NCBI GenBank assembly: GCA_036679645.1 | Contig: JAZDCY010000004.1 | Location: 31,733 to 95,732 of the forward strand | DNA from: Gemmatimonadota bacterium | Lineage (GTDB): Bacteria > Gemmatimonadota > Gemmatimonadetes > Gemmatimonadales > GWC2-71-9 | Length of the DNA: 64,000 nt | Reading direction: 5' to 3' | Shown here: positions 1-64,000 of the stretch, one piece after another | Numbering within the stretch: position 1 is the stretch's first letter | Layout: each line of letters begins with the position of its first letter | Program-made: the position numbers and the translations under genes | Notes under the pieces: generated by a model | The model's input: only the letters and a program-made list of their open reading frames with translations | What the model was told of the DNA's origin: nothing | The model's database searches: none

Positions 1-1206
1 GGCAGCGGCGGTGTACCCGAGGCGCCCATCACCTGCGCCGGCGCGTCAGCGGGCGGGGTGCCGACGTTCACCTTCTGGGCACCCGACTTCGAGATGCCCG
101 AGGTACTCAAGGCCAACCTCGGGTACGAGACCATGATTGGTGACCGGTCGCGGTTCGCGGTGAACCTCCTGTACTCGCAGACCTGGAATCTGTACACGGT
201 CCGGAACCTGAATCTCCGGGATTCTCAATTCCAGCTCTCCGGGGAGGGCAGTCGGCGCGTGTTCAGCCCCATGGGGGTGTTCGATCCGACCAGTGCCAAC
301 ACCACCGGCTCGCGCCGGAACCTGGAGTTCGGTGAAGCGCTGGTGAACTTCAACGACGGCCGGGCTCGGGCGATCGTTGCGGAGTTCCGCGGATCACGCC
401 GTGTCAGCCCCGGGTTGTCGATTAATGCCTCGTACACCTTCACGAAGGCATGGGACAACTCCCCGTACTCGTGTTGCACGGCGTTTGGCGGGTATGCCGG
501 TCCGACTACCGGCGCGTTCGGGCCCAACGAGATCGGGAGCTTCGGCGACAGCGACCACGCGTGGGGCATCAGCGACTTTGCCCGCGAGCACGCCATTGTC
601 GTCTCGGCGTTCGCCAGCATGCCGTTCGGCGTCCGGTTCGCCGCGTTCTGGAAGAGCCAGAGCGGCCGGCCGTGGACAGTGGTTGGCGATGACGACCTCA
701 ACGGTGACGGCATCACCGGAAACGACCGCACGTTTATCTTTGCTCCCGCGGACCTGCCGCTGGCGTCGACCGGCGATGATGCGGTAGCGGAGCGGGCCCT
801 GTATCAGCAGATCCTCAACGGGAACTCGTGCGTCGGGGATTTCGTGGGACGGATCGTCGAGCGCAACACCTGTCGGATGCCCTGGCGGCACGACCTGAAC
901 ATCAGGCTCACGCGTGGGTTCGGGACGGTCTCCGGTCAGCGGGCGGAACTCCAGGTCGACTTCTTCAACGTCCTCAACGGGCTCGGCCGCTTGTTCTGTG
1001 ACGATCTGACGTCCGGTTTCTGCGGTCTGGGACGCGTGACCGGCGTGTTCGGTTCGGACCAGGAGCTGCTCGATCCGCGCGGCTTCGATCCCGCGACGGG
1101 CCAGATTCTCTATCAGGTCAACGATGACTTTGGCGAGGAACAGTTGCTCGGCGCCAATCTGGTGTTGCAGTTCCAGCTCCAGGTGGCATTGCGCTACTTC
1201 TTTTAG
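1..1206 (+). CDS. TonB-dependent/Oar-like outer membrane receptor, C-terminal part (5' end outside window)
   Basis: Frame is open from base 1. Amphipathic beta-strands (INASYTFTKA, VDFFNVLN), a DLNGDG loop and a C-terminal aromatic OMP signature (QVALRYFF). Confidence 0.8.
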   Translation, partial: GSGGVPEAPITCAGASAGGVPTFTFWAPDFEMPEVLKANLGYETMIGDRSRFAVNLLYSQTWNLYTVRNLNLRDSQFQLSGEGSRRVFSPMGVFDPTSANTTGSRRNLEFGEALVNFNDGRARAIVAEFRGSRRVSPGLSINASYTFTKAWDNSPYSCCTAFGGYAGPTTGAFGPNEIGSFGDSDHAWGISDFAREHAIVVSAFASMPFGVRFAAFWKSQSGRPWTVVGDDDLNGDGITGNDRTFIFAPADLPLASTGDDAVAERALYQQILNGNSCVGDFVGRIVERNTCRMPWRHDLNIRLTRGFGTVSGQRAELQVDFFNVLNGLGRLFCDDLTSGFCGLGRVTGVFGSDQELLDPRGFDPATGQILYQVNDDFGEEQLLGANLVLQFQLQVALRYFF

Positions 1207-1243
1207 ACCGGCTCCGGCGCACGACGCCGGCGGTTCGATAATC

Positions 1244-1276
1244 CAGAGGCCCCGGAGCGCTTTTCCGGGGTCTTTG
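1244..1276 (+). terminator. Putative intrinsic terminator after the receptor gene
   Basis: CAGAGGCCCCGGA / TCCGGGGTCTTTG stem ending in a T-rich stretch. Confidence 0.55.
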
Positions 1277-1343
1277 CCTTGTGACAAAAGGTGCGTGATG
1301 ACGGGCTACCACGTGCGCACGACCGCGTCTATCTTGCGAGCCC

Positions 1344-2306
1344 ATGACGAGTGTCGCCGAAACCTCCCGTACCGCGCTAATCGATGAAATCGGCGAGCTC
1401 AGGGTGGAGCGCAAGGCCGCGATCCTCGCGCACAACTACCAAATCCCGGATATCCAGGATCTGGCGGACGTGGTGGCCGATTCCCTAAAGCTCGCTCGGC
1501 AGGCGACGAGTATCGATGCCGACCGGATCGTCCTGTGCGGCGTGTACTTCATGGCCGAGACCGCGGCCATCGCCAACCCCGACAAACAGGTCCTGATACC
1601 TGATCCGAGAGCCGGATGCTCCCTGGCCGAGACGATCCAGGCGCGCGACGTACGGAAGTGGAAGGGAGAGCATCCCGACGGTCTCGTCGTCGCCTATGTC
1701 AATACCAGCGCGGACGTCAAGGCGCAGGCCGACTACTGCTGCACGTCAGGGAACGCGGTTGCGGTGATCGAGGCGCTGCCGCCGGACGTACCGGTGCTCT
1801 TTCTCCCCGATTTCTTCCTCGGCAACTACCTGCGCGAGGTTACCGGGCGCGAGATGGATGTGTGGCTGGGTGAGTGCCACGTGCATGCGGGGCTCGGCCC
1901 GGACGCGATCGAGGCCAAGCGGGCGGAGATGCCCGACGCGGAGATCCTGGTCCATCCCGAATGCGGCTGTGTGACGAGCACGCTCTACTACATGAATCAT
2001 GAGGGACGCCTCTCGGATCGGACGCACATTGTCTCGACGGAGCAGATGATGCGCCGCGCGAAGGAGTCGGACGCCAAGCAGTTCGTGGTGGCGACCGAAA
2101 CTGGTGTACTCCACCGCATGCGGATGGAGAACCCCGAAAAAGAGTTCTACGCGGTGTCCGAGGAGGCCGAGTGCCGCTACATGAAGATGATCACGTTGGA
2201 GAAGCTGCGCGATTCACTGCGCGACCTGCAGTATGAAGTGACCGTCCCTGCCAGTACCGCCCGACGCGCGCGACGAGCTATCGATCGCATGCTGGCGATT
2301 GGCTGA
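1344..2306 (+). CDS. nadA: Quinolinate synthase A
   Basis: ILAHNYQ, CGVYFMAET, AGCSLA, YVNTSA, CHVH, HPEC, CRYMK motifs. Confidence 0.97.
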   Translation: MTSVAETSRTALIDEIGELRVERKAAILAHNYQIPDIQDLADVVADSLKLARQATSIDADRIVLCGVYFMAETAAIANPDKQVLIPDPRAGCSLAETIQARDVRKWKGEHPDGLVVAYVNTSADVKAQADYCCTSGNAVAVIEALPPDVPVLFLPDFFLGNYLREVTGREMDVWLGECHVHAGLGPDAIEAKRAEMPDAEILVHPECGCVTSTLYYMNHEGRLSDRTHIVSTEQMMRRAKESDAKQFVVATETGVLHRMRMENPEKEFYAVSEEAECRYMKMITLEKLRDSLRDLQYEVTVPASTARRARRAIDRMLAIG

Positions 2307-3125
2307 CACCCTGGGTGCAGAACCCGTTCGCCGCGCACTCGAGGAAGACGCGGCGCGGGCGGATGTGACGACGGCGCTGTTGGGCGAGGGCGCTCTGCGG
2401 ATGGCCGAGGGGCGCTTCGTAGCCGAGGACGCCATGGTTGTGGCGGGAACTCCCGTCGCGCGTGAAACCTTTCGGCAGCTCGATGAGACAATCGAGTTCG
2501 TGGACTCGATTGCCGACGGATCACGCGCTGCCGCGGGCGATCCGTGAGGACGATCCTTGCCGGGGAACGCGTCGCACTCAACTTCCTGCAGCGGCTCTCG
2601 GGGGTCGCGACCTGCACACGGATGGCGGTCGATGCGGTCGCCGGCACAGGTACGGAGATCACTCACACCCGAAAGACGACACCAGGCCTGCGCGAGCTGG
2701 AGCGCTACGCGGTGCGGATGGGGGGCGGCGTATCTCATCGAGCGTCGCTCGCAGACGCGGTGTTGTGGAAGGACAATCACTGGCTGGCGGCGGCGCGTTT
2801 GGGCGTGCAGTTGCGTGATGCGCTTGCCAGCGCGCCAGAGGGCACGCCGGTCATTGTCGAGGTTGAATCGATCGAACAACTCGAGCAGGCGCTCGAAGCG
2901 GGAGTGCGGCGCGTCCTCGTGGACAACCAGTCTCCCGATCGGGTCCGCGCGTGGGTCGAGCGGTGCGGTCCCGACGTCGTGGTCGAAGCGTCCGGGGGAC
3001 TCAACCTCGCCACGCTGCAAGACTACGCGCGCGCCGGCGCCCGCTACCTCTCAATCGGAATGCTGACCCATTCGGCGCCGGCGGCCCGAATCCGTCTGGA
3101 CCTGTCCATCCCAAATAGCGCCTAG
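2299..3125 (+). pseudogene. nadC: Nicotinate-nucleotide pyrophosphorylase split by a frameshift/deletion near 2544 (pseudogene or assembly error)
   Basis: N-terminal part (ALEED..DVTT..) in 2299-2547. C-terminal part (ERVALNFLQRLSGVAT, TRKTTPGLR, KDNH, EVES, EASGG) in another frame, 2544-3125. Confidence 0.85.
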
Positions 3126-3191
3126 CGCGCGGCATCGAAGTTGGATGAGCGTGCAGCGCACCGCCCGAACGCGGCGCTTGGCGTGGTTGCG

Positions 3192-4277
3192 CTAGGTCCT
3201 AGCTCGTGCGAGCAAGAGCACACCCGCGGCACCGAACGTGATGTTGGGCAGCCAGGCGGCGGCGGTTGGCGGCATGAGTCCGCCCGCGCCGATCGCTTCG
3301 GAAAGTTGGATGAACATGAGGAAGACAACGGTCGTAATGAGGCTGAGTCCGACGCCCAACGCTCCCGAGCCACGTGGCGACGTGAGCGCAAGCGGCGCCC
3401 CAAAAAATGCGATCACGATGCACGTGAATGGGATTGCGATCTTCAGCGCCTGACGCACCCGCAGCTTGCGGCCGTCCCCCCCGGACCGCTCGAGATCGTC
3501 GATGTAGCGGCCCAACTCGGCAAACCGCATTTCCTTCGGTTCCTTGGGCTCGATGAGCAGCTGGGATGGGCTCTCGACCAACGACCGTTGCACAAGGGAA
3601 TCGAAACCGAAGGTGAGTTGGTCACCCAGATCGCGGATGATGCGGAACTGCCCATTCTCGAGCGTCCAGCGAGCCGGTGTCGAGTCGTACGCCGCGCGCG
3701 GACTCTGGATGACCAGGGTAGGATACTCGATCCCGGTTCCCTCTCGCTCGAGCACCGAATGGCGCATCGTGTTCTGGGTGATGTCCAGCGCCCATACTGT
3801 GTAAACCCATCCCTGGTCGGCGCGATAGACGAAGTTGTAACGCGAGGTCGTCGACCGGACCTGTCGCTCACCGAGCAATTCGAGCTGCCGTCGCGTGGCG
3901 GCGGGAGACCACTCGGAGAGCGCGAACGCCGCTCCTGCCACCAGAATCGCGGCGATAAAGATAGGCGCGATCGTGCGGTAAAAGCTCCTCCCGGCTGCCT
4001 TGCATGCCGTCAACTCGGAATGCCGGTTCAGCAGGCCAATCGTAAAGACGGTCGCGAAGAGCACGCCTGCCGGCATGACGAGGAAGATCTTCTCGGGGAA
4101 GCTGTACAGATAGCCGAGCGCGATGGCCGCTGGCTCGATTCCGCGACTCATGTGCTCGTCCAGCGAATCGGTCAGCTCGAACGCGGTGACGATGACGGGA
4201 AACCCGATCTCCGTAAGCACGAAGATCTTGAGCCACTCCCAGAGCACGTACCGATCCAAGATGAAGCCACGCGTCAT
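3192..4277 (-). CDS. lptG: LPS export permease LptG (LptF/G family)
   Basis: ILDRYV start, SELTACKAAG motif, 3+3 TM segments around a periplasmic domain. ATG at 4277 overlaps the lptF stop (ATGA). Confidence 0.85.
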   Translation of the reverse strand: MTRGFILDRYVLWEWLKIFVLTEIGFPVIVTAFELTDSLDEHMSRGIEPAAIALGYLYSFPEKIFLVMPAGVLFATVFTIGLLNRHSELTACKAAGRSFYRTIAPIFIAAILVAGAAFALSEWSPAATRRQLELLGERQVRSTTSRYNFVYRADQGWVYTVWALDITQNTMRHSVLEREGTGIEYPTLVIQSPRAAYDSTPARWTLENGQFRIIRDLGDQLTFGFDSLVQRSLVESPSQLLIEPKEPKEMRFAELGRYIDDLERSGGDGRKLRVRQALKIAIPFTCIVIAFFGAPLALTSPRGSGALGVGLSLITTVVFLMFIQLSEAIGAGGLMPPTAAAWLPNITFGAAGVLLLARART

Positions 4278-5770
4278 GCGGGGCTGGGTTCTGCCTCGGG
4301 CGTGCGGGGTACTGGCCGACGGCCGAGGAGCGCTAGCCACCCTTTTCTGGGAACTGCCTCGCGGCGCAGGCGCTGCAGCAAGACCAATCCGACCAGCGCA
4401 AGGCCTACGTTGGGCGTCCACATGAACCACGGCGGGACGACGAGCCGGTCGGCGAGCGATTCGCCTGCAATCAACCCGATGTAAAAGATGGCGAACACCG
4501 ACATGCTCACACCGATAACCAAGCCAACGCCGCCACGCGGGAACCGAACGCCGATGGGAAGGCCGACGATCACGAACACCAAACAGGCCGCAGCGATCGC
4601 GTACTTCTTGTGGATCTCAACAAGGAAATGGGCGCTGCGGATCGATGCCTGGCGCTCGCGGTCCGCGAAGGCCCGGACCTCCGAACCGCGCAATACGCCC
4701 TGGCGGCCCCGCGAGACTGTTGCGACTGCCCCGGTGGTGACGCGCCGTGCTATGGATGTCCGCCGGGATGTCTGCTCTTGGGCGGCGAGCTCCTCGGGCA
4801 GCAGCCACGTGCTCACCGCGAGCAGCGCGCGGCAGTACACGCTCCGGCGTACGGGCGGGACTGCGGTATCGACCGGTATTGGTGCCAGACCGACAAGCGC
4901 ACGCAGGCCGTTTCGGCGGACCGCGTCCGCGCGGCGGCGCGCGAGCCGTTCTTCGTGTCGGGCCGCGCGCACGACCTCTTCCATCTCGCAGATCCCCATC
5001 TCGCGGTCGCCTTTGTATGAATCGCTCAGCGTCCGCTTCAGCTCGTTCCCCACGCCGGCGACCACGACGATGTCCCTGGAGAATCCTACATGCTGGAACA
5101 TCCCGGGTTCGGCGCGGTCAAACTCATGCATCGTCCCGTCGTACAACGTCAGGAGGGCGTCCTCCTGATCGGCCGTGATCGCCAGATACCCGCTGTCCGC
5201 GTAAATAATGCGGTTGCGGTCCTGGTCGGTCAGGTCCCAAATCGTCACGTCGAGCAGGGCGTAGGTGACGGGATCGATCGCCGCGGCTCTGAGGAAAAAC
5301 TTGCTTCGCTGGACTTCGTTGATCACCTGCTCCTTGATGGAGAAGGTGGGCTTCTTTCGCGCTATATCTGTGTATAGGGTGCGCAAGCGATGATTCGATC
5401 GCGGCAGCACGTGATCGCTGAAGATCAACGCCACGATCGAGACGCCGAGGCCGGCGAGGAGTAGTGGGCGCATGACGCGACCTAGTGAGATACCGCTTGC
5501 GCGCAACGCGGTGATCTCGTTGCCGCCGGCGAGACCCGTGACGACGTAGAGAACGGCGACCAACGTTGCCATGGGTAGAGTCATCGCCACGATGAACGGG
5601 ATGGAGAGGGCGAAGACCTCGACGATGACCGTCCAGGGCAGTCCTTTGCCCAAGAGGTCACCCAGTCGCTTGGCGATCTGGTTGAGGAGCAACAGGCTCG
5701 TCAATGCCCCTAACGCGAAGATGAAGGGGCCAACGTGCAGCCGGAGGAGGTATCGGCTGAGAATTGACAT
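4274..5770 (-). CDS. lptF: LPS export permease LptF (LptF/G family), with a periplasmic insertion
   Basis: ILSRYLLR, NEITALRASGISL, EIHKKYAIAAAC motifs. Paired with lptG. Confidence 0.85.
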   Translation of the reverse strand: MSILSRYLLRLHVGPFIFALGALTSLLLLNQIAKRLGDLLGKGLPWTVIVEVFALSIPFIVAMTLPMATLVAVLYVVTGLAGGNEITALRASGISLGRVMRPLLLAGLGVSIVALIFSDHVLPRSNHRLRTLYTDIARKKPTFSIKEQVINEVQRSKFFLRAAAIDPVTYALLDVTIWDLTDQDRNRIIYADSGYLAITADQEDALLTLYDGTMHEFDRAEPGMFQHVGFSRDIVVVAGVGNELKRTLSDSYKGDREMGICEMEEVVRAARHEERLARRRADAVRRNGLRALVGLAPIPVDTAVPPVRRSVYCRALLAVSTWLLPEELAAQEQTSRRTSIARRVTTGAVATVSRGRQGVLRGSEVRAFADRERQASIRSAHFLVEIHKKYAIAAACLVFVIVGLPIGVRFPRGGVGLVIGVSMSVFAIFYIGLIAGESLADRLVVPPWFMWTPNVGLALVGLVLLQRLRREAVPRKGWLALLGRRPVPRTPEAEPSPA

Positions 5771-5866
5771 CTGTACCCGTAACCTATGCCCTTGTAAGAG
5801 GTTGAGCCCTCAGTTATATTGGGCTACCTCAGCTACTCTAGCGCGTATCCCACTCACTCATTGACA

Positions 5867-8800
5867 GTGTCGCGCCTCGGACTCGCGGTCCTTGCCATCG
5901 CGCTCTTGTGGCCACGTGTCTCGTCTGCCCAGCAACTTCCGCAAGATAGCCTGCCTCATCTGGTCGTGCGGTTGCCGGTCGCGCTTCCGCCGCTACGGCT
6001 TCTTCGCGTGGCGCTGCCGGGGGGCCGTCTTGGGTTGCGGTCGGCGCCCGGGTTTGTGGCGGCAATGTGGCAACGCGAGCTACTCGAGCGGATTGCGCGG
6101 GCGCGGCGGCGTCGCTTACAGCAACCCGTACGCCCGGTGGGAGTGGTGCAGGCGCCGGAGGAGCCCGAGCCGGCAGAGCCGCCACCCGGGTTCCCTCCGG
6201 TGGGGGCCGAAGGGCCGGGCGAGGGCGAGCGGGAGGACCCGCTGGATCTCCTGTCCCGGTATGCCGACCTGGGACTCCAACTCCGCGCCCGCTTCGAGAT
6301 GAAGATGGACCGGCTGCGCAACGAACGCTGCACGGCGGCTGACGCCGCCAACCCGATCTCGGGGTGCCAGGGCGGTTTCCCAACGCCGACGCTCGACCAG
6401 CAGTTCAGCGTGCGTGCCGGCGGGATCGTCGGGCGGCGTATCCATGTCAATGTCGACTTCGACAGCGAGCGGGAATTCAGCGCGAACAACAACATCAACG
6501 TCTACTACGAGGGGCTGGAGGATGAAATTCTCCGCCGCGTCGAGGTGGGGAACGTCTCGTTCAACGCGCCGGCATCTCGCTTCATTGCGGCGGCCATTCC
6601 CGCCAACTCGTTTGGCATCCAGGCGGAAGCACAGATCGGGGCGTTTGAGTTCCGCACCATCGCCGCGCAGCAGAAGGGGTCGCAAATTCGATCGCGCGTC
6701 TTCACCGTAGGTGAGACGACGACCCAACCAATCGACAGAGAATCGCGGGATCTCGATTTCGAGGCGGGGCGGTTCTTCTTCGTGGTCGATCCGCGCACGC
6801 TTCCCGGGTTCCCCGCCGTCGATATTCTGAATCTCCCGGGTGAGTTGCTGGCGGCTGCAGAGCGACCCACGGATGTGCGAGTCTACCGTTTGCGGGCGCA
6901 AACGGCGCGCAGCGGCACCAACCCGAACCTCGGTGGGATCGACGCGGTAGCGGTGCGGGACGACAGCCCACAGCGCGTGGGTCCTTTCCCATGGGAATTG
7001 CTGGTCGAGGGGCAGGACTACTTCATCGACCCCACAGGCGTCTGGTTCGCCATCCGGACGCGAGTGGGCGACCAGGACTTCCTGGCGGTGTCCTACGTGA
7101 CGGTTGCCGGCGATACCGTCGGCACGTTCCCGGCGGTGAATGGGCAAGGTGGGGCGGTGGACACGCTCCGGCTGATCTTCGAGCCGCGCCGCGGGCCGGA
7201 GGTACCCACCTTCGATCACGAAATGCGGAATGTCTATCGGATTGGGGGTAGCGACATCCGGCGGCGGACCCTCGAGTTGACGTTGCTCGTGAACGAGTCG
7301 GAACAACCGCTCGATGGACAGGGGACCTATCTCTCCCTGCTAGGTCTTGCCAAGACGACCGATCCGTCCACGGTCGATGAGTTCAACCGCGTCTTCCCCC
7401 GCTCGCGCGATCCCAACAACGGTGCCCCGATCCGCGATCTGTTCGTGATCTTCCCGCACCTGAGGCCGTTTGCTGATAGCGCCCGACTGCAACCGGGCGA
7501 GCAAAACGATTCACTGTACCGGACGCCGACATACCTCCTGCGCACGCAGGGCCCGCCGCCCAAGTTCCGACTCCGATGGCACTACGAGGCAGTTGGGGCG
7601 GGTGACCGGGCCACACTTTCTCTCGGTGCCCTGCAAATCCGTGACGGCAGCGAGAAGCTGTTCATCGGTAACAATGAACTCGTTCGCAATCGGGATTACC
7701 AGATCGACTATGGCGTGGGGCTCGTCACCTTTACGAACCCGGACTCGCTGTTTCGCGGCCCGACGCAGATTCGCGCGCAGTTCGAAGAGAATCAGGGGTT
7801 CGACGTCGCACCCAAGAGCATTGTCGGGCTCTCGACCACCTATGATCTGGGCGCGCGGGGGAGCATTAGCGCGATCGGCTTTTTGCAACGCGAGAGCAGC
7901 CTGCTCACGAGGCCGCAACTTGGATTTGAGCCGCAATCGAACTTCATCGGAGGTCTCAGCACGCGACTGCAGTTTCGCCCCGACGTGCTGACGCGCGCGC
8001 TCGACGCTCTCCCGCTGATCTCGACCCGCGTCCCTTCCCGCCTTTCCGTCAACGGCGAGATCGCGATGTCCCGACCCAATCCCAACGAGGCTGGCGAGGC
8101 GTTCCTCGAGGAGTTCGAGGGGTCGGCATTCCGCCCGCTCTCGCTGGGTGAGAATGCCTTTCAGCTCGGCAGCCGCCCATTCTCGGGCAGAGGAATCCCG
8201 GCCACCCATCTCTCCCCGTTCGGGGAATTCGCCGACATCGACGCGGTCCCCCTGGTTTGGCAGAACACGATCCAGGTCGGCAACGAGATCCTGCAATTCG
8301 CGCCACAGGCCATCGACTCCTCGATCGTGTTGTCGGGAGCGGCGCTCGATCTCGAGACCGTGCTGTGGCTTTCACTCAAGCCGGACACGATTGGCGGGGC
8401 GCCCGATCCGGTCACTGGAAGACCACGGTGGTTTCGGCAGCACACGTCGGGGGCGCGCTGGCGCAGCATCTCGCAGCCACTCGGCGGGTCCGGGATCGGC
8501 GTCGATCTCTCCACGCGCGAGTTCCTCGAGTTCTGGGTGCTGGAGGACGTGGAGCGGCAGGCCAAACAGGAGAATGCGCTCCTCGTGTTCGACTTCGGAA
8601 CCGTCTTCGAGGACGCCGTCGCCTTTGGGCCGGATGGGTTCACGGTAGCGGGCAACGATACGGTCTTCACGGGGTTCCAGTTCATTGGCCAGGGGCGTCT
8701 CGATACCGAGCGCGACACGGTGACCAATGTCTTCAACGCGGCGTTGAACGACATTGGCATTCACGGGGATCTCCTGCCCACAGTGATCAACTCCACGACG

Positions 8801-11800
8801 GGTGAGATCATAACCGATCTCCCGTTGTGTGAACTCGTGCCGGGTGGAGGACTACCGGTGTTTCCCCTCGGCGATCTCGGCGCGCGATGCACACGCCGGA
8901 ACGGCATTCCAGACACCGAAGACCTCGACGGTGACACGCGGCTCGATGTGACCGTGGGTAGAGGTAGTGAGGATGTGCTCCGGTACGTGTTTCCCGTGGG
9001 TGACGATCGCTTCTTCGTTCGCACCGGTGGCTCGATCACCGATGGGCGAGGCAAGCGCCTCACATGGAGGTTGTATCGGATCCCGTTTCGCGAGGATACG
9101 CTCCAGATCGGAACGCCAAACATCCGGCAAGTCGAATCGTTGCGGCTCACCGTCGTGGCCCCGGATCGTGGGGGACAGGAGCAGGAGTTTGCGCTCGCGC
9201 TCGCGCGCCTCCGTCTGGTTGGGGCGCCGTGGTTGAAGCGCGCGGCTACGCCGATCGCGGGTATCAGCGGAAGGGTGGGCGAAACGCACGGTGAGGTCGT
9301 GGCGTCTGTAGTGACCACCGAGAACACCGATCTCGGGTACATCTCGCCCCCCGGGATCGGCAACCAGGCCAATCGTCGCGGAGCGGGTTTCCAGTTGGGG
9401 TCGCAACAGATCAACGAGAAGTCCCTTCGGCTGCTGGCGCGCGATCTTCGGATCGGTGAACGGGCGGAGGCATTCATACGGTTCACCGATGAAGCGGACA
9501 AGAACTTCCTGCGTTACGGAAGACTGCGAGTGTGGGCGCGAGGACGCGGGCCCGGATGGGAGGATCAGGACCTCGAGTTCTTCATCAAGGTGGGGCGTGA
9601 CGAGGACAACTTCTACATGTACCGCACACCGGCGCGCAGCGTGGATTGGGAGCCGGAGGTGGTCGTCGACCTCGACCGCTGGTTGCTGCTCCGGGCCCAG
9701 ATCGAGTCGGCGTGGCTCCGGGGGGAGCCGCCTTCCGGGGCTGCGGAATGCGGGGGCGACTCGACGGCGTTCGTGGCGTGCGACGGACCGTACATCGTAC
9801 ACGTGCGTGATCCGGGGGTGTCGCCGCCGAACCTGGCGCGCGTCTCGGAGATCGCCGTCGGCATGCTCCGTGTGCGGCAGAACGTGTTCGTCGGCCGTGC
9901 CGAGGTGTGGGTCGATGACATTCGCCTGAGCGATGTGATAGGAGATGTCGGGGTGGCGGGCGCTATCGATGTGCGCCTGCAGGGCGCCGACGTCTTCGAT
10001 GCGAACTTCGCGTTCAGCACGAAGGACGATCGCTTCCAACAACTAGGTGAAGCCCCGAGCTTCGTCACCGACGCGTCGGTCAGCGCCGGCGGGACATTCC
10101 GGCTCGAGCGACTCATCCCCGGAGGCAGTCAGTCCTTCAGTCTCCCTATTACCATCCAGCATGTGCGGTCATCGTCCGATCCGTTCTTCCTGAACCGCAC
10201 CGACGTGCGAGCCGACGCGCTAGTCGGTCTCCGTCGACCGCGCAGGTCTTCGACGGCGTACACGCTATCCTACCGCCGGCTCAGCCGCGGCGACTCCTTT
10301 CTCGAGACGGTGTTCGTGGACCCGTTCTCGTTCACGGGCTCGATCCAGAACGCGGACGCCACGACCGAGTTGAGCGACGCAAAGGCGAGGAATCGCCGGT
10401 TCCGACTCGACTACAACAATCTCCCCAGGGCGGTGACGGTGAAAGGCGCCCCGGGGTTTCTGGTCGGGATCGTGAACGCCCTACCGGGCTTCGTGCGGAA
10501 TAGCGAGTTCGGCAAGTCCCTTCGCGCCGCCCGTATGCGGGTCACACCCTTTCAGGTACGCGGTGGCGCACAACTGATCAACAACCGCACGCGGCGCTTT
10601 GCGTATCGCGTGCCGGTTGCGCTGAATTCCGATACAGCCATCCGGCCCCTCGAGAGCATCAACCACACACTACGCACCGACGGGGTGGTTGATATTCGAC
10701 CGTTCAACACGCTCGCCCTACGGGTATCGTTCGCATCGACCAGGAATCTCCAGGACTACGGAGATGCGACAACGATTGGTCGCCTGCTTGCGCGGCAACG
10801 GCGCACGTTCGTGGGACAGGACGTGGGCTTCGAGCAACTACGCCAGTTCACGACCGGGCTGACCCTGAGTCCGACGGTGGCGAGCTGGGTGCGTCCGCGG
10901 TTCGTGTTCACGAGCGGGTTCAACTTCAGCCGCGATCCCAACCAGCGCGTGCCCGTCCGACTCGGGAGCGACTCCGCCGGTGAGTTTCGCCTGCCGGAAA
11001 CGCTCGCCAACTCACGACGTCGGGAGATTGGAGCGACTGTAACGGTGGGCAACCTGGTTCGTGGGGTGCTCGGCGACTCGAGTTTCGTGACACGCATCTT
11101 TCGCCGCGTCCAACCGATTGACATGGCGGTATCCCGCGCCCTCAGATCGGTCTTCGACCGGCCCCCGTTCGACGCGGGTTTCCGCTATCAGCTGGCGTTT
11201 GGCGGGATCGACGACTTCCGACGACAACGCGGCGTCCTGGCAACGTCTGCCGCGCAGATCGATTCGCGGACAATAGGTGGGGGCCTGTCCCTTCCGCTCA
11301 ACGTCACCGTCCGGGCGAACTATCGGAATCAGGAATCGTCCACCTGGTCGCGTCGGGGGTCCGCGGACCAGCAGTCGCAGGTGATCCAGCGGACGCGTGA
11401 GTGGCCGGCTGGGTCGGTGTCGTGGACGCATAGTCCCAGGTGGTTTGTGCGCAAGCTGATTTCGATACTCTCGGTGAATGCGCGGTTGAGCGAGACGCGC
11501 ACGGAGAACATCCAGGCGGCCCTCGACGGAGAGGGAGCGGATAGCCGGAGAGAGAATCGTACGCGCACCGTTGCCCCGTCCGTGACGGTGACATGGAGAG
11601 GTGGTGTTGTGACGAGCCTGCAGTTCACGCGATCGGCATCCGATGCCGTGACCTCCGGGAACGTCACCAAGCGCGATACTCGCGATTGGGGTGCAAACAT
11701 GACGTTCGCATTCCGACCGCCGCGATCGCTCGTGCGGTTGCGCAATGAGATTCGCAGTACACTTTCCTACAACTCCTCGCTCGTGTCGGTTTGCCTCGTG

Positions 11801-12010
11801 CGAACCGGATCCGATGAGTGCACATTGGTCTCCGACAGCAGGCGCAGCGCCTTTGACGTCCGGATGGACACGGGGTTCTCGTCAGAGGTCCGGGGTGGCT
11901 TGAGTTTCTCGTTGATCCAGACAGAACAGCGGCAAACATCGTCCAAGTTCTCGCAGATCGTGCTCACCGTCTTTGCGGAAGTGTTCTTCCTTACGGGGCA
12001 GGTTCGATGA
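5867..12010 (+). CDS. sprA: SprA/Sov-like giant outer-membrane beta-barrel (T9SS translocon homologue)
   Basis: About 2050 aa with a signal peptide. SprA-like blocks: NVDFDSEREF..YYEGLEDEILRRVEVGNVSF, IDYGVGLVTF, DTEDLDGD, WRLYRIP, VWVDDIRL. Beta-strand-rich C-terminus. The start (GTG 5867 or TTG 5861) is inferred. Confidence 0.8.
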   Translation: MSRLGLAVLAIALLWPRVSSAQQLPQDSLPHLVVRLPVALPPLRLLRVALPGGRLGLRSAPGFVAAMWQRELLERIARARRRRLQQPVRPVGVVQAPEEPEPAEPPPGFPPVGAEGPGEGEREDPLDLLSRYADLGLQLRARFEMKMDRLRNERCTAADAANPISGCQGGFPTPTLDQQFSVRAGGIVGRRIHVNVDFDSEREFSANNNINVYYEGLEDEILRRVEVGNVSFNAPASRFIAAAIPANSFGIQAEAQIGAFEFRTIAAQQKGSQIRSRVFTVGETTTQPIDRESRDLDFEAGRFFFVVDPRTLPGFPAVDILNLPGELLAAAERPTDVRVYRLRAQTARSGTNPNLGGIDAVAVRDDSPQRVGPFPWELLVEGQDYFIDPTGVWFAIRTRVGDQDFLAVSYVTVAGDTVGTFPAVNGQGGAVDTLRLIFEPRRGPEVPTFDHEMRNVYRIGGSDIRRRTLELTLLVNESEQPLDGQGTYLSLLGLAKTTDPSTVDEFNRVFPRSRDPNNGAPIRDLFVIFPHLRPFADSARLQPGEQNDSLYRTPTYLLRTQGPPPKFRLRWHYEAVGAGDRATLSLGALQIRDGSEKLFIGNNELVRNRDYQIDYGVGLVTFTNPDSLFRGPTQIRAQFEENQGFDVAPKSIVGLSTTYDLGARGSISAIGFLQRESSLLTRPQLGFEPQSNFIGGLSTRLQFRPDVLTRALDALPLISTRVPSRLSVNGEIAMSRPNPNEAGEAFLEEFEGSAFRPLSLGENAFQLGSRPFSGRGIPATHLSPFGEFADIDAVPLVWQNTIQVGNEILQFAPQAIDSSIVLSGAALDLETVLWLSLKPDTIGGAPDPVTGRPRWFRQHTSGARWRSISQPLGGSGIGVDLSTREFLEFWVLEDVERQAKQENALLVFDFGTVFEDAVAFGPDGFTVAGNDTVFTGFQFIGQGRLDTERDTVTNVFNAALNDIGIHGDLLPTVINSTTGEIITDLPLCELVPGGGLPVFPLGDLGARCTRRNGIPDTEDLDGDTRLDVTVGRGSEDVLRYVFPVGDDRFFVRTGGSITDGRGKRLTWRLYRIPFREDTLQIGTPNIRQVESLRLTVVAPDRGGQEQEFALALARLRLVGAPWLKRAATPIAGISGRVGETHGEVVASVVTTENTDLGYISPPGIGNQANRRGAGFQLGSQQINEKSLRLLARDLRIGERAEAFIRFTDEADKNFLRYGRLRVWARGRGPGWEDQDLEFFIKVGRDEDNFYMYRTPARSVDWEPEVVVDLDRWLLLRAQIESAWLRGEPPSGAAECGGDSTAFVACDGPYIVHVRDPGVSPPNLARVSEIAVGMLRVRQNVFVGRAEVWVDDIRLSDVIGDVGVAGAIDVRLQGADVFDANFAFSTKDDRFQQLGEAPSFVTDASVSAGGTFRLERLIPGGSQSFSLPITIQHVRSSSDPFFLNRTDVRADALVGLRRPRRSSTAYTLSYRRLSRGDSFLETVFVDPFSFTGSIQNADATTELSDAKARNRRFRLDYNNLPRAVTVKGAPGFLVGIVNALPGFVRNSEFGKSLRAARMRVTPFQVRGGAQLINNRTRRFAYRVPVALNSDTAIRPLESINHTLRTDGVVDIRPFNTLALRVSFASTRNLQDYGDATTIGRLLARQRRTFVGQDVGFEQLRQFTTGLTLSPTVASWVRPRFVFTSGFNFSRDPNQRVPVRLGSDSAGEFRLPETLANSRRREIGATVTVGNLVRGVLGDSSFVTRIFRRVQPIDMAVSRALRSVFDRPPFDAGFRYQLAFGGIDDFRRQRGVLATSAAQIDSRTIGGGLSLPLNVTVRANYRNQESSTWSRRGSADQQSQVIQRTREWPAGSVSWTHSPRWFVRKLISILSVNARLSETRTENIQAALDGEGADSRRENRTRTVAPSVTVTWRGGVVTSLQFTRSASDAVTSGNVTKRDTRDWGANMTFAFRPPRSLVRLRNEIRSTLSYNSSLVSVCLVRTGSDECTLVSDSRRSAFDVRMDTGFSSEVRGGLSFSLIQTEQRQTSSKFSQIVLTVFAEVFFLTGQVR

Positions 12011-12909
12011 AGCGACAGCTCTCTCTCCTCGGCGTCGCCGTTTTGGGCGCCTGCGGCGCTGGGCGCGGTCCGCAGACAGCCTTCGACGGCGAAGCGGCCT
12101 ACGGGTACGTCCAGCAGCAGGTTGCCTTCGGGCCGCGCGTCCCGAATACGAGTGCCCACGAGCGCACCGGTGACTGGATCCTGAATCACCTGCGCGGGAC
12201 CGTGGACTCGGTGGAAGTGCAGGCCTTTGAGCACGTCACGCAGGACGGAGATACGCTGCACCTGCGAAATCTCATTGGCCGGTTCCGACCGGATGAGACG
12301 GCTCGTGTGTTGTTCGTGGCACACTGGGACACGCGACCCATGTCGGACCAGGCGCCCAACCTCGGCGATCAGCGGACCCCGGTTCCTGGGGCCAACGACG
12401 GTGCCTCTGGCGTAGCCGTTCTCCTGGGTGTGGCGGATGTACTTGCCCAGACGGCCCCGGCCTTCGGTGTGGACTTGCTCTTTGTGGACGGAGAGGACTA
12501 CAGCGATTTTTCCGGGCCGGATGTACTGATTGGGTCGCGGTACTACGCGTCGGGAGCCGACCCAACCCGCCTCCCGCTGTTTGCCGTGGTGTGGGACATG
12601 ATCGGAGATGCCGATCTCGAGATCTCCCAGGAGGCGAACTCCGTCAACCTGGCGCCCGAGGTCGTGAACCGCGTTTGGGCGACTGCCCAGCGGCTCGGAT
12701 ACGGCGACATATTTGTGCACCGGGTTGGGACGCCGATTACCGACGACCACATGCCCCTCCTCGAGGTCGGCATTCGCGCCATCGACGTCATCGACTTCCG
12801 CTACGGACCGTCAAACAGATACTGGCACACGCCTCAGGACACTCCCGACAAAGTCAGCGCGGCAAGCCTGCAGGTGATCGGTGACGTGGCGGTCGCTCTG
12901 GTGATGTAG
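12007..12909 (+). CDS. M28-family lipoprotein, probable glutaminyl-peptide cyclotransferase
   Basis: Lipobox VLGAC. GPRVPN, AHWDTRP, GANDGASG, DGED, DMIG, DDH and WHT motifs. ATGA-coupled to sprA. Confidence 0.75.
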   Translation: MKRQLSLLGVAVLGACGAGRGPQTAFDGEAAYGYVQQQVAFGPRVPNTSAHERTGDWILNHLRGTVDSVEVQAFEHVTQDGDTLHLRNLIGRFRPDETARVLFVAHWDTRPMSDQAPNLGDQRTPVPGANDGASGVAVLLGVADVLAQTAPAFGVDLLFVDGEDYSDFSGPDVLIGSRYYASGADPTRLPLFAVVWDMIGDADLEISQEANSVNLAPEVVNRVWATAQRLGYGDIFVHRVGTPITDDHMPLLEVGIRAIDVIDFRYGPSNRYWHTPQDTPDKVSAASLQVIGDVAVALVM

Positions 12910-13006
12910 CGGGGGGCGGGGGACCGCAATTCCCTTCGTCATTTCGGTCGTATCCGTAGAGAAAATGATGACGTAGCAGTCGGTGTCACGTGCCAACATT
13001 CCCAAC

Positions 13007-13621
13007 ATGGCCACAACCGACGACCGTCGTGCCGCGGGCGTCCTCCTGGCGCTCGCCATAGCCGGGCTCCTGGTCCGTATCGTGACTGGCGACACGGCTC
13101 CTCCGGGCGCAATCGGGTATCGTCCGGCCGCCGCGGCGCGGCCCCAGGCTGACTCGCTGGCCTCCCGCGCGGGGCGGCTGCTGCGACCGCTGCGTCCCGG
13201 TGAAAAGGTCGATGTCGATGTGGCTCGTGCTGAAGAACTCGCGCGTCTACCGCGCATAGGTGCGGGCCTCGCGGCCCGAATCGTCGCCGATCGGGAGGCT
13301 AACGGGCCTTTCGGGAGCCTGGAAGGCCTCGGGCGAGTACCCGGGATCGGCGGTCGGAGCCTGGAGGTGCTGCGGCCAAAGGTCGCGTTTTCCAGGCGGG
13401 TGCGGCGGCAGACGCCGGATCGTCCCGCACGGGTCCGCGTGAATGTCGCGACCGCGGTGGAGCTGGAAAGGCTGCCGGGTATCGGCCCGGCGCTGGCGGC
13501 GGCGATCGTAGACGAGCGAACGCGGAACGGTCCGTTCCGGCGCCCAGATGATCTGGCGCGGGTGCGTGGAATAGGGGCTCGATTGGTTGCGAGGTTGCGA
13601 GGGCGTATCCTCCTACCTTGA
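13007..13621 (+). CDS. comEA: ComEA-family helix-hairpin-helix DNA-binding protein (two HhH domains)
   Basis: N-terminal TM segment and two (V)DV/NVA..EL.RLP.IG..LA..IV..R..NGPF repeats. Confidence 0.85.
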   Translation: MATTDDRRAAGVLLALAIAGLLVRIVTGDTAPPGAIGYRPAAAARPQADSLASRAGRLLRPLRPGEKVDVDVARAEELARLPRIGAGLAARIVADREANGPFGSLEGLGRVPGIGGRSLEVLRPKVAFSRRVRRQTPDRPARVRVNVATAVELERLPGIGPALAAAIVDERTRNGPFRRPDDLARVRGIGARLVARLRGRILLP

Positions 13622-13645
13622 CACAACCTAGGGGTCCCCTACTTT
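13618..13645 (+). promoter_or_regulatory. Putative sigma70 promoter for pilB-pilT-pilC
   Basis: TTGACA-16 nt-TACTTT, 35 nt upstream of the pilB ATG. Confidence 0.45.
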
Positions 13646-13679
13646 ACCGAAACGCCTCTCAAATTCCTCCCTGGTGGCT

Positions 13680-15386
13680 ATGGCAACAGCGGCTGCAAGC
13701 TCGGTGCGGTTGGGTGATCTTCTTCAACGCGAAGGTCTCATCACCCGTGATCAACTGAATCAGGCACTCACCGAACAGCGCAACACCGGCATGCGGCTGG
13801 GCTACTGCCTGGTCAAGTTGGGGTTCGTCCAGGAGACGGAGATCACCAAGGCGCTGGCACGCCAGTACCGTATGCCCGCCGTTGACCTCTCCCGTTTCGA
13901 GGTCGACACCAAGATTGTGAAGCTCGTGCCGGCGGAAGTCGCGGTGAAGCACATGGTCCTCCCCCTGAAGCGCGAGGGCCGGACGCTCACCGTCGCCATG
14001 GCCGATCCCACCAACGTCGGCGCGGTGGACGATCTCAAGTTCATCACCCGGTACGACATTTTCCCGGTCATCGCGGGCGAGTACACGCTCCGCTCCGCCA
14101 TCGAGCGATACTACGAGCAGACCGACGCGCAACTGCAGAGCCTGCTCAAGGACATGGAGGAGGAAGATGAACTCGAGATCGTCGAGGAAGAGGAAGACGA
14201 ACAGCCGGTCCAGCTCGGTGACGATGCGCCGGTAGTGAAGCTCATCAACGGTATCCTCTCCGATGCCGTGAAGCGCGGGGCAAGCGATATCCATATTGAG
14301 CCGTTCGAGCACGAAATGCGGGTCCGGTATCGCATCGATGGTGCCCTGCTGGAGGTCATGAAGCCGCCGGTGAAGCTCAAGGCTGCCCTCATCAGTCGTG
14401 TGAAGATCATGTCGGCGCTCAACATCGCGGAGCGGCGCGTGCCGCAGGACGGGCGCATCAAGTTGAAGATGGGGAAACGCGTCATCGATTTCCGGGTGTC
14501 CACGCTTCCCGTTATTTACGGCGAGAAGATCGTGCTCCGAATCCTCGACAAGTCGAACCTGACCCTCGATCTGACGAAGTTCGGTTTTGAGCCGCAGGCG
14601 GAGAAAGATCTGATGAAGGCCATCCTGAACCCGTACGGCATGGTGCTCGTCACCGGGCCAACGGGGTCGGGGAAGACCACGACGCTGTATTCCGCGCTCC
14701 AGCGGATCAACACCATTGAGGTCAACATCATGACAGCGGAAGATCCGGTGGAGTACAACCTCCACGGGATCAACCAGGTGTTGGTGCGCAATGAGATCGG
14801 GATGACGTTCGCGGCAGCCCTCAAAGCGTTCCTGCGGCAGGATCCGAACATCATCATGGTCGGGGAGATTCGAGATATCGAGACGGGCAGCATTGCCATC
14901 AAGGCGGCCCTGACCGGTCACCTTGTCTTATCGACGCTCCATACCAACGATGCGCCGTCCACGGTCACCCGTATGATCGACATGGGGATCGAGCCGTTCA
15001 ACGTGGCGAGTGCCGTGAATCTCATCGTCGCGCAACGGCTGATACGGCGCATCTGCAGCGATTGCAAGGCCGAACACAAGTATACCGACGAAGAACTGGC
15101 CGCACTCGGCGCGAACACGAAGGAGTTCGAGGGGATTACCTTCTACAAGGGTACCGGATGCGATACGTGCGGTGATAGCGGGTATCGTGGGCGGGCGGGG
15201 CTGTACGAGGTGATGTCGTTGTCTGCGGAACTCCGGCGACTGATCTTGCGCGGTGGGTCCACCGCGGAAATGACCGAGCAGGCGGTGAGCGATGGCATGC
15301 TCACGCTCCGAATGGACGGCTTGGTGAAAATCAAGAAGGGTGTGACAACTCTCGAGGAAGTCGTCAAGGAGACGGCGGCGGGGTAA
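13680..15386 (+). CDS. pilB: Type IV pilus assembly ATPase PilB
   Basis: MshEN-like N-terminus (RLGDLL..GLI, RLG..LV..G), ASDIHIEP, GPTGSGKT, AEDPVEY, RQDPNIIMVGEIRD, and a Cys4 zinc site. Confidence 0.96.
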   Translation: MATAAASSVRLGDLLQREGLITRDQLNQALTEQRNTGMRLGYCLVKLGFVQETEITKALARQYRMPAVDLSRFEVDTKIVKLVPAEVAVKHMVLPLKREGRTLTVAMADPTNVGAVDDLKFITRYDIFPVIAGEYTLRSAIERYYEQTDAQLQSLLKDMEEEDELEIVEEEEDEQPVQLGDDAPVVKLINGILSDAVKRGASDIHIEPFEHEMRVRYRIDGALLEVMKPPVKLKAALISRVKIMSALNIAERRVPQDGRIKLKMGKRVIDFRVSTLPVIYGEKIVLRILDKSNLTLDLTKFGFEPQAEKDLMKAILNPYGMVLVTGPTGSGKTTTLYSALQRINTIEVNIMTAEDPVEYNLHGINQVLVRNEIGMTFAAALKAFLRQDPNIIMVGEIRDIETGSIAIKAALTGHLVLSTLHTNDAPSTVTRMIDMGIEPFNVASAVNLIVAQRLIRRICSDCKAEHKYTDEELAALGANTKEFEGITFYKGTGCDTCGDSGYRGRAGLYEVMSLSAELRRLILRGGSTAEMTEQAVSDGMLTLRMDGLVKIKKGVTTLEEVVKETAAG

Positions 15387-15393
15387 GAACTGA

Positions 15394-16536
15394 ATGACCA
15401 CTCCAGGAGCCGAGGCCGCAGGTCAGGCCATCAATCTACGTTCGCTGCTCGAGGAAATGATCGAGCGCGACGCATCTGATTTGCACATTACGGCCGGCGA
15501 ACGGCCCAAATTCCGCATAGATGGCCAGATTACCAACTCGAAGGTCGAGCACCAGCTCAATCCCAAGGAGACGCTGCAACTCGCGTATTCGGTGCTCACC
15601 GAGAACCAGAAGAAACGGTTCGAGACCGAAGACGAGTTGGACTTCTCGTTCGGGATCCAGAACCTCGCCCGCTTCCGCGGCAACGTGTTCAAGCAGCGCG
15701 GCTGCGTGTCGATGGTGATTCGACAGATCCCGTTCTCGGTGAAGACTTTCGACGAGTTGGGGCTGCCGCATGTGCTCGCGGAGCTGTCGAACCGGCCGCG
15801 CGGCCTCGTCCTCGTCACGGGCCCCACGGGATCGGGGAAGTCCACGACGCTCGCCGCGATGATCGACAAGATCAACAAGGAACGGAAAGGGCACATCATC
15901 ACGGTGGAAGATCCCATCGAGTTCATCCACCGGCACCAGGGATGCATCGTCAACCAGCGGGAGATCGGGACCGACACCCATTCGTTCAGCAACGCGCTGA
16001 AATACGCCCTGCGGCAGGATCCGGATGTCGTGCTCATTGGCGAGATGCGGGACCTGGAGACGATTTCCTCCGCGCTGACCATTGCCGAGACGGGACACCT
16101 CGCCTTCGCGACGCTCCATACGAACTCGGCAGCAGAGTCGATCAATAGAATCATCGACGTGTTCCCGGCGCATCAGCAGTCTCAGGTCCGCGCGCAACTT
16201 GCATTCGTGCTCGAGGGTGTGGTCACACAGATCTTGCTCCAAAAGGCGTCCGGCAAGGGTCGGCAGATGGCGTCGGAGATCATGGTGGCGACGCCGGCTA
16301 TCCGCGCCCTGATCCGCGACGACAAGGTCCACCAGATCTACTCGGCAATGCAGGCGGGGAAGAAGCACGGCATGCAGACGCTGGCCGATTCGTTGTATAC
16401 GTTGTACATGTCGCGCGAGGTGGCACTCGAGGAGTGTCTGCGTGTCGCGCCCGACCAGAACGAATTTCTCCGCATGGTCGGCGAACTGCCCGAAAAAGAC
16501 AAGGGCGGTCGCCAAGCCATGGCGGGACGCCGCTAA
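15394..16536 (+). CDS. pilT: Type IV pilus retraction ATPase PilT
   Basis: ASDLHI, GPTGSGKST, EDPIEF, LRQDPDVVLIGEMRD, AIRALIRD (AIRNLIRE-like) and GMQT. Confidence 0.96.
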   Translation: MTTPGAEAAGQAINLRSLLEEMIERDASDLHITAGERPKFRIDGQITNSKVEHQLNPKETLQLAYSVLTENQKKRFETEDELDFSFGIQNLARFRGNVFKQRGCVSMVIRQIPFSVKTFDELGLPHVLAELSNRPRGLVLVTGPTGSGKSTTLAAMIDKINKERKGHIITVEDPIEFIHRHQGCIVNQREIGTDTHSFSNALKYALRQDPDVVLIGEMRDLETISSALTIAETGHLAFATLHTNSAAESINRIIDVFPAHQQSQVRAQLAFVLEGVVTQILLQKASGKGRQMASEIMVATPAIRALIRDDKVHQIYSAMQAGKKHGMQTLADSLYTLYMSREVALEECLRVAPDQNEFLRMVGELPEKDKGGRQAMAGRR

Positions 16537-16554
16537 CCGCGAGGGAGACGCCGG

Positions 16555-17745
16555 ATGCCCACCTTCGAGTACACGGCTCGGACCCAACAGGGCGAAGAGA
16601 CCACCGGGACGATGGATGCGGCGTCCCGAGACGAAGTCGTATCGGAACTTCGCAAGAGGCGCATGGTGCTGGTCCGCCTGCGCGAAGCGAAGAAGACCAA
16701 GCGGCGCGGCCGTGTCCCGACCCGCGACATCGTCATCTTCACTCGCCAGTTCGCGACGATGATCAATTCCGGGCTCCCGCTCGTGCAGGCTCTCGACATC
16801 CTCGCGCAGCAAACGGACAACAAGATCCTATCGGAAGTCACTAAGGAGGTCGTGTATGACGTCGAGAGCGGAAATACGCTGGCAGACGCGCTCTCGAAAC
16901 ACAAGAACGCCTTTACCGATCTCTTTGTGAACATGGTGGCGGCTGGTGAGGCCGGCGGTATCCTCGATACGATCCTGCTCCGCCTGGCGACCTTCCTCGA
17001 GAAAAACGACGCCATCGTCCGGAAGGTGAAGGGCGCGATGATCTACCCGACCGTGATCTTCTCGGTCGCCGGTATCGCGGTCGTGGTCCTCCTGGTGTTC
17101 GTCATCCCTACCTTTCAGCAGATGTTTGCGTCGGTGAACATGGAGCTGCCCATCCCGACCAAGATCGTCATCGCGATGAGCGAGTTTCTCCAGGGCTATT
17201 GGTGGGCCCTCATCGTCGGCGGTGTTGCGGGCGCGTGGGCCCTCCGGCAGTACTACGCCACCGATGGCGGCAAGCTGGTCATCGATCGACTCATGTTGAG
17301 CGCGCCGGTCCTCGGCGACCTCCTGCGAAAGTCAGCGGTGTCGCGGTTTACGCGTACGCTGGGCACGCTGATTTCGTCGGGTGTCTCCATTCTCGACGGG
17401 CTGGAGATTACCGCCCGAACGGCGGGCAACCGTGTCATTCACGACGCGGTCATGGAATCCCGCGGTTCCATCGCGGGCGGTGAGACGATCGCGTCACCGC
17501 TGCAGAAATCCGGCGTGTTCCCACCTATGGTCACTTCGATGATCGCCGTCGGCGAGGCCACGGGCGGGCTCGACGAGATGCTGACGAAGATTGCCGACTT
17601 TTACGATGACGAGGTGGACGCGGCGGTGGGCGCCCTGCTGTCGCTCATGGAGCCCATCATGATCGTCGTGCTGGGTGTGATCGTTGGCGGCATGATCGTG
17701 GCCATGTACCTGCCGATCTTCGGCATGATCAACGCCGTGCAATAA
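16555..17745 (+). CDS. pilC: Type IV pilus platform protein PilC (GspF family)
   Basis: FTRQFATMINSGLPL, AGEAGG, AMIYP, VGEATGGLDEML, EP..IV, MYLP. Confidence 0.95.
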   Translation: MPTFEYTARTQQGEETTGTMDAASRDEVVSELRKRRMVLVRLREAKKTKRRGRVPTRDIVIFTRQFATMINSGLPLVQALDILAQQTDNKILSEVTKEVVYDVESGNTLADALSKHKNAFTDLFVNMVAAGEAGGILDTILLRLATFLEKNDAIVRKVKGAMIYPTVIFSVAGIAVVVLLVFVIPTFQQMFASVNMELPIPTKIVIAMSEFLQGYWWALIVGGVAGAWALRQYYATDGGKLVIDRLMLSAPVLGDLLRKSAVSRFTRTLGTLISSGVSILDGLEITARTAGNRVIHDAVMESRGSIAGGETIASPLQKSGVFPPMVTSMIAVGEATGGLDEMLTKIADFYDDEVDAAVGALLSLMEPIMIVVLGVIVGGMIVAMYLPIFGMINAVQ

Positions 17746-17842
17746 GACGCTCAGACACATAGACGCTCAGACGCTCAGGGGTGCACTTCGAACACCTCTG
17801 AGCGTTTGTGAATCTGAGCAACTGAGCGTCTGAGCAATTGAG
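17745..17842. repeat. Imperfect inverted repeat built from tandem 8-nt units (AGACGCTC / GAGCGTCT)
   Basis: AGACGCTC AGACACAT AGACGCTC AGACGCTC AGGGGTG-loop-CACCTCT GAGCGTTT GTGAATCT GAGCAACT GAGCGTCT GAGC. Fills the pilC-msrB gap. Confidence 0.85.
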
Positions 17843-18262
17843 ATGACCAAGATCGAGAAATCGGAAGCCGAGTGGGCTCGGCAGCTCACGCCCGAGCAGT
17901 ATCATGTGACCCGTGAGAAGGGAACGGAACGCCCGTTCGCCGGTGCGTACTGCAGCGAGAAGGCGGCCGGGACGTATCGGTGTGTCTGCTGTGGCGCGGC
18001 TCTGTTCCGGTCCGACGCCAAGTACGAATCGGGGACCGGATGGCCCAGCTTCTACGAGCCAGAGGACGGGGCATCGGTGACGACGGAACCGGATGGCACT
18101 CTAGGCATGCACCGTACCGAGGTGCTCTGCGCTTGGTGCGATGCGCACCTGGGACACGTCTTTCCGGACGGGCCGCATCCGACGGGATTGCGGTACTGCA
18201 TCAACTCAGCCGCACTCAACTTGGATAGGCTGGACGAAAGAAAGGACGAGGGAGAACGATGA
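17843..18262 (+). CDS. msrB: Peptide-methionine (R)-S-oxide reductase
   Basis: GTERPF, Cx[26 protein letters not shown]. Confidence 0.96.
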
Positions 18263-18750
18263 CGACGGTCGAGCTGTCCACTACGCTCGGGGATTTCACC
18301 ATCGAGCTGTTCGACGCCGCCGCGCCGATCACCGTGGAGAACTTCCTGACCTATGTCGATGACGGGTTTTTCGATGGCACGATCTTCCACCGCGTGATCT
18401 CGGGGTTCATGGTGCAAGGAGGGGGGTTCATCGAGGGAATGAAGGAGAAACCATCCCGTTCTCCAATCAAGAACGAGGCGAAAAATGGCCGGAAGAACGA
18501 GCGAGGCACGCTCGCCATGGCGCGAACCCAGGATGTCGACAGCGCGACCGCCCAGTTCTTCGTCAACCTGGCCGACAATGTTTTTCTCGATCACGGGAGC
18601 CGTGACTTCGGGTATGCGGTCTTCGGCCGCGTCTCCGAGGGCATGGAGGTCGTCGATGCGATCGCCGGGGTGAAAACCGGCCGGAGCGGAGGTCATGACG
18701 GCGTACCGGTCGCGGCAGTGGTCATCCAGTCGGCCAAACGAGCGACCTGA
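18259..18750 (+). CDS. ppiB: Cyclophilin-type peptidyl-prolyl isomerase
   Basis: [41 protein letters not shown]. Confidence 0.93.
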
Positions 18751-18771
18751 CCCGCGCCACGAGGCCAAGAC

Positions 18772-18802
18772 GACGCGGCGCGGTCGGTCAGCGCCGCGTT
18801 TT
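18772..18802 (+). terminator. Putative intrinsic terminator
   Basis: GACGCGGCGC / GCGCCGCGTT stem running into TTTT. Confidence 0.6.
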
Positions 18803-18834
18803 CTATTGCACTTTGCAATAGCGTATCCGATACT
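18803..18834 (+). promoter_or_regulatory. Palindromic operator overlapping the putative pilS promoter
   Basis: CTATTGCA-CTT-TGCAATAG perfect 8-bp inverted repeat. TTGCAC-17 nt-GATACT. Confidence 0.45.
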
Positions 18835-18841
18835 TCGAGGC

Positions 18842-20518
18842 ATGCGGCCGTTGCGTACTGAGGGACGCGGTGGCGTCGCGCCACACGTGACGCAGCCGAA
18901 TCCCCTGCGTTTGCTCCAGTGGGTGTATGTCGGGCGCGTGCTGTTGGCGACGGTCGTCTTCGTGACGGCGGCGTTCTACTTCCAGGCCATCCCACCTGTC
19001 CTCATCCTCACCCTGGCCATTGCGGCACTGGCGTCGCTGGTCGTGAGCGGCGGATCGGTTTTCTACACTCATATAGCGCGACGTCCGCCGACGGCGACGT
19101 TCATCTACGTGCAGGCAATGTTCGACCTCGCGCTCGTTACGACAGTGGTTCACGTGACGGGCGGTGCGGAGAGCGATTTTCTCCCCCTTTACATCCTCGT
19201 GATCGGCGTCTCGTCGGTGCTCCTGCCCCTGCCGTCGAGCCTCCTCGTCACAACCCTCGCGAGTTCCGTGTTCGTCGCAGATGTCATCATCGGGTTTCCC
19301 ACCCAGCTCGATCTCGCGGTGTGGCTCCAAATTGGCGTCTTCGTCGCGGTTGCGGTCGCGACGGGATGGCTCGTCAGTCGGGTGCGAGTGGTGGGCGAGG
19401 AGCACGAGGAGCTGCGGGAGGAGGTCCAGCGCCTGCGGCTCCAGGCCGATGACATTCTCCGGAACATCAGCAGTGGGGTAGTGACCGTCGACGGAGACGG
19501 GAACCTAGCCTACGCAAACCTGTCCGCCGAGCGCCTGTTGTCTTTTCCGGCGGCCGAGTTCCTGGGTCGCCCGGTGATGGACTTCCTGGAGAGCCGCTGC
19601 GAGGAGCTTGCCGCGGCCATTTGGGCGACGCAACGCGAGGGGCGACGCGCCTTCCGCGTCGAGGGGTCGCTCGAAACGGAAGGACGAACGCTCACCGTCG
19701 GTATGACGACAACGGCGCTAGAGGTTGCGTCCGACACCCTTCCGTCCGTCACCGCGATCTTCACCGACATCTCGGATCAGAAACGGATCGAGGAGTTGAG
19801 CCGTCGCGCGGAGCGTCTGGAGGCCGTCGCGGCACTCTCGGCGTCACTTGCCCACGAGATCAAGAACCCGCTGGCATCGATCCGGTCGTCGGTCGAACAG
19901 CTGGCGGAGTCCTTGCACGCTGGAGAAGATGAGCGGTTCCTAGGTCAACTCGTGATGCGGGAGAGCGACCGGCTCAGTCGGATCCTCAATGAATTTCTCG
20001 ATTTTGCCCGCGTGCGCGTGGCGCTTTCCAAGCCGGTAGATCTCGGGCGCGTCCTCCGGTCGGCCGTCGACGTCGTCCGTCAGCACCCCGCCTGTGATGA
20101 GCGAACGGAGATTGCAATCGAGGGGGATTGTCCAATCGTCAAAGGCGATGAAGATCTGCTCCATCGCGTTATCGTGAATCTACTGTTGAACGCGGTGCAG
20201 GCCGCCGAGGGTGGCGCTCACATCGTCGTGGAGGCACGCGGCGCGCAACCGGAAGACCTGCCTGCGGGGGTTACGATGCGCCCCGCCGTATTGTTGCGCG
20301 TGAGCGATGACGGTCCGGGCATCCCTGCGGATTTGCGTGACCGGCTCTTCGATCCGTTCGTGACGGGCCGCGTGGGCGGGTCGGGACTGGGGCTCGCCAT
20401 CGTCCAGCGCGCTGTTGAGGCGCACAAGGGCTTCATTCTCGTCGAGACCGCTCTCGCGCAGGGAACGTCCTTTACCGTGCTGCTTCCCGGTGGCGGAAGC
20501 AGCGAGGTCGCGGCATGA
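18842..20518 (+). CDS. pilS: PilS-like sensor histidine kinase (6 TM, PAS, HisKA, HATPase)
   Basis: VHVTGGAES TM motif, AHEIKNPL, NLLLNA, DDGPG, FDPFVT, GLGLAI. Lies within the pilus locus. Start is ATG 18842 or GTG 18887. Confidence 0.85.
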   Translation: MRPLRTEGRGGVAPHVTQPNPLRLLQWVYVGRVLLATVVFVTAAFYFQAIPPVLILTLAIAALASLVVSGGSVFYTHIARRPPTATFIYVQAMFDLALVTTVVHVTGGAESDFLPLYILVIGVSSVLLPLPSSLLVTTLASSVFVADVIIGFPTQLDLAVWLQIGVFVAVAVATGWLVSRVRVVGEEHEELREEVQRLRLQADDILRNISSGVVTVDGDGNLAYANLSAERLLSFPAAEFLGRPVMDFLESRCEELAAAIWATQREGRRAFRVEGSLETEGRTLTVGMTTTALEVASDTLPSVTAIFTDISDQKRIEELSRRAERLEAVAALSASLAHEIKNPLASIRSSVEQLAESLHAGEDERFLGQLVMRESDRLSRILNEFLDFARVRVALSKPVDLGRVLRSAVDVVRQHPACDERTEIAIEGDCPIVKGDEDLLHRVIVNLLLNAVQAAEGGAHIVVEARGAQPEDLPAGVTMRPAVLLRVSDDGPGIPADLRDRLFDPFVTGRVGGSGLGLAIVQRAVEAHKGFILVETALAQGTSFTVLLPGGGSSEVAA

Positions 20519-21891
20519 GTCATCAGCCTTCGATTCTCGTCATCGATGACGAGTCCGGGATTCTCGACACGCTCCGTATCCTGCTCAAGAACTCGGGTTT
20601 CCAAGTGGAGACGGCACAAGGTGGGAATGCCGGTCTCTCCGCGGTGAAAAGCAATCCGCCCGACATCGTGCTTACCGATGTCCGTATGCCGCAGGTAACC
20701 GGGATCCAGATCCTGGAAGCCGTGCGGGAAGTGGATGGGGAGACACCGGTCATTCTCATGACAGCGCAAGCGTCGTTGCAGACGGCCATCCAGGCGGTCA
20801 ACCAAGGGGCGTTCCATTATATCCAGAAGCCCTTCTCTAACGACGACATGATCGCGATCTGCCGGCGCGCGGCCGAATACCGCCAGCTCCGCTCGGAAAA
20901 CAAGCACCTGAAGCAGGAGATCCGCCGTCACCAGCGCGGTCGCGCCATCAAGCCGCTTGGGAAGGCGAAGCGGTTCCTCGAAGTGATTGCCTTGACGGAG
21001 CAGGTCGCACCGACCGACTCGACCGTCCTGATCCGGGGCGAGAGCGGGACCGGCAAGGAGGTCGTTGCGAGATACATCCACGAGCTGTCGCGTCGTACTG
21101 ATGGGCCGTTCTTCTCCATCAACTGTGGCGCGCTACCGGAGAGCTTGCTCGAGTCGGAGCTGTTCGGGCACGTCAAGGGCGCTTTCACCGGCGCGGTTCG
21201 CGACAAGCAGGGGCTGTTCTCCGCGGCGGGCGGGGGCACCTTCTTCCTGGATGAGATAGGGGAGATGTACCCGTCTACCCAGGTCAAGCTGCTGCGCGTG
21301 CTGCAAGAGCGCGAAGTGTTGCCTGTCGGTGGAACCGAACCGATTCCCGTGGACGTGCGCGTCCTCGCCGCGACCAATAAGGATCTCGAGGAGGAGATTC
21401 GGGCGGGCCGTTTTCGATCAGATCTCTACTACCGGCTCAATGTGATCTCGCTCTACCTCCCCACGCTGCGGGACCGGCGCGAGGACATCTCGCTGCTTGC
21501 GGAGGCGTTCCTGCAGCGGTTCGCCGCGGAGCGCGACGAGCCGGCACGTCTACTGTCGGAAGACGCGCGGGACGCGGTGCTCGTCTACGACTGGCCCGGG
21601 AACGTCCGCGAGCTGGAGAACGCGCTGGAGCACGCCGTGGTTCTTTCACACGGACCGGAGATCACCGCCGCCAGTCTTCCCGAGCGGATCGCGGCGCGCA
21701 AATCGGAGCCACTCGTCTCCGAACGGCAGCATGAGACCCCCACTCTCGAGGCGATCGAGCAGGCCTACATCATGTGGGTGCTACAGAACGAGGGTGGAAA
21801 CAAGTCGCGTGCGGCACAGGTGCTCGGCATCGATCCGTCGACACTCTATCGCAAACTGTCCCGGTATGACGCAGGCGTTGAGCCAGCCTGA
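20515..21891 (+). CDS. pilR: PilR-like sigma54-dependent response regulator
   Basis: Receiver (DD, D, K), GESGTGKE, ESELFGHVKGAFTGA, WPGNVREL and a Fis-type HTH. Confidence 0.85.
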   Translation: MSHQPSILVIDDESGILDTLRILLKNSGFQVETAQGGNAGLSAVKSNPPDIVLTDVRMPQVTGIQILEAVREVDGETPVILMTAQASLQTAIQAVNQGAFHYIQKPFSNDDMIAICRRAAEYRQLRSENKHLKQEIRRHQRGRAIKPLGKAKRFLEVIALTEQVAPTDSTVLIRGESGTGKEVVARYIHELSRRTDGPFFSINCGALPESLLESELFGHVKGAFTGAVRDKQGLFSAAGGGTFFLDEIGEMYPSTQVKLLRVLQEREVLPVGGTEPIPVDVRVLAATNKDLEEEIRAGRFRSDLYYRLNVISLYLPTLRDRREDISLLAEAFLQRFAAERDEPARLLSEDARDAVLVYDWPGNVRELENALEHAVVLSHGPEITAASLPERIAARKSEPLVSERQHETPTLEAIEQAYIMWVLQNEGGNKSRAAQVLGIDPSTLYRKLSRYDAGVEPA

Positions 21892-22609
21892 CCGGTTGCG
21901 CCTGCCTGCCCAAGACGAAGTCGGCGCCGGGACGCTCGAGCGGCTAGCGACGGCGGAGCGATTCAACCGCTGGATGTACGACCGCCTCGCGCGCTGGCTC
22001 GGTGACGAGGTGCTCGAGGTCGGCTCGGGGATCGGTAACCTGTCGCAGTTCCTCATGGGCCGTCGACGCGTTGTCTTGACGGACGCGGAAACGGCATACC
22101 GGTCGTATCTCGAAGAGCGGTTTGGTCACGTGCCGGGTGTCCGCGTCACGTCGCTTACACTGCCCGAGCTGCCGGCGGATCTCACGGACGAGCCTTTCGA
22201 TAGCGTGATGTGCCTCAACGTGCTGGAGCATATCGAACGAGACGTAGATTCCCTCATCGCAATGCGATCGTTGTTGCGGCCGGGCGGTGCAGTCGTGCTT
22301 CTCGTGCCGGCTCTGTCGTTCCTCTACGGGGAGCTGGATCGACAGCTCGGTCACGTTAGACGCTATACGCCCGAGATGGTGCGGGAGCGGTACGCGCGGG
22401 CGGGGCTCGCTGTCCGACACGTGGAGTACTTTAATCTCGCCGGCGTTCCGGGGTGGTGGTTCGTCGGTCGGGTGCTCAAGCGCGCGATCATCCCCACGTC
22501 GAGCCTCCGGCTGTACGACGCGTTGGTGCCGCTGTTTCGGCTCGAGCGGCTGCTCCCTTGGCGTCTCGGGCAGTCGATCATCGCGATTGGCGGGCGCGAG
22601 GCGGGATGA
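21866..22609 (+). CDS. Class I SAM-dependent methyltransferase
   Basis: [33 protein letters not shown]. Confidence 0.85.
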
Positions 22610-23343
22610 TCCCCTCCGATTTCAACGACATTGTCCTCAGCGTCATCGTCCCGGCGTACAACGAAGCGGAAACGGTCGAGGCTGCCGTGCGCCGCCTGCT
22701 CGATGTTCCCCTCAAGATCGAGGTCGTGGCCATCAACGACCACTCGACCGATCGGACGGGTGAGATTCTCGATCGGCTCTGCAACGACGGATTGATTCGG
22801 CACGTGGTACATCAACCTCGAAACATGGGGAAGGGAGCCGCCGTCCGCGCCGGGATCCTAGCAGCGACGGGGCACGTGATCGTAGTGCAGGATGCGGATC
22901 TCGAGTACGATCCGCAGGAGTTTCCTACTCTACTCGATCCGATCCGCCAGAATCGGGCGGACGCGGTCTACGGCTCGCGCTTTCAGAGCGGCCCGCGACG
23001 GGTGCTCTATTTCTGGCACTCCGTGGGCAATCGCCTCCTCACGCTCCTCTCGAACATGCTCACCGATCTCAACCTGAGCGACATGGAGACGTGCTACAAG
23101 ATGGTCCGCGCAGACGTACTGAAGTCCCTACCCTTGGTGTCGAATCGATTCGGATTCGAGGTGGAGGTGACGGCGCGGCTGGCCAAGGCCGGTGCGCGCA
23201 TCTGGGAGATCCCAATCAGCTACAGTGGCCGGACCTACGCCGAGGGGAAGAAGATCGACTGGCGGGATGGGGCGGCGGCTCTATGGCACATCATCCGCTT
23301 CAACATCTTCTCTGGCGGGCGCACGCGCGACACCACGCCGTGA
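22606..23343 (+). CDS. GT2 polyprenol-phosphate glycosyltransferase (Dpm1-like)
   Basis: [50 protein letters not shown]. Confidence 0.9.
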
Positions 23344-25331
23344 GCGTCGGCCGGCTCCTGGCGGGAGTGGCCGTCGCAGGTGCGGTGTGGTCGGCGATTC
23401 CGTTTTCCCTGTGGTGGCTGGACACCGACTCGTCCGTCGTGACGGGGGCATGGAGCACGTGGGTATGGGGGGCGGTCGTGGTGCTCGGGATGACCGCTGT
23501 GTTGGTGATCCTCTCCAAGGGCCGGGTGACGGTGTGGCTGGTGGACGCATGGCGACGCACCCTGGGCAGACTCTCCGGTCGCATGACGATGATCCTGGCC
23601 GGTGCGGCGGTGGCCGTGTTCGCGACGCTGGTCTTTCTGTTCGTGTTTGCCGGCAACCCGCGAAGCGTCGACGGGTTTGCGCAGTTGTTCCACGCCAGAA
23701 TCCTGCTCGAGGGCCGGCTGTGGCTGGAGCCGCCACTGGAGTTGGCCAACTTTGGCACGCTGCACATGGTGCTGGGTCCGGAGCGGTGGTACTCGCAGTA
23801 TCCACCCGGTCAGCCGCTCCTCCTCGCCATAGGGTTGTTCCTGGGGATGTGGTGGATCATTCAACCCCTCTTGGGCATCCTCCTCGTGATTGCGACGTAT
23901 CGCGTCGCCCGCTGGATGGCGGACGAGACGACGGCCAAGCTCACGGCGTGGTTGATGGCGGTGTGCCCGTTCATCGTCGCCATGACCGCGAGCGAGCTCA
24001 ACCATGTTCCTGCCGCGGTCCTCGGCATTGGCGCGGCCGCCGCCGCGACAATGCTGGATCGACACCGGTGGCCGGGATGGGCGCTCGCCGCAGGAGCGTC
24101 GCTCGGATTGATGGTCGCGTTCCGACCGCTGGACGCGGTGGCGGCGGCGCTGCCCGTGACCGCCGTGATGCTGCTGACGGCCAGGCGGCGAATGGGAGCG
24201 CTGGCCCTGATTGGAGCTGGAGGAGTGGCCGGTACGCTCCCCACGCTCTGGTTCAACGCCCAGACGACTGGATCCTGGAGCCAGTTCGGATACAGCCACC
24301 TGTGGGGAAGCGGCATCGGGCTCGGGTTCCATGACACACCGTGGGGTGTCCCGCTCACCCCGCTGCGCGCGGTCGCGCTGACCGGCCTCGACCTGCACCA
24401 GGTGAACGTGTACTTGTTCGACCTGCCGTTTCCATTGCTCTTCGTGATCGCAGCGGGATTCGTGCTGGGTTTGCGTCAGACGAGCCGTCGTGACCTGACT
24501 CCCTTCGTGGGCGTGCTCGCGCTCATGGGGCTGCTCTTTTTCTACTTCCATCGGGATGTGTTCTACGGCCCACGACTCCTGTTCAGCGTCGTCCCGTGGT
24601 TCGTCCTGCTTTTCGCGCGCGCGGTAGTCCTGATGCGACGTTGGGGCTCGCCAACGGCATCCGGCACACCCCGCGGCATGGTCGCGGTGATGGCGGTCGT
24701 ACTTGCGATGGCGACGGGCCTGGTCGCCATCGCGCCCAGCCGCTTGGCCGCGTACCGCGCATCGACACCCATGCTTAGCCTCCATCCCGCGCGCGACGCG
24801 GCCCGTGCGGGCATTCATAATGCCGTGGTCCTCATTCCCGATGGGTGGGGTACGAGGCTAATTGCCCGCATGTGGGAGCGGGGTGTCCCTGTCAGACGCA
24901 CCGGCCGACTCTACGCGGCGATCGACGCTTGCACCCTGCAAGGCGCGCTCGATGCGGCGGAGCGCGACGGCACGGCGAGCACCAAGCTCGTCACACTGCT
25001 CGATACGCTGGCCGCGCTGAAGCGCCCAGGCGTTCCCGCGGGACTTACCGAAGACCGCAACCTGCGCATCCCGACCTGGGAGCCACTCCGTCCCGAGTGC
25101 GTCGACGAGGTTGTCTTCGATCGCACCGGGTTCCTCGCCTTTGCGCCGTTTCTCTACCTCAACAACGCGTCGCTCGACGGGGATATCGTCTGGGCGAGAG
25201 ACCTGCGCGATGGCAATGGTCGTTTGCTGGTCCGATATCCCGAGCGGGCAGTCTTTCGCTATGCTCCGGACACGCCGGGCGGGATGCCCGCGTTCCATCC
25301 GGTGGCCCGGAGCACACGCGGGAATCGATAG
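23340..25331 (+). CDS. Polytopic GT-C (ArnT/PMT-like) membrane glycosyltransferase
   Basis: More than 10 TM segments, a conserved D in the first loop, SQYPPG, RP and YGPR motifs. GTGA-coupled to the GT2 gene. Confidence 0.65.
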
Positions 25332-25470
25332 GGCGTGATTTCTCCTGGGCCGGGGCGGTCCGGGGGGAGTTCAGGCGTGCCATGGCCCGCCTCGCGAACC
25401 GCAAGGGGCCTTGCAATTAGCCCCCGATCGGCCTTACCGCCGGAGTTGGTCTGGCTCGGTACCAGCCACG

Positions 25471-25528
25471 TAACTCGTTAATCTACGGTATCTTACTGGC
25501 ATTCTCTGCGATTGGCATACTCGTTGCT
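25471..25528 (+). promoter_or_regulatory. Sigma54 promoter of the major pilin with an upstream IHF-like site
   Basis: TGGCAT-ACTCG-TTGC at 25513-25527 (GG-N10-GC). TAACTCGTTAATC at 25471-25483 resembles an IHF site on the reverse strand. PilR is encoded nearby. Confidence 0.75.
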
Positions 25529-25599
25529 TTCACCAGGAGACGGAAGGTAGGCTGCCGCGGGATGTGCCCGTGGTGATCACTTCAACAGAGGAGTTTGGA

Positions 25600-25992
25600 A
25601 TGTTGCGTAATTCCAAGGGTTTCACGCTCATCGAGCTGTTGATCGTGGTCGTGATCATCGGCATCCTTGCGGCGATCGCGATTCCGAAGTTCGCGAGCAC
25701 CAAGGAGAAGGCGTACGTGGCCGCGATGAAGAGCGATCTCAAGAACTTCGTCACGGCAGAGGAGTCGTACTTCGCGGACTTCAATACCTACGGTACCGCG
25801 GCGAACGTGGTGGCGGCCGGCGCCTTCAGCGGCACCACGAACGTGACTCTGGTGTCCACCGATGGGACCGCCACTGGCTTCTCAGCCACGGCGACGCATC
25901 CCGGTGCTGCCGGCAAGAACTGCGGTGTGTACGTCGGTACGGCAACGGCGCCGGCGATGGTCTCGAATGAAGGTGAAGTGGCCTGTAACTAG
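25600..25992 (+). CDS. pilA: Type IVa major pilin 1
   Basis: Class III signal KG|FTLIELLIVVVIIGILAAIAIPKF, a C-terminal Cys pair, and RBS AGAGGAG. Confidence 0.92.
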   Translation: MLRNSKGFTLIELLIVVVIIGILAAIAIPKFASTKEKAYVAAMKSDLKNFVTAEESYFADFNTYGTAANVVAAGAFSGTTNVTLVSTDGTATGFSATATHPGAAGKNCGVYVGTATAPAMVSNEGEVACN

Positions 25993-26088
25993 GATCCTTT
26001 CGCAAATCGTGAGGAGTCCCGCGTCGGGCGGCCTTGGCTCTAGCCCTGGGCGCTCGGCGCGGACTCGCTTCTAGAGGAGTCTCAACCG

Positions 26089-26478
26089 ATGGACCGACGC
26101 GGATTTACACTTATCGAGTTGCTGATCGTTGTCGTCATCATCGGCATCCTTGCGGCCATCGCGATTCCCAAGTTCGCGAGCACGAAGGAGAAGGCCTACG
26201 TGGCAACGATGAAGACCGATTTGCGTAACCTGGCAACGGCTCAGGAAGCTTACTTCTACGACTACGCCACCTACTACGATGGTGCTGTCCCAAACCTCGC
26301 TTCGTTGCCATACTCGCCGTCGAAGGGTGTGGCCATAGTGCTCTCGAGTGTGAGCATGGTTGGGTGGGCGGCAGTCGCCACACATAGTGGAGCGATCGGT
26401 GCCTCGTGCGCGCTTTTCTTCGGTTCGGCGGCGGCACCGGCGCCGGCGTCGACCGAAGGAGAAGTCGCGTGTAACTGA
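26089..26478 (+). CDS. pilA: Type IVa pilin 2 (paralogue of pilin 1)
   Basis: RG|FTLIELLIVVVIIGILAAIAIPKFASTKEKAYV, C-terminal EGEVACN, and its own RBS. Confidence 0.9.
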   Translation: MDRRGFTLIELLIVVVIIGILAAIAIPKFASTKEKAYVATMKTDLRNLATAQEAYFYDYATYYDGAVPNLASLPYSPSKGVAIVLSSVSMVGWAAVATHSGAIGASCALFFGSAAAPAPASTEGEVACN

Positions 26479-26499
26479 CGGGTACCACAGTTGATATTG

Positions 26500-26535
26500 A
26501 GAGGGTGGTCGGCGTTGTCCGATCACCCTCTTTTG
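26500..26535 (+). terminator. Intrinsic terminator after the pilin pair
   Basis: AGAGGGTGGTCGG / CCGATCACCCTCT stem followed by a T run. Confidence 0.75.
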
Positions 26536-26614
26536 CTGGCGGCAGGCGACGTTTTGCTCCCCACGGAGTTGGTGGGATGACGGCTTGCGGCGGCGCGTAT
26601 GTCACATTCTTCCC

Positions 26615-26959
26615 ATGATCGTCCGGCGGCGCGGATATACCCTCATCGAAGTGCTCGTGGCACTGCTGCTGCTAGACGTGGGCCTGCTTGCCCTTGTGGG
26701 GGCCTCAGCCTCGGTGGTCCGCCTGGTGGGTGACGCCACGCTCGCCGGGCACGCGGCAGCGGGCATGGAGGCCCGGCGCGAGGTGTTGTGGAGCGAGCAA
26801 TGTGGCACGATTGGGAGACGGTCGGAGAACGACGGGCTGGTGGATGTCACATGGGAGGCCCGGGGCACGGGTCCCGCCGTCACTCTCATGGTCACCGTGA
26901 CGCGGCGTACTCCCCGCGGTACGCGAACAGATTCGGTAGTCGCCCGGTGCGCTCCGTGA
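26615..26959 (+). CDS. Minor pilin, PilV-like
   Basis: RG|YTLIEVLVALLLL prepilin motif. Confidence 0.75.
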   Translation: MIVRRRGYTLIEVLVALLLLDVGLLALVGASASVVRLVGDATLAGHAAAGMEARREVLWSEQCGTIGRRSENDGLVDVTWEARGTGPAVTLMVTVTRRTPRGTRTDSVVARCAP

Positions 26960-27774
26960 GCCGCCGGGGCTTTACGGTTGTCGAGTTGATCGTCGCCCTG
27001 GTGCTTACGGGCGTCATCGCCACAGCGGCACTGCGAGTGTTCCTCGGGGTGCGGAGTACGTACCAGGCGGTAACCGACAGGCTCGAGCAGAACGCGGTGC
27101 TACGTGATGCAGCCGCGGTGCTCCCCTACGAGTTGCGCGCACTCGGCAGCGGGCCGGGCGCCGTAAGTCAGGATCTCGCGGCGGTGTCGCCGACGTCGGT
27201 GACCTACCGGGCCGTCGCGAATCTCTTCTTTGTCTGTGACGCCTCTGCCGCCCCGACGGGTCGTCTAGTGCTGGACGCCGCGACGTCGTACGGCGTGCGG
27301 TCACTCGATCCAGCCAGAGACTCCGTGCTTGTCTTCACGGTCAATACTGCCGCCCGGCCGGTACGAGGCTCATGGGTCGCCGCCGATCTCCTCGACCTCC
27401 GCGGAACCCCCTGCCCAGGAGGAAGTGCGGGAGTGGAAGTCACGTTGTCTCGCTCAATGGCTGGGGCGGAGTTGGGAACGCCGCTACGAGGGTTCCAGCT
27501 CACGGAAATGAGGCTGTACCGCGATCGTACAGGGGAGCGGTGGATCGGTGCGCGTACCGCTCGCAAGGTGGGTGGGTGGTCTGCGACCCAGCCAATCCTG
27601 GGTCCCCTCGATATCGACGGGCTCCAGGTCGTGGCTTACGATCGGGATGGTGCGATCACGCGCGACCCGGCCAGTGCCGTCAGGCTGGGTGCCACGGTGA
27701 CGGCGCGCGCAACCCGGCGGAGCGGCGCCATTGGGGTCGTGCTGCAGATCGCGCTCAGGAACTCCCGCAGATGA
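26956..27774 (+). CDS. Minor pilin, PilW-like
   Basis: RG|FTVVELIVAL prepilin motif, C-terminal IALRN, GTGA coupling. Confidence 0.75.
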   Translation: MSRRGFTVVELIVALVLTGVIATAALRVFLGVRSTYQAVTDRLEQNAVLRDAAAVLPYELRALGSGPGAVSQDLAAVSPTSVTYRAVANLFFVCDASAAPTGRLVLDAATSYGVRSLDPARDSVLVFTVNTAARPVRGSWVAADLLDLRGTPCPGGSAGVEVTLSRSMAGAELGTPLRGFQLTEMRLYRDRTGERWIGARTARKVGGWSATQPILGPLDIDGLQVVAYDRDGAITRDPASAVRLGATVTARATRRSGAIGVVLQIALRNSRR

Positions 27775-28199
27775 ACCGCAACCGGCACGGCGCCGCCCTC
27801 GCGCTCACCGTGCTACTTCTGGCCATGATGATGACGATGGTAGGCGCCCTGCTGTTTCCGGCGGTGATGGACCGGCGCCTCAGCCGCAACGCGGTGCGCA
27901 TTCACCAGGCGCTGGCCGCCGCGGAGAGCGGAACCGAAGTGGTAGTAGCCGGTTGGGGTCGCACTGATGCGCAGCTCGCTGCCGGGACGGGGGCGGGCGC
28001 GCGGGCGACGTGGTCGTTCGATGGGACGCTCGCGACGGGTTGGTACCGCGGGCAGGTGCGGCGGCTCAACGACCGTCTCTTTCTCATCGTGGCCGAGGGG
28101 TTCTCGAGCGACAGCGTTGCAAGACAACGGGTTGGGCTGCTCGTGCTCGCGGATACAGCGTCGGTAGTGTCGCGCGCAGGGTGGGTCCGGCTGCCGTAG
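27771..28199 (+). CDS. Minor pilin, PilX-like (short)
   Basis: HG|AALALTV lacking Glu5, with an AAESG motif typical of PilX/GspK. ATGA coupling. Confidence 0.7.
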   Translation: MNRNRHGAALALTVLLLAMMMTMVGALLFPAVMDRRLSRNAVRIHQALAAAESGTEVVVAGWGRTDAQLAAGTGAGARATWSFDGTLATGWYRGQVRRLNDRLFLIVAEGFSSDSVARQRVGLLVLADTASVVSRAGWVRLP

Positions 28200-28208
28200 C
28201 AGCTGCCT

Positions 28209-28223
28209 CCCCCCCCCCCCCCC
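28209..28223. repeat. C15 homopolymer
   Basis: 15 consecutive C in the pilX-pilM intergenic region. Confidence 0.9.
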
Positions 28224-28339
28224 GGTCCCTCCTCTCTCCCCGGCCCAATCCGTCAACTCTCCCGTGCCATTGACCGATCATTAACGACGAGGCGCGCGTA
28301 GACCCGCTTCGGTACCTGGTCCAGCTTGGTCGAGCCTCG

Positions 28340-28483
28340 GTGGGTGTGGTAAAGTGTGTGGAAGTTCAGTGGGGGCGCGTGGGATCTTGTGGAAAGTGAC
28401 CTAAGTCACACGTAAGCCTACACTTGTCTAGGTAGCCTTAAAGTAGGTTGGAGCTTGACAAAAAGTGGGGCCGGCCATACTGT
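28340..28483 (+). promoter_or_regulatory. pilM regulatory region: GTGG repeats, CRP-like site and sigma70 promoter
   Basis: GTGG at 28358, 28369, 28379 and 28389. AGTGA-N6-TCACA at 28395-28410. TTGACA(28455)-17 nt-TACTGT(28478). Confidence 0.6.
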
Positions 28484-28527
28484 AGGTTGCCGTTCACCCC
28501 CCTTATCTCGTTGGAGTCTAGGGAGAT

Positions 28528-29574
28528 ATGGCATTTTTGGGGCTTGGAAAAAAGGCGAAGACGATCGGGCTCGACATCGGGAGCGGTCTGATCAAGATGG
28601 CCGTGATCGATCACGGCACCGGTCGGCCCACGCTTGCGCAGGTGGCCGTGACGCCGGTGCTTGCCGACGCGATCGTCGAGGGCGAAATCATGGATCCCGG
28701 TGTGGTCTCGGAGGCCATCCGGGGCCTGTTCGTCACGGCCGGTGTCAAGCAGAAAAAGGTCGCCGTTGCAGTTGGAGGCCGGGACGTGATCGTGAAGAAG
28801 ATCCAGGTCGATCGCATGAGCGAGACCGATGCGTTCGATGTCGTGCGGTGGGAGGCACAGCAGTATGTGCCTTTCGACATCGAGGGGGTCGAACTCGACT
28901 TTCAGGTGCTCGATCCGGATGGCGAGGGGCTCCAGATGGACGTGCTCCTCGTGGCGGCCAAGCGCGAGTTGGTCGAGACCAGAATCTCCCTCCTCTCTGA
29001 CGCGAACCTCGATGCCGAGATAGTGGACGTCGATGCCTTTGCGCTGCACAACGCCTTCGAGTTGAACTACCCCGACGCGATGGACGGGACCACGGCGCTG
29101 ATCAACATCGGACACGAGGTCACGAACGTGAACGTGGTGCAGGAGGGTGTGCCGCTCCTAACGCGGGATCTGAGTGTCGGGACGCGGAAGTTCCGTGAGG
29201 ATCTCCAACGCGAGCGTGGCATGTCGGCCGAAGACGCCGATCACCTGCTTCAGGGATTCGAGCGGAGCCCGGATCTCGATCCGTACGTGCAGAGCCGCGG
29301 CGACGAGATCGCGGTCGGTGTGGAGCGCGCGTCGGCTTTCCTCCAGACGGCGTCGCGGGAGACCGGGACGATCCAGCGCGTGTTCTGTTGCGGTGGCGGT
29401 GCCCGGATTCCGGGACTCACCGAGTTCATGAGTGAGCGGCTTCGGATGCCGGTGGATGTGGCCAATCCGTTGCAGGCGCTCGAGGTCAGCGAGGGGGCGT
29501 TCGGGACGTTGAACGTGGACGAGGTAGCGCCACTCCTGATGCAGTCGGTCGGGCTGGCGCTGCGGCAGACGTGA
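28528..29574 (+). CDS. pilM: Type IV pilus assembly protein PilM
   Basis: IGLDIGSG, EAQQYVPF, LVAAK, DVDAFAL, INIG, GGGA, VGLALR. Confidence 0.95.
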   Translation: MAFLGLGKKAKTIGLDIGSGLIKMAVIDHGTGRPTLAQVAVTPVLADAIVEGEIMDPGVVSEAIRGLFVTAGVKQKKVAVAVGGRDVIVKKIQVDRMSETDAFDVVRWEAQQYVPFDIEGVELDFQVLDPDGEGLQMDVLLVAAKRELVETRISLLSDANLDAEIVDVDAFALHNAFELNYPDAMDGTTALINIGHEVTNVNVVQEGVPLLTRDLSVGTRKFREDLQRERGMSAEDADHLLQGFERSPDLDPYVQSRGDEIAVGVERASAFLQTASRETGTIQRVFCCGGGARIPGLTEFMSERLRMPVDVANPLQALEVSEGAFGTLNVDEVAPLLMQSVGLALRQT

Positions 29575-29590
29575 TGCGAGGCGGATCACC

Positions 29591-30268
29591 ATGATACGCA
29601 TCAACCTCCTTCCGGGGGGACAGCGGCGGCGGCGTGTCGGGGGTGGGTTCCAGCTCCCTTCGGTCGGCGACCTGCTCGGGAAGATCAAGGAACCGCTGCT
29701 CTTGGGAGCAATGGGGTCGTGGGTTGTCGGGGTAGTGGTTGTTGGCGCGCTATGGTTCATGCAAGCGGGCGAGAGCGACGAGCTGGTGACCCGGCTGGAG
29801 CAACTCGAGGGACAGGAACGGCGGTTCCGCCGCATGATTTCTCGGAAGGCTCACGCGGTGAACATCCGCGATTCGCTCGTCGCCCAGCTCGAGGCCATTC
29901 GCGAGATAGACGGCGACCGGTATGTCTGGCCACACGTGCTCGAAGAGGTGACGAAAGCGCTGCCGGACTTCACCTGGCTCGTATCCATTGACGCGGTCAC
30001 GTCGACGTTCGACGCGCTTGCGGATACGACGGTCCGGCCACCGGTGCGATTCACGATCGATGGACGCACATCCGACATCTCCGCGTACACGCGGTTCGTC
30101 AGCCAGCTGACCAACTCCCCGTGGGTGAGCTCCGCCGAGTTCGGCCCCATCCAGTCGGTGATCGAGCAGGATAGGCCGGTCCAGGCTTTCACGGTGACCG
30201 TGACCTTCCAGCAAGCCGACCCGCGTTTCCTGCGTACCGTGCCCCTCCAGGGGCCGGTGATCCAGTAG
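29591..30268 (+). CDS. pilN: PilN
   Basis: INLLP N-terminal motif, TM segment, coiled coil, LP..WL. Confidence 0.9.
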   Translation: MIRINLLPGGQRRRRVGGGFQLPSVGDLLGKIKEPLLLGAMGSWVVGVVVVGALWFMQAGESDELVTRLEQLEGQERRFRRMISRKAHAVNIRDSLVAQLEAIREIDGDRYVWPHVLEEVTKALPDFTWLVSIDAVTSTFDALADTTVRPPVRFTIDGRTSDISAYTRFVSQLTNSPWVSSAEFGPIQSVIEQDRPVQAFTVTVTFQQADPRFLRTVPLQGPVIQ

Positions 30269-30277
30269 GAGGCCTAT

Positions 30278-30895
30278 ATGGCGATGAGTGCTAAGGAGCG
30301 GAAGCAGCTCCTCGGAATCCTGATCGTCCTTCCGGTGCTCGGCATCGCGGCGTTCTGGAACTACGTGCGCAAGCCGCGCATCGACGCCGCCGCCGAGACG
30401 AGTCTCAAGATCGACTCACTCCAAGCGGCAGTGGACACGGCTCGCGCCGATCTCCAGCGCGGCACGGTAGAAGATCTGCAGTTCCGCATAGACGACTACC
30501 AGGCCAGCCTGGATTTGATGCGCCAGCTCGTCCCGACGGGCGCCGAGGTGGCGAGTCTGATCAATGACATCTCCGACCGCGCCAAGCTGCGCAACGTGCA
30601 CATCGCCGACCTGTCACCGCTGGGGTACGGCGAAGGCACCCGGTTCCGGGTTGCGCGATACCGGTTCGTTGTGCTCGGGCACTACGACGATGTCGGCGGA
30701 TTCTTGTCGGACATCGCCTCGTTGCCGCGCATCATGGTCCCGACCGGATTGACCATCCAGATCGCGACGGACCAGACCGCCGTATCGCTCGGCGACACGA
30801 CGGGATCGATGCTCCAGGCAACGTTCGAATTGCGCACGTTCGTCAAGCAGTCCGAGGTCGAACTGGAGGAAGGGGGCGCCGGTGGCGGCCCGTAA
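30278..30895 (+). CDS. pilO: PilO
   Basis: TM plus coiled coil, LVP..EV..L, G.Y..VG.FL..IASLPRI. Synteny. Confidence 0.9.
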   Translation: MAMSAKERKQLLGILIVLPVLGIAAFWNYVRKPRIDAAAETSLKIDSLQAAVDTARADLQRGTVEDLQFRIDDYQASLDLMRQLVPTGAEVASLINDISDRAKLRNVHIADLSPLGYGEGTRFRVARYRFVVLGHYDDVGGFLSDIASLPRIMVPTGLTIQIATDQTAVSLGDTTGSMLQATFELRTFVKQSEVELEEGGAGGGP

Positions 30896-31379
30896 GGCAG
30901 GCGCGTGGATCGCGACGGCCCTGTTGGCGGCCTGCGGTGGGGGTGGGGGTGGGGGTGGTGGCGACGACGCGTCGGCCGGGACTCCGGCGGCGACGCCCGA
31001 GGTGCAGGCGGCGGTCCAAGATACGACGATACCGCAACAGGACACGACGGAAACACAGCTGGTGCGCGAGGCGTTCGCGTACCGCGGTGCGGGCCGGGAT
31101 CCATTCATGTCCCTGCTGCGATCGGGCGATGTGCGGCCGCTGCCGCAGGATCTGCGGGTGCGAGCGATCAACTTCGATCCGCGCTATCCCCGGCGCAGCG
31201 TCGTCACTCTTCAGGATACGACGTCAGACCGTCGCTACACATTGCGTCTCGGCGACCAAGTCGGTCGCTTGCGGATCACTCAGATCCGAGAGACCGAGAT
31301 CGTGATCACGATCGAGGAATTCGGCGTCGAGAGGCAGATCGTACTGCCGATTCGTCGCCTGCGGGAGGACTCAAGATGA
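30882..31379 (+). CDS. pilP: PilP-like lipoprotein
   Basis: Lipobox LLAAC, RDPF motif, located between pilO and pilQ. Confidence 0.75.
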   Translation: MAARKAGAWIATALLAACGGGGGGGGGDDASAGTPAATPEVQAAVQDTTIPQQDTTETQLVREAFAYRGAGRDPFMSLLRSGDVRPLPQDLRVRAINFDPRYPRRSVVTLQDTTSDRRYTLRLGDQVGRLRITQIRETEIVITIEEFGVERQIVLPIRRLREDSR

Positions 31380-33166
31380 AGCGGACCTTCGTTCTCGCGG
31401 CCGCCGGGCTGTTGCTGGCCGCGCCTCCGATTCTCGCCGCCGGCCCCGGTGAAGTCACGGCCGTGAGCGTGGTTCCGGGCGCCGGGCGGGCGCATGTCCT
31501 CATCGACGTGCTTGGCGATGTGACCTATGAGGACTTCACGCTGGCGAATCCGGCGCGCGTGGTCATCGACGTGACCGGCGCCACGCTGGCCAGCGCTGCC
31601 GCTCTCTATGACGGTGTCAACCGGGGCGGGATCGTCGACCTGCGATATGCGCAGTTCCGCCCCGACGTCGTGCGCATCGTCCTCGAGCTCGAGTCGCTGC
31701 GCGCTTACGACATAGAGCACGTAGATGGCGCAATCCGGCTCTCGCTCGGGACCGATCGCTCGTTTGCAGCGTGGTCCACACTCGAGCCGCGCGCGCTGGC
31801 CGAGGTCGCCGCGGGTGGCTTGTCTGGCTCACCGTATGCACTCGACGACTTCGAGGATGCCGCACAGCAGCAGGGGCAACAGCCACGCATTACTGTCACC
31901 TACGACTCGGCCTCGATCGCCGACGTCATGGCGGGGTTCGCGGCGTTCAGCGGGCGCTCGATCATCCTCGGGAAGAACGTGGCGGGTTTTGTTACGGCAG
32001 AGATCCGCAACCAGCCATGGGATGTCGCCTTCCGGTCGATTCTCGAGTCGCAGGGCCTCACCGCCATAGAAGAGGTGTCGGGCATCCTCCGGGTGGATGA
32101 CCGCGAGGTCATCGCGGCGCGCGACTCGCTCGAGCCGGTCCGGACCAAGCTCCTGCGGATGAATTACGCGCGGGCGTTGTCACTCGTTCCGGTGGTGCAG
32201 TCCCTGCTCACCGCTCGCGGGAAAGTGGTTGCCGACACCGCCACGAACACGTTGATCCTCACCGACGTCGAGAGCCGCATTGTGGAGGACTCGGCGCTCA
32301 TCGCGCAGCTCGACGTACGGACACCGCAGGTCTCGATTCAGGCCAAGTTGATCTTCGTCGATCGGACGGACATCGAGAATCTTGGAGTGCGGTACGACCT
32401 GGGGACATCCCGGCAGTTCTTCAACGAGCTCGTCGCACGTCCGGATCCTTCGTCGGCTGAACCAGTCGATGCCGACGGGAACGGCATTCCGGAGGCTTTT
32501 CAGCCGACGGAGTTCTTCCCCGCAGATACCAGGATCATTGACCTGGGCGGAAATGCGCTTTCGGCCATTGGGAATGCGAGCGCGACGATCACCAACCCGG
32601 CGCTGCAACTCGTGTTCTCCACGGCTATCGGGAGCTTCAACCTGACATCGTTCCTCGAGGCGCTGCAACAGGTAGATCTGGCCGATCTGCAGGCTGAGCC
32701 GCTGATCACGACCGCGGACAACACCGAGGCGGAGATCCTCGTTGGTGAAGAGACGCCGGTGCGGCAGATCGATGCTGGTTCACAGGGTCAGGGAACGGCA
32801 CGGGCGGTGACGCAGTTTGTCACGACCGGCATCAACCTGCGTGTCACCCCGCACGTGACCGCCGATCGCAAGATTCTGCTCAAGGTGCACGCAGAGAATT
32901 CTTCGGTGCAGACCGGTCTGCCGGACATTGGGTTCACGTTCCGCCGCCAGCGCGCCGACAACCTGATTCTAGTGAACGATGGAGAGACGGCGGTCGTTGG
33001 CGGTCTCACGGTGACCGATATCACGGTCCAAAAAACCGGGATCCCGTTTCTTGTAGATCTACCGATCATCGGTAGGATCTTCGGTTTCACCTCGCGCCGC
33101 GAACAGCGCAGGGATCTGTTGATCCTGGTGACGCCTCATATCATCGACGAAGCGTCCGAGAATTAG
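31376..33166 (+). CDS. pilQ: Type IV pilus secretin PilQ (AMIN + secretin)
   Basis: AMIN domain (NPARVVID), PWD.AF, D..TNTLI, QVSIQAK, DGETAVVGGL, PFL.DLP.IG..F, LILVTPHI. Confidence 0.93.
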   Translation: MKRTFVLAAAGLLLAAPPILAAGPGEVTAVSVVPGAGRAHVLIDVLGDVTYEDFTLANPARVVIDVTGATLASAAALYDGVNRGGIVDLRYAQFRPDVVRIVLELESLRAYDIEHVDGAIRLSLGTDRSFAAWSTLEPRALAEVAAGGLSGSPYALDDFEDAAQQQGQQPRITVTYDSASIADVMAGFAAFSGRSIILGKNVAGFVTAEIRNQPWDVAFRSILESQGLTAIEEVSGILRVDDREVIAARDSLEPVRTKLLRMNYARALSLVPVVQSLLTARGKVVADTATNTLILTDVESRIVEDSALIAQLDVRTPQVSIQAKLIFVDRTDIENLGVRYDLGTSRQFFNELVARPDPSSAEPVDADGNGIPEAFQPTEFFPADTRIIDLGGNALSAIGNASATITNPALQLVFSTAIGSFNLTSFLEALQQVDLADLQAEPLITTADNTEAEILVGEETPVRQIDAGSQGQGTARAVTQFVTTGINLRVTPHVTADRKILLKVHAENSSVQTGLPDIGFTFRRQRADNLILVNDGETAVVGGLTVTDITVQKTGIPFLVDLPIIGRIFGFTSRREQRRDLLILVTPHIIDEASEN

Positions 33167-33197
33167 ACGGAGCCCAGAGGAAACGGGGCCGACTTCT

Positions 33198-35651
33198 ATG
33201 ATGAGAACTCTTCGCCGGACTGGCCTGACCCTGACGGGCACGCTGCTGCTTGCCGCGTGTAACCAGCAGCCGATCAACCCGATCGGCGTGTCTCAGGACA
33301 CGCAGGGGCCCGTCCTTACGATCTCCAAGACGGCAGGGGATACCATCACCGTCTCAGACGGGATCACCTTCTCGGTTGGTGCGTCCGACAACCTGGGTCT
33401 GTTGACCGTCTCCATTGCCATGACTGGTGGGTTCACCGGCCGGGTCGATACGACGTTCAACACGGCGGTCACGTCGGCCAGCATCCCCGTGGCGATCCCG
33501 CTGCCGGAGAATACGACGGCGGGCGGAACGATCCTCATCACGGCGACCGCGGTCGACGGCAATGACAACGTGACGACGGCCATCGATTCCATCTTCCTCG
33601 TCAACAGTCAGGCGCTCACGGTCCGCCTGCTGCGGCCCAGCGCCGCGGCGGTGACTTCGTCCGGTCTGCAGATGCTGATCGAGGTGCAGGCTTCGCAGAA
33701 ATCGGGCGTGCGCACAATCGGCTACACCGTGGCCGGGGTGGTGACAGATTCGAACTCGACCGGGTTCGCGTCCCCGCTACCGGACTCAGGGTCGTTTATC
33801 GATACGTTGTTGGTTCCGAGCAATACCAACGACGGTACGTTCGACATCGTGGGATTTGCTCAGGATTCCTCCGCACGCCGCGCATCGAGTTCACCGGTCA
33901 CCGTGACGGTGCAGTCGGTGCAGAACGATCAAGATCCGCCGCTCGTCACGGTCCAGATTCTGGGCCGTGTCGAAGTGCGCGATTCGATAACCGTCCGGGC
34001 TACAGATCCAAGTGGGATTCAGACGATTGGCTGGGAGGCGCGGGAGATCATCGGCGGAACGGTGGTGGGCGGCGGTACGACCACGGTGGGTGGTTCGCTG
34101 ACAGAGGCCACACAGCAATACAACCTGGATTTCAACTTCGCGATACTTCCTCAGACGGTGGAAATCAGGGCGTTCGGGATAGACGCAAACGGCAACCGCG
34201 GCGAAACGAGTCTCGATGGAGTCCTGGCTACCGCGTCCGGTAAAGTCGATACAACAATCGTCGTGTTTGGGATCACCAAGCCGCTCCCGGTGGGTGGGCG
34301 CGTGGCGGACGCCATATACAACCGCAACCTGAATGAAGTGTACCTGACCAACGTCGAGCTAAATCGGCTGGAGATCTTCCAGGTCACCGACACGTCGTTC
34401 GTCGCGAGCGGGATCCCAATTGGGTCGCGGCCCTGGGGCATCGCACTCTGGCCACAGGATACGCTCGGCGCCAACGCCAACCTTGTCATGGTCGCGAACT
34501 CCGGCGGAACGAACATCTCGATCGTCGATGTCGGAGCACGCCAGGAAGTTCGGCGGCATACCGTTCCGAACTTCATCATCGAGTTCGTGCAAACGGAGCT
34601 CGACCCGGCAACGAATACCATCAAGATCAAGATCGAGCGGCAGGAGTTCTCCGACCGACCACAGAACATCGGTGCGGTCTGTCTCCCAACGACCGGGACG
34701 ACGACGTGCGCGGCGGACAGCATCTATGCGGTATACTCCACCACGCCCACGATCAGCCAGTTCGGAACCGACTTTTCGCAGCGTGGCTCCGTCCGGTGGG
34801 AGAACCTGACAGCCGGTACACCGCAATCGCATTTCTTCTGGGAACATTCCGGCGTGCCGCCGTCACCAGATTCGGACACGCTCCAGGTGATAGTGGACCG
34901 CGGTGCTGCGGTGGCTACCGATACGGTTCTCTCGGCCGCATGCGGTGTAACTGTGGATCGGCGCGCCATAGCGTTCGCGGACACGACCTTCGTGCGGAAC
35001 TCCGGGAACTTCACCCGCGCAATCGTCGGTGAGGGCGGCATCATCGAGCCGTCGCTCGGGTTCGGCCGCGCACTCACATACGACGTGAACGGTGGGATCA
35101 CGCAAGCCGCGTGCGCCGCCGTTGTCGTAGGCGTCAACTTCACCGGCCGGATCGAGACTGATGTCGGGATCTCCGCGCCGCGCCGCGCATTCGACTTGAT
35201 CGGGAATACCGGCGTAGCCGTCCGGGGTGTGGCCGTGAACTTCAACGGACTCACCAATCTCCTACGGGCCGACTCCGTCTACGTGATCGATGAAGACCTG
35301 AAGCTCGTGGGACTCGTACCGGTCGCCGGTGGGAACCCCGGGATGGACCTGAACTTCAACCATGCTTTCGACGCCAAGTCGGCGGGAACGCCCACGTTCG
35401 GCGGCACGGGTGACCCCAACGACAGGCTGCTCTTTGCGGCCACGGACGGGCCGAACATCGAGGTCTTCGACACGTTCTTCTACGGTCTCGTGGCCACGAT
35501 CCCAATTCGCGACCCCGTCATCGGACCGCTCCGCGTGGCACGTCTCGGCACGGGCGAACAGTTCCTCATCGGTGTCACCGCACGCGGCGTCGTGACCATC
35601 CGGTTGCCGGCCGTTGCGAATACGTTCCCCATCGTCGCGGGTGGCCGGTAG
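33198..35651 (+). CDS. Large lipoprotein with Ig-like repeats and a YVTN-like beta-propeller
   Basis: Lipobox LLAAC, Thr/Val-rich D..P.V.I repeats, IPIGSRPWGIAL..VANSGGTNISIVD. Confidence 0.6.
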   Translation: MMRTLRRTGLTLTGTLLLAACNQQPINPIGVSQDTQGPVLTISKTAGDTITVSDGITFSVGASDNLGLLTVSIAMTGGFTGRVDTTFNTAVTSASIPVAIPLPENTTAGGTILITATAVDGNDNVTTAIDSIFLVNSQALTVRLLRPSAAAVTSSGLQMLIEVQASQKSGVRTIGYTVAGVVTDSNSTGFASPLPDSGSFIDTLLVPSNTNDGTFDIVGFAQDSSARRASSSPVTVTVQSVQNDQDPPLVTVQILGRVEVRDSITVRATDPSGIQTIGWEAREIIGGTVVGGGTTTVGGSLTEATQQYNLDFNFAILPQTVEIRAFGIDANGNRGETSLDGVLATASGKVDTTIVVFGITKPLPVGGRVADAIYNRNLNEVYLTNVELNRLEIFQVTDTSFVASGIPIGSRPWGIALWPQDTLGANANLVMVANSGGTNISIVDVGARQEVRRHTVPNFIIEFVQTELDPATNTIKIKIERQEFSDRPQNIGAVCLPTTGTTTCAADSIYAVYSTTPTISQFGTDFSQRGSVRWENLTAGTPQSHFFWEHSGVPPSPDSDTLQVIVDRGAAVATDTVLSAACGVTVDRRAIAFADTTFVRNSGNFTRAIVGEGGIIEPSLGFGRALTYDVNGGITQAACAAVVVGVNFTGRIETDVGISAPRRAFDLIGNTGVAVRGVAVNFNGLTNLLRADSVYVIDEDLKLVGLVPVAGGNPGMDLNFNHAFDAKSAGTPTFGGTGDPNDRLLFAATDGPNIEVFDTFFYGLVATIPIRDPVIGPLRVARLGTGEQFLIGVTARGVVTIRLPAVANTFPIVAGGR

Positions 35652-35834
35652 ACGCGGCTCTGGCGGACAGTTGGCGCACGGAGCCCGGCCGGTCGGTCGG
35701 GCTCTCGTGTTGGTAGGTAGGCTGTCCGGCTGCCAAGGAGACGGTCTAGCGGCAGGTGGCGCGCCGAGTGTAGTGTTGCTGCGTGCTCGTCTCCGGTTCC
35801 ATAGCCATCCCAGTCACGCGCTGAGCGTCCCCGC

Positions 35835-37028
35835 ATGATCCGTTTCACCACCGCTGGCGAATCACATGGCAAGGCTCTGGTAGCGATCCTCGAGGGTGTG
35901 CCTGCGGGGCTTGCGCTGCGCGCCGATCAGATCGACCGCGAGTTGCGGCGGCGGCAGATGGGACACGGGCGCGGCGCCCGGATGAAGATCGAGGCCGACG
36001 CGGTCGAGATCCTGAGCGGCGTGCGGGCCGGCGAGACGATTGGGTCTCCCATCGCGTTGCTCGTGCGTAATCGTGACTGGGACAATTGGGTGGATATCAT
36101 GTCACCCGAGCCGGATCCGGACGGGGTGGAGCGACGTAGGCAGCTGTTACGTCCCCGACCGGGGCACGCCGATCTGACCGGTGTCCTGAAGTATGACCGC
36201 ACCGACGCCCGCGACGTGCTGGAGCGCGCCAGCGCCCGCGAGACAGCGGCACGCGTGGCGTGTGGCGCTGTCTGTCGCGTTCTCCTTGACGAGTTCGGGA
36301 TCGTGGTCGGCAGCCACGTGGCCGAACTCGGCGACGTCCGCGCCACGCTGCCCGATCCGCTCCCCGCCGATATCAATGGTGCCGCGGATGCATCGGCGGT
36401 CCGGTGCCTCGATGCGGCGGCAAGCGCCAGGATGGTCGAGCGCATCGATCAGGCAAAGAAACAGGGCGATACGCTGGGCGGCATTGTCGAGGTGATCGCC
36501 CGCGGCGTACCCGTGGGGTTGGGGTCGCACGTCTCCTGGGACCGCAAGCTCGATGGCCGTCTTGCACGCGCGTTGATGTCCATTCCGGCGGTGAAAGGTG
36601 TGGAGGTCGGTCTCGGGTTTGACACGGCACGCCGCCCCGGCTCCCAGGTGCACGACGAGATCGTCCTGGGCGGGACGCCCGCGGCTGGAGGGTTCGGACG
36701 AACGACGAATCGGGCCGGCGGTCTCGAGGGCGGGATGACCACCGGGCAGCCCCTCACACTGCGCGTCGCAATGAAGCCCATCTCCACGTTGATGCGCCCG
36801 CTCGGGACGGTCGACCTGCGCTCCGGCGAACCCGCGCAGGCGCAGTCCGAGCGCTCCGATGTCACCGCGGTGCCGGCGATGGGAGTGATCGCAGAGGCCA
36901 TGGTAGGGATCGTGCTCGCCGACGCCATGGTCGAGAAGTTCGGCGGAGACTCCATGACCGAGATGCGCGCGGCCCACGAGGGGTACCTCCAGCGGCTCAC
37001 CGCACGGCTCGACGCTCTCGCCGACTAG
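35835..37028 (+). CDS. aroC: Chorismate synthase
   Basis: TAGESHG, RPGHAD, ERASARET, GGLEGG, MKPIST, RSD. Confidence 0.97.
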   Translation: MIRFTTAGESHGKALVAILEGVPAGLALRADQIDRELRRRQMGHGRGARMKIEADAVEILSGVRAGETIGSPIALLVRNRDWDNWVDIMSPEPDPDGVERRRQLLRPRPGHADLTGVLKYDRTDARDVLERASARETAARVACGAVCRVLLDEFGIVVGSHVAELGDVRATLPDPLPADINGAADASAVRCLDAAASARMVERIDQAKKQGDTLGGIVEVIARGVPVGLGSHVSWDRKLDGRLARALMSIPAVKGVEVGLGFDTARRPGSQVHDEIVLGGTPAAGGFGRTTNRAGGLEGGMTTGQPLTLRVAMKPISTLMRPLGTVDLRSGEPAQAQSERSDVTAVPAMGVIAEAMVGIVLADAMVEKFGGDSMTEMRAAHEGYLQRLTARLDALAD

Positions 37029-37037
37029 AGCCACCAC

Positions 37038-37568
37038 GTGGCGCGGCATGTGATTCTCGTGGGGTTGCCCGGAGCCGGTAAGACTACGGTCGGAGCCCTC
37101 GCAGCGGCCCGGCTGGGTACTTGGTTCCTGGATCTGGACGAAGAGATCGAACGGCGGGAGGCGACGTCAATCACGCGGATTTTCGCGGACCGGGGTGAAG
37201 TCGTGTTCCGTGATCTCGAGCGCCAGGTCATGGCGGACGCGCTCGCACGCAACCCTGGGGTGATAGCGGCGGGCGGGGGATGGGCCGCGCAGCCCGGGAA
37301 TATGAGTGCCGCCCGGGGGGAAGGGAGAACGCTCATGCTATACCTTAATACAGGTACCGAAACGGCCGCGGCGCGCACTGCGGGAACGACCCACAGGCCA
37401 CTGCTCGGGAGCGGGGGCGTGGGCGACCATCGCGCCGCCCTCGACGAGCTGTTAGCCCGGCGCGGGTCCTTCTACCGGGAGGCCGATGCCACGATCGAGA
37501 CCGACGAACGGACGGCCGACGAAGTGGCTGCCGAGGTCGTGGCGCTTGCGCATGCCATCGGGGTGTAG
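37038..37568 (+). CDS. aroK: Shikimate kinase
   Basis: GLPGAGKTTVG, D.D..IE, GE..FR, GGG, RPLL. Confidence 0.92.
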   Translation: MARHVILVGLPGAGKTTVGALAAARLGTWFLDLDEEIERREATSITRIFADRGEVVFRDLERQVMADALARNPGVIAAGGGWAAQPGNMSAARGEGRTLMLYLNTGTETAAARTAGTTHRPLLGSGGVGDHRAALDELLARRGSFYREADATIETDERTADEVAAEVVALAHAIGV

Positions 37569-37783
37569 TAATAATGCGCCCCGACCGGTCCCGGGCTCAC
37601 CGCCCGGTTTGGCGTTGTAAGTAGTTGTTTTGCAATGTTTTGTCTTGTCGGCCTAGCTGGGGGTTGCGGGTCCCGTCTGGGCCGTTGCGGTCTGTGGACC
37701 CCGGGGTTGAGCGATTGTTGATGCGGACACGTAATGGATGGGGCGCGACACTCGGACGGCCCGCGTAGGAACAGCGAGAAACC

Positions 37784-40066
37784 ATGGCACGAAAGAAAAG
37801 CACGCTACTCGTAGTGGAGTCACCCACCAAGGCAAAGACGGTGGGGAAGTATCTCAAGGACCTCGGCGCCGAGTTCAAGGGCTTCACCGTCAAGGCCACG
37901 GTGGGGCATATCCGCGATCTCCCCCAGCGCGAGTTGGGCGTCGATGTCGAGAACGACTTCACGCCGAAGTACGTCACGATTCGCGGCAAGGGGAAGACGC
38001 TGGCGGAGTTGAAGAAAGCGGCGAAGACGGCCAGCGCCGTGTACCTGGCGACGGACCCCGATCGCGAAGGGGAGGCCATTGCATGGCACGTCGCGTCCCA
38101 ACTCGGCGATGGACAGGACGTGCGGCGGGTGCTGCTACACGAGATCACCAAGGACGCCGTTCGTGATGCCATCGCCCGGCCCGGCAGGATCGACGACCGG
38201 AAGGTCGAAGCTCAGCAGGCGCGCCGCATCCTCGATCGGCTCGTTGGCTACAAGACGAGCCCAATCTTGTGGAAATCGGTCAAGACCGGGCTGTCGGCTG
38301 GCCGCGTGCAAACCGTCGCGCTCCGGATGATCGTCGAGCGGGAACGCGAGATACGCGCGTTCAAACCCAAGGAATACTGGACCATCGAAGTCGATCTCGA
38401 GGCGAAGCGCAAGAAGTTCCAGGCGAAGCTCCACAAAGTGAGCGGCAAGAAGCCGGACCTGCCGTCAGAGGCAAAGGCGGACCAGGTCGTCAAGGCGGTG
38501 CAGGGCAAGCCGTTTGTCGTATCGGCGGTGACGCGTCGCAAGCGTCGGAAGAACCCATCGCCTCCGTTCACGACGAGCACGTTGCAACAGGAGGCCGCCA
38601 AGCAGCTCGGGTTCTCCGCGCAGCGCACCATGCGGGTGGCACAACAACTCTATGAAGGCATCGAGGTCGGGTCGGAGGGTGCGGTTGGGCTGATCACGTA
38701 CATGCGGACAGACTCGACCCGCGTGGCGCCGGTAGCGCTCGACGCGGTGCGCAGCTTCATCGAGGAGCACTACGAGGCTGACTACCTCCCGGCAAAAGCA
38801 AATGTCTACGCCAACAAGAAAGGGGCGCGTGCGCAGGATGCGCACGAGGCAGTACGGCCGTCCGACGTGGTCCGCCGGGCGGAGGGCATCAAGAAGCACC
38901 TGAGTGCGGATCAGTTCAAACTGTACCAGCTCATCTGGCGGCGTTTCGTGGCGTCACAGATGATGCCCGCGGTGTACGATACGACGACGATCGATTTCGA
39001 GATCGGCAAGTACCTGTTCCGTGCAACCGGGTCGATCGTCCTCTTCGACGGGTATCACACGGTGTATCACGAGGTGCGCGAGGCGGAAGACCCGCAGACC
39101 CTCGAGGACCTTAGGCCGGTTCCGTCGATTGCCAAGGGGGACGAGGCCAAGGTCAAGGCGATCACGCCCTCGCAACACTTTACCGATCCGCCGCCGCGTT
39201 TCAGCGAGGCGAGTCTCGTCAAGGAGCTCGAGAAGCTGGGTATCGGTCGTCCCAGCACCTACGCGTCGATCATCTCTACACTGCGTCAGCGCGACTATGT
39301 GACCGTGGAGAAGCGCCGCTTCACGTCGACGGAGCTGGGAGAAACGGTCGAGCAGGTGATGGTGAGCTGTTTCCCGGACATCTTCAACGTGCAGTTCACC
39401 TCGGAGATGGAGACCGAACTCGACAAGGTGGAGGAGGGAGATCTCGGGTGGAAACAGGTCCTGCGGAACTTCTATCAGCCCTTCGAGAAGGCGCTCAGCG
39501 GGATCGACCCGGCCGAGTTGGCAAAGAAGGTGCACAAGATAGAGTCGAAGGATCTCGGACCGTGTCCCGAATGCGGCGAGGAATTGCACGTGAGGAGCGG
39601 ACGGTTCGGACCGTTCATTGCCTGCACCAAGTACCCGGAATGCCGCTACACGAAGCCGCTCAAGCGGGACAAGGTGCCCGACAAGCCGACGGACGAGATC
39701 TGTAAGGAATGTGGGTCCCCCATGGTCATAAAGACCGGCCGGTACGGCGAGTTTCTGGCGTGCACGCAGTATCCCAAGTGCAAGCACACGCGGCCCGTCC
39801 CCATGGGCATCAAGTGCCCAACCTGTAAGGAGGGCGAGCTCGTCGAGCGCCGGACGCGGCGTGGGAAGTCGTTCTACGGGTGCCTGCGGTATCCCGAGTG
39901 CGAGTTCTCCACGTGGTTTCGCCCGGTGCCCACCGAGTGTCCATCGTGTGGCTTCGCCGGCGCGGAGCGGCGGTCCACCAAGGCAAAGGGTGAGTTCCGC
40001 CGGTGTCTGAAGTGCGGGAACGAATTCGCCGCGGAGGAGGAGACGCCGGCCGCGGCTGCCGGGTGA
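37784..40066 (+). CDS. topA: DNA topoisomerase I
   Basis: VESPTK, ATDPDREGE, SAGRVQ, ITYMRTD, GIGRPSTY and C-terminal C4 zinc ribbons. Confidence 0.98.
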   Translation: MARKKSTLLVVESPTKAKTVGKYLKDLGAEFKGFTVKATVGHIRDLPQRELGVDVENDFTPKYVTIRGKGKTLAELKKAAKTASAVYLATDPDREGEAIAWHVASQLGDGQDVRRVLLHEITKDAVRDAIARPGRIDDRKVEAQQARRILDRLVGYKTSPILWKSVKTGLSAGRVQTVALRMIVEREREIRAFKPKEYWTIEVDLEAKRKKFQAKLHKVSGKKPDLPSEAKADQVVKAVQGKPFVVSAVTRRKRRKNPSPPFTTSTLQQEAAKQLGFSAQRTMRVAQQLYEGIEVGSEGAVGLITYMRTDSTRVAPVALDAVRSFIEEHYEADYLPAKANVYANKKGARAQDAHEAVRPSDVVRRAEGIKKHLSADQFKLYQLIWRRFVASQMMPAVYDTTTIDFEIGKYLFRATGSIVLFDGYHTVYHEVREAEDPQTLEDLRPVPSIAKGDEAKVKAITPSQHFTDPPPRFSEASLVKELEKLGIGRPSTYASIISTLRQRDYVTVEKRRFTSTELGETVEQVMVSCFPDIFNVQFTSEMETELDKVEEGDLGWKQVLRNFYQPFEKALSGIDPAELAKKVHKIESKDLGPCPECGEELHVRSGRFGPFIACTKYPECRYTKPLKRDKVPDKPTDEICKECGSPMVIKTGRYGEFLACTQYPKCKHTRPVPMGIKCPTCKEGELVERRTRRGKSFYGCLRYPECEFSTWFRPVPTECPSCGFAGAERRSTKAKGEFRRCLKCGNEFAAEEETPAAAAG

Positions 40067-41376
40067 CGATCGCGGTCATCGGCGGCGGCCTGGCGGGGTG
40101 CGAGGCCGCGTGGGCGCTGGCGGAGCGGGGCCTCAATGTGGAACTCCGCGAAATGCGCCCCGTGGTGCGGACGCCCGCCCACCAGACGGACCGGCTCGCC
40201 GAGATCGTCTGCAGCAACACTTTCAAGTCCATAGAACTCACGAACGCGCACGGGCTCCTTAAGGCGGAGCTCCGACTGCTCGGCAGCTTGCTGCTCGAGG
40301 TGGCGGAGGGTGCGCGTGTGCCGGGTGGGTCGGCGCTGGCGGTTGATCGCGATGTCTTCAGCCGCGACGTCACGTCACGTATCGTCGAACATCCCCTTAT
40401 TAGAGTCGTACGCGAGGAAACGACGACGCTACCGTCACCGGGAATCGTCGCGACGGGTCCGTTGACCTCCGATGTCCTGGCCCGGGCCATAGCCGCGCGA
40501 CTGGGGCGTACGTCGCTGGCGTTCTTCGATGCCATCGCCCCCATCGTCAGCGCGGAGTCGTTGAATCATGAGGAGCTGTATCGAGCCTCTCGGTACGGCA
40601 AGGGCGGCGGGGACGATTACCTAAATGCGCCACTCGATGCCGCTGCCTACGTGGCATTTGTCGAGGCGCTGCGGTCGGGAGATCAGTTCGAGCCGCCTGA
40701 TTTCGATGCGGTGCCGTACTTCGAGGGCTGTCTACCAATCGAGGAGATCGCCGCGCGTGGCGCGGAATCGCTGCGTTTTGGGCCCATGAAGCCCGTCGGT
40801 TTGCCGCATCCGCGGACGGGCCGGATCCCGCACGCAGTGGTGCAGCTGCGTCAGGAGGACCGTGCCGGTCAGATGTGGAATCTCGTCGGTTTCCAAACGC
40901 GGCTGCGGATTCCCGAGCAGCGCCGGATCTTCCGATCGCTTCCGGGGCTGCGCGACGCCGAGTTCTTGCGCTGGGGCAGCATCCATCGCAATACGTACGT
41001 GAATACTCCGGCGTCGCTCACGGCACACCTGTCGGCGCCTGACGATGAGCGACTCATCTTCGCTGGCCAACTAGTCGGCGTAGAGGGGTATACCGAGTCG
41101 CTTGGCACAGGTATTCTGGCGGGCATCAACATGGCGCGCGTCGTGAGCGGTCTTGCGCCGTGCCTGCCGCCGGTGGAGACCATGCTCGGGGCGTTACTGC
41201 GATACGTGCACACGACGGATCCGGCACGCTTCCAACCAATGAACGCGAACTTCGGGCTGCTCCCGGTTCTGCCACAACGCGTGCGGGACAAGAGGCGGAA
41301 GCGAGAGCTTCTGGCAGAGCGGGCGCTGGACGCCATGCGAGCGTTTGCGGAGAGCCTTGTGTCTCAGCCAGCATGA
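40063..41376 (+). CDS. trmFO: Folate-dependent tRNA m5U54 methyltransferase TrmFO
   Basis: GGGLAGCEAA, EIVCSN, FEGCLPIE, GPMKPVG, VGFQT, HRNTY, GVEGY. Confidence 0.95.
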   Translation: MTIAVIGGGLAGCEAAWALAERGLNVELREMRPVVRTPAHQTDRLAEIVCSNTFKSIELTNAHGLLKAELRLLGSLLLEVAEGARVPGGSALAVDRDVFSRDVTSRIVEHPLIRVVREETTTLPSPGIVATGPLTSDVLARAIAARLGRTSLAFFDAIAPIVSAESLNHEELYRASRYGKGGGDDYLNAPLDAAAYVAFVEALRSGDQFEPPDFDAVPYFEGCLPIEEIAARGAESLRFGPMKPVGLPHPRTGRIPHAVVQLRQEDRAGQMWNLVGFQTRLRIPEQRRIFRSLPGLRDAEFLRWGSIHRNTYVNTPASLTAHLSAPDDERLIFAGQLVGVEGYTESLGTGILAGINMARVVSGLAPCLPPVETMLGALLRYVHTTDPARFQPMNANFGLLPVLPQRVRDKRRKRELLAERALDAMRAFAESLVSQPA

Positions 41377-42314
41377 AGGGTCGACGGCGCGACGGTCGGG
41401 TCGAGATCGAGGAGTTTGTTGTCTTTCTCGAGAAAGAGCGCAACGACTCGCCCAATACGGTCAGCGCCTACGCCCGTGACCTGGAGCGTTTTCGCGGCTT
41501 CGCGGAAGAGTACTACGGTGGCGTGGGAAGCTGGTCTTGGAGCACCGTGGACCGCCTAGCCGTGCGTGGCTTCATGGGCTCGCTGACCAGGTGCGGACTC
41601 TCCAAGCGCACCGTTGCCCGAGCCGTATCGGCGCTGCGCACTTTCTATCGGTTCCTGAGCGATCGCCATGGCATCGAGGCGAATCCGGCGAAGAGCATCC
41701 GTCTGCCCAAGGCGGATCGCCGGCTCCCCGCGGTGCTCAGCCGGGGCGAGGTCGACGAGATGTTCCAGTTGGCCGAAGCGGCGGCGCAACGCGGCGGCTT
41801 CCGCCCCCGGCGCGATCTCGCCATCCTCGAGCTCTTCTACGGGACGGGCATGCGGCTCGCGGAACTGTCCGTGCTCAATACGGGAGATGTCGACGTCGTG
41901 TCCGATCAGGTGAAAGTGCGGGGAAAGGGGCGCAAAGAGCGGATTCTCCCGCTAGGGAGTTTTGCGGCTCGCGCGCTGCGGCGCTACCGCCGAGAGCGAG
42001 ATCGGTTCCTCGATTTGCTGCCCCGGCAGGGTGATGGACGGGCGCTCTTTCTGTCACGCTCGGGCCGGCGCCTGTCCCCCCGGGGGGTCCAGCGGGTGGT
42101 GCGCGCGTTCCTCCGCACACTCGACCAGCGGGCCGGCCTACGCGTGCACACGCTCCGGCATACATTCGCGACCCATCTCCTGGACGGAGGTGCGGATCTG
42201 CGGGCGGTGCAGGAACTGCTGGGACACAGTTCGCTGAGTACCACGCAAGTGTATACTCATACGAGCGTGGAGCGGTTGAAGAAGGTGTATCATCAGGCGC
42301 ATCCGCGCGCGTAA
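41373..42314 (+). CDS. xerC: Tyrosine recombinase XerC
   Basis: TGMR, GKG.KER, HTLRHTFATHLL, QELLGH, TTQVYT. Chromosomal topA-trmFO-xerC-hslVU synteny. Confidence 0.9.
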   Translation: MKGRRRDGRVEIEEFVVFLEKERNDSPNTVSAYARDLERFRGFAEEYYGGVGSWSWSTVDRLAVRGFMGSLTRCGLSKRTVARAVSALRTFYRFLSDRHGIEANPAKSIRLPKADRRLPAVLSRGEVDEMFQLAEAAAQRGGFRPRRDLAILELFYGTGMRLAELSVLNTGDVDVVSDQVKVRGKGRKERILPLGSFAARALRRYRRERDRFLDLLPRQGDGRALFLSRSGRRLSPRGVQRVVRAFLRTLDQRAGLRVHTLRHTFATHLLDGGADLRAVQELLGHSSLSTTQVYTHTSVERLKKVYHQAHPRA

Positions 42315-42395
42315 GTGCGGATGCTGGTCAATTGATCTCGAGTACTACGGTGAGCCAGGGGCCCCGGTGCGGGTTCCCGGAAGGGGTACGGTGCG

Positions 42396-42938
42396 ATGGA
42401 GACTGTTCGGGCCACAACCATCCTGTGCGTGCGCAAGGGCAGCGCAGTCGTCATGGGTGGCGACGGTCAAGTGACGGTTGGCGAGACGATCATGAAGGCG
42501 CATGCCAAGAAGGTCCGCGTGATCGGCGGTGGGCGAGTTCTCGCCGGTTTTGCCGGCGCAGCAGCGGACGCGTTCACGCTCTTCGAGAAATTCGAGGAGA
42601 AACTGGAACGGTTTCCGGCAAACCTGCCTCGGGCGTCCGTAGAGTTGGCCAAGGACTGGCGCAGCGATCGCGTGCTGCGACGCCTCGAGGCGCTTCTGGC
42701 GGTGGCGGACCAGTCACACGCGTTCGTCCTTTCCGGATCGGGTGAGTTGATCGAACCCGACGATGGCCTGCTGGCGATCGGGAGTGGGGGCGACTACGCG
42801 CTGGCGGCCGCGCGGGCTCTTGTGGGCACCGATCTAACCGCACGGGAGGTCGTCGAGCGGAGTCTCGAGATTGCCGCTGGGATATGTGTGTACACTAACG
42901 ACAACGTGTCAATTCTCGAACTGGGCGCGACGCCATGA
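42396..42938 (+). CDS. hslV: HslV protease subunit
   Basis: ATTIL, GDGQVT, GFAG, IGSGG, ICVYTN. Confidence 0.96.
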
Positions 42939-44467
42939 CCGATCCATCCACCCCCGTCGAGCAGCCGGACGCCGAGCGTCCTGCCGAGCCGGCGCCGTGG
43001 CTCGAGGAGCTTCCGCCGCGTAAGATCGTGGCGGAGTTGGACCGGTATATAGTGGGCCAGGATCCCGCCAAACGCGCGGTAGCGATCGCGGTGCGCAACC
43101 GGTGGCGCCGACAGCAGGCCCCCGAGGATATCCGCGACGAGATCGCCCCGAACAACATCATCATGATCGGCCCGACCGGCGTCGGAAAAACGGAGATCGC
43201 TCGTCGCCTCTCCCGCCTGGCGGGTGCGCCGTTCATCAAGGTCGAGGCGTCGAAGTTTACCGAGGTCGGTTACGTCGGGCGGGACGTAGAGTCGATGATC
43301 CGTGATCTGGTCGATGTCGCCATCAACATGGTGCGGAATGAGCGTGAGGACGAGCTGTTCCCGACGGCGGAGGAGCGGGCGGAGAAACGATTGCTCGATC
43401 TCCTGTTACCCCCAAATCCAGCGGCTCCGACGGCCGCGCCAACGCGTGCTCCGATCGCGGACGCCGCCGCAGCGGAAACGGGTGCGAGTGACACGGGAGC
43501 CGCCGCCAGGCTGTTTGTCGTCTCGCCCGACGGTGAGACATCGACCGACGATGTGCCGGGTGACGAGACTGAGGAGGCACGGCGTAGGCGCACGATCGAG
43601 AAACTGCGCGCATTGCTTCGTGACGGGAAGTTGGAGGACCGGGAGGTTGAGGTCGAGGTCCAGCAGCAGAATCTCCCTCTGCTCGACATGATGCAACCGC
43701 CCCCTGGGATGGAGGGTCCCGACATCAACTTCACCGAGATGCTCCAGGAGATGTTGCCAAAGCGAACGAAGCGGCGGCAGGTGCGGCTCAGCGAAGCCCG
43801 GCGCATCCTCGTCGATGAGGCACTTCGCAAACTCGTCGATATGGACGATGTCGTGAACGAATCTCTCGATCGCGTCGAGAATCACGGTATCGTTTTCATC
43901 GACGAACTCGACAAGGTCGCGGGTGAGCGCAACCAGGCGGGTCCCGATGTATCGCGCGAAGGGGTGCAGCGAGATCTGTTGCCGATCGTCGAGGGATCGA
44001 CGGTGCAAACACGATATGGGTACGTTCGCACGGATCATATCCTGTTCGTGGCCGCTGGTGCGTTCCACGCTGCCAAACCGTCGGATCTCATTCCGGAGCT
44101 GCAGGGGCGCTTCCCCATTCGCGTCGAGCTGGCGCCGCTTACGGAAGACGACTTCGTTCGCATCATGACTGAGCCGGAAAACGCGCTCACCAAACAGTAT
44201 CAGGCTCTGTGTGCCGCCGAAGGCGCAACATTGGAGTTTCCCGAAGACGGCGTCCGCGAGATCGCGCGCATCGCCACACAACTCAACGGCAACCTGGAGA
44301 ACATCGGCGCCCGCCGATTGCACACTGTGATGTCGACGCTGCTCGAAGACCTGCTGTTCGATCTGCCGGATGTGCAGGACAAGCACGTGGTGTTCGATGC
44401 ACCCACGGTGCAGGCGCGACTGCGACGCATCCTCGAGGACGAGGACCTGCAGAAATACATCCTCTAG
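42935..44467 (+). CDS. hslU: HslU ATPase subunit
   Basis: [39 protein letters not shown]. Confidence 0.97.
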
Positions 44468-44490
44468 CAGCTCCCCTCGGCGCCCTCGCC

Positions 44491-44519
44491 TTTACAGACG
44501 GCCGCCGGGTCGGTAGGAT
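44491..44519 (+). promoter_or_regulatory. Putative sigma70 promoter for argF
   Basis: TTTACA-17 nt-TAGGAT. Confidence 0.5.
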
Positions 44520-44561
44520 TCTCGGTCCAATCCTGTCATTATGGCTCATAACCCGCCAGAT

Positions 44562-45461
44562 ATGCCGAAACGAGACTATCTAGCATTCGACGATCTTTCC
44601 CGCGCGGAGATCCTGGCGCTCTACGATCTCGCCGCTCGCATCAAGCGTGAGGAATACGACGTGCGCCCTTTGGAGGGCAAGACGCTCGGGATGATCTTCA
44701 CCAAGAGCAGCACGCGGACGCGCGTCTCTTTCGAGGTGGGGGCGTTCCATCTCGGGGGGCATGCTCTGTTTCTCTCGTCGCGCGACATTCAGCTTGGGCG
44801 CGGCGAGCCGATCGCGGACACTGCGCGCGTGCTGTCACGTTACGTCGACGGCATCATGATCCGGACCTTCGAGCACGCTGAGGTCGAGGCGCTGGCGCAA
44901 TACGCCACGATCCCGGTGATCAACGGACTCACGGACCTGCGACACCCGTGTCAGGTTCTCGCGGATCTGTTCACCGTGCAAGAGGCACTGGGTGGTTGGG
45001 AGGGACGGGTCGTCGCTTGGGTCGGCGACGGGAACAACATGGCGAACTCGTGGCTCACCGCGGCTGCCGCACTCGGATTCGAGTTACGCCTGGCCTGCCC
45101 CGAGGGATACGAGCCGGACGCGGACATTCTTGCCCGGGCCAAGGATCGGACCACTGTCATGCTGACACAGGATCTCCGCGAGGCGACACGCGGTGCGCAC
45201 GTCGTCACCACCGATGTGTGGGCGTCGATGGGACAGGAAGGGGAGGCCGACCGCCGGACGGCCGCGTTTGCCGGGTACCAGGTGACGTCGGAACTGATGG
45301 CCCTTGCCGATGCCTCGGCCATCTTCCTGCACTGTCTTCCCGCCCATCGTGGGGAAGAGGTTGCGGCGACGGTCATCGACGGGCCACAGTCACGCGTGTT
45401 CGATGAGGCGGAAAACCGACTGCACGTTCAGAAGGCGCTCATGGCGACTCTGATGGGATAG
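44562..45461 (+). CDS. argF: Ornithine carbamoyltransferase
   Basis: SSTRT, HPCQ, GDGNN, DVWASMG, HCLP, EAENR. Start is 44562 or 44541. Confidence 0.96.
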   Translation: MPKRDYLAFDDLSRAEILALYDLAARIKREEYDVRPLEGKTLGMIFTKSSTRTRVSFEVGAFHLGGHALFLSSRDIQLGRGEPIADTARVLSRYVDGIMIRTFEHAEVEALAQYATIPVINGLTDLRHPCQVLADLFTVQEALGGWEGRVVAWVGDGNNMANSWLTAAAALGFELRLACPEGYEPDADILARAKDRTTVMLTQDLREATRGAHVVTTDVWASMGQEGEADRRTAAFAGYQVTSELMALADASAIFLHCLPAHRGEEVAATVIDGPQSRVFDEAENRLHVQKALMATLMG

Positions 45462-45520
45462 TGCGCGGTAAGCGGTACGCGGGAGTACATCTGCTGACCC
45501 GCTCACTGCTCACGGCGTAC
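45461..45520. repeat. Imperfect inverted repeat of 7-nt periodic units
   Basis: GTGCGCGGTAAGCGGTACGCGGG ... CCCGCTCACTGCTCACGGCGTAC. Confidence 0.55.
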
Positions 45521-45536
45521 GCCAGGGAGTTGGCGA

Positions 45537-46637
45537 ATGACTGATGATCTACAGCGAACACCGTTTCACGATCTCCACATAGCGGCAGGTGCCAAGATGG
45601 TACCCTTCGCCGGTTTCGCGATGCCGCTCCAATACACGACGGGAATACGGCGTGAACACGAGGCGGTGCGCACCTCTGTTGGTGTGTTCGACGTGTCTCA
45701 TATGGGCGAATTCGAGATCACCGGTCCCGACCGGAATGCCTTTGTGAATCGCCTCACGTGCAATGACGTGGGTGCTTTGGAAACAGGGCAGGCGCAGTAC
45801 TCGGCGCTGCTAAATGATCGCGGCACGTTCGTGGACGATTGCCTCGTCTATCGGTTCGCCGACAAGGTGATGATCGTCGTCAATGCCGCGAATCTCGCGA
45901 AGGATTGGGACCATGTCGTCTCTCATAAGGCGGGCAACGTCCGACTGAAGGACATCTCGGCAGATGTCACGCTGCTTGCGGTACAGGGACCGAAGACCCA
46001 GGAGGTGTTGCAGCCGCTCACGGGCACGGATCTGTCGGCGCTCCATTACTACCACTTCGACGTGGGCGCCGTCGCAGGTGTGGATTGTTTTATCTCGCGC
46101 ACGGGTTATACGGGTGAGGACGGATTCGAGTTGTACTTCCGGCCAAGACATGCAGAGACGGTATGGCGTGCCCTTGCCGGTGCCGGCGTTCCCCCCATTG
46201 GGCTCGGCGCGCGCGACTCGCTGCGTCTCGAAGCCGGCCTCGCGCTCTACGGCTCCGACATCGACGACACCGTGAACCCCTACGAGGCGCGCTTGGGCTG
46301 GATCGTCAAGCTCCAGAAAGGTGCCCCGTTTACCGGAAAAGCGGCGTTACAGAACGTCAAGGCGAACGGCCCGACCCGCAAGTTGGTCGGCTTCTCGTCT
46401 GAACAGAATGGCGTCATTCCGCGCCCGGGAATGGACATCTATCTCAAGGATCACAAGGTGGATGTTGTGCGGAGCGGAGGCTTCAGCCCCACACTTGGCA
46501 AGGGGATCGGAACGACCTATTTGCCGACGCATTCGGTCGATCCGGGGACGACGTTCCAGGTGGACATGCGTGGCAAGCGTGTGGACGTGCAGGTCGTGAA
46601 GCTGCCATTCTACCGCGGCAGTGTCAATCCACACTAG
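45537..46637 (+). CDS. gcvT: Glycine cleavage system T protein
   Basis: [36 protein letters not shown]. Confidence 0.96.
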
Positions 46638-46638
46638 G

Positions 46639-47124
46639 ATGCCGATTCGCGTTGCCGTGCTGACCGTTTCCGATCTCGGTGCCAGGGGCCAGCGAGCGGA
46701 CACATCTGGCGATGCTATCATCTCGTGGGTGGCTGGGCGCGGGTTCACCCTGGCCGCACGCGAAGTGGTAGCTGACGAGAGCGATCTCGTTGCGAGAACC
46801 CTGGCGGTGTGGGCGGACGACGGCGCCGCCGATCTCATCGTGACGACTGGTGGGACCGGTCTCGGGCCTCGCGATGTCACTCCGGAAGCCACGCGCGCCG
46901 TGATTGAGCGAGAGGCGCCCGGTATCGCGGAGGCAATCCGTGCAGCGAGCAGGGAATCGTTTCCCCGTAGCGCGTTGTCTCGTGGCTTGGCCGGCACGCG
47001 TGCGGCTGCGCTGATCGTGAATCTTCCCGGCAGTCCGTCTGGTGTGCGCGACGGGCTTACAGTGCTCGATCCGCTCGTCGAGCACGCCGTGCAGATTATC
47101 ACCGGCCAACCGACCGATCACTGA
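46639..47124 (+). CDS. mog: MogA/MoaB molybdopterin adenylyltransferase
   Basis: LTVSD, TTGGTGLGPRDVTPEA, SR, NLPGSP. Confidence 0.9.
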   Translation: MPIRVAVLTVSDLGARGQRADTSGDAIISWVAGRGFTLAAREVVADESDLVARTLAVWADDGAADLIVTTGGTGLGPRDVTPEATRAVIEREAPGIAEAIRAASRESFPRSALSRGLAGTRAAALIVNLPGSPSGVRDGLTVLDPLVEHAVQIITGQPTDH

Positions 47125-48638
47125 TGCCCGACCGCGTGTTGCTCACGATGGACGATCTCGAGGTGGCGGTGCCGCTCAACGCCGCGTTCGAGGCGGGGGG
47201 CTATGAGACGTCGCTGGTATCGTCGTTGGATGACGTGCGGAAGGCGCTTCGTGGGGCCGAACCGGATGTGGTTCTGCTCACCGGCGCACTCCACGAGCGG
47301 CCCGCGATGGAGTTGGTCGCTCTGGCGCAGCGTGACGCGATCTCTACGCTCGGGTTACTCGAGGCAACCGAAGGGAACCCATCGCACCTGGCGCGCGAAC
47401 TCGGGCTAACCGCCTGGATGCGCAAGCCGGCCGATCCGACGGAAGTTCTAGGGTTGGCGGCGCGACTCGTCGAGCGTCGCAAGCTCCAGGAACACACGGG
47501 GATTATTGGGGAGAGCCCGGCGCTTCAGCAGGTTCTAGTCAAAATCGAGCAGATGGCACCCGTGTCGAGTACCGTGCTCATCGAGGGCGAGTCCGGAACG
47601 GGAAAGGAGCTGGTCGCACAGGCGATACACGCGCTCTCGCCGCGGCGGGACAAGCCGTTCATCGCGGTGAGCTGCGCCGCGCTTCCGGAGTCGCTGCTAG
47701 AGTCGGAGGTCTTCGGGCACGAGAAGGGTGCGTTCACGGGCGCCGCGGAACGACGGCTCGGTCGCTTCGAGCTGGCGCACGGTGGGACGTTGTTGCTGGA
47801 CGAGGTCGGCGAGATGGCGCCGTCGCTTCAGGTCAAGCTGCTTCGTGTCTTGGAGAACAGGAGCTTCTTCCGCGTGGGCGGCGCACAGCCGATTCGGGTG
47901 GATGTGCGTGTAGTCGCCGCCACCAACAAGGGGCTGAAAGAAGCTGTTCTGGCAGGCGAGTTCCGGGACGACCTGTTCTACCGACTGAACGTGCTGTCCA
48001 TCTATCTGCCACCGCTGCGAGAGCGCAAGAGTGATATCCCCATCCTGGTGCGGCACTTCATCCGGGATCTCAACGCGGAACACGGTCGCTCGTTCAAGGG
48101 CATGACCGCCGAGGCGGTAGACATCCTCGTCAACGCGCATTGGCCGGGCAACGTACGCCAGTTGCGGAACCTCATCGAGTCCATGGTCGTCCTTGCGCCC
48201 GGTCGTGAGATTGGGGCGAGCGACATTCCGCACGACATTCGTGACGGCGGAACGCGCCTTCTGCCCATGCGCCTGCTCCCGGAAGCTTCGCAGGAGATCG
48301 CCGGCCGGGAGTTGGAGTTCATCTTCCGGAGTCTCGTCGAGCTCAAGGTCCAAGTCGAAGATCTCAGGCGGCGCATTGATGATGCACCGCATTCGGTCGG
48401 GGTGATCGACGTCGGTCGGGCGCCCCGATATCCGACTGCCGTCGAGATCGTTGCCGACGAGCCCGACCAATCCCGCGACGTCATCTACCACGACGGCATG
48501 ACGATGGCAGAGGTCGAGAAAGCTGCCATCGAGGCGGCGCTCAACGAGACGCGCGGCAATCGGCGTCGCGCGGCTGAGCGCCTCGATATCGGCGAGCGGA
48601 CGCTGTACCGCAAGATCAAGCAGTACGGGTTGGCGTAA
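47124..48638 (+). CDS. Sigma54-dependent activator with a degenerate receiver domain
   Basis: GESGTGKE, GAFTGA, WPGNVRQL and HTH. The N-terminal REC-like region lacks the acceptor Asp. Confidence 0.88.
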   Translation: MPDRVLLTMDDLEVAVPLNAAFEAGGYETSLVSSLDDVRKALRGAEPDVVLLTGALHERPAMELVALAQRDAISTLGLLEATEGNPSHLARELGLTAWMRKPADPTEVLGLAARLVERRKLQEHTGIIGESPALQQVLVKIEQMAPVSSTVLIEGESGTGKELVAQAIHALSPRRDKPFIAVSCAALPESLLESEVFGHEKGAFTGAAERRLGRFELAHGGTLLLDEVGEMAPSLQVKLLRVLENRSFFRVGGAQPIRVDVRVVAATNKGLKEAVLAGEFRDDLFYRLNVLSIYLPPLRERKSDIPILVRHFIRDLNAEHGRSFKGMTAEAVDILVNAHWPGNVRQLRNLIESMVVLAPGREIGASDIPHDIRDGGTRLLPMRLLPEASQEIAGRELEFIFRSLVELKVQVEDLRRRIDDAPHSVGVIDVGRAPRYPTAVEIVADEPDQSRDVIYHDGMTMAEVEKAAIEAALNETRGNRRRAAERLDIGERTLYRKIKQYGLA

Positions 48639-49337
48639 TTGACAACGCTTAATGGGCTCAACCGCCGCCTTCTGGCATGTCGGGCGTGTCCGCGCCTGGT
48701 CGAGTACCGCGAGCGCATCGGGCGCGACAAGAAGCGTGCGTATGAGGATTGGTCCTACTGGAGTCGGCCGGTACCGGGTTTCGGTGACCCCAGTGCACGA
48801 CTCGTCCTAGTCGGGCTCGCGCCCGGGGCACACGGCTCCAACCGAACCGGTCGCATGTTCACCGGGGACGCGAGCGGCGACTGGTTGTACGACACGTTGC
48901 ATCGATATGGTTTCGCTAACCAGGCGCTCTCCGCCTCGCGCGATGACGGTTTGCATCTCCATGACTGTTACATCACCGCCGCCGTCCGGTGTGCGCCGCC
49001 GGGCAACAAGCCCGTCAAAGCGGAGTTCGACGCGTGCCGCCCATACTTAGTCAAGGAGCTTCAGTTTCTTCACAACACGCGCGTCGTGCTGGGGCTGGGT
49101 CGGATAGGGTTCGATGCCTGGCTCAAGGCTGCCGGATGGTGGACGGCAATGCCGCCCGCCGACAGACCGCGGTTTGCGCATGGGGCCGAGACCACCTTGG
49201 CCGACGGCACGTGCCTGATCGCCTCGTACCATCCGAGTCGGCAGAACACGAACACGGGCACTCTCACCCGCCGCATGTGGCACGCCGTCTTTCGGCGCGC
49301 GCGGCGCCGGCTCGATCTCACCGACTCCACCCCTTGA
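48639..49337 (+). CDS. udgB: Uracil-DNA glycosylase, family 5 (Fe-S)
   Basis: CRACPRL, GLAPGAHGSNRTGRMFTGD, RCAPP.NKP, YHPS. Confidence 0.88.
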   Translation: MTTLNGLNRRLLACRACPRLVEYRERIGRDKKRAYEDWSYWSRPVPGFGDPSARLVLVGLAPGAHGSNRTGRMFTGDASGDWLYDTLHRYGFANQALSASRDDGLHLHDCYITAAVRCAPPGNKPVKAEFDACRPYLVKELQFLHNTRVVLGLGRIGFDAWLKAAGWWTAMPPADRPRFAHGAETTLADGTCLIASYHPSRQNTNTGTLTRRMWHAVFRRARRRLDLTDSTP

Positions 49338-49408
49338 ACCTCAACCCGGAGCCCGTGTAGAATACTCGCTGTAACTGCACGGCCAAACGTCACATACCTG
49401 ATGAAACT

Positions 49409-50362
49409 ATGTCTTTACTCGAGTTAACCGAGGTCACCAAGCGCTTTGGCGCGGTGACGGCGGTGGACGGCGTAAGCTTTTCGGTCGACAGGGGCCAGGT
49501 GGTTGGGTTCCTAGGGCCGAACGGTGCGGGCAAGTCCACCACGATGCGCATGATTACGCAGTTCCTGGAACCGGATGCCGGAGAGCTGCGACTCGACGGC
49601 GTTCCGATTACGGAGGCGGGACGTGCGGCCAAGCGGCGGATCGGCTACCTACCCGAAAACAACCCGCTCTACGCCGAGATGTTGGTGTCGGAATATCTCG
49701 ACTTCATCGTGCGGTTGCGGGACATCCCTGTGCCGGAGCGGGCGAGGGCGACCGACGAGGCCGTAACACAGACGGCCATAGAAAGCGTCTACTACCGTCC
49801 GATCGGTGAGTTGTCGAAGGGATACCGGCAGCGTGTCGGATTCGCGCAGGCGATCATGCATCGGCCGGACCTCTTGGTACTCGACGAGCCGACCGAGGGA
49901 CTGGACCCAAACCAACGCGTGGAGATCCGGCGTCTCATCACGCATCTCGGTGCCGACCGCACGGTCCTGCTCTCGACGCACGTGCTCTCCGAAGTGCTGC
50001 ACACCTGCACGCGGCTGCTGATCATCAATCAGGGGCAGATCGTCGCGGACGGGTCCGTCGATGAGTTGATGGCGCAAGCTGAGGGGTTGGTACGGGTGTC
50101 AGTCGAGGTGGAAGGGGTCAACGTCTCCGATGCCCTGAACGAGTTGGCGGCGGTACACGAGGTCGCGCCGCGTCAGGCACCGGCGGGCCGTGCCGCGTTT
50201 ACGCTCACGGCAGAGAGCGGTGCGGACGTGCGACCGCTCATCTTCGAGTTGGCCCGGACGAACGGCTGGACGCTGTACGAACTACACCAGGAGACCGCTA
50301 GCCTGGAGGACGTCTTCCGCCAACTCACACAGGGAGATGGAAACGACGGGAGGGACGCATGA
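49409..50362 (+). CDS. ABC ATPase, GldA-like
   Basis: GPNGAGKST, LPENNPLY, LSKGYRQRVG, LDEPT.GLDPNQ. Confidence 0.9.
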   Translation: MSLLELTEVTKRFGAVTAVDGVSFSVDRGQVVGFLGPNGAGKSTTMRMITQFLEPDAGELRLDGVPITEAGRAAKRRIGYLPENNPLYAEMLVSEYLDFIVRLRDIPVPERARATDEAVTQTAIESVYYRPIGELSKGYRQRVGFAQAIMHRPDLLVLDEPTEGLDPNQRVEIRRLITHLGADRTVLLSTHVLSEVLHTCTRLLIINQGQIVADGSVDELMAQAEGLVRVSVEVEGVNVSDALNELAAVHEVAPRQAPAGRAAFTLTAESGADVRPLIFELARTNGWTLYELHQETASLEDVFRQLTQGDGNDGRDA

Positions 50363-52587
50363 AGGCGGTGTGGACCATTGCGCAGCGCGAACTGCGTGCG
50401 CTCTTCGATCATCCGACCGGCTACATCCTGCTCATCGTTTTTCTGGCGGTGAACAATTTCCTGTTCTTCCGGCAGGCGTACCTGGTGGGCATTGCCTCGC
50501 TGCGTCCGATGCTCGATCTGCTCCCCTGGTTGCTGCTCTTCCTGATTCCGGCGGTCACGATGCGAATCCTTGCGGAGGACACGCGCACGGGAACGATCGA
50601 GATCGTGTTGGCGCAGCCGATTACCGAATGGGAGCTATTGCTCGGCAAGTACGTAGGCGCGGTGTTGTTCCTGTGGATTGGGTTGGCGGTCACGCTTGCG
50701 GTGCCGATTGGCCTGTCGCTCGGAGCCGATCTACACGTTGGGGTGATCATCGCGCAGTATGTCGGGTCCGCACTGCTCATTGCCGGATTAGCGGCGGTGG
50801 GAACATGGGCGTCGAGCCTCACGCCCAATCAGATCAGCGCGTTCATCCTTGGGGTAGGCGTGATGTTCGTGCTCGTGCTGGTAGGTCTCAGCCCGCTGAT
50901 CGTCGGACTACCTCCGGCTCTGGGCGCTCTGGCCGCCCGGCTGGGTGTACTCACCCATTTCGAGAACATCGGACGCGGGGTCATCGACCTGCGCGACGTC
51001 GTCTATTTCGCGTCACTCGCCGCGGTCTTCCTGGTGCTCGCGTATGCGGCGTTGATGGGCAGGCGGTTCGCGGCCGGCAGCGTGGCACACAACCGTCTGC
51101 GCCTGGGTGCCGCCACGTTGGTCGCGGTTGCGGTCGTTGTGAACCTGCTCGGTCGGTACATCGGTGGGCGGATCGACCTCACGCCGGGGAACGCATACAC
51201 ACTCTCTCCCGCGACCCGGGACCTCGTGCGCAACCTCGACGACCTCGTCACGCTCAAGCTGTTCGTGTCGAAGGACCTTCCGCCCGAGATCGCGCTGCTG
51301 AAACGTGACATCGACGACCTGTTCGCCGACTTGCGCTCGGCGGGTGCGGGAAACGTACGTGTCGTCGAACGCGACCCGGCAAAGGATGAGGATGTCCGGG
51401 AAGAGGCGAGCAATCTTGGGATTCCGCCCATTCGGTTCAACGTGATAGGAGAGGGCGAGCTCCAGATCAAGGAAGGATACATGGGACTGGCAATGCAGTA
51501 CGCGGCGGAGACGGAGACAATTCCGCTGATCCGGCGGACTGACGACCTCGAGTATCGTCTCGCCTCGGCCATACGATCCATGTCACAGGTAGATCAGCCC
51601 TCCGTGGGACTCGTGACGGCTGCCGGCAACCCCATGGCGCCCACCAGCTATCAGGCGCTGCGCCAGCAGCTCTCGCAGGCCTACGATGTTAGCACCGTGC
51701 CGTTCCCCTCGGATTCCCAGCCGAGCGACGACCTCGACGTGCTCGTGATCGCCGGCGAGCCGGACTCGCTGCCCCCCGCGCAGGTCGATCGATTGCGCGC
51801 GTTCTTCGCGCGGGGTGGGAGTGCCTTGATCATGGCGAGCGGTATGACGATCGACGCTCAGCAGCCGTTTGCGTCACCGAGCCCGGTATCGTGGAACGAC
51901 GTCATTGCACCGTACGGCGTGAACGTCCGCTCCGACATGATCTACGACCTGCAGTCCAACGAACGCGTCTCGATGCCGACCAACTTTGGCCGCTTGTACG
52001 TCTCGTATCCGTTGTGGATTCGTGCTCTCACTACGGGGCTGTCGCCGGTCAGCGAGGAGATCGCCAGCATCTTCGTCCCGTGGACCAGCTCGATCGACAC
52101 GGCCGCGGTCGATTCCGGGACGGTCATTACACCGTTGTTCGTCTCGAGTCCTGCGGCGGGCGTCTCGGCGGGGCCGACGTTCCTGGACCCGCAGCGACAG
52201 TTCCCCACCGACAGCCTTGGGCCGCGGCTTGTCGCGGCGATGGTGGTTCCGCCGCCGAATCCGGATACGACCGCACCACACGGGCGGCTGGTGCTGGTTG
52301 GTAACGCGGATTTTGTATCCGACCGCTACGCGCAGCAGGCGCCGGAGAACCTGCTCTTCGTTTTGAATGCCGTCGACTGGCTGGCACAGGACGAAGCGTT
52401 GATACGTATTCGCTCCAAGGACCGCAGGCCACCGGCACTCGTCATGAGCAGTGGAAAACGTGAAACGGTGAAGTACGCCAATCTGATCGGCTTGCCGGTG
52501 CTGGTTGGCCTCTCCGGGCTCGTCCGGCTCCTGCGGCGGCGGCGTAAGACGCGCATGACGTACCGACGGCCGGGACGTGCCGCATGA
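50359..52587 (+). CDS. Fused ABC-2 permease (GldF-like) and GldG-like periplasmic subunit
   Basis: P.VTMR..AE...GTIE, NQI.AF, GVIDLRD, then RIDLT....YTLS..T, LEY, N.VDWL. Confidence 0.85.
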   Translation: MKAVWTIAQRELRALFDHPTGYILLIVFLAVNNFLFFRQAYLVGIASLRPMLDLLPWLLLFLIPAVTMRILAEDTRTGTIEIVLAQPITEWELLLGKYVGAVLFLWIGLAVTLAVPIGLSLGADLHVGVIIAQYVGSALLIAGLAAVGTWASSLTPNQISAFILGVGVMFVLVLVGLSPLIVGLPPALGALAARLGVLTHFENIGRGVIDLRDVVYFASLAAVFLVLAYAALMGRRFAAGSVAHNRLRLGAATLVAVAVVVNLLGRYIGGRIDLTPGNAYTLSPATRDLVRNLDDLVTLKLFVSKDLPPEIALLKRDIDDLFADLRSAGAGNVRVVERDPAKDEDVREEASNLGIPPIRFNVIGEGELQIKEGYMGLAMQYAAETETIPLIRRTDDLEYRLASAIRSMSQVDQPSVGLVTAAGNPMAPTSYQALRQQLSQAYDVSTVPFPSDSQPSDDLDVLVIAGEPDSLPPAQVDRLRAFFARGGSALIMASGMTIDAQQPFASPSPVSWNDVIAPYGVNVRSDMIYDLQSNERVSMPTNFGRLYVSYPLWIRALTTGLSPVSEEIASIFVPWTSSIDTAAVDSGTVITPLFVSSPAAGVSAGPTFLDPQRQFPTDSLGPRLVAAMVVPPPNPDTTAPHGRLVLVGNADFVSDRYAQQAPENLLFVLNAVDWLAQDEALIRIRSKDRRPPALVMSSGKRETVKYANLIGLPVLVGLSGLVRLLRRRRKTRMTYRRPGRAA

Positions 52588-53522
52588 GTCCTACTGCCCT
52601 CAAGCGGGCGGCGATGGCGCTCGTGATACTGGTCGTGTTGTGGGGTGTAGCTGCGCTGCTGCGCGGCTCGGCGAGTGACGAGATCGCGTCGCTGGCATTG
52701 CCCCAACTCACCGCCGCGGATGTGGACCGGATCGTCATCGAGCGCCGCGCCGATACCGTGGACTTGGTGAAGGACGGCGCCACCTGGCAGGTGAACGGTT
52801 GGGAAGCGAGCCAGACGAATGTGGACGAATTGTTCACTGCCCTCGGCGAGGTCAATGACGGGAGCGAGCTCGTGGCCCGAAGCCCAAGTTCGCATGCGCG
52901 GATGGGAGTGGACGCGGCAAGCGGACGTCGCTTCCGGTTCATGCGAGACGACGACACGCTTGCGGACTTCACCGTGGGAGACCGCACGGGTCGCGGCCGG
53001 GGCGGGGCCGGTTTCGTACGGCCGGCGGGTGAGGACAACGTGTATCGCTCCGCTGCCCGGCTCCCCCGTCTGGCCGACCGCGGCGTCGCGGGTTGGCGGG
53101 AACGCCGTATCGCAGCACTTGCCGTCGAGACGGTTACTCTGGTGGACGTCGTGCGGACCGATGGTGCGTACGCGCTGGCGCGCAGCGATAGCGGGCAGTG
53201 GACCGTTGACGGCGCGGCTGCCGACTCGATGGCGGTGATGCGTGTCGTCGGGGCGTTTCGAGACCTGCAGGCAGCGGGCTTCCCGACGCCTGAGCAGGAG
53301 CGCGACTCGGTCGATGTATCGGATCCCTATCGTCGCATCACGCTGCGCACGGGGCCGGCCGATACGCTGCTGTCGCTGGTGTTCGATTCGACCGAAACGG
53401 GCGCGTGGGTGCAACGCACATCCGGCGGCCCGGTGTATCGACTGGATCGGTGGAGGATCGACGCGCTCATGCCGGCAGACAGCACACTACGCGCGCGCGA
53501 GACTACACGTTCTGGCTCCTGA
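52584..53522 (+). CDS. DUF4340-like membrane-anchored protein
   Basis: N-terminal TM segment, two repeated beta-rich halves, WR.R motif. Usual partner of GldG-type ABC systems. Confidence 0.7.
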   Translation: MSPTALKRAAMALVILVVLWGVAALLRGSASDEIASLALPQLTAADVDRIVIERRADTVDLVKDGATWQVNGWEASQTNVDELFTALGEVNDGSELVARSPSSHARMGVDAASGRRFRFMRDDDTLADFTVGDRTGRGRGGAGFVRPAGEDNVYRSAARLPRLADRGVAGWRERRIAALAVETVTLVDVVRTDGAYALARSDSGQWTVDGAAADSMAVMRVVGAFRDLQAAGFPTPEQERDSVDVSDPYRRITLRTGPADTLLSLVFDSTETGAWVQRTSGGPVYRLDRWRIDALMPADSTLRARETTRSGS

Positions 53523-53545
53523 GCGTCTGAGCGTCTGAGCGTCTA
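53519..53545. repeat. Tandem octamer (CTGAGCGT)x3
   Basis: Fills the whole gap between two convergent stop codons. Same unit as at 17745. Confidence 0.85.
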
Positions 53546-53926
53546 GCTGTAAACTCTATCCCATCCCGTCGCCCGACGCGACAGTGCCGCTATCGTGTCC
53601 AGCAACCGATTGGCCGCGATCGGCTTCTCCAGCGTCTCGAGCGCGCCGGCTTCCTTGGCGTACTCGAGCTGCTCGGGGCTCTCACCAGATACGGCGATGA
53701 CCTTCGCGAACTTGTCCAATTGGTGGATCTCGCGAATAGTGAGGATGCCGTTCTTGACCGGCATTGCGAGATCCACGATTACCAGTTCGTGCCGTCCCTG
53801 CTCGAAACGTCGTACCGCCTGCTCCCCGTCCGCTGCATAGCAGACCTCGTGGCCCGCTCCCTCGAGAATCGAACCCATGTGCAGGCGCGCGACCTCGTCG
53901 TCGTCGGCGATCAGAATACGCGCCAT
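53543..53926 (-). CDS. Single-domain response regulator (CheY-like)
   Basis: ILIADDD, DLAMP, SG, KP. Confidence 0.9.
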   Translation of the reverse strand: MARILIADDDEVARLHMGSILEGAGHEVCYAADGEQAVRRFEQGRHELVIVDLAMPVKNGILTIREIHQLDKFAKVIAVSGESPEQLEYAKEAGALETLEKPIAANRLLDTIAALSRRATGWDRVYS

Positions 53927-54000
53927 CGTCGTTCCTGCCTGTAAGTGTACGCTTTCGATGATCGGTATGTGATGGGAGAAACTTGAGGCGTTTTTCAAGC

Positions 54001-54088
54001 AGACGCTCATCGGCACAGGACGCTCAGTTACTCAGACGCTCAGTTACGCAGATGTTTCTTTGCGGGCCCCTGAGCGTCCGTGCGTCCA
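54001..54088. repeat. Octamer (ACGCTCAG) array with an inverted arm
   Basis: AGACGCTC..GGACGCTC AGTTACTC AGACGCTC AGTTACGC ... CTGAGCGT CCGTGCGT. Confidence 0.75.
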
Positions 54089-54089
54089 G

Positions 54090-54473
54090 CTAGTCTCCCA
54101 CGCCCTGCCACCCCGTCGACCGTCTGAGCAGCGCGGCGACGGCCTCCATGAGCTTGTCCGCGGAGAATGGCTTAGCTAGCGTGCGCATCGCGCCGGCCTC
54201 CTGGGCGAGCTCGAGTTGCTCGGGTTCCTTACCGGAGATCGCGATGAGCTTCGCGGCGGGATCCACCTTCAAAATTTCTCGGATGACCTGTACACCGTTC
54301 TTGGCGGGAAGAACCAGGTCGATGATGGCGAGGTCGAACGCACCGCGGTTGTAGAGATCGACCGCCTGCTCGCCGTCGATTGCGAAGCCCGGTTCGTGTC
54401 CGGCGTTCTCGAGCATGCTTCCCAGCACGCGGCGGAAGTTGGCGTCGTCGTCGGCAATGAGTATGCGGGCCAT
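54090..54473 (-). CDS. Single-domain response regulator (paralogue of 53543-53926)
   Basis: ILIADDD, DLVLP, SG, KPF. Confidence 0.9.
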   Translation of the reverse strand: MARILIADDDANFRRVLGSMLENAGHEPGFAIDGEQAVDLYNRGAFDLAIIDLVLPAKNGVQVIREILKVDPAAKLIAISGKEPEQLELAQEAGAMRTLAKPFSADKLMEAVAALLRRSTGWQGVGD

Positions 54474-54570
54474 CGTGACCCTCCCGGAGCTGCTCCCGTG
54501 TCAAGATAGGGATTGGACGGGAGAAGACCAAGAAAAGTACGCGGTGCGCGGTGAGCGAGGGCCCCCTTGC

Positions 54571-54966
54571 CTACTCGCTCGAGAATTCCGCCAATCCCAC
54601 CACCGTGCCGCAGGGTGCGCGCACGGAGAACTCGCGCGAACCGTAGAAGGTCTCGCGCATCGGCTGGACGATCTCTTCGCCTTCCAGCCGCCGCGCCACC
54701 TCGGCCACGTCCGATACCTGGATGAACAGCACGCTCGCCTCGTCCCGCGCTAAGGACGCCATGGCAGGAATGTCGTCCCCGATGCTGGCGTAGGTCTGAT
54801 ACATCACCTCGACCGCATCCCTCTGCACCGCCGCAAACCCGAGCCGGTCGCCATCGGGAACTTCCATGGTGCGTGTGAACCCGAGTTTCTCCGTCCAGAA
54901 CGGCAGGCAAGGCTCGATTGCCTCGACGAAGACTATCGGTGTCAGCGCGCCAATGCGTGAATTCAT
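54571..54966 (-). CDS. VOC/glyoxalase/bleomycin-resistance family protein
   Basis: FW...LGF, ETFYGSREF.VR.P.G. RBS GGAGG. Confidence 0.8.
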   Translation of the reverse strand: MNSRIGALTPIVFVEAIEPCLPFWTEKLGFTRTMEVPDGDRLGFAAVQRDAVEVMYQTYASIGDDIPAMASLARDEASVLFIQVSDVAEVARRLEGEEIVQPMRETFYGSREFSVRAPCGTVVGLAEFSSE

Positions 54967-54981
54967 GAGTCCTCCATACGA

Positions 54982-55095
54982 TCATGGGCAGGTCGAACAC
55001 GTCGCGAGATGCTGTTCCAGGTCGCGTGCCTGCTCAGGATCGAGCGGCTCGACCAACGAATCGACCACGAGGTCGATGGCAACGTCGTGCGTCAT
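54982..55095 (-). CDS. 37-aa zf-HC2 (ZAS) anti-sigma peptide or truncated anti-sigma
   Basis: Manual translation: MTHDVAIDLVVDSLVEPLDPEQARDLEQHLATCSTCP, containing HxxxCxxC. ATGA-coupled to the sigma ORF. Confidence 0.7.
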   Translation of the reverse strand: MTHDVAIDLVVDSLVEPLDPEQARDLEQHLATCSTCP

Positions 55096-55415
55096 GCTTC
55101 CCGCCGCGCATCGCGTTCACTCGATGCGAGATGATCCATGCAGACATTCCGGACGAGGCGATACAACCAGGTGGTGAAACGGGCCCTACCGTCGAAACTT
55201 TTCCCGTACCGCTGGACCCGCAGGAAACTCTCCTGCACCAGGTCGTCAGCGGTCGTCGAGTCTCCGACGTAGCGGAAACAGAGGGCGTGGACCCGATGAT
55301 GATGGCGGGCGAAGAGCGCGCCGAGAGCATCCGGATCGCCGCCCGCGACCTGGCACATCAGGGATTCATCGGCGGGGTCGGGGTCGGTGGATGCCGATGG
55401 GGTGTCGCTCATCAT
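55092..55415 (-). pseudogene. ECF sigma factor containing only region 2 (region 4 absent)
   Basis: D..L...VA.GD..A...LF.RH, ADDLVQESFL, F.TWLYRLVRN.C.D, then a stop after about 107 aa. Confidence 0.7.
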
Positions 55416-55625
55416 CTGATTAGACCAGACTACCCGTCGTACGGTGACATGGGCTGAGGGTGGTCTTGCGTGTGCCTTTCTTGGCGCGATCCGTGCGGGT
55501 TCCTTGGTGGGAGCCACCTGAGGGAATATGAGGGGCCTGGCGCAGACGGATATTGCGGCGTCCGTGTTGCTGGTGCGCCACGGTGTAAGTTGCGCATTCC
55601 CAACAGGTTGAGTTAATCTTCACCA

Positions 55626-55654
55626 TTGACAGCGGTCACTCCGGGGGGCATAGT
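55626..55654 (+). promoter_or_regulatory. Putative sigma70 promoter
   Basis: TTGACA-17 nt-CATAGT. This implies the ORF-track TTG at 55626 is not the true start. Confidence 0.55.
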
Positions 55655-55673
55655 AGCGAGCCCTTCGGTCGGT

Positions 55674-57389
55674 GTGCCCGACGAGGTCCACGCAAGGACC
55701 ACACAACGAGCGTTGCGTTTCGAGATCAACGACAAGTGCGTCGCCTGCCTGGCGTGTGTCCGGGCGTGTCCGGCCGATGCTATCGCGGTCGATGGGGCTG
55801 CCGTCAATATCCTTGACGAAGCCTGCATGCGATCGGGCGCGTGTGTACCCGCGTGCCCGCATGACGCAATCGATGTGCTGGGCGATGTCGCGCAGGCGTA
55901 TGAGCTGGCGCAGGGTGGAGAGGCCGTCCTCATCCTCGCGGTAGAGGCCGGCGCGCACTTCTATCCACGGACCCCCGAACAACTCGTCAACGCCTGTTAC
56001 CGGCTCGGATTCCGCGCCGTGCACCATGGCGTCCTGGGCGATGAGCTGGTGGCCGGCGAGTACCTGCGTCTGTGGGAGGACCCCGACTGGGGCACTATGA
56101 TCCGCTCGACGTGTCCGGTGATCGTCGAACGCATCAGGCAGCATTACCCCGAGTTGGTGCCCTACCTCGCGCCGGTGACCAATCCACTGCGGGCGGAGTC
56201 GGAGTATTTGCGGGGGCTGTACGGCGCGGATACGAAGCTCGCGTACGCTGGCGTGTGTCTTTCCGGCACGGAGGACTGGATCGATGCCACGATTACGTTC
56301 GAGGACCTCGGCCGGCTCCTCGAGGATGCGGGGATCGAGATCGCTGACGAGCCGACGTTCTACCGCCGCATACCCGGTGAGCGGCGCCGGCACCTGAGCA
56401 CGCCGGGCGGGCTTCCCATGCCGATCTTGCGGGAGTCGAATCAGGCGAGCCGGCGGTTTCGCAAGTACAGGGGATTGAACTCACTGGATGCGTTGCGCCA
56501 CGCGGTCGTGGAGGACCGCATCGACCTCGGGTTCGTGGATATCCTGCCGTGTGAAGGGTGCCTGGATCACCCGCTGCTGGGACCCAAGGAGGAGCTGTTT
56601 TGGCGGCGGCGCGTCATCGAGGACGCCGAGCCGCCGCGCAGCGCGTTGCCGGTGATCGATCCCGAGATCCCGGTGGAGGTTACGTCGTCGTTCACGTTCG
56701 CCACCAACGGGTCGGCGCCGGCCGATGGAGAGATCGACGCGGTGCTGCGCCAGATCGGTGCGGCACCCAACGGCATGCCGTGGGATTGCGGATCGTGCGG
56801 GTACGACACCTGCCGGCGGTTCGCACACGCGTTTCTGCGCGGCCGGGCGACGTTGCGGCAGTGTCCGCCGTATCAGGCGAGCCGGGCGGAGCTGGCCGAG
56901 CGGGAGGCGGCGGTCGATGCGTTGACGGGGCTGGCCACGTATCGGGTGTTGCAGGACCGGCTCGAGGCGGAGGTGGCGCGCAGTAGCCGGAGTGGCGAGA
57001 CGTTCGCGATATTGTTCATGGATTTGGACAACTTCAAGTGGATCAACGATACGTACGGCCATCGGGCGGGATCGGACGTACTGCGGGCGGTGGGTGAGGT
57101 ATTGCACGGGGCGGTGCGCACGACGGACGTGGCCGGGCGGTATGGTGGGGACGAGTTCGTCGTTGTGTTGATTCGTACGGACGCGCTCGGCGCGACGCGG
57201 GTGGCCGAGGTCATCCGGAAGCGGGTCGAGAACATCGGCAAGGGGCTGGGCTATGGCGAGCACGCGGTCACGGCCTCGCTGGGCGTGGCGGAGTTCGACC
57301 CCGCGGTGGGTGAGGGCTCGGACGTGCTGGAACGAGCGGACCGAGCGTTGTATCGTGCCAAGGCGCGAGGTGGCAATTGTGTGGCGTGA
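55674..57389 (+). CDS. Diguanylate cyclase with 2x[4Fe-4S], [FeFe]-hydrogenase-like and FeS sensor domains
   Basis: CVACLACVRACP / CMRSGACVPACP, RSTCP, AGVC, DILPCEGC, DCGSCGYDTC..CPP, DALTG, DLDNFK.IND.YGH..G, RTTD-5 aa-GGDEF. Confidence 0.85.
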   Translation: MPDEVHARTTQRALRFEINDKCVACLACVRACPADAIAVDGAAVNILDEACMRSGACVPACPHDAIDVLGDVAQAYELAQGGEAVLILAVEAGAHFYPRTPEQLVNACYRLGFRAVHHGVLGDELVAGEYLRLWEDPDWGTMIRSTCPVIVERIRQHYPELVPYLAPVTNPLRAESEYLRGLYGADTKLAYAGVCLSGTEDWIDATITFEDLGRLLEDAGIEIADEPTFYRRIPGERRRHLSTPGGLPMPILRESNQASRRFRKYRGLNSLDALRHAVVEDRIDLGFVDILPCEGCLDHPLLGPKEELFWRRRVIEDAEPPRSALPVIDPEIPVEVTSSFTFATNGSAPADGEIDAVLRQIGAAPNGMPWDCGSCGYDTCRRFAHAFLRGRATLRQCPPYQASRAELAEREAAVDALTGLATYRVLQDRLEAEVARSSRSGETFAILFMDLDNFKWINDTYGHRAGSDVLRAVGEVLHGAVRTTDVAGRYGGDEFVVVLIRTDALGATRVAEVIRKRVENIGKGLGYGEHAVTASLGVAEFDPAVGEGSDVLERADRALYRAKARGGNCVA

Positions 57390-57403
57390 CCTGATTGCGA
57401 GGA

Positions 57404-58147
57404 GTGGTGGTGGCAAGCGATCCTGAGCGGCAACTCGATCCTCTTCAGCGCGAGCGTCCGTCCGGCGCTAGCGGGGACGCGCACGGCGATCCATGGGGGG
57501 TGAAGCGGGCGGAGAACCTGCTGACGAGCCTTAAGGGCATCCTGTCGGCCCGGGTGGTGGTCTCGCCGATCGGCGAGGTGCAGGAGGTCCATGTCCTGAC
57601 CCAGGGCGGCACCGCGGCCAAGCAGGTGGTGCGGAACGTGGAGAGCGCGTTGTTCGCGCAGTTGGGTCTCAAGATCGACCACCGCAAGATCAGCGTGGCT
57701 CAGACGGCGGACGTGCGGCCCATCGAGGCACTCGAGACGTCGGCCATCAAGGATGCGGCGTTGAAGCGCGGGCTGCTCTTCGCCGGGCTCGACATTCAGA
57801 CAGACAGGAACCGGCGCGTGAAGGTCTCTGTCACTTTGCAGGTTGGGGAGAAGGAGGTGCGGGGCAGTGAGGAGGCGGGGGATCAGCCCCGGGCGCGGCT
57901 GCACGCTGCCGGGCGAGCGGCGGTGGCGGCGTTGGACCCGTTTTGGGAGCAGGGGACCCTGGAACTGGAAGGGGTCCAGCAAGTTGAGGCATTCGACCGG
58001 ACCTATGTTTTTGTCGGCGTGCTGGTCGTGGACAACCGCACAAGTCATTTGCTCACCGGCACTTGCGAGATAGCCGACCATCCCGAGCAGGCCGTGGTTC
58101 TGGCGGTCCTGGATGCTACCAATCGGTGGCTTGGATCACGGTACTAG
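57404..58147 (+). CDS. Conserved hypothetical protein
   Basis: Host-like codon usage. EVHVL..KQVVRNVESAL..IDHRKISVAQ and AVLDATNR blocks. Start uncertain (57395-57410). Confidence 0.7.
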   Translation: MVVASDPERQLDPLQRERPSGASGDAHGDPWGVKRAENLLTSLKGILSARVVVSPIGEVQEVHVLTQGGTAAKQVVRNVESALFAQLGLKIDHRKISVAQTADVRPIEALETSAIKDAALKRGLLFAGLDIQTDRNRRVKVSVTLQVGEKEVRGSEEAGDQPRARLHAAGRAAVAALDPFWEQGTLELEGVQQVEAFDRTYVFVGVLVVDNRTSHLLTGTCEIADHPEQAVVLAVLDATNRWLGSRY

Positions 58148-58176
58148 CGCAACGCAACAATTAGGTTAGTTTGGGT

Positions 58177-58200
58177 CCCCCGCCTCAGGGCGGGGTTTCT
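58177..58200 (+). terminator. Intrinsic terminator
   Basis: CCCCGCC-TCAG-GGCGGGG followed by TTTCT. Confidence 0.7.
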
Positions 58201-58360
58201 GTCTCTGTAACAGCTTGGCCTCAGGGCAGTTGAGGCCTGTGATTTACAGCAGTTTCTCACACGCAGTCTGAGCAAAAGGAGAAGACGAAAGGGGCCTCGG
58301 TTGGCTGGTGCTGCCATTGGTAGCGGAGCTGATCGGGTAGACAATCGAGCGGAGCGTCGG

Positions 58361-58423
58361 GTGTGTCATAGCGGGACACGCCACTCTCAAGTGGATCCGT
58401 AAGAAGCGGACGGAGAGGAGGTG
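58361..58423 (+). ncRNA. Candidate structured 5' leader (three adjacent hairpins before the RBS)
   Basis: GTGTGTC/GACACGC, CCACT/AGTGG and TCCGT/GCGGA stems, then AGGAGGTG. Confidence 0.4.
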
Positions 58424-58431
58424 ACGCTCTT

Positions 58432-58503
58432 ATGTTCGGCCTTAGTTGGCTTGCAACCCTATTGGCCAAGTTGTTTTCGGCCTCGGGCCAAGCTTGGTTG
58501 TAG
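58432..58503 (+). CDS. Unannotated 23-aa hydrophobic peptide MFGLSWLATLLAKLFSASGQAWL
   Basis: Strong SD AGGAGGTG 8 nt before the ATG. Ends TAG-TGA, 32 nt upstream of the HD-GYP ATG. Confidence 0.65.
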   Translation: MFGLSWLATLLAKLFSASGQAWL

Positions 58504-58535
58504 TGAGAGCTGGCCGGGGCACCCCTCCCGTCAAG

Positions 58536-59870
58536 ATGTCTGGTAAGAGCGTATCGAACGTCGCCACACGCCGGTTCGTCGTCGCAACGATAGCGGCGGC
58601 CGTTTTGGGCGTGCTGCTGTCTGCACGGCTTGATCCGTGGTTTAGGGTTCAGACGCCCTCCACCTTCGCGATCATGATCTTCGTGGTTGTCGCTCTACTC
58701 TTGGAACTGGCCGAGCACCGATTGGCCGTAAGCGCTACCGGTTCGATAGCGTTCATCATTTTCATCGCATCGGCTCTCGTATTTGGCCCGACTTGGGGCA
58801 GCGTCGTGACGGCGGTGAGTTTTACCGGGGCCCATCTTCTCAACCGCCGTCCTCTTCTAAAGGTGGGCTTTAACGTCTCCCAGTACGTTTTGGCGATTCT
58901 CCTTTCCTCAGTCACATACATGGCGTTGGGAGGGGCAATTCCGCCTGTCTCGCTTGACCACTCAGTTGGCCCATTCGCCGTAATGGTCGTAGTCTTTTTT
59001 TCCGTCAACTCGCTTGCGGTGTCTAACGTGGTTGCACTGAGTGAGGAACGTAGTCTGTTGGAGGTTTGGCGACGGAATACCTGGCATCTCGCCGCGTATG
59101 ACTTGTTTGCAAGCACGATTGCTCTGGCGATCGCATTCCTATACGGGCGGTACGGAGTGTTCGCGGTGGCTGGTGTCGTGGCGCCGATTCTCTTCCTGCG
59201 TCACATCTACATGGTCAATCTGCAGTTGCAGGCTGCCAATCGCGAGATGCTGGACGTCATGGTGAAGTCGATTGAGGCACGCGATCCCTATACGTCGGGG
59301 CACTCGCAGCGGGTTGCAGAGTTCGCCAGGCTGATCGCCCGTGAGCTTGGGCTGGGTTTGGGAGAAACCGACAAGATTGCTACGGCGGCGCTTTTGCATG
59401 ATGTCGGGAAAATCTATGAGGAATTCGCTCCGCTGTTGAGAAAGCCCAGCCGGCTTACCGCCGACGAGTTTCGGACGATGCGTTCTCACCCCTTAAAGAG
59501 CGCCGAGTTGGTCGCGACTGTCTCTGGTCTACGCGGCTACATCGAGACGGCAGTACGACATCATCATGAGAGCCTCGACGGCTCCGGGTATCCTGATGGG
59601 CTCAAAGGCGAGGATATCCCGATCGGCGCGCGCGTCATTATGGTTGCGGATACGGTGGATGCCATGACGAGCCATCGTCCTTACCGAGACGCCCTTCTGT
59701 ACGACGAGGTTGTCGCCGAAACCGAGCGTTGCTCTGGGACTCAGTTTGATCCGAGCGTTGTTGCTGCCTTTCGATCGTGTGTAGCGATCAGGAAGTTGCT
59801 GGATGCCAGTCGAGGCGAGCGGGGACCGGACCCGCTGCTCGTTCCGGAAAAAGCCGTGCGACTAGCCTAG
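58536..59870 (+). CDS. Membrane-bound HD-GYP cyclic-dinucleotide phosphodiesterase
   Basis: About 7 TM segments at the N-terminus. IEARDPYTSGHS.RV, LHDVGK, HP, HHE..DGSGYP, ARVI.VAD..DAM...RPYR, QFDP. Confidence 0.9.
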   Translation: MSGKSVSNVATRRFVVATIAAAVLGVLLSARLDPWFRVQTPSTFAIMIFVVVALLLELAEHRLAVSATGSIAFIIFIASALVFGPTWGSVVTAVSFTGAHLLNRRPLLKVGFNVSQYVLAILLSSVTYMALGGAIPPVSLDHSVGPFAVMVVVFFSVNSLAVSNVVALSEERSLLEVWRRNTWHLAAYDLFASTIALAIAFLYGRYGVFAVAGVVAPILFLRHIYMVNLQLQAANREMLDVMVKSIEARDPYTSGHSQRVAEFARLIARELGLGLGETDKIATAALLHDVGKIYEEFAPLLRKPSRLTADEFRTMRSHPLKSAELVATVSGLRGYIETAVRHHHESLDGSGYPDGLKGEDIPIGARVIMVADTVDAMTSHRPYRDALLYDEVVAETERCSGTQFDPSVVAAFRSCVAIRKLLDASRGERGPDPLLVPEKAVRLA

Positions 59871-62800
59871 CTGGGGTGTCCCCGTTACGATGGTCTGGGC
59901 CGGGAGGGGTGCAGTGCATAGCGGCTAGATGTGCGATGATTCCCACAAGTCCGTGCGCTTCGATTGCTCCCAAGGCAATTGCTACGGATTCGGGCGCCCC
60001 GCGTTCCGCCAAAGAAAATGACTCGAACGCTCCGATCTCGAGGCGAGGCGCGAGTTGCTGCCTTTGAAGGCGATCGCGACTCTCCCGGGAGTAGATTCTC
60101 AGCGCACGGGGGCCTTGCGTTGCCAGTACGTACTGTCTTAGCAACCGCTCTTGCCGACCCGCTTCGCCAATGATGTGTTTTGGACGCTTGGACATCAGTT
60201 CCTCTACGATGCCCCAGGCCGACTCGGGCTCCTGGACGGAGAGATAGTAGTCCGCTCTCACTGTTGCGATGTCCAAGAGCGCGTGTTCGCTCGGCCAGCC
60301 AGTCGCAGATCTCTCAGCGATACGGAGAATTAGATCCGCTTGCTCGGTAGCTCCGAGATCCAGCGCCAACGATGCACCTATGCAGAAAACGGTTGCAACG
60401 ACGCGAGGGTGCGCGGTTCGCTCGGCGCCCTTCAGTGCACTCTCTACACACTTCGCCGCCTCAGCGAAGCGCCCGTGGTCTGCGTACAAAGCACCCAGAT
60501 TCGCTCGAATTGTCGGTTCAACAAACGTATCTCCGCTCCGCTCGGCGATGTCGATTGCCTGGCGAAAAGCGTGAATGGCATCGGCAGTATGCCCACATGA
60601 AGTAAGAGCCATGCCAAGTCCGTTCAGAGGCCTCTTGTTGTAAACCTCTGACCCAAGAGACGTAAATACGTCGACACTCTTCAAGAAGGCTGCAGAAGCA
60701 GTTGCAAACTCTCCCAATATCATGTTGCAGTAACCTCGTGTCGCATGAGCCAAGGCTCGAGTCAGTTCCCTATGCGTGCGACGTGCGATGCCTTCGGAGA
60801 TCTTTACGAATTCGCCGAGGCGGCTCAAGTCTGCAGCCTCGGCGGCGATCTCTGCAGATAGTTGCAGCGCGGCCAAGAGTAGGTCTTCGTCTCCGACCGC
60901 AGTAGCCTCCCTTAGTGCGACATCTGCCGTGGCCCGTCTGGTCTCGAGTTTTTCTAGGAACCCGCGTTGCGCGCATTCTGCTCGCAGCACAACGACTGTG
61001 GCTCGGTCGTCCGGTGATAACCGAATGGACCCAGTAACGCGCAGTCTGTCGTAGGCCTCCCTATACTGCCCCTGGGCGATTAGAGATCGCGCGATAGCAA
61101 CTCCCCATCTCGAATTAGTAGTCGCCACTCTATCTGGAATGGCTTCTAGCGCCATCTGCGCCTGTCGAGGTGCGCCGCGCAACGTGGCTTCCCCCGAAGC
61201 AGCGATAACGGCCGAAGTCCCCTCATCATGAAGACCAGCGCAAAGCAAATGGTGCCCCACCTCAAGTTGTCGTCCGTAGCCTTGAGGAACCGGAACCGAT
61301 TCGAGGGCGCGAGCGACTCGGAGGTGGTGGTACTTTCGTCGCTCTTGAGGTAAGGAATAATAGATGTAGGCCCGATGGAGTTCGTTTCTGAAGCATGGCT
61401 TACCCTCCACCAGTCCCAGCACACCGTTGTCGATGCAGCATCTGATCGCCCTCTGAAGGGCCGCAGATGCGATCTCCAACGCGACCTCAAGCTCTTCGAA
61501 TCCTAGCCCTCTACGAGCAACAGCGAGTACTGACAGCAACTCTCTCTCATTAGTTGACAATCTGGCACTCAGACGTTCAAAAGCTCGTCGCAAAGTCGCT
61601 GGCGGATTCCATCCCGAGAGATTTGGATTCCACGGTTCACCGCTGAGGCTTGCAGTGGCTTCGTGTGTGCGCCAATCGGCCAGCAGTAGCGCTGCAAAGT
61701 AAGGGTTGCCGTCTGACAGCCGGAGGATCGTCTCGCCTACTGCTTGTATGTCTTCCTTCGAACCAACACTGTTCAAGAGTTCCGATACTTGGTCGCGTGT
61801 GAGAGGCGGTAGGGCAAGCACGTGATCCCAGGCGAGCGACTTGGTCGCACACTCTGAACGCGCGATTGACTCGACCTGCCCCGGTGTGCGGATCGTGGCC
61901 AGACACAGCAGTGGGGCAGATATTCGCTTAAAAAGCATGTGAAATATGCCCCGCGAAGCTGGGTCGAGAAAAAGCACATCATCGATCAGTAAGGCCACTG
62001 GTAGACCTTCACCAACGGTCACTAGGATGTTTGCTATAGCCTCTGCAACACGCACCGGTATCGACGAGGCAGGAATTGGGGGGGGGGTTGGCACACCGGA
62101 GTACTGGACCGTGAGCCCAGCCGAGATTCGACTCGCCTCGGAGAGCCAAATCGGATCGGTCTCCGATATTCTCGGATCTTTCGCAAGAATAGCGATCAGG
62201 TCTGACGCCGTCGCAAACGGTATCTCCTTCCCGATCTCGTGACACGCGAGCAGCGTGACGGAAACTCCCCTTGCGACCAAGCTCTTTGCATAGCGGCGGA
62301 GTAGCGTGGTCTTGCCGATTCCGGCGGGGCCAGTGATCAGACACGTCTGCGGCGACCGGCCGCGCAAGTCGTGCCAGATCCTGTCCAATTCTGCCAACTC
62401 CCTGTCGCGCCCTACGAAGGGCAACGGGACGTCGAACATGTATTGAGACTCTTGTCCTTGTTGAAAATCGACGGCAGGACGGAGTCTTCCTTTCCGTAGA
62501 GAAGCGAGCAAGCGAACAACCTCTTGAGGCGCTTCGCACTTGAGGTCGTATTCCATCCGTTGAACAAAGTCGCGAAGAAGTGCCACAGCGCCGGATAGGT
62601 CGTCGTCAAGAAGTAATTTCTCAGCAAGAAGCTTGACGGCGGTGCATGAGTACTTATCAATTTCGTAGAGGTGTTCGGCACATTGTATGGCACGGCGTAG
62701 CTCACCCTGACTACTGAGTTCTGCGATCCTATCGCTGAGGGCTTGGACTGACCGCTTCACGCATCCTCTTCTTGCGGACTCAACCCAATGGGCGAATTCG

Positions 62801-63177
62801 GCACCGGCCCAGTTTTCGACGCGTGCGAGAGGTGTCCCCACGGTGATGGTCGGGTCCTCAGCGTCGAATTCATCGATGTCCGTTTGAAGGGCAGCTCGGA
62901 GCTGAACACCATCCCCTCCGCGACTCACCGCCTCCCGCCCAATGGCGTTCCGAATCACGGTCAACGCCTGGGCGAGCGAGTGCCGTGCACGGTCCTGGTC
63001 CGCGTCGGGCCACAGCAGATCCGAGAGTGTGTCGCGCGAGACCGCCCGCTCCCGAGCCTCCAACGCCAGGTACACCAACACCGCGAGCTGCTTCCGCGTG
63101 CGCAGCTTCACGACCCGTCCCTCCGGGTCTAGTAGCTCCGGTACGCCAAATAGGTGCAGCCTAAAGTTGTCGCTCAC
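59788..63177 (-). CDS. SARP/BTAD-like HTH + AAA (STAND-like) ATPase + TPR regulator
   Basis: LHLFG.P, LVYLAL, SRD.L..LLWPD....AR.SL.Q, FVGRDREL, GPAGIGKT, LLIDD, GNPYF, F..EL.R, and TPR-like C-terminal helices. Start is GTG 63177 (ORF extends to 63234). Confidence 0.85.
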   Translation of the reverse strand: MSDNFRLHLFGVPELLDPEGRVVKLRTRKQLAVLVYLALEARERAVSRDTLSDLLWPDADQDRARHSLAQALTVIRNAIGREAVSRGGDGVQLRAALQTDIDEFDAEDPTITVGTPLARVENWAGAEFAHWVESARRGCVKRSVQALSDRIAELSSQGELRRAIQCAEHLYEIDKYSCTAVKLLAEKLLLDDDLSGAVALLRDFVQRMEYDLKCEAPQEVVRLLASLRKGRLRPAVDFQQGQESQYMFDVPLPFVGRDRELAELDRIWHDLRGRSPQTCLITGPAGIGKTTLLRRYAKSLVARGVSVTLLACHEIGKEIPFATASDLIAILAKDPRISETDPIWLSEASRISAGLTVQYSGVPTPPPIPASSIPVRVAEAIANILVTVGEGLPVALLIDDVLFLDPASRGIFHMLFKRISAPLLCLATIRTPGQVESIARSECATKSLAWDHVLALPPLTRDQVSELLNSVGSKEDIQAVGETILRLSDGNPYFAALLLADWRTHEATASLSGEPWNPNLSGWNPPATLRRAFERLSARLSTNERELLSVLAVARRGLGFEELEVALEIASAALQRAIRCCIDNGVLGLVEGKPCFRNELHRAYIYYSLPQERRKYHHLRVARALESVPVPQGYGRQLEVGHHLLCAGLHDEGTSAVIAASGEATLRGAPRQAQMALEAIPDRVATTNSRWGVAIARSLIAQGQYREAYDRLRVTGSIRLSPDDRATVVVLRAECAQRGFLEKLETRRATADVALREATAVGDEDLLLAALQLSAEIAAEAADLSRLGEFVKISEGIARRTHRELTRALAHATRGYCNMILGEFATASAAFLKSVDVFTSLGSEVYNKRPLNGLGMALTSCGHTADAIHAFRQAIDIAERSGDTFVEPTIRANLGALYADHGRFAEAAKCVESALKGAERTAHPRVVATVFCIGASLALDLGATEQADLILRIAERSATGWPSEHALLDIATVRADYYLSVQEPESAWGIVEELMSKRPKHIIGEAGRQERLLRQYVLATQGPRALRIYSRESRDRLQRQQLAPRLEIGAFESFSLAERGAPESVAIALGAIEAHGLVGIIAHLAAMHCTPPGPDHRNGDTPARLVARLFPERAAGPVPARLDWHPATS

Positions 63178-63577
63178 GCTCGACCTGCTCCGCTCGCTTC
63201 CCACCAGAACCTGCCCCCTTGCCGTCAACACCAATTCAACAGTATGCCTCGCAAGCGGTTAACTGGCTAGATGGGGGTTATTGGGGCGGTCCGATTACGC
63301 ATAATCAACAAGAATGCCCCCACTCTCCGAGAGTCTCCAGCGCGACCGTGGGGTCCGTCGGTCGTGAGGGAACCAGCGTGCTGCAACAGAAGATGCTCAG
63401 CGCTGCCGGTAGTCGATCTCCATGACGACCACCCGCTCCCCTGTTTCGAGGAACACGATGGGTCCACGTGAAATGGTCGGGTAGAGTAGACGGCGAAGAG
63501 AAACTCGTAGTCGTGTGCGTGCCCGGTCGTCGGGTCTGCGTAGGAGCCGCTCAACTCACGCCGGGCCCTCCGCCTCG

Positions 63578-64000
63578 TTACTCCTCGAGCTTCACGGCCA
63601 CCTTGGCCATCTCGGACATGAAGTGGCCCCAGCCAAACGGGAAGTCGCTGAAGTCCACGGCGCGGGTGAACCCGGCGTGGACAATCGTGACCACGGTGCT
63701 ACTCCCCCCCTCCCGGGACTCGAGCAGCCAGGTCACCGACTGCATCGGTACCGATGTGTCGCCGCGCCAGTCGGGCCAGCTGATCTTCAGTTTCTCGTTG
63801 GGCACGAACTCGAGAATCTCCATTGCCGTGCCTTCGTGCTCGATATCGGCTTCCTGCTGCCAGCCCAGGTCGAACCGGCCGCCCACCCGCGGCTCCACCG
63901 TGGCGTCCTTGGCGAGCCACTGGTTCAGCGCCGCGGGCTCGATGAGCGCCCGGAATACCTTCTCGCGCGGTGCATCGATCGTTGTCGACAGGCGGATCTC
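63578..64000 (-). CDS. SRPBCC/AHSA1 domain protein, 5' end outside window
   Basis: Frame is open to 64000: IDAPREKVFRALIEP..LNQW, RVGG.F, H.GF, GW..F. Confidence 0.85.
   Translation of the reverse strand, partial: EIRLSTTIDAPREKVFRALIEPAALNQWLAKDATVEPRVGGRFDLGWQQEADIEHEGTAMEILEFVPNEKLKISWPDWRGDTSVPMQSVTWLLESREGGSSTVVTIVHAGFTRAVDFSDFPFGWGHFMSEMAKVAVKLEE

Follow-up and report, generated by a model that had tools for sequence, protein, structure and literature searches.

Here, we report that a gene of a Gemmatimonadota bacterium encodes an [FeFe]-hydrogenase-like Fe-S module fused directly to a GGDEF domain. It is fairly probable, from comparison of the sequences, that the product is a soluble cyclic-dinucleotide synthase whose sensor was once a sensory [FeFe]-hydrogenase, that this sensor now binds ordinary Fe-S clusters only and reports redox state or an oxidant (O2 or NO) and not H2, and that the output is 3',3'-cGAMP.

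Such a protein would make the role of the so-called sensory [FeFe]-hydrogenase module testable, because the module is joined here directly to an enzyme whose output is easy to measure, and because hosts without recognizable H-cluster maturases would isolate the contribution of ordinary Fe-S clusters. If the reading is true, the protein would also be a natural bacterial parallel to Nar1/NARF, where a scaffold of hydrogenase origin serves a new use once the catalytic metal is lost; here the pocket has not decayed but carries conserved residues that have newly become acidic.

Domain organization of the putative Fe-S sensor/GGDEF protein

The longest open reading frame of this gene lies at 55626..57389 on the forward strand of the window, by which we mean the whole 64-kb stretch of DNA analyzed, and residues are counted from that frame. 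Since homologs start at M/V-RFEIN, for which the equivalent here is the TTG codon at 55716, this codon is a likelier start than 55626 or than 55674, the start taken by an earlier reading of the DNA letters (hereafter the sequence-only reading). Judged from these alignments it is probably the true start, and the most likely coding sequence is 55716..57389 (+), with a TTG start and 557 aa. The gene is at present annotated as 'diguanylate cyclase' and nothing more.

Every motif named in the sequence-only reading could be located in the frame, namely CMRSGAC (residues 67-73), RSTCP (160-164), AGVC (208-211), DILPCEGC (305-312), CGSCGYDTC...CP (388-415), RTTD (498-501) and GGDEF (507-511). The four Pfam families that it had anticipated (Fer4, Fe_hyd_lg_C, FeS and GGDEF) were all matched far above chance, with E-values of 7e-40 for GGDEF, 4e-10 for FeS (PF04060), 3e-9 for Fer4_10 and 1.7e-15 for Fe_hyd_lg_C (57.8 bits against a cut-off of 22.1). 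The domain order of the 557-aa protein is a Fer4 dicluster, the Fe_hyd_lg_C H-domain, a PF04060 cluster of the form Cx2Cx4Cx16C and GGDEF. The predicted fold is that of [FeFe]-hydrogenases, and the direct fusion proposed from the motifs is confirmed. Among the openly accessible main texts listed by a literature search, we found no description of a fusion between an [FeFe]-hydrogenase-like module and GGDEF. The accessible part of the HydDB report lists only His-kinase-, chemotaxis- and phosphatase-linked subtypes of [FeFe] group C (PMC5037454).

The ferredoxin-type dicluster (residues 35-83, 55728..55874, +) was matched by Pfam Fer4_10, Fer4 and Fer4_7. Its first motif is CVACLACVRACP and its second is CMRSGACVPACP, in which Ser70 replaces the second Cys, as the sequence-only reading had observed from CMRSGAC. 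Across 121 family sequences this position is occupied by C (55), S (33), A (22) or T (11).

The degenerate H-domain (residues 111-313, 55956..56564, +) was delimited by Pfam Fe_hyd_lg_C, profile alignment to the hydrogenase CpI, motif tables and a fold match. Superfamily profile matches were obtained to 8a6t_A (E 2e-57) and CpI (E 1.5e-47), and the profile places SxCP, PCxxKKxE and CxGGC on CpI C299/C300, C355/K358/E361 and C499/C503, respectively. By this alignment Cys163, Cys211, Cys309 and Cys312 correspond to CpI Cys300, Cys355, Cys499 and Cys503, and all four of these [4Fe-4S]H cysteines are retained in 117/121 family members. A predicted model of moderate confidence (AF2; mean pLDDT 76.4, pTM 0.56) was matched by Foldseek with a probability of 1.00 to CbA5H, TmHydA, DdH and CpI over 356-407 columns; the PDB matches were 8zqd_A (E 8.5e-13, 392 columns), 7p8n_a, 1hfe_L and 6gm2_A. 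Both the family match and the structural similarity are thus present in the middle domain, and together they bear out the N-terminal architecture of sensory [FeFe]-hydrogenases that had been recognized from the motifs. The last two H-domain cysteines are spaced CxxC rather than Cx3C, as they are in a 45-member sister-inclusive clade. We asked whether this spacing reflects loss of the cofactor and decided against it, because many relatives that retain Lys358 have it too.

Binding of [4Fe-4S] clusters only is the best reading of the module. This part of the earlier proposal may need qualification at the ferredoxin site that has only three cysteines, since [4Fe-4S] need not be the type of every cluster and the cluster there may differ.

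A rebuilt [2Fe]H pocket and missing maturases

The residues that surround the [2Fe]H unit in CpI are replaced in the window protein. Glu107 stands for Ser232, Thr162 for Cys299, Val106 for Pro231, Val210 for Pro354 and Gly214 for Lys358 (CpI numbering), in agreement with the earlier remark that the PCxxKxxE motif has lost its Lys. These changes are shared by the family, in which the Ser232 position is Glu in 121/121 sequences, the Cys299 position Thr in 120/121 and the Pro354 position Val in 117/121; the Lys358 position is Glu in 67, Asp in 43 and Gly in 8 of the 121, with Lys or Arg in none. The Glu and Thr are also common to the wider GGDEF-linked clade (12/12). By comparison, 85 other sensory-type relatives largely retain Ser (76), Pro (79) and Lys (74) at those pocket positions, and the accessible part of a study of sensory hydrogenases reports the [2Fe]-stabilizing residues as conserved (PMC10055695). 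Judging from these alignments, the rebuilt pocket is under purifying selection on its new residues and has not decayed.

HydE and HydG had no match in the host genome, which is 92.67% complete, and for HydF only generic GTPases were found there, all below the cut-off. The HydG profile was also run over 126 genomes of the host family, 95 of which are at least 90% complete, and exceeded its cut-off in none of them (0/126); HydE and HydF were searched in the host genome. The absence of hydEFG from the 64-kb window, on which the sequence-only reading had relied, was confirmed and in this way extended to the host genome. The window protein is the product of the single Fe_hyd_lg_C gene of that genome. 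Given the rebuilt [2Fe]H pocket together with the missing HydE and HydG, a role of the protein as an H2 sensor is unlikely.

C-terminal cluster and linker

The accessory cluster C388-x2-C391-x4-C396-x16-C413 (56784..56870, +; Pfam PF04060 'FeS') has its four cysteines in 120/121 family members, and the 16-residue spacing is kept in all 118 that could be matched. It is followed by a linker helix predicted from the AF2 secondary structure (residues 414-432, 56865..56921, +), and in each of the 118 matched members precisely 17 residues separate the last cluster ligand (Cys413 here) from DALTGL, where GGDEF begins. No PAS domain was matched by Pfam after the cluster in the window protein. The accessible text on TamHydS, the one sensory-type hydrogenase in which this was examined, indicates that the redox state of its C-terminal cluster does not respond to H2 and that loss of the cluster left activity intact (PMC13104023); thus, even in a true HydS a signaling role of this cluster is no more than putative.

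Several features are shared with HydS proteins, represented by TmHydS of Thermotoga maritima (HydDB group C) and TamHydS (group D). As far as the accessible parts of the two reports go, these include the ferredoxin clusters at the N-terminus, the fold of the H-domain and the four cysteines of [4Fe-4S]H; Cys299 of the proton relay is likewise lost, Gly occupies the Met353 position, and an atypical Cx2Cx4Cx16C cluster stands C-terminally, ahead of the output domain (PMC10055695, PMC13104023). In contrast to HydS, the window protein has GGDEF fused directly, its family has replaced the [2Fe]H residues (Ser232 by Glu, Lys358 by Gly, Glu or Asp, and Pro354 by Val), and neither the host genome nor the host family (the latter searched for HydG) has recognizable maturases.

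Phylogenetic position and distribution

Nar1 and NARF, which are eukaryotic CIA proteins, have an [FeFe]-hydrogenase-like scaffold that keeps the Fe-S cysteines, with no [2Fe] subcluster and no maturases. The sequence-only reading had taken the window protein for a Nar1/NARF-like derivative. In our tree, which was built from sequences other than Nar1 and NARF, the protein instead falls, with a split support of 1.0, within a bacterial GGDEF-linked clade that is nested in the group-C-like sensory set; the likeness to Nar1 would thus be an analogy of cofactor loss rather than kinship. The PF04060 domain, which is typical of bacterial GGDEF-linked sensory-type proteins, likewise argues against membership of Nar1/NARF, from which the window protein differs by this C-terminal cluster and by its signaling output; the resemblance would be one of parallel loss.

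The sensor module was found in 115/125 genomes of the host family, in which the gene is near-core. Among 40 relatives scanned, the outputs joined to this module are His-kinase (10), sigma-54 activator (10), MCP (1) and GGDEF (12). A locus search by GGDEF peptide patterns kept 80 loci, of which 79 held unrelated GGDEF proteins and one a true relative, and the host family was instead surveyed by a genome search.

GGDEF domain and its likely product

The GGDEF domain (residues 428-584, 56907..57377, +) was defined by Pfam and NCBIfam, by alignment to the Hypr structure 6d9m and by family tallies. Its I-site and active site read RTTD-VAGRY-GGDEF, with RxxD five residues upstream, a pattern found in 118/121 family sequences. 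The earlier description of an intact diguanylate cyclase therefore holds for the GGDEF motif and the RxxD I-site; it fails for guanine specificity, as the Asp is absent and Ser483 and Tyr439 are found instead. Ser483 (codon 57072-57074) lies at the base-specificity position, equivalent to PleD Asp344 and GacA Ser348, and Tyr439 (codon 56940-56942) at the cross-dimer position, equivalent to GacA Tyr304. The best PDB sequence match of the domain is 6d9m (E 3e-33), in which GHRAGSDVL aligns with GHLVGSQVL and LTGLATYR with LTGLFNYR, so that Ser483 and Tyr439 each pair with an identical residue of that structure.

Neither the guanine-specificity Asp nor the cross-dimer Arg occurs in any of the 119 family members that could be read (0/119 for each). 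All 7 other readable GGDEFs of the host have Asp at the specificity site, and Arg is kept at the cross-dimer site; the window protein is the only one among the readable GGDEFs of this genome with a Hypr signature. Thus, the departure from Asp and Arg is confined to this gene and is conserved. As described in the accessible parts of two reports, the determinants of cGAMP synthesis are Ser or Thr at 348 together with GGDEF (not GGEEF) and a non-Arg cross-dimer residue (PMC6456294, PMC9140294), and Hypr GGDEFs are rare, a figure of 0.17% of GGDEF domains being cited in the latter. Since Ser483, Tyr439 and GGDEF make up this published signature, 3',3'-cGAMP is the likely product, and the enzyme may make it instead of, or besides, c-di-GMP.

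The known Hypr enzymes (Geobacter GacA (6D9M), Bdellovibrio Bd0367 and Myxococcus GacB) share with the window protein the Ser, the GGDEF motif, the cross-dimer Tyr and a retained I-site. They differ in using Rec or GAF inputs and in belonging to deltaproteobacteria-type lineages, whereas in Gemmatimonadota an Fe-S module derived from a hydrogenase provides the input and the cGAMP product is predicted. A further difference, which counts against the cGAMP reading, is that most members of the window family (89/119) have Asn, not Ser, at the specificity site, and the family raises the question of which product an Asn at that site gives. The occurrence of a near-core GGDEF of the Ser or Asn type in a major phylum of soils would extend the range of signaling by cGAMP or mixed cyclic dinucleotides.

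Conserved gene island

The cyclase gene stands in an island with genes for a 250-aa protein, an HD-GYP phosphodiesterase and a STAND regulator. The 250-aa gene (57395..58147, +), whose product belongs to no known family, starts 5 nt past the cyclase stop codon and is syntenic in 20/20 short loci and 20/20 wider loci. Its product had no NCBIfam match and, at E up to 1, only scattered chance-level Pfam matches; in the ESM Atlas it fell into unnamed hypothetical-protein clusters, commonest in Gemmatimonadota. The predicted fold opens with a small alpha/beta domain, after which come two beta-beta-beta-alpha units like those of the LeuA/citramalate-synthase regulatory domain. In Foldseek the C-terminal half matched 3f6g_A moderately (TM 0.55 on the target, rmsd 4.7), and full-length LeuA rows had an rmsd of ~18. 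We regard the likeness of this modeled fold to the LeuA regulatory domain as a lead.

The HD-GYP protein (58446..59870, +; Pfam HD_5), which carries an N-terminal MASE9 membrane sensor, is syntenic in 16/16 loci reaching that far. In alignment with PmGH and V-cGAP3 it reads the canonical RPYR at the base-recognition motif, as do all 16 adjoining HD-GYPs read, which counts against cGAMP. The RxxQ/N motif carried by the cGAMP-specific PmxA (bioRxiv 10.1101/600031) was not found in it; yet V-cGAP3, which is annotated as cGAMP-specific and is its best PDB match, also reads RPYR, so that this motif would be compatible with either substrate. The convergent STAND-type regulator (59788..63234, -) has weak Pfam matches to Trans_reg_C, AAA_16 and TPR and is syntenic in 15/16 loci. 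Also against cGAMP, three GEMM-I riboswitch matches in the genome appear to be of the G type, with G at what we take to be position 20, where cGAMP-selective riboswitches presumably have A.

Proposed mechanism and alternative explanations

In the mechanism that we propose, up to four clusters would make up a short wire for electrons, either in equilibrium with a cellular reductant or open to damage by oxidants, and the signal sensed may be O2, redox state or iron. The fixed 17-residue linker and its predicted helix would couple the clusters to the cyclase. Fe-S clusters serve as O2, NO or redox sensors in FNR, NsrR, WhiB and SoxR, and this functional analogy lies behind the proposal, although the folds are unrelated and those proteins are single-cluster transcription factors, whereas the window protein would be a multi-cluster wire on a nucleotide cyclase. 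The predicted product, from Ser483, Tyr439 and GGDEF, is 3',3'-cGAMP, possibly along with c-di-GMP, and the RxxD I-site would provide product feedback. The 250-aa protein (presumably co-transcribed), the HD-GYP and the STAND regulator are candidates for reader, eraser and output. Coupling of a hydrogenase-type module to c-di-GMP synthesis has a counterpart in the putative H2 sensors of [NiFe] group 2c, called 'diguanylate cyclase-linked' in the accessible part of the HydDB report (PMC5037454); these belong to another hydrogenase superfamily, are linked by gene context and have a presumed intact active site, with H2 as the presumed signal. A much wider picture, which we hold as rather doubtful, is that Gemmatimonadota possess a dedicated, near-universal non-c-di-GMP circuit. 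There, a fossil-hydrogenase Fe-S redox/oxidant sensor would gate a Hypr (Ser) or Asn-type GGDEF making 3',3'-cGAMP or another mixed cyclic dinucleotide; the 250-aa protein, presumed to be co-transcribed and to have a LeuA-regulatory-like ligand-binding fold, would be a new receptor class, and the MASE9 HD-GYP and STAND regulator would complete a writer-reader-eraser-output island.

The same Fe-S sensor might instead sit on an ordinary diguanylate cyclase, with Ser and Tyr leaving the product unchanged and the island being a c-di-GMP circuit. This is possible, if somewhat unlikely. The complete loss of the canonical Asp and the cross-dimer Arg from the family speaks against it, as do the exact GacA pair of Ser and Tyr, the Hypr structure as best PDB match and the retention of Asp and Arg by the host's other GGDEFs. 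What it would readily explain are the intact GGDEF motif and RxxD I-site, the scoring of the domain as GGDEF/diguanylate cyclase by NCBIfam and Pfam, the RPYR of the HD-GYPs and the three c-di-GMP-I riboswitch matches in the genome. It is also consistent with the behavior of GSU3350, a canonical GGDEF-motif enzyme in which, according to the accessible part of the report, D-to-S alone gave a still active enzyme with a single activity and no promiscuity (PMC6456294).

The other alternatives concern the sensor. A true H2 sensor, with a complete H-cluster made by unrecognized or unassembled maturases and a cyclase controlled by H2, appears extremely improbable. It would account for the conservation of the [4Fe-4S]H cysteines, the bridging ligand of [2Fe]H among them, and for nearest relatives that are putative H2 sensors, and maturase genes could be missed in an incomplete genome. 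However, HydE and HydG had no match and HydF stayed below its cut-off in the host, HydG exceeded its cut-off in none of the 126 family genomes, and the equivalents of Lys358, Ser232, Pro231 and Pro354 are all replaced, two of them by acidic residues in most members, so that the pocket would be expected to repel the anionic [2Fe](CO)(CN) unit. The acidic pocket beside [4Fe-4S]H might rather bind a metal cation (e.g. Fe2+) or a small molecule, the protein then sensing iron or a ligand and not bulk redox. The near-invariance of Glu107 and Thr162, the Glu/Asp at the Lys358 position in 110/121 sequences and the sharing of Glu and Thr by the wider GGDEF-linked clade fit this idea, which we nevertheless consider improbable, as it has no backing from a ligand, a homologous site or a structure and the acidic residues could merely fill and stabilize an empty cavity. 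That the Fe-S module is no sensor but an electron-transfer or scaffold domain, with GGDEF regulated by the I-site or by partners only, seems very improbable: the joining of the module to four kinds of output is what one expects of an input domain, and the linker length is strictly fixed. On the other hand, the H2-unresponsive C-terminal cluster of TamHydS (PMC13104023, in its accessible part) would suit a non-sensor module, and regulation might actually lie with the conserved 250-aa partner. We retain, as the favored reading, an Fe-S redox or oxidant sensor that acts on a GGDEF enzyme predicted to make 3',3'-cGAMP.

Putative transcription signals

No Rfam family reached its gathering score anywhere in the window, and thus no riboswitch was found in the 300-nt gap before the HD-GYP gene. 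A terminator-like GC hairpin with a T-rich tail (CCCCGCC-TCAG-GGCGGGG, 58178..58205, +), identified by pattern match, lies 31 nt past the 250-aa gene. Upstream, a sigma-70-like promoter sequence, TTGACA-17 nt-CATAGT (55626..55654, +), agrees with the consensus at 10/12 positions and overlaps the first codon of the longest frame; it is a consensus match, of a pattern that occurs at 2 sites in the region against 0.7 expected.

Gene extent, domain order and fold

The longest open frame of the sensor-GGDEF gene runs from 55626 to 57389 (+) and encodes 587 aa counted from TTG, from which residues are numbered here. Pfam matched a ferredoxin dicluster (residues 35-83, + strand), Fe_hyd_lg_C (111-313, +; 57.8 bits, cut-off 22.1, E 1.7e-15), the 'FeS' motif PF04060 (387-415, +) and GGDEF (428-584, +; E 7e-40), in the order expected from the sequence-only reading, and every motif named in that reading was recovered at its position. 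NCBIfam was concordant for GGDEF, and the monomeric [FeFe]-hydrogenase model TIGR04105 scored 86.7 bits, below its cut-off. The gene had been placed at 55674..57389; the end stands and the start probably does not. Homologues begin with M/V-RFEIN, whose equivalent here is TTG 55716, and TTG 55626 opens a promoter-like site (TTGACA-17-CATAGT, by consensus match alone). Thus, the gene is most likely 55716..57389 and encodes 557 aa. Across the whole window, GC content (0.672) and GC skew (0.179) peak in the stretch 56001..58000, which spans the 3' half of the cyclase gene and the gene of a 250-aa protein.

The sensor half (residues 1-425) was searched against 1.84 billion sequences, and the cluster representatives numbered 3537 at E <= 0.001 and 244 at E <= 1e-30. 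A profile of alignment A2 (the query and 96 of the best 150 matches, short fragments omitted) matched solved [FeFe]-hydrogenases, such as 8a6t_A (E 2e-57) and entries of CpI (approximately 1.5e-47), which served as position reference. The superfamily motifs SxCP, PCxxKKxE and CxGGC were aligned with CpI Cys299-Cys300, Cys355/Lys358/Glu361 and Cys499/Cys503, respectively. Twenty-eight family sequences went into an AlphaFold2 model (mean pLDDT 76.4, pTM 0.56), which matched CbA5H (8zqd_A; E 8.5e-13, 392 columns) as well as TmHydA, DdH and CpI, with probability 1.00 each, and its C-terminus matched GGDEF domains. The sensor half really is a hydrogenase-type module, with both Fe_hyd_lg_C and structural likeness found in its middle domain. 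The proposed fusion of a sensory-hydrogenase-like Fe-S module to GGDEF is borne out by domain order and by profile and fold matches.

Distribution and relatives

A word-indexed search gave 1781 matches, the best 120 of which were 58-93% identical; PF02906 was present in all 120 and GGDEF in 118, the two exceptions being 400 and 417 aa long. Named matches were 'diguanylate cyclase' of Gemmatimonadales or Gemmatimonadota MAGs. The module was matched at E <= 1e-10 in 151 of 301 sampled genomes of the host phylum and in 115 of 125 genomes of the host's own family. A few relatives matched the sensor module twice, in shorter frames that lie next to each other or apart (G142:C1:1098337-1099400, G217:C1:92984-94124, and contigs C34 and C91 of G235), which suggests frameshifted, split or assembly-broken copies.

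Outputs were scanned with Pfam in 40 relatives of the module, including GGDEF (12), HisKA/HATPase (10), sigma-54 activator domains (10) and an MCP signalling domain (1); in the other seven, PAS stood alone or no output was detected at E <= 1e-8. As far as the available text of the HydDB paper lists them (PMC5037454), [FeFe] group C subtypes are only His-kinase-linked, chemotactic and phosphatase-linked, and the label 'diguanylate cyclase-linked' is used for [NiFe] group 2c only; the GGDEF output of the window protein is absent from these group C subtypes. We found no description of this fusion or family in the searchable literature. In a FastTree phylogeny of 402 module columns, one split with support 1.0 united three representatives of the family with nine further GGDEF-linked proteins (one named as Actinomycetota). 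The family was nested in this split on a long branch (2.3 versus 0.9-2.1 substitutions per site), the root of the tree being arbitrary and the direction of change not readable from it.

A rebuilt H-cluster pocket

The 85 A2 sequences outside the GGDEF clade have Ala (33), Cys (14), Pro (12) or Ser (12) at the CpI Cys299 position and Gly at the Met353 position in 80 cases. Published residue statistics for sensory group C enzymes, in the available text of PMC10055695, agree with these counts, and on that agreement we regard the 85 as putative sensory hydrogenases. Residues that stabilize the [2Fe] cofactor are kept in sensory enzymes according to the same text and are replaced in the GGDEF-linked clade, so this clade departs from the sensory-enzyme definition.

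The replacements were counted in 121 family sequences (P0001-P0121) against the 85 relatives. All four cysteines of [4Fe-4S]H, one half of the H-cluster, are present in 117 of the 121, and each position is Cys in 85/85 of the others; those of the C-terminal cluster are complete in 120 family members. In contrast, the family has Glu at the Ser232 position (121/121; Ser in 76/85 of the others), Thr at Cys299 (120/121) and Val at Pro354 (117/121; Pro in 79/85). At Lys358, which is Lys in 74/85 relatives, the family has Glu (67), Asp (43), Gly (8) or other residues (3), and never Lys or Arg; the absence of this Lys, first noticed in the window protein, where the residue is Gly, extends to the whole family. 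Both Lys358 and Ser232 contact the cyanide ligands of [2Fe]H, the other half of the H-cluster. All nine GGDEF-linked proteins outside the family share the Glu and Thr; only two have Lys at 358, and eight have an adjacent Lys. By these patterns, the pocket is rebuilt and has not simply eroded.

A genome search for hydEFG had also been proposed. In the host assembly (4.05 Mb, 100 contigs, 92.67% complete), HydE (TIGR03956) and HydG (TIGR03955) had no match at E <= 0.001, and the only HydF (TIGR03918) matches were GTPase portions of other proteins, none above 77 bits where the cut-off is 325.6. The cyclase gene was the only Fe_hyd_lg_C match in this genome. Among control genomes, maturase searches passed the cut-off in 2 of 14, and Fe_hyd_lg_C did so in two, Thermotoga maritima and Bacteroides thetaiotaomicron. 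HydG was over its cut-off in none of 126 host-family genomes (best 207 bits against 312), 95 of which are at least 90% complete, absence from incomplete genomes being no proof.

Ferredoxin sites, proposed coupling and proposed signal

The second Cys of ferredoxin motif 2 is Ser70 in the window protein; across the 121 family members this position is Cys (55), Ser (33), Ala (22) or Thr (11). A complementary defect was observed in nine members (P0108, P0110, P0121 and six more), in which motif 1 has Ser for its second Cys and motif 2 is complete. One three-Cys site is thus present in 75/121 sequences (66 in motif 2 and 9 in motif 1), and both motifs are complete in 45. From general ferredoxin knowledge, such a site points to either a [3Fe-4S] cluster or a [4Fe-4S] cluster whose fourth iron is labile.

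In the AlphaFold2 model, a predicted helix (414-432) follows the last cluster ligand, Cys413, and runs into the DALTGL start of GGDEF. The spacing between this Cys and DxLTG is invariant within each group: 17 residues in 118/118 family members matched and 21 in 7/7 matched GGDEF-linked proteins outside the family. Such a fixed length would be expected of a cluster domain that controls the register of a dimeric signalling helix, and we propose that this one might do so. One caveat on this coupling is that the C-terminal cluster of TamHydS gave no response to H2, according to the available text of PMC13104023.

Kinship to putative H2 sensors and the retained [4Fe-4S]H cysteines could be taken to indicate an H2 sensor; set beside the replaced [2Fe] contacts and the maturase searches, this function is unlikely. 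In the best reading, the protein would descend from a sensory hydrogenase that lost the [2Fe] site, would sense redox state or oxidants through its Fe-S clusters and would drive a Hypr-type GGDEF (the class making 3',3'-cGAMP). The sensing part of the sequence-only reading is kept here, and its c-di-GMP output is recast.

Product specificity of the GGDEF domain

The domain had been described as an intact diguanylate cyclase. GGDEF itself is present; the canonical guanine-specificity Asp and cross-dimer Arg are replaced by the Ser/Tyr pair of Hypr enzymes. The best PDB sequence match of the window protein was 6d9m, the Geobacter Hypr GGDEF (E 3e-33), with GHRAGSDVL aligned on GHLVGSQVL and LTGLATYR on LTGLFNYR; by the chain offset of 6d9m, the aligned residues are GacA Ser348 and Tyr304. 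In the available text of PMC6456294, Ser348 replacing Asp is the Hypr signature, enzymes with a natural Ser or Thr at this site always carry GGDE[F/Y], 94% of diguanylate cyclases have Arg as their cross-dimer residue, and cGAMP is the main product of Hypr enzymes in which that residue is Tyr, Ser, Ala or Gln. The same Ser governs cGAMP synthesis in Bd0367 (PMC9140294, available text). Judged by its residues, the window protein agrees with all sequence criteria published for GGDEF domains that make cGAMP, its predicted product.

In 119 family members read, the specificity position holds Asn (89) or Ser (30) and never Asp, and the cross-dimer position holds Tyr (66), Phe (51), Leu (1) or Pro (1) and never Arg; we found no study of Asn at this site in the literature. 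GGDEF-clade proteins outside the family mostly keep Asp (7/10 read) and have His or Arg as cross-dimer residue. The host genome has 11 GGDEF matches: where the motifs are readable, Asp is found in 7/8 and Arg in 4/5, and only the sensor-fused cyclase has Ser, together with Tyr.

Two observations speak against cGAMP as the product. The adjoining HD-GYP gene (58446..59870, +) encodes RPYR where PmGH reads RPYK, and RPYR is also found in 16/16 syntenic copies read, whereas the cGAMP-specific PmxA and Bd2325 have RxxQ and RxxN (available text of bioRxiv 10.1101/600031). However, its best PDB match, Vibrio V-cGAP3 (5z7c, E 5.6e-38), is titled '3'3'-cGAMP-specific phosphodiesterase 3' and also has RPYR, so this motif does not decide between the two nucleotides. 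The long HD-GYP frame has about 30 codons ahead of an ATG (MSGKS...), so translation may begin further downstream than the frame does.

Elsewhere in the host genome, RNA models matched three GEMM-I (c-di-GMP-I) riboswitches, a pair separated by 4.5 kb on the same contig (G000:C24:24023-24104 and G000:C24:19519-19607, both -) and one at G000:C7:47426-47506 (+). All three have G immediately ahead of the paired GC, where cGAMP-selective GEMM-Ib RNAs presumably have A. One match slightly exceeded the gathering score of the c-di-GMP-I-GGC variant, yet has A where the consensus is G.

A conserved island and its surroundings

The 250-aa gene (57395..58147, +) starts 5 nt past the cyclase stop, and beyond its end lies a GC-rich hairpin that has a T-rich tail (58178-58205); the two genes appear to be co-transcribed. 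The 250-aa gene is the immediate downstream neighbour of the cyclase in 20/20 short loci of relatives and in 20/20 family loci with wider flanks. The MASE9 HD-GYP gene comes next on the same strand in all 16 loci whose contig is long enough (the other four contigs end sooner), and 15 of these 16 also have a convergent STAND-type regulator. In one locus (L120), the syntenic HD-GYP was matched in two pieces. A distant homologue of the same phylum (L129, 29% identical) has none of the island neighbours, and genes upstream of the cyclase are not conserved, L110 excepted.

The 250-aa protein had no family match in Pfam or NCBIfam. In its model (mean pLDDT 79.9), a small alpha/beta domain is accompanied by two beta-beta-beta-alpha units, the predicted fold of which resembles the amino-acid-binding regulatory domain of LeuA/citramalate synthase. 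As a lead only, it could be a candidate ligand-binding partner or nucleotide receptor.

An ECF-type sigma factor frame (55092..55517, -; 141 aa) is divergent from the cyclase and not conserved beside it in relatives. Only Sigma70 region 2 was matched, region 4 would not fit before the glyoxalase-family frame at 54571..54966, and the gene may be truncated or frameshifted. Upstream of the island are also tandem receiver-only response regulators (53543..54016 and 54090..54473, -), which are 57% identical over 87 residues and not syntenic in the relatives examined.
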